Under the pieces are notes generated by a model, which worked only from the letters and a program-made list of their open reading frames with translations, was not told the origin of the DNA and ran no database searches. The position numbers and the translations under genes were made by a program. A stretch of DNA of 11,102 nucleotides from Promethearchaeota archaeon (GTDB taxonomy: Archaea; Asgardarchaeota; Lokiarchaeia; Sigyniarchaeales; SOKP01): NCBI GenBank assembly GCA_011364975.1, contig RDOE01000094.1, positions 1 to 11,102 of the forward strand. The letters run 5' to 3'. Shown here piece after piece: positions 1 through 11,102 of the stretch. How positions within the stretch are numbered: the stretch's first letter is position 1; each line of letters starts with the position of its first letter.

Positions 1-59
1 GACCCATTACTTCAGTAGGATTATGAGTCTGGTGCTATAACCAACTAAGCCACACCGGC
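1..59 (-). tRNA. tRNA-Met(CAU), probably elongator; 5' half plus start of a canonical (37/38) intron; truncated by the window edge
   Basis: Minus strand reads GCCGGTG-TG-GCTTAGTTGGTTATAGC-A-CCAGA-CT-CAT-A, then ATCCTACTGAAGTAATGGGTC, which cannot complete the CCAGA anticodon stem, so an intron begins after A37 (position 21 downward). Anticodon at 25-23. It lacks the GGG anticodon-stem signature of initiator tRNA. Ile2(CAU) is not fully excluded. Confidence 0.8.
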
Positions 60-72
60 TTTTAAATATAAT

Positions 73-174
73 AGCCCCTGGGGGGATTTGAACCCCCGAC
101 CTTTGCCTTACCAAGGCAACGCTCTTTACAGTCTAACTCAATAATATATTAGAAACCTGCTAAGCAACAAGGGC
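73..174 (-). tRNA. tRNA-Thr(GGU) with a 29-nt D-loop intron (126-154)
   Basis: Acceptor stem GCCCTTG/CAGGGGC, discriminator U, anticodon arm TTGCC-TT-GGT-AA-GGCAA, T arm GGGGG-TTCAAAT-CCCCC. Removing 126-154 restores the D arm GCTT-AGCAGGTA-GAGC and a 73-nt tRNA. No encoded CCA. Confidence 0.93.
126..154 (-). other. Non-canonical tRNA intron at position 20/21 with a bulge-helix-bulge motif
   Basis: Central 4-bp helix GCAG/CTGT, 3-nt bulges GT^T and AA^A, intron helix TCTAAT/GTTAGA, outer helix GCTT/GAGC. Confidence 0.88.
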
Positions 175-194
175 TTTATTATTTACTTTAAATG

Positions 195-204
195 TAATAA
201 ACTT
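195..204 (-). promoter_or_regulatory. Putative archaeal TATA box of the tRNA-Thr/tRNA-Met unit
   Basis: AAGTTTATTA on the minus strand, 21-30 nt upstream of the mature tRNA-Thr 5' end. The AT-rich background lowers specificity. Confidence 0.35.
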
Positions 205-420
205 AATTTATTCTAAATTAAAAATTTTTTTCTTCTCTTAAAAAATAACGCTATCAGTGTGAACCATAGCCATTTTTCAATTTGTTTAGACATTCGCCAT
301 TTTTAGGTAAAAAAAAGTATTCATACAATTTTATAAGACGGATTTCTTACTCAAATGAAATTAAATCTAAACAACATATTAAAATCAAATCATTAGATTA
401 AAGAATCAATATTACGTTTT

Positions 421-543
421 TTAATAATTCCCCTTTTTCAGATCACTCCAATGATAATCTAAATTACCTTCTTCCTTAACTTTTTCTTTTTTAAGCTTCT
501 CTAAATTGACCTTTCTCTTTTTTAAACGTCTTAGTTTTCTCAT
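421..543 (-). CDS. Possible 40-aa basic protein (MRKLRRLKKRKVNLEKLKKEKVKEEGNLDYHWSDLKKGNY)
   Basis: Translated by hand (below the ORF-track cutoff): ATG at 543-541, TAA at 423-421. It starts 12 nt after the carbonic anhydrase stop and is purine-rich on the coding strand like its neighbours. Confidence 0.4.
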   Translation of the reverse strand: MRKLRRLKKRKVNLEKLKKEKVKEEGNLDYHWSDLKKGNY

Positions 544-555
544 TATACCATCTAC

Positions 556-1491
556 TTATTCAGACTTATCATTTTTATATTTATCAATTTTTGGAATGTA
601 GATTTTTACTTTAGGAACATAGATTTTAGGTGTTTGAACTTTTGAAACCATCTTTATAGTTTTTTCGATCATTTCAGAATTTTTCTCCAAAATGGTTTGC
701 AATGCAACGTATTGATTTGTATCAACTTTTATATTTTCTTGGGATGTAATCTTTACAGTATCGGGAGAGCTCTTTAATTCGCTAGAATCCTCGGCTTTCC
801 AAGCCTTTGCAGCTGGCTTATTCTCTTGAATGCCAATTATTTCACTTTCAATTGATGTTATATAATCAATCAGTTTAAATTTTTTATTTTCGATTATCTT
901 CTTATAATCACGCATAAAGTTTTCATAAATAGAATATCGACTGAATTCAGAGTCTTGTAAGACCCATCCTGTAGAAGGATCATAAAGCATTCCTATAATC
1001 TTGACGTTTGCCGGAAAGAATTTTGTTTCTTGAAATTTTTCTACTTGATACATGATGTTTTTAATCTCATCGACAAACGTTTTAAAAAACTTCTGAAATT
1101 CAAGAAAAACATTTGTGCCTTGACTCATAATCATTTTCAAAGTAGTAATATTCAATTTATCCTTTAGCTTCATTAGGTTAACTTTTTTCATTCCACAATC
1201 TAAATGTCCTAAGATAATAATGAATCTCACATTATATTCATAAACTGCTATTAATGCTGATCTTAGAGTGTCTTTAGTATAGATATTTCCGGCATTTCTT
1301 AATACAAGCACATCTCCTGGACTTAATTGAAAAATCCGATGAATGTCAATTCTGGAATCCATACATGTTAGAAATAAAACTGGATACTTTGGGCCTTTTC
1401 CTTTAGTTTCAATAGATTCTAAATCTTGTTTTATTTTCCATTGGTATTGATTGTTTCCCTCTATTAATTTTTCCATTATATTATCGATCAT
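556..1491 (-). CDS. Beta-class carbonic anhydrase (cab-type-like) with a ~130-aa C-terminal extension
   Basis: C43-x-D45-S-R47 (TCMDSRID), RNAGN, H96-x-x-C99 (GHLDCG) and terminal G-x-x-YD-x-x-TG motif. GAGGT ribosome-binding site at 1503-1499. Confidence 0.92.
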   Translation of the reverse strand: MIDNIMEKLIEGNNQYQWKIKQDLESIETKGKGPKYPVLFLTCMDSRIDIHRIFQLSPGDVLVLRNAGNIYTKDTLRSALIAVYEYNVRFIIILGHLDCGMKKVNLMKLKDKLNITTLKMIMSQGTNVFLEFQKFFKTFVDEIKNIMYQVEKFQETKFFPANVKIIGMLYDPSTGWVLQDSEFSRYSIYENFMRDYKKIIENKKFKLIDYITSIESEIIGIQENKPAAKAWKAEDSSELKSSPDTVKITSQENIKVDTNQYVALQTILEKNSEMIEKTIKMVSKVQTPKIYVPKVKIYIPKIDKYKNDKSE

Positions 1492-1574
1492 GTTTTAAAC
1501 CTCTACGGACATAACATAAAAAATTTATATTAATTATTAAACTCCAAAAAAAAATTTTAAATTATTAATAAAAG

Positions 1575-2753
1575 TTATTTTTTGGCAAATGTAGAAATTA
1601 TTTCCCGCACCTTTGATTTATCGCCATCTCCAAGAAAATTTTTGATTTTATCAGAATATTCAGGAAGTAATTGTAAAAACGGAAGTATAGCTTTCGATAA
1701 CGCACCGAAAGCCTCATCACCATTTCCCATAATGAACATTTTGTCTGGACTTAAGTTCTTGAATATTTCAGGTAATATATTTGTTAACTGTACTGCTAAA
1801 AACCTTTGGTCTGCAGAACTCATAGCCTCAACTTGTTTCTGGAAACCTTCAGCTTGTGCTAACATTTGTTGCTTAATGCTTTCAGCTTCACCTTCAGCTT
1901 GTGCAATCAATCTCTTCTTGATTTGAGCAGCATCAGCATCAGCTTCAATTACCTTCTTTATTCTATCACCATCCGCCTCAATTTGCTTCCTTTCTCTTTC
2001 TTGTTCGGCAATAGCTATCTCTTTCTCTTTTCTACGTAATTCAATTTCTCGTTGGACGACTTGTTCTTGTATTCCAACTTCATTTTGAACTTCTAGTTCT
2101 CTTAATTGTGATTCTCTTTCTGCGTCTGCTTTTGCTAATCTTGCTTTTCTAAATTCAATCGCTTGCTTTACAGCTTCCATGTTTTTCTTGAGCTCTTGTT
2201 CTACGATAATTACTTCCAAGATTTCTATTGACTCAATTATAACACCCCAATCGGCAGAAAGTTCGTGCAAATCTTTCTCAACGTGATCTATAATTTCTCT
2301 TCTCTCTCTAATTATTTTTTCTAACGGCATATTCGCACAAGTTGTACGCATAATTGCTTCAGCAGCTCCTTTTAAAATCTTTTCAACATAGTTCTCATCT
2401 CTTGGATTCCAAGATACTGAACTAAATGCTTTTTCAGGGTCTATTACCTTCCAAATTAGAAGACCGACAATTTCTAAATTTTGATATTCATTCGAAACTA
2501 CTTGATCATGCGCTTCTATTTTAGTCTGTATACTTGTTGTTGGGATAACAATATATTCATCAATTAATGGTAATAACCAGATTCTCCCACCTAAACCAGC
2601 AGATTTCACTTTACCATTCCTCAAATGAATGACGAATTGGTTAGTTTTGAACTTTCTATACCGTGCGGCTAAGAAGATTATGAAAAGAAACGCGATTATA
2701 ACAATAGTAACTGTTACGCCGACTCCAACTGGATTAATCTCTTGAAATAACAT
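1575..2753 (-). CDS. Flotillin-like SPFH/band-7 membrane protein
   Basis: N-terminal TM helix followed by RYRKFK; SPFH core (AEAIMRTTCANMPLEKIIRER...WGVIIESIEILEV); long coiled coil with Ala/Glu repeats (EADADAA, QAEGEAE, QAEG). AGGAGG ribosome-binding site at 2769-2764. Confidence 0.92.
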   Translation of the reverse strand: MLFQEINPVGVGVTVTIVIIAFLFIIFLAARYRKFKTNQFVIHLRNGKVKSAGLGGRIWLLPLIDEYIVIPTTSIQTKIEAHDQVVSNEYQNLEIVGLLIWKVIDPEKAFSSVSWNPRDENYVEKILKGAAEAIMRTTCANMPLEKIIRERREIIDHVEKDLHELSADWGVIIESIEILEVIIVEQELKKNMEAVKQAIEFRKARLAKADAERESQLRELEVQNEVGIQEQVVQREIELRRKEKEIAIAEQERERKQIEADGDRIKKVIEADADAAQIKKRLIAQAEGEAESIKQQMLAQAEGFQKQVEAMSSADQRFLAVQLTNILPEIFKNLSPDKMFIMGNGDEAFGALSKAILPFLQLLPEYSDKIKNFLGDGDKSKVREIISTFAKK

Positions 2754-2799
2754 TTTTTTCTTTCCTCCTTTATTATTTTTAATTTTTTTCTATTTTTTT

Positions 2800-3669
2800 T
2801 TAATTTTTATTTAGATTTTTAAATTTTTTTCTTAAATTGTTGGTATTTCTCTCTACTAATAGATGTTTATTACTTACACCAACAATATATACTTTTTCCT
2901 CCCTCTCGAAAACCTCTTCCGGTTGGAAGGGCATTACATGTAATTTTTCATATTTCATAGGGTTATCTGATGCAACTTTAATAACCCCACCACGACTATC
3001 CACTTTTAATATTACTTCACCCTGTTTTCCAAGTAGATTTTGCGTGGAAGCAATTGGATAATGCGTTGATATTGCTATTTTTTTCCAAACTTTTGATATT
3101 AATTTAGTTGTTAAAATACCAGCAACGGGAGATAATATAAACATTAAAAATTTCAATTGTATTATATAATATGACGCTATTCCTGAAATCCCAAAAACTA
3201 GCAAACCAGATGATAACAATAGCATAAATGGAGCTGGTGTACTACTCTCTTGATATCGTGAATCTACTTGAAATTCTTTTGCAAGATCATGATCCACTTG
3301 CTCTAAATTATCTATATTATCATAATGGTCTAGATGATCAAGATGATCAACGTGATCAATGTGGTCCAGATGGTCTATATGGTCAACGTGATCAATGTGG
3401 TCCAGATGGTCTATATGGTCAATGTGATCAATGTGGTCCAGATGATCTATGTGGTCAATGTGATCAATGTGGTCCAGATGATCTATGTGGTCAACGTGAT
3501 CAATGTGGTCCAGATGGTCTATATGGTCAAGATGATCCACATGGTCAATATGGTCTGTACTTTGATCATGAACGGACATTTCAGCTAAAACAAATGAGAT
3601 TACGGACAATATTAAGCCTCCAATAAACAAGCCCAAACAAATGCTAAAAAAGATGTCATAAATATCCAT
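2800..3669 (-). CDS. NfeD/YqiJ/YuaF-like membrane protein with a His-Asp repeat tract
   Basis: TM1, (DH-hydrophobic)x26, two further TM segments, and a C-terminal NfeD-type OB-fold pattern (NLLGKQGEVILKVDSRGGVIKV...EKVYIVGVSNKHLLV). Lies directly upstream of an SPFH gene, the usual NfeD context. GAGGTGA site at 3686-3680. Confidence 0.85.
   Translation of the reverse strand: MDIYDIFFSICLGLFIGGLILSVISFVLAEMSVHDQSTDHIDHVDHLDHIDHLDHIDHVDHIDHLDHIDHIDHIDHLDHIDHIDHIDHLDHIDHVDHIDHLDHIDHVDHLDHLDHYDNIDNLEQVDHDLAKEFQVDSRYQESSTPAPFMLLLSSGLLVFGISGIASYYIIQLKFLMFILSPVAGILTTKLISKVWKKIAISTHYPIASTQNLLGKQGEVILKVDSRGGVIKVASDNPMKYEKLHVMPFQPEEVFEREEKVYIVGVSNKHLLVERNTNNLRKKFKNLNKN
3322..3555 (-). repeat. Coding 9-nt tandem repeat: 26 x Asp-His-(Ile/Leu/Val/Tyr)
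   Basis: Residues 39-116 of the 2800-3669 protein; 234 nt counted directly. Confidence 0.95.
3348..3527. repeat. Higher-order 36-bp tandem repeat x5 (types A-A-B-B-A on the + strand)
   Basis: A=CAACGTGATCAATGTGGTCCAGATGGTCTATATGGT at 3348, 3384 and 3492; B=CAATGTGATCAATGTGGTCCAGATGATCTATGTGGT at 3420 and 3456. No spacers. Confidence 0.93.
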
Positions 3670-3799
3670 GGTTATATTTTCACCTCAACCTAACTTTCTC
3701 AATTACATTATTTAAATGTTCTTTAGCTTTGGATAATTCAGATCGATTTAAATCTAAATCCTTTTTGTGATTTTGAAACATAATTTTTTTATCCACCCC

Positions 3800-3994
3800 T
3801 TATATAATAATACTAGTAAGTATCCAGACACTAAAGATTAACAATATAATAATCATAATATTAAACAACACTACACGAGTTAAAGAGCGTTTACGATGCA
3901 GCTTTTTTTGGTACTTTATTGAACGGATATCTTTCCCGTGAAAACATAATGGTTTAAAATACTTACTTTCCGTTCTACTTTCACTTTTACTCAT
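3800..3994 (-). CDS. Small basic protein with a C-terminal transmembrane helix (tail-anchored-like)
   Basis: 64 aa; starts 6 nt after the stop of 4001-4843; Lys/Arg-rich segment followed by hydrophobic VVLFNIMIIILLIFSVWILTSIII at the extreme C-terminus. Confidence 0.6.
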   Translation of the reverse strand: MSKSESRTESKYFKPLCFHGKDIRSIKYQKKLHRKRSLTRVVLFNIMIIILLIFSVWILTSIII

Positions 3995-4000
3995 TTTTAT

Positions 4001-4843
4001 TTATTCCCTCTTTTTATTGAATAACCTTTTATTATTATCAACCAAAACTTTATTTTCTCTAATCGCAACCACAAAAACCTTCGCTCCTCTATCAAATACA
4101 GATTCATCATCATATGGTTTAACATGCAATTTTTCAAATTTCATTGGAGTAGTAGATTCAATCCTTATTACACCTCCTCTCTTATCCACAGGTAAAATAA
4201 CTTCACCCTCAACTCCAAGCAGATTTTGGGTTGATGAAATTTTATAATATTCTGATTTTGCAATCTTTTTCCATGCTACATTTAGATATTTTGCTACAAA
4301 AAAGCCAATTAATGGTGAACCAATAAACATCAAAAATTTTAATCCTTCAATTGATATTAAATAGTAAAGGGATATCCCTGAAATGCCAAATACAAGCAAA
4401 AACGCTGATATCAGTAACATAATTGGAGCGGGGGTAGTTGAACTTCCGATTGCTTCCATATCTGTATCCACTTCCAAATCTGTGTCTACATCTATATCTG
4501 TATCTACATCAGCATCCACATCTACCTCCGCGTCCAAATCTACATCGACATCAGCTTCAACCGAGTCGAATTCCGCCCCCATGTCGTAGTCAACATCTAC
4601 ATCGACATCCGCATCAATGTCTACATCAACATCTGCATCTATATCTATATCAGCATCTACATCTATCTCAGCATCCAGATCTACATCCACATCGACATCC
4701 GCATCAATATCAACCTCAGTATCAACTTCTTGTCCTAAAGATTGGGATTCCATCTGTGCTAAAAAGACTGAAATTATTGAAAAAATGATCCCACCAATAA
4801 ACAACCCTAAACAAATACTAAAAAAAATATCATATACATCCAT
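4001..4843 (-). CDS. NfeD/YqiJ/YuaF-like membrane protein with an alternating acidic tract; paralog of 2800-3669
   Basis: Same architecture as 2800-3669; 24 of the first 31 residues identical; shared TPAP-x-MLL, LLVFGISGI, WKKIA, STQNLLG and EKLHV motifs. Confidence 0.85.
   Translation of the reverse strand: MDVYDIFFSICLGLFIGGIIFSIISVFLAQMESQSLGQEVDTEVDIDADVDVDVDLDAEIDVDADIDIDADVDVDIDADVDVDVDYDMGAEFDSVEADVDVDLDAEVDVDADVDTDIDVDTDLEVDTDMEAIGSSTTPAPIMLLISAFLLVFGISGISLYYLISIEGLKFLMFIGSPLIGFFVAKYLNVAWKKIAKSEYYKISSTQNLLGVEGEVILPVDKRGGVIRIESTTPMKFEKLHVKPYDDESVFDRGAKVFVVAIRENKVLVDNNKRLFNKKRE
4454..4729 (-). repeat. Degenerate dipeptide repeat (D/E-x)n, x mostly Val/Ile/Ala/Thr/Leu
   Basis: Residues 39-130: 45 acidic residues in 92, with no Lys, Arg or His. 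Confidence 0.93.
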
Positions 4844-4991
4844 AATTCATACAATTCTTTCTTTTTCTTTGAAAAATGGTAATTTCAAATTTCTTACTAA
4901 CAATATTGACTTTTTATTGAATATCTTTACCCTCTTTTTACTTTTTGTAAGTTATTAATCCCTTTTCTAAATTAAAAAAAATTTTATTAAA

Positions 4992-5546
4992 TTAAACCAA
5001 TTTTGTACCACAGTGAAAGCAATACATCGAGTCCTTATCCGTTCTTGTTCCACAATAAGGACAAAAACTCTTATCTATTACTTTTTCTTCTCTCGTTTTC
5101 TCTTCAATAATTTCAATTTGCCGAGAATAATTTATTTCAGGTTTATTTAATCGAGTTCCACAGTTTTGACAGAATGATGCCCCTTGAGTTATAGAAGCAC
5201 CACACTCTCTACAATAGCCTGATTGTGGCTTTATATTCGAACTCGCATTATTACTCTTAATTAAAGTGGGTTGAGATATACTGACTGTGGAAGTCTTTAC
5301 CATATAAGGATTTGTATGGTTATAATTTTGTTGGTAGTAATAATTCTCTGGTTTTCTTCTATTTTGTCTCGATCCTTGCGATGCAGCAACTGTAATTCCA
5401 ATAAATATAACAAAAATAATAATTACCGGAAATATCGGAAAAATGAAAAATATACGATTGAATCCAAAAAAGAAAAAAACCCCGAATAAGATCATCATTA
5501 TAAGGCCAATAAAACAGCCTATTCCTGAATTTCTACGTTGATACAT
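4992..5546 (-). CDS. Membrane-anchored protein with two zinc-ribbon domains
   Basis: Two N-terminal hydrophobic segments, an N/Q/Y/S-rich linker, CREC-x10-CQNC and CPYC-x10-CFHC. Confidence 0.85.
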   Translation of the reverse strand: MYQRRNSGIGCFIGLIMMILFGVFFFFGFNRIFFIFPIFPVIIIFVIFIGITVAASQGSRQNRRKPENYYYQQNYNHTNPYMVKTSTVSISQPTLIKSNNASSNIKPQSGYCRECGASITQGASFCQNCGTRLNKPEINYSRQIEIIEEKTREEKVIDKSFCPYCGTRTDKDSMYCFHCGTKLV

Positions 5547-5666
5547 CTTTTTATATTTTTATATTTACGAATATATTTTTTCTGATTATCATATATATAT
5601 GTAAATATTTAAAGGTTTCGTATATATTTTTCAGTTTACTGAAAATTAGGAAATTGATTTAAAGTT

Positions 5667-5685
5667 GTCATAGAATGTTTATGAC
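5667..5685. promoter_or_regulatory. Palindrome GTCATA-N7-TATGAC, candidate transcription-factor operator
   Basis: Perfect 6-bp inverted repeat containing G/C, within the very AT-rich divergent intergenic region 5547-5908. Confidence 0.4.
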
Positions 5686-5908
5686 TAAGCTATTTAAAGA
5701 TATTTAAAAATATAGAAAAATATATAAAGTTAAAATGATTTATTTTCACTTGACAAAAAGCACTGCATATTTTTGTATATATCTAATAATGAATATGTAT
5801 TGCTTAAAAATTAAATAAAAATAAGATGAATATTTATAAACAACAAATATGAATATAAAGATATATCAATTAATATATTTATATTGATTTGGTTTAGGAA
5901 TTATCGAG

Positions 5909-6661
5909 GTGATTCTTATAGCAAAGAATATGGGAAATACGAATGAAACTACGAAATCTGACGAACCAGAGGCTGAAGCTAAAGAAAATCCTGTTTATGT
6001 TAAAGTAGATGAAACAACGAGGCATAAGATTGATAAATATAAAGAATTAGGTATCACGATGTCTAAACTTATTCAAGATGCTGTGACATTATATGATGAT
6101 TTTTCTTCTTTGAAACCTGAAATTAAGGGAGTAATAGAGAAATATAAACAAGAAGAGGAATCTGTTATTGATTTTTTAGAGAAAGCAGTAAAATTTTATG
6201 GTGATCAGCGGGATTTAGATCGAGATTTATTCCTTCGAATGAGAGAAGAAATGAAAATGATGTTAATTGGTAAAACTACATTTAATCAATTAATAGCTGC
6301 TGCAAAAGAACCAAAAGATGCAAGAGAATTACCAATTAAACGAAATGTAGCTTTTGATTTAATAATGTGGTATAATAAGTCAAGACCTCTAAAGCATCTT
6401 ACGATTGAGGAAATAATTGAGACTGTAAAGAAGATTTGGGTAGTTGCAAATTATTTTTACGTAATTGACGTTAGCCAGGAAAGTGAGGATGAATTTCATT
6501 TACTTTTCCGTCATCGACAAGACAAGAATTATTCAGAGTATTGGTTAAATTACTTTACTGAATTATTTAATTCAAAAGAACTCGGATTTAAATGTATGAT
6601 TGAAGGTCAAGCGTTTGATGAAAGTATTAGTATGACAATAAAAATTGGTTATGAAGAATAG
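5909..6661 (+). CDS. Putative transcriptional regulator: N-terminal ribbon-helix-helix plus C-terminal alpha/beta (possibly V4R/H-NOX-like) domain
   Basis: VYVKVDETTRHKIDKYKELGITMSKLIQDAVTLY fits the RHH strand-helix-turn-helix pattern. The start is uncertain (GTG 5909 or ATG 5930). Confidence 0.6.
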   Translation: MILIAKNMGNTNETTKSDEPEAEAKENPVYVKVDETTRHKIDKYKELGITMSKLIQDAVTLYDDFSSLKPEIKGVIEKYKQEEESVIDFLEKAVKFYGDQRDLDRDLFLRMREEMKMMLIGKTTFNQLIAAAKEPKDARELPIKRNVAFDLIMWYNKSRPLKHLTIEEIIETVKKIWVVANYFYVIDVSQESEDEFHLLFRHRQDKNYSEYWLNYFTELFNSKELGFKCMIEGQAFDESISMTIKIGYEE

Positions 6662-6917
6662 TGTTTTTTAACATTTTTTATAAACTAACCTACACTTGCT
6701 ATCTAACTTTTGATTATCTATTTTGTAGATCATACTAAAATCCGGTATTCTACGTTTGCATAAATTATTTTTTCAATAAATCTCTTATAATGATAATTTT
6801 ATTAGTAATTAGAAAATCTTAATATTTCATTAACAATTAAAACTTATTTGTAATTTTATAAAGTTTATAATTTTGATATAGAAAATATACTTCAAAATTA
6901 CTTAACGGAATCATCTT

Positions 6918-7322
6918 ATGTTAGATATTATTTTAATACAACATGCAGATACAGGAATTAATCTTTTGGAGTATCGCCAAGTAAATACCCGAATGAAACT
7001 TGAACATTCGGATATCTTTAGTGGGTTCATGACTGCTATACAAAACATTACTTCTGAATTAGATATAGGGTATGTGGTCCTCATATCTACTGAAGGAAAA
7101 AAGGGCCATAATTGTATAATTATCCCAAAATATCCTATAAATGTAATTCTATTAGTTGATCAAGAAGATCCAATCGACTTATGGAAAGAAGAAGGCAGAA
7201 AGATCGCTAACAAATTTATTGAAAGTTTCGGATTTTCATTTGACCCTAGTCAGGTACAATTATTTCAATCATTTATAACTGTTATTAAAGAGCTCTGCGC
7301 TACTAATGAATATTGCGAATAA
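6918..7322 (+). CDS. Longin/roadblock-like small protein of Asgard type
   Basis: 134 aa; N-terminal beta-hairpin (IILIQHADTGINLLEY), helix IFSGFMTAIQNITSEL, three strands, then helices ending FIESF...FQSFITVI, matching longin topology. Confidence 0.6.
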   Translation: MLDIILIQHADTGINLLEYRQVNTRMKLEHSDIFSGFMTAIQNITSELDIGYVVLISTEGKKGHNCIIIPKYPINVILLVDQEDPIDLWKEEGRKIANKFIESFGFSFDPSQVQLFQSFITVIKELCATNEYCE

Positions 7323-7412
7323 ATAAAATATAGTAGCAAATATAAAGCTTAATTATTAGATAATAATATTAAATCATTTAAAATAAAAAGAATAAAAAAT
7401 AAGATAATTTAT

Positions 7413-8396
7413 TTAAGGAAGAAAATCATCAAACGCCCAGTAATGTTCTTCTTCTTGCTGAATAATGTCTTCAAACATCTTTTTGGTTTTAATATCTCCC
7501 AGTTTCGTAGCTTCATCAATAACTTTTCGATAGAGGACAATGGCATAATTTTCAGCTTCCCTATCAAGTTTAATAAAATCATCTTCATTATTTCCAATTT
7601 CTGGAACGGGATTTATATCAGCGACAGCTTCACGATCAATTTCATAAATTCTCTCTGAAATCATTTCCATGTGTTCCATTTCTTGAAGAAATGTTTTCTT
7701 TAATATACCAGAAATTACACCCGCTTTGTTTTTTCCAGTAGCAACTTCTAGTGGCGCTTTTTTCTTACGTAACCTTTCTAAACCATCAGCTTTTTCATGC
7801 TGAGTAGTATATTGAACAATCGCAGAGATTTCGCTTGCTAAGGCTTTATTCAATAAAGCTATATATTCTTTATTATTAAAAATTGACCTCCATTCAGATT
7901 CAGGGGTCTCTGCCAGATCAGGTTCACTTTCCATTTCATTATAATCTTGAAATTTAAGTAAATGTTCTTCTTCATCACTGTAAATTTTCATAAATAATTG
8001 CCATGTTTCCCGATCTCCAATAGCTTTAGCAGCTTCAATTATTTCGCGGTACATTGCTAATGCTTCTTCTTCCGCTTTTAAATCAAGCTTGGCAAATTCC
8101 TTCATTGTATTTCCAATTGTAATTTTTGATGGTTTCGTTGTAGCTTCTCCACCTAAGATATAAATTCGTTCCATTATTGCACCTAAATGTTTCATTTCTT
8201 GAATGGCTAATTCTTTGAGAAGTTTTCCAAATTCTTCATAAGTAGTAGTCTCTAAAAGATAATTCTCTTTAATTACTTTACGTAATAATTTCTCCATTTT
8301 AGTATGTTGAAGCATATATTGAGCAGAAACTTGTATTTCTCTTGCTACAGCTTTATTTAAAAGGGCAATATATTCATCTGTTACTTTAATAACCAT
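7413..8396 (-). CDS. Tandem double ferritin-like (bacterioferritin-like) di-iron protein
   Basis: Two homologous four-helix bundles, each starting EYIALLNKA. Ferroxidase-type ligands E20/E67-M-K-H70/E109/E142-E-E-H145 and E189/E239-M-E-H242/E282/E315-E-E-H318. Confidence 0.9.
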   Translation of the reverse strand: MVIKVTDEYIALLNKAVAREIQVSAQYMLQHTKMEKLLRKVIKENYLLETTTYEEFGKLLKELAIQEMKHLGAIMERIYILGGEATTKPSKITIGNTMKEFAKLDLKAEEEALAMYREIIEAAKAIGDRETWQLFMKIYSDEEEHLLKFQDYNEMESEPDLAETPESEWRSIFNNKEYIALLNKALASEISAIVQYTTQHEKADGLERLRKKKAPLEVATGKNKAGVISGILKKTFLQEMEHMEMISERIYEIDREAVADINPVPEIGNNEDDFIKLDREAENYAIVLYRKVIDEATKLGDIKTKKMFEDIIQQEEEHYWAFDDFLP

Positions 8397-8512
8397 ATTA
8401 GATTCCTTTTTTTAGATTTTTCATTAAATATTATTGAGATTGTATTAAAAAGTTTATTCTTAAAAATTATAGATATATAAAGTTTTTAATGATAATATCC
8501 ATAATTTAGCTT

Positions 8513-9592
8513 ATGAAATTCTTTTCATTAGATCAACTAAAATCTTACGATAATGAAATCGGACCTCTTGTTGAATTATCCTTTAATAATGAAAGTTCGG
8601 CCTTAATCTCAGAATATGGAGGCCGGTTATTAGGGTTATTTCCTCAAGAAAATATAATAAGCTTGCTTTGGGTTAATCCAAGAATAAAAGAAGTTGTTAA
8701 ATCACGAGAAAGAGCTATTGGGGGTGATAGATATTGGATCAGTCCTGAACGAGAGTTTTTTTATGAAAAACCTGAAACCTGGGAAGGTTGGTTTTGTCCT
8801 CCAGGCTTAGATCCCGCTATGTATGATATTTTAGATAGTAATTCTACATCATGTACACTCTCGAGTCCCCTTACAGTAAAATCTCAGGTTACCAAGCAAA
8901 TATTTAGCGGAGAAATCACAAGACAGATCTCATTAATAAAAGAGCCAATAAAAACAGGTATTTCATATTGTGGGGTTGAATTTCTTGATGATTGCGTTCT
9001 ATACGCACCAAATCTTAAAATTAACGGGTGGTCTTTGGCATGCATCATCAGCGGAGGGGCTTCAAATCCCGGAACGGTCCTAATTCCGACTAAATCAAAT
9101 CCTAAACCGCTTTCTTATTTCAGAACTATACCAAGTAATAGGATAAAGGTTCAAGAAAATTATATTGCCTTCAAAATTGATGTTGAAGATATTTATAAAT
9201 TAGCAGTTCGACCTAACGATATTGATTTTTCTAGAAAAGCTAAAATTGGATACATCTTAAGAGTTCCTGATTCAGATTACTTTGGCTTATTAGTTAAATT
9301 ATCAGATGACATTCCAAGATCTCAAGCAGATTGTTTCGATATTGCTCGAGATAACCCAGATGGCGAGATTGGTGTAATTCAATCATATAACTCAGAATCT
9401 CCAGAAAAACCTAGTGTTCTAAAATATGGAGAGATTGAACTACAACTAAGTAAATTTGAAAATATTGATAATAGTTCCCATGGAAAAGCTAAACACCAAA
9501 TTATTAATTATTTTGGAACAAAGAATGAAATATTAGACGTAATAGAAAAATATTTTGGGATTATTCAACCGATCCTTTTTGAAAAAGCTTAA
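8513..9592 (+). CDS. Hypothetical protein, probable galactose-mutarotase-like beta-sandwich fold (DUF4380/DUF6786-like)
   Basis: ISEYGGRLLGL...LLWVNP and GGDRYWISPE motifs are typical of aldose-epimerase-like superfamily N-termini; YGEIELQ near the C-terminus. Confidence 0.55.
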   Translation: MKFFSLDQLKSYDNEIGPLVELSFNNESSALISEYGGRLLGLFPQENIISLLWVNPRIKEVVKSRERAIGGDRYWISPEREFFYEKPETWEGWFCPPGLDPAMYDILDSNSTSCTLSSPLTVKSQVTKQIFSGEITRQISLIKEPIKTGISYCGVEFLDDCVLYAPNLKINGWSLACIISGGASNPGTVLIPTKSNPKPLSYFRTIPSNRIKVQENYIAFKIDVEDIYKLAVRPNDIDFSRKAKIGYILRVPDSDYFGLLVKLSDDIPRSQADCFDIARDNPDGEIGVIQSYNSESPEKPSVLKYGEIELQLSKFENIDNSSHGKAKHQIINYFGTKNEILDVIEKYFGIIQPILFEKA

Positions 9593-9651
9593 TATGCGCT
9601 CTATTTTAATTAAAAAATATAACTCTTTCAATTAGTTATTAGGTAATAAAC

Positions 9652-10560
9652 ATGACTCAAAAAAGAAAAGTAAAATATCAACAACTAATAATCATCTTTA
9701 TTATATATATTGCCTTATGGTTAGTTCTGGTACCTATGATAAAATCACCCCAATTTCCTTTAAATGTGGATGTTTCTTTAAGTGAGTTTGTTCCTGCTCA
9801 AGATATATTGACAGAGCTAGCTACAATTTTTATCATTATTCTTCCACTGACTAGTATATTAAGTCTTCTTATAGGGGGCTACATACTAACACCAATAGTA
9901 ATAATATTGCATAAACTATTCTTTAGATCCAAGAATTTTTATGGTATTCAATATGAAAGCCATCTAGAAGAAAGACGTTTTTTATCCCTTGGTTTCTATC
10001 CAGTTTTAATGTCCATCAATCTGGCTTCAATTTTTAATAGACCAGAAATATGGGGCTTCCTTTTAGAGTCTAATTTAATTGCAGATATTAATAATGTTTG
10101 GAGAATCCCAGCATTGACTCGGTTTTTTGCTTTGACTATCTTATTAATGTTTACATATGGCATTTCAATTTTTCTTTTTTCACCAGTCTGGTATTTAAGG
10201 GATTCAGGTATAATTTACACAAATAAACGAAAAATAGAACAATCTCAGGAATCATTTAATTTAAAGTCTTTAGGAGATTGGTTCCAAACCTTATTGAAAA
10301 GTTATGCCGGAATTGGAGCAATCTTAACCTATATCTTTATCGTTTATCTTATCACAACAAGCTTTATAAACGAATGGGATATTGCAGTTTTAATCTTATG
10401 GTTTGGACTCCCTTTTTACTTAGTGCTTTCAATGATTCCAGCTCTGATTTTTAATGATTTGATTAGAGGACATAGGATTAATTTCACTAGAAAATTAGCT
10501 TATAAAATGGGGATAAAGGAAAAAGCGATTACATCCTTTGAATTTAAAGCGATTGAGTAA
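9652..10560 (+). CDS. Polytopic membrane protein of unknown function (about 6 TM segments)
   Basis: 302-aa ORF with multiple long hydrophobic stretches and a WYLRDSGIIY loop; 59 nt downstream of 8513-9592. Confidence 0.75.
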   Translation: MTQKRKVKYQQLIIIFIIYIALWLVLVPMIKSPQFPLNVDVSLSEFVPAQDILTELATIFIIILPLTSILSLLIGGYILTPIVIILHKLFFRSKNFYGIQYESHLEERRFLSLGFYPVLMSINLASIFNRPEIWGFLLESNLIADINNVWRIPALTRFFALTILLMFTYGISIFLFSPVWYLRDSGIIYTNKRKIEQSQESFNLKSLGDWFQTLLKSYAGIGAILTYIFIVYLITTSFINEWDIAVLILWFGLPFYLVLSMIPALIFNDLIRGHRINFTRKLAYKMGIKEKAITSFEFKAIE

Positions 10561-10570
10561 AAAATAAAGA

Positions 10571-10599
10571 AATATTAGAGAATATATTTCTCTAATATT
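10571..10599. terminator. Perfect 12-bp inverted repeat; possible terminator, RNA-stability hairpin or protein-binding site
   Basis: AATATTAGAGAA-TATAT-TTCTCTAATATT, 10 nt after the stop codon at 10560. Confidence 0.4.
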
Positions 10600-10883
10600 C
10601 ATTAGATGCCCTCTATATAAAATCTCTCCATTGAATCTAATGAAACTTGAAGGGAAATTTTATAAGATTAGTTATTCAATTTTCATATTTAAAAGAATAA
10701 GGATTGATTTTTTACATAAATATCTTGAATGAAATTTATTTATAAATTTCTTCAATTTTAAAACATTACAAAACAGAAAATAATATAAATATATTTAACG
10801 AAATCTTATAATTGCAATCAATTTGGATATTATTGATAATCTTCTTTAGATATTCAAACAGGATATCATTTTTGGGTTAAATA

Positions 10884-11102
10884 ATGCGCTATAACATTAT
10901 TAAAGCTTCAGAAGTATTGGAAAATCCTAGCTTTCAAGGTGTACTTGAAATTGCAAAAGAAATAATCAATCAAAATAAAGTCTTAAATACTGAAATGTTA
11001 TATAACATCGCTAAAAAGAAGCTGAATATCCCCCGAAAGGGATTACTAAGCATAATCCAAACTCTCCTAAATAGAAAAATCCTGGTTGAAGGTTCTAAAT
11101 AT
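10884..11102 (+). CDS. 5' part of a probable winged-helix transcriptional regulator (truncated by window edge)
   Basis: Hand-translated open frame of 73 codons, absent from the ORF track: MRYNIIKASEVLENPSFQGVLEIAKEIINQNKVLNTEMLYNIAKKKLNIPRKGLLSIIQTLLNRKILVEGSKY. It shows a helix-helix-recognition helix-wing pattern. Confidence 0.6.
   Translation, partial: MRYNIIKASEVLENPSFQGVLEIAKEIINQNKVLNTEMLYNIAKKKLNIPRKGLLSIIQTLLNRKILVEGSKY

Follow-up and report, generated by a model that had tools for sequence, protein, structure and literature searches.

The window (the whole 11,102-nt stretch of DNA that was analyzed) carries on its minus strand a set of co-oriented genes for an NfeD-like protein with an Asp tract, a 64-aa ORF, a second NfeD-like protein with an Asp/His tract, an SPFH protein, and a beta-carbonic anhydrase (CA). 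The intergenic gaps down this set are 6, 130, 46, and 83 nt in the ORF listing, exactly reproducing the five co-oriented genes, coordinates, and gaps of the original prediction. The gene identities that it proposed were also borne out, by Pfam for SPFH and CA and by fold matches for NfeD. The co-oriented unit is longer than this five-gene set by one 5' gene, which encodes a TM and double-zinc-ribbon protein (5546..4992). In other words, the unit consists of a TM/zinc-ribbon gene, NfeD (two copies here, with a small tail-anchored protein between them), a flotillin-like SPFH gene, and a long-form beta-CA gene. The features of the locus are as follows.

5909..6661, plus strand: divergent neighbor orf250, 250 aa; conserved, possible regulator
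4992..5546, minus strand: TM + double zinc-ribbon protein, 184 aa, first in the unit (Pfam Zn_Ribbon_1 3.3e-14, DZR 8e-11)
4001..4843, minus strand: NfeD-like protein, D-type, 280 aa; TM1, acidic loop, TM2-TM3, OB domain (about 4004-4234)
4436..4753, minus strand: (Asp-hydrophobic)n tract, residues 31-136 of the D-type NfeD (from composition and periodicity)
3800..3994, minus strand: tail-anchored small membrane protein, 64 aa; basic N-terminus, C-terminal TM (tblastn synteny)
2800..3669, minus strand: NfeD-like protein, H-type, 289 aa; TM1, Asp/His loop, TM2-TM3, OB domain (about 2803-3048)
3241..3579, minus strand: (Asp-His-hydrophobic)n tract, residues 31-143 of the H-type NfeD (from composition and tandem DNA repeat)
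1575..2753, minus strand: flotillin-like SPFH protein, 392 aa; N-terminal TM, SPFH domain, long E/A/K-rich helical region
1546..1554, minus strand: T9 run, candidate archaeal terminator/attenuator ahead of CA, 20 nt past the flotillin stop codon
556..1491, minus strand: long-form beta-carbonic anhydrase, 311 aa; catalytic domain (about residues 38-176) followed by a variable linker and a conserved tail
586..633, minus strand: conserved Lys/Pro/Ile motif TPKIYVPKVKIYIPKI, CA residues 287-302 (consensus PKIQxPKIxIPKVKIxIPKI)

The SPFH domain scored 95.1 bits against PF01145 (Band_7; cut-off 23.6, E 6.6e-27), and the SPFH profile matches stomatin, QmcA, and prohibitin chains. The likeness to flotillins proper is weaker. 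For the flotillin-type C-terminal domain, PF15975 (Flot) scored 18.4 bits (cut-off 27) and NCBIfam FloT 24.9 bits (cut-off 700), and the best solved sequence relatives are stomatins rather than flotillins. The protein is 65-87% identical to 52 orthologues.

Are the two proteins with acidic tracts NfeD proteins? By sequence, Pfam PF01957 (NfeD) stayed below its gathering score in both (12.9-16.4 versus 29.1 bits), as did PF07290 (12.6 versus 25.4 bits). A weak Pfam NfeD match appeared in just 3 of 17 family members, and the profile of the NfeD-like proteins (A1) found no PDB chain by sequence at an E of 1 or better. Evidence for the assignment comes from structure prediction. The AlphaFold model of the H-type protein contains helices at residues 3-37, 146-169, and 173-202, followed by strands at 216-273 that form a C-terminal five-strand barrel at a pLDDT of about 80-89. 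Foldseek ranks 1-5 for this model were all NfeD (8z5g YbbJ, 3cp0, 3wwv, 2k14, and 2k5h), and 3cp0 matched it with a target TM of 0.84 and an rmsd of 1.7. The three modeled N-terminal TM helices and the SPFH neighbor gene are likewise those of short-form NfeD. The two proteins of the window share 50% identity across 176 C-terminal residues. By its modeled OB-fold barrel, the H-type protein has the partner-binding domain of short-form NfeD.

The tracts are strikingly simple in composition. The 106-residue D-type tract contains 37 D, 9 E, and no H, K, or R; its Asp residues recur at period 2 (autocorrelation peaks at lags 2, 4, and 6), and the underlying DNA has periods of 6, 12, and 18. Of the 113 residues of the H-type tract, 32 are D and 28 are H; Asp recurs here at period 3, and the tract is encoded by a tandem repeat (3326-3556, period 36, 6.4 copies, 90% matches). 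The net charge is -46 for the D-type and -33 for the H-type tract, and the AlphaFold model of the latter shows a pLDDT below 50 across residues 34-144. In relatives, the tract is either (D-hydrophobic)n or (D-H-hydrophobic)n, and its length differs among species from 60 to 140 residues. Tract type is stable on the NfeD tree, where 1-3 changes are needed against a shuffled mean of 19. Essentially His-free tracts occur in 33 of the 58 NfeD proteins of the tree, and the D-type NfeD of the window groups in a well-supported clade of 13 D-type proteins.

The expectation that two NfeD paralogs are a recurring design did not hold. No second intact copy was found in 80 other species loci, and two intact copies were absent from 300 other sampled genomes, leaving the window genome as the only one with both. 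One relative (locus L013) has an apparent decayed second NfeD, as judged by eye; a BLASTP comparison of this putative D-type relic with NfeD_D gave no significant match (E 46). The twin genes do not look like products of a recent tandem duplication, because the copies fall in different well-supported clades. As most species retain a single type, the D-type and H-type tracts look functionally interchangeable.

The smaller genes are also conserved. Of the 53 loci that also have the divergent orf250, 49 carry a co-directional TM+CxxC..CxxC ORF immediately 5' of NfeD, and three loci with another gene order have a zinc ribbon fused to the C-terminus of NfeD itself. Conservation also shows the 64-aa ORF to be a real gene: tblastn matches occur at syntenic positions in 7 loci, 24 of the 35 loci in which NfeD and the flotillin gene are at least 200 nt apart have a similar small TM ORF in the spacer, and a motif, FHG.D[VI]..KKFQKK, is shared. 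The ORF was also considered as a fourth helix split off from the His-rich NfeD, an idea that was dropped because it is out of frame and relatives have separate homologous ORFs. The divergent orf250 is found 5' of the unit on the opposite strand in 53 of 80 loci at 40-64% identity. The C-terminal half of its model bears a weak likeness to Bet3/TRAPP, BcsD, and H-NOX folds (best E 7e-4, TM 0.30-0.46), and it is possibly a regulator.

The last gene of the unit encodes a beta-CA (Pro_CA PF00484, 76.9 bits versus 25.7, E 2.7e-21), which is the single Pro_CA match in the window genome. The Cys-His-Cys Zn ligands and the Asp-Arg dyad are present, and C43, D45, R47, H96, and C99 are at least 90% conserved among 31 orthologues. 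Its closest solved relatives are 3las, 1ddz, 1g5c, and the CS2 hydrolase 3ten (E 8e-19), with the COS hydrolase 3vqj also close; on these likenesses the substrate could be CO2, COS, or CS2. In the tail motif, all 31 sequences compared keep P288 and P300, and K289 and I290 are conserved in at least 90% of them. The last 42 residues have a net charge of +6. The tail appears to belong to this enzyme: homologues of residues 185-311 were Pro_CA proteins in six cases out of six, and a genome-wide search found the PKI tail in no protein of the window genome besides CA.

How regularly does CA accompany the flotillin gene? The original prediction called for a survey of this linkage in relatives, and the linkage recurs. 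Among 80 species loci, the flotillin gene is present in 78 (3' of NfeD in 75 and 5' in 3), and 69 loci are informative for CA presence. CA lies 3' of the flotillin gene in 59 of these 69, at a distance of at most 350 nt in 54 loci and 0.9-1.6 kb in 5, and is absent in the other 10 despite at least 400 nt of sequence. Starting from CA gives a similar picture: of the 30 best long-form CA loci, 27 have a co-directional flotillin gene immediately 5'. One of the remaining three has no room for it, and in another a second CA copy takes its place. Because the NfeD-flotillin-CA order is seen again in dozens of species, the arrangement is far above chance. Furthermore, the most frequent gene 3' of CA, which is convergent, occurs in just 25 of 50 loci (a 150-aa protein, followed in frequency by other small proteins). 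This variation of the flanks beyond the unit indicates that the synteny reflects more than drift. The flotillin-CA junction itself is kept across CA divergence to 34% identity.

The linkage does not extend across Asgard archaea as had been envisaged. It belongs to one GTDB family, that of the window, plus one distant case. Across 301 sampled genomes of the phylum, 44 CA matches were strong (E of 2e-69 or better), with frames of 217-329 aa, and every one of them came from the window's family, where they occupied 43 genomes. Matches in other families ended by profile position 193 of 296, except one with 8 stops. Thus, among the 301 genomes sampled, the tailed long-form CA is found only in the window's own GTDB family. 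No CA was present within about 6 kb of NfeD-flotillin pairs in six other sampled families. The distant case is a Pfam-confirmed locus in which a 176-aa CA is followed, after a 13-nt gap, by an NfeD with an H/D tract and then the flotillin gene. The CA tail seems unnecessary for co-location, since this CA lacks it. A spread of the cluster over Odin-, Thor-, Hermod-, and Hod-archaeota was considered and rejected, as the three loci of such attribution that could be placed (L035, L063, and L029) belong to one genus in the window's GTDB family.

The locus is best read as an elaboration, specific to one family, of the classical NfeD-SPFH operon. The original prediction did not recognize the combination as described, and a search of the literature on NfeD, flotillins, acidic/His-rich repeats, and Asgard CA likewise found no published description of it. 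Where that literature mentions NfeD, flotillin, and CA together, each is treated separately.

What might such an elaboration do? The tracts, the SPFH domain, and CA were predicted to share the cytoplasmic side, and basic residues flanking the TM segments (KK after NfeD TM3 and RYRKFK after the flotillin TM) support this placement, from which all three would be cytoplasmic, as do NfeD relatives with a fourth N-terminal helix that has a basic segment before it. The model we favor, tentatively and at slightly less than an even chance, has an SPFH/NfeD basket facing the cytoplasm, CA as its dedicated client, and a polyanionic loop for buffering or docking. The flotillin-like protein would form a basket on the cytoplasmic membrane face, like other SPFH proteins, and NfeD would be bound to it through the OB domain. 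The Asp-rich (with or without His) loop of 60-140 residues would hang in the cytoplasm at or under the basket, and the basic Pro/Lys/Ile tail would keep CA at the patch by binding the polyanionic loop, the scaffold, or the membrane. Such a patch would couple CO2/HCO3-/H+ interconversion to dense titratable carboxylates and imidazoles, an array that may serve as a proton and cation buffer or merely as a docking surface. Candidate outputs are pH handling, bicarbonate supply, and ion storage. A complex prediction for flotillin, NfeD (residues 135-289), and CA gave a partner score of 0.00; run without controls, it has no bearing either way.

The main alternative is that CA is an unrelated, separately transcribed housekeeping neighbor, kept by vertical inheritance in one family without coupling. 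All 18 flotillin-CA spacers examined contain a run of 6-11 T after the flotillin stop codon, compared with T-runs of 5 or fewer in 31 of 36 NfeD-flotillin spacers. Because oligo-T is the usual sign of transcription termination in archaea, CA may be expressed from a promoter of its own, for which an AT-rich stretch 3' of the oligo-T offers a potential site. A search for RNA sequencing runs covering 556-4843 listed none. Translation signals are found along the unit, with Shine-Dalgarno-like sequences 5' of the small gene, NfeD_H, the flotillin gene, and CA, including a GGAGG 8-12 nt 5' of the flotillin ATG. Scans for sigma-70 promoter-like sites (23 versus 31.1 in shuffles) and for hairpin terminators (none) used bacterial models, which are uninformative for an archaeon. 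The essential confinement of the linkage to one family, the loss of CA from 10 of 69 informative loci, and its standing as the sole beta-class CA of the genome, as for a housekeeping enzyme, also fit an uncoupled neighbor. However, the tailed form exists only at the flotillin locus (the 27 of 30 loci above), the junction holds down to 34% CA identity while the flanks past CA vary, and the distant family has its CA in a tight operon on the other side, 5' of NfeD. On balance, this alternative is unlikely while still carrying real weight.

Could the tracts instead be the point of the system? They may bind cations with high capacity and low affinity (Ca2+/Mg2+ in the D-type, and transition metals as well in the H-type), in which case the basket would serve to store or sense ions, with CA modulating the binding via local pH. 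The strong negative charge, the regular spacing of Asp, the species-dependent tract length, and the disorder of the modeled tracts resemble what is expected of such binders; known acidic ion-buffer proteins include calsequestrin and histidine-rich Ca-binding protein. However, the unit has no transporter or channel gene, and bulk Ca storage in the cytoplasm would be unusual, which makes this explanation improbable. Rather improbable, too, is a protein-bounded CO2/HCO3-/H+ (or ion-storage) microcompartment that captures CA by its PKI tail. Here the repeated tail would be charge-complementary to the compartment, with the dedicated CA as cargo, and the D-type, small protein, and H-type genes of the window would be the full ancestral set from which relatives lost one NfeD. 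If true, it would be the first SPFH cage with a defined enzymatic cargo.

Two further proposals of the original prediction fared poorly. Asp-rich polymers together with CA are a mineralization toolkit, and their co-occurrence is all that speaks for a carbonate nucleation site at one patch. This is very unlikely, as tract and CA probably lie in the cytoplasm and not in a lumen or an extracellular space, the unit holds no Ca transporter or other Ca-handling, compartment, or mineral-related gene, half of the relatives have a His-rich tract instead, and the gene combination is unreported in the literature searched (on NfeD, flotillins, acidic/His-rich repeats, and Asgard CA). Delivery of Zn (or Ni) from a His-rich store to the Zn-dependent CA was suggested by 28 His among 113 tract residues beside a Cys-His-Cys Zn enzyme; it does not fit, because CA is equally linked to tracts essentially without His (e.g., L039, L040, L042, and L055), which make up 33 of the 58, and we consider it very unlikely as well.

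The favored basket with a CA client bears on a long-standing question, the function of SPFH/flotillin cages, whose bacterial knock-outs have mostly weak phenotypes according to the available text of PMC13086221. One Asgard family keeps an NfeD+flotillin pair beside a special CA, so the scaffold may have a recognizable enzyme client. The operon pairs a cage with one specific, assayable, locus-tailed enzyme and a simple periodic-loop partner, which makes concrete experiments possible. Moreover, the locus comes from the phylum of archaea nearest to eukaryotes, and cryo-ET has recently shown membrane-attached baskets in another Asgard archaeon.

The known systems most like the locus are B. subtilis YuaF-FloT and E. 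coli YbbJ-QmcA and YqiJ-YqiK, in which a membrane NfeD with an OB barrel is likewise encoded directly 5' of an SPFH protein. The QmcA-YbbJ complex has been solved, with the cage towards the cytoplasm (title of PDB 8z5g; available text of PMC13086221). Unlike these pairs, the locus has a periodic Asp or Asp/His loop between TM1 and TM2 of NfeD and adds a TM/zinc-ribbon gene, a small tail-anchored protein, and CA; its NfeD proteins are also too diverged from short-form NfeD for Pfam NfeD or YqiJ_OB. A flotillin gene beside one specific, locus-restricted client gene has a parallel in SAR11, HIMB59, and Pseudothioglobus, where the accessible part of PMC10308929 describes a flotillin gene adjoining a rhodopsin client, a lineage-specific paralogue found almost only there. 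That client is a membrane protein with co-transcription seen in metatranscriptome reads, whereas the client here would be a soluble tailed beta-CA known from genes.

CA transport metabolons offer a looser analogy. CAII docks on the acidic LDADD cluster of AE1 and on EEE of MCT1 (PMC3794380), and stomatin is reported to associate with AE1 (PMC5383999), which places an SPFH protein in the same neighborhood. However, in those systems a CA of the alpha class binds a short motif on an actual transporter, whereas the locus combines a beta-CA with a 100-residue polymer and encodes no transporter; the genes conserved in the unit include no acid/base or bicarbonate transporter as a partner. In its catalytic domain and Zn ligands the locus CA is like Cab-type beta-CAs and CS2/COS hydrolases (1g5c, 3las, 3ten, and 3vqj), but unlike these enzymes it carries about 130 extra C-terminal residues with a PKI-rich end.

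The window is a complete 11,102-bp contig belonging to a 3.74-Mb Asgard genome bin. An ORF listing confirmed the five minus-strand genes of the original prediction, which are separated by gaps of 6, 130, 46, and 83 nt.

Genes of the unit, in the direction of transcription
4001–4843, minus strand: NfeD_D, an NfeD-like protein with an (Asp-hydrophobic)n tract (D-type)
3800–3994, minus strand: 64-aa tail-anchored protein
2800–3669, minus strand: NfeD_H, an NfeD-like protein with an (Asp-His-hydrophobic)n tract (H-type)
1575–2753, minus strand: flotillin-like SPFH protein
556–1491, minus strand: beta-carbonic anhydrase (CA)

The flotillin-like protein matched Band_7 at 95.1 bits and the CA matched Pro_CA at 76.9 bits. 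Neither repeat protein in the window passes as NfeD in Pfam. They are paralogues with 50% identity across 176 residues, and the AlphaFold model of NfeD_H consists of three transmembrane helices, a disordered loop, and a five-strand barrel. When this model was compared with PDB folds, the best five matches were all NfeD proteins, headed by YbbJ of the QmcA-YbbJ cage. Both tracts are strictly periodic, with Asp at every second residue in NfeD_D (37 D, no His) and at every third residue in NfeD_H (32 D, 28 H). A 33-codon ORF (MFQNHKKDLDL...) is present at 3681–3782 on the minus strand, inside the 130-nt gap ahead of NfeD_H.

The recurrence of this gene order was assessed in 80 species loci that were drawn from GTDB representative genomes by an NfeD-family profile and searched by tblastn with the window proteins.

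Gene order in the 80 species loci
NfeD-flotillin order, CA at most 350 nt downstream of the flotillin gene: 54 loci
NfeD-flotillin order, CA 0.9–1.6 kb downstream of the flotillin gene: 5 loci
NfeD-flotillin order, no CA with at least 1200 nt available: 8 loci
NfeD-flotillin order, no CA with 400–1200 nt available: 2 loci
NfeD-flotillin order, less than 400 nt left past the flotillin gene: 6 loci
Reverse order, zinc ribbon fused to NfeD, no CA: 3 loci
No flotillin match: 2 loci

The proposed linkage of the CA to the flotillin locus thus recurs, as a CA lies downstream of the flotillin gene in 59 of the 69 informative loci. The CA-centred view gave the same arrangement: the flotillin gene is directly upstream in 27 of the 30 best loci of the long-form CA (catalytic domain, linker, and conserved tail). 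One of the remaining loci has no upstream room, and of the other two, that in the sampled genome G210 shows another CA copy in the upstream position instead. Tandem pairs of long-form CA genes downstream of the flotillin gene occur in G210 (contig C9, 541301–542200 and 543312–544205) and in locus L023 (11334–12248 and 13348–14238). In the reverse-order loci (L024, L028, and L030, about 8001–8960 each), flotillin is followed by an NfeD with a C-terminal CxxC..CxxC zinc ribbon, and no CA is found in any of them. This fusion ties the separate TM/zinc-ribbon gene of the window cluster to NfeD.

Of the 53 loci with a divergent 250-aa neighbor, 49 carry a TM and zinc-ribbon ORF upstream of NfeD. On the other side, the conserved co-oriented run stops after the CA; the commonest following gene is convergent (25 of 50 loci). 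No transporter gene was found as a member of the unit. The divergent 250-aa protein (5909–6661, plus strand) recurs in 53 of the 80 loci, with 40–64% identity. Its model has a helical N-terminal part and an alpha/beta C-terminal half that bears a weak resemblance to the Bet3/TRAPP, BcsD, and H-NOX folds (best E 7e-4). The protein might act on the cluster as a ligand-binding regulator. Further out, a 327-aa protein (7413–8396, minus strand) with two tandem ferritin-like/rubrerythrin-like domains (Ferritin 5.6e-37, two stretches) is conserved close to the cluster in 8 of the 80 loci. A DUF6786 protein (6.6e-15; 8513–9592, plus strand), conserved in 15 of 80 loci, precedes a multi-pass membrane protein of 302 aa that matched no family (9652–10560, plus strand). 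A second SPFH gene of greater divergence is also present in the genome (G000:C149:59041-59529; 1351–2451 in locus L004; Band_7 41.4 bits). No NfeD-like match adjoins it, and both flanking ORFs are without a Pfam match.

The window CA is the only beta-class CA of its genome. Its CxDxR and HxxC residues show conservation of at least 90% (31 orthologues); 30 of 59 orthologues entered the alignment, after removal of 26 that lacked an ATG start and 3 truncated at contig ends. Past the catalytic domain, a poorly conserved linker leads to a conserved motif with the consensus PKIQxPKIxIPKVKIxIPKI. The final 42 residues carry a net charge of +6, the PKI motif is unique within the genome, and all homologues of the tail region (6/6) are CA proteins.

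How widely is the linked CA distributed? A sample of 301 genomes from the phylum gave 44 strong CA matches, every one of them in the window's family, where they were spread over 43 genomes (the window's own and 42 of 68 sampled). CA matches in other families of this sample stop by profile position 193 of 296, with a sole exception that is broken by 8 stops. Related repeat-bearing NfeD proteins spread more widely across GTDB families (f7 24/28, f24 15/21, f29 7/11, f18 4/5, and f2 5/7). In the 1–2 loci per family inspected in f2, f4, f7, f18, f24, and f29, no CA was found in the roughly 6 kb around the NfeD-flotillin pair. The exception is f8, whose tight operon has another order: a 176-aa CA comes first, followed after 13 nt by an NfeD with an H/D tract and then by a flotillin gene. 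Record titles suggest a spread over many Asgard classes. This is misleading: L029, L035, and L063, titled Thor-, Odin-, and Hermodarchaeota in GenBank, coincide with genomes that all belong, in GTDB, to a single genus within the window's family. Several others (L030, L083, L046, and L048) are in bins titled bacteria or Bathyarchaeota, which probably reflects binning contamination.

The internal genes of the unit are preceded by Shine-Dalgarno-like sequences. A T9 run lies 20 nt past the flotillin stop codon, and runs of 6–11 T were present in all 18 flotillin-CA spacers parsed (of 54 adjacent loci), whereas NfeD-flotillin spacers had runs of at most 5 T in 31 of 36. Given these T-runs, the CA may be attenuated or separately transcribed. 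As for topology, basic residues follow the third NfeD helix (KK) and the flotillin transmembrane segment (RYRKFK), and a hydrophobic segment is absent from the CA. In about 27 of 62 relatives, NfeD gains a fourth helix at its N-terminus with a strongly basic stretch ahead of it, which would place the tract inside as well. We infer from these sequence features that the NfeD tract, the SPFH domain, and the CA lie on the inner side.

A recurring pair of NfeD paralogs had been proposed as something to look for. It was not borne out: a second intact copy is missing from every other locus and sampled genome, and NfeD counts from draft genomes are underestimates because the tract repeats break or gap assemblies. 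About 34–36 unknown residues (N in the DNA) interrupt the tracts of L005, L018, L025, L034, L035, L037, L043, L051, L065, and L072, and the tract is the end point of many contigs. A tree of 58 of 82 TM2-to-OB regions (33 D-type, 25 H-type; truncated rows and those with N-runs or short tracts left out) required 1–3 changes of the D/H label, against a shuffled mean of 19. NfeD_D and NfeD_H fall in separate well-supported clades, which rules out a recent duplication and points to old paralogues or a recombinant set. In L013, a 71-codon D-type-looking fragment (7735–7950, plus strand) with the Y..GAEFD landmark and the ending ...TTPAT lies immediately 5' of an intact H-type NfeD. BLASTP gave no usable score for this low-complexity piece; judged by eye, it is probably a decayed second copy. 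A strict motif detects the small tail-anchored gene in 10 D-type loci, always downstream of NfeD; in motif-detected H-type loci it is upstream in two and downstream in one, and in L005, outside the motif screen, it was seen upstream by eye. On thin evidence, these positions mostly agree with the window's arrangement (D, small gene, H) being the ancestral one.

On the preferred interpretation, NfeD and the SPFH protein would make up a basket system that has the CA as its dedicated client. Two features, the basic conserved tail of the CA and the polyanionic loop of NfeD, suggest that the tail may dock electrostatically with the loop or, alternatively, that the loop would serve as a proton and cation buffer next to the enzyme. 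The original prediction also offered Zn supply, which does not hold up, since the CA is just as often linked to tracts free of His, and biomineralisation, for which only composition speaks. No description of the NfeD-flotillin-CA combination was found in the literature searched. The two nearest concepts, by analogy only, are the flotillin-rhodopsin cluster and the mammalian CA metabolons that form on acidic motifs.
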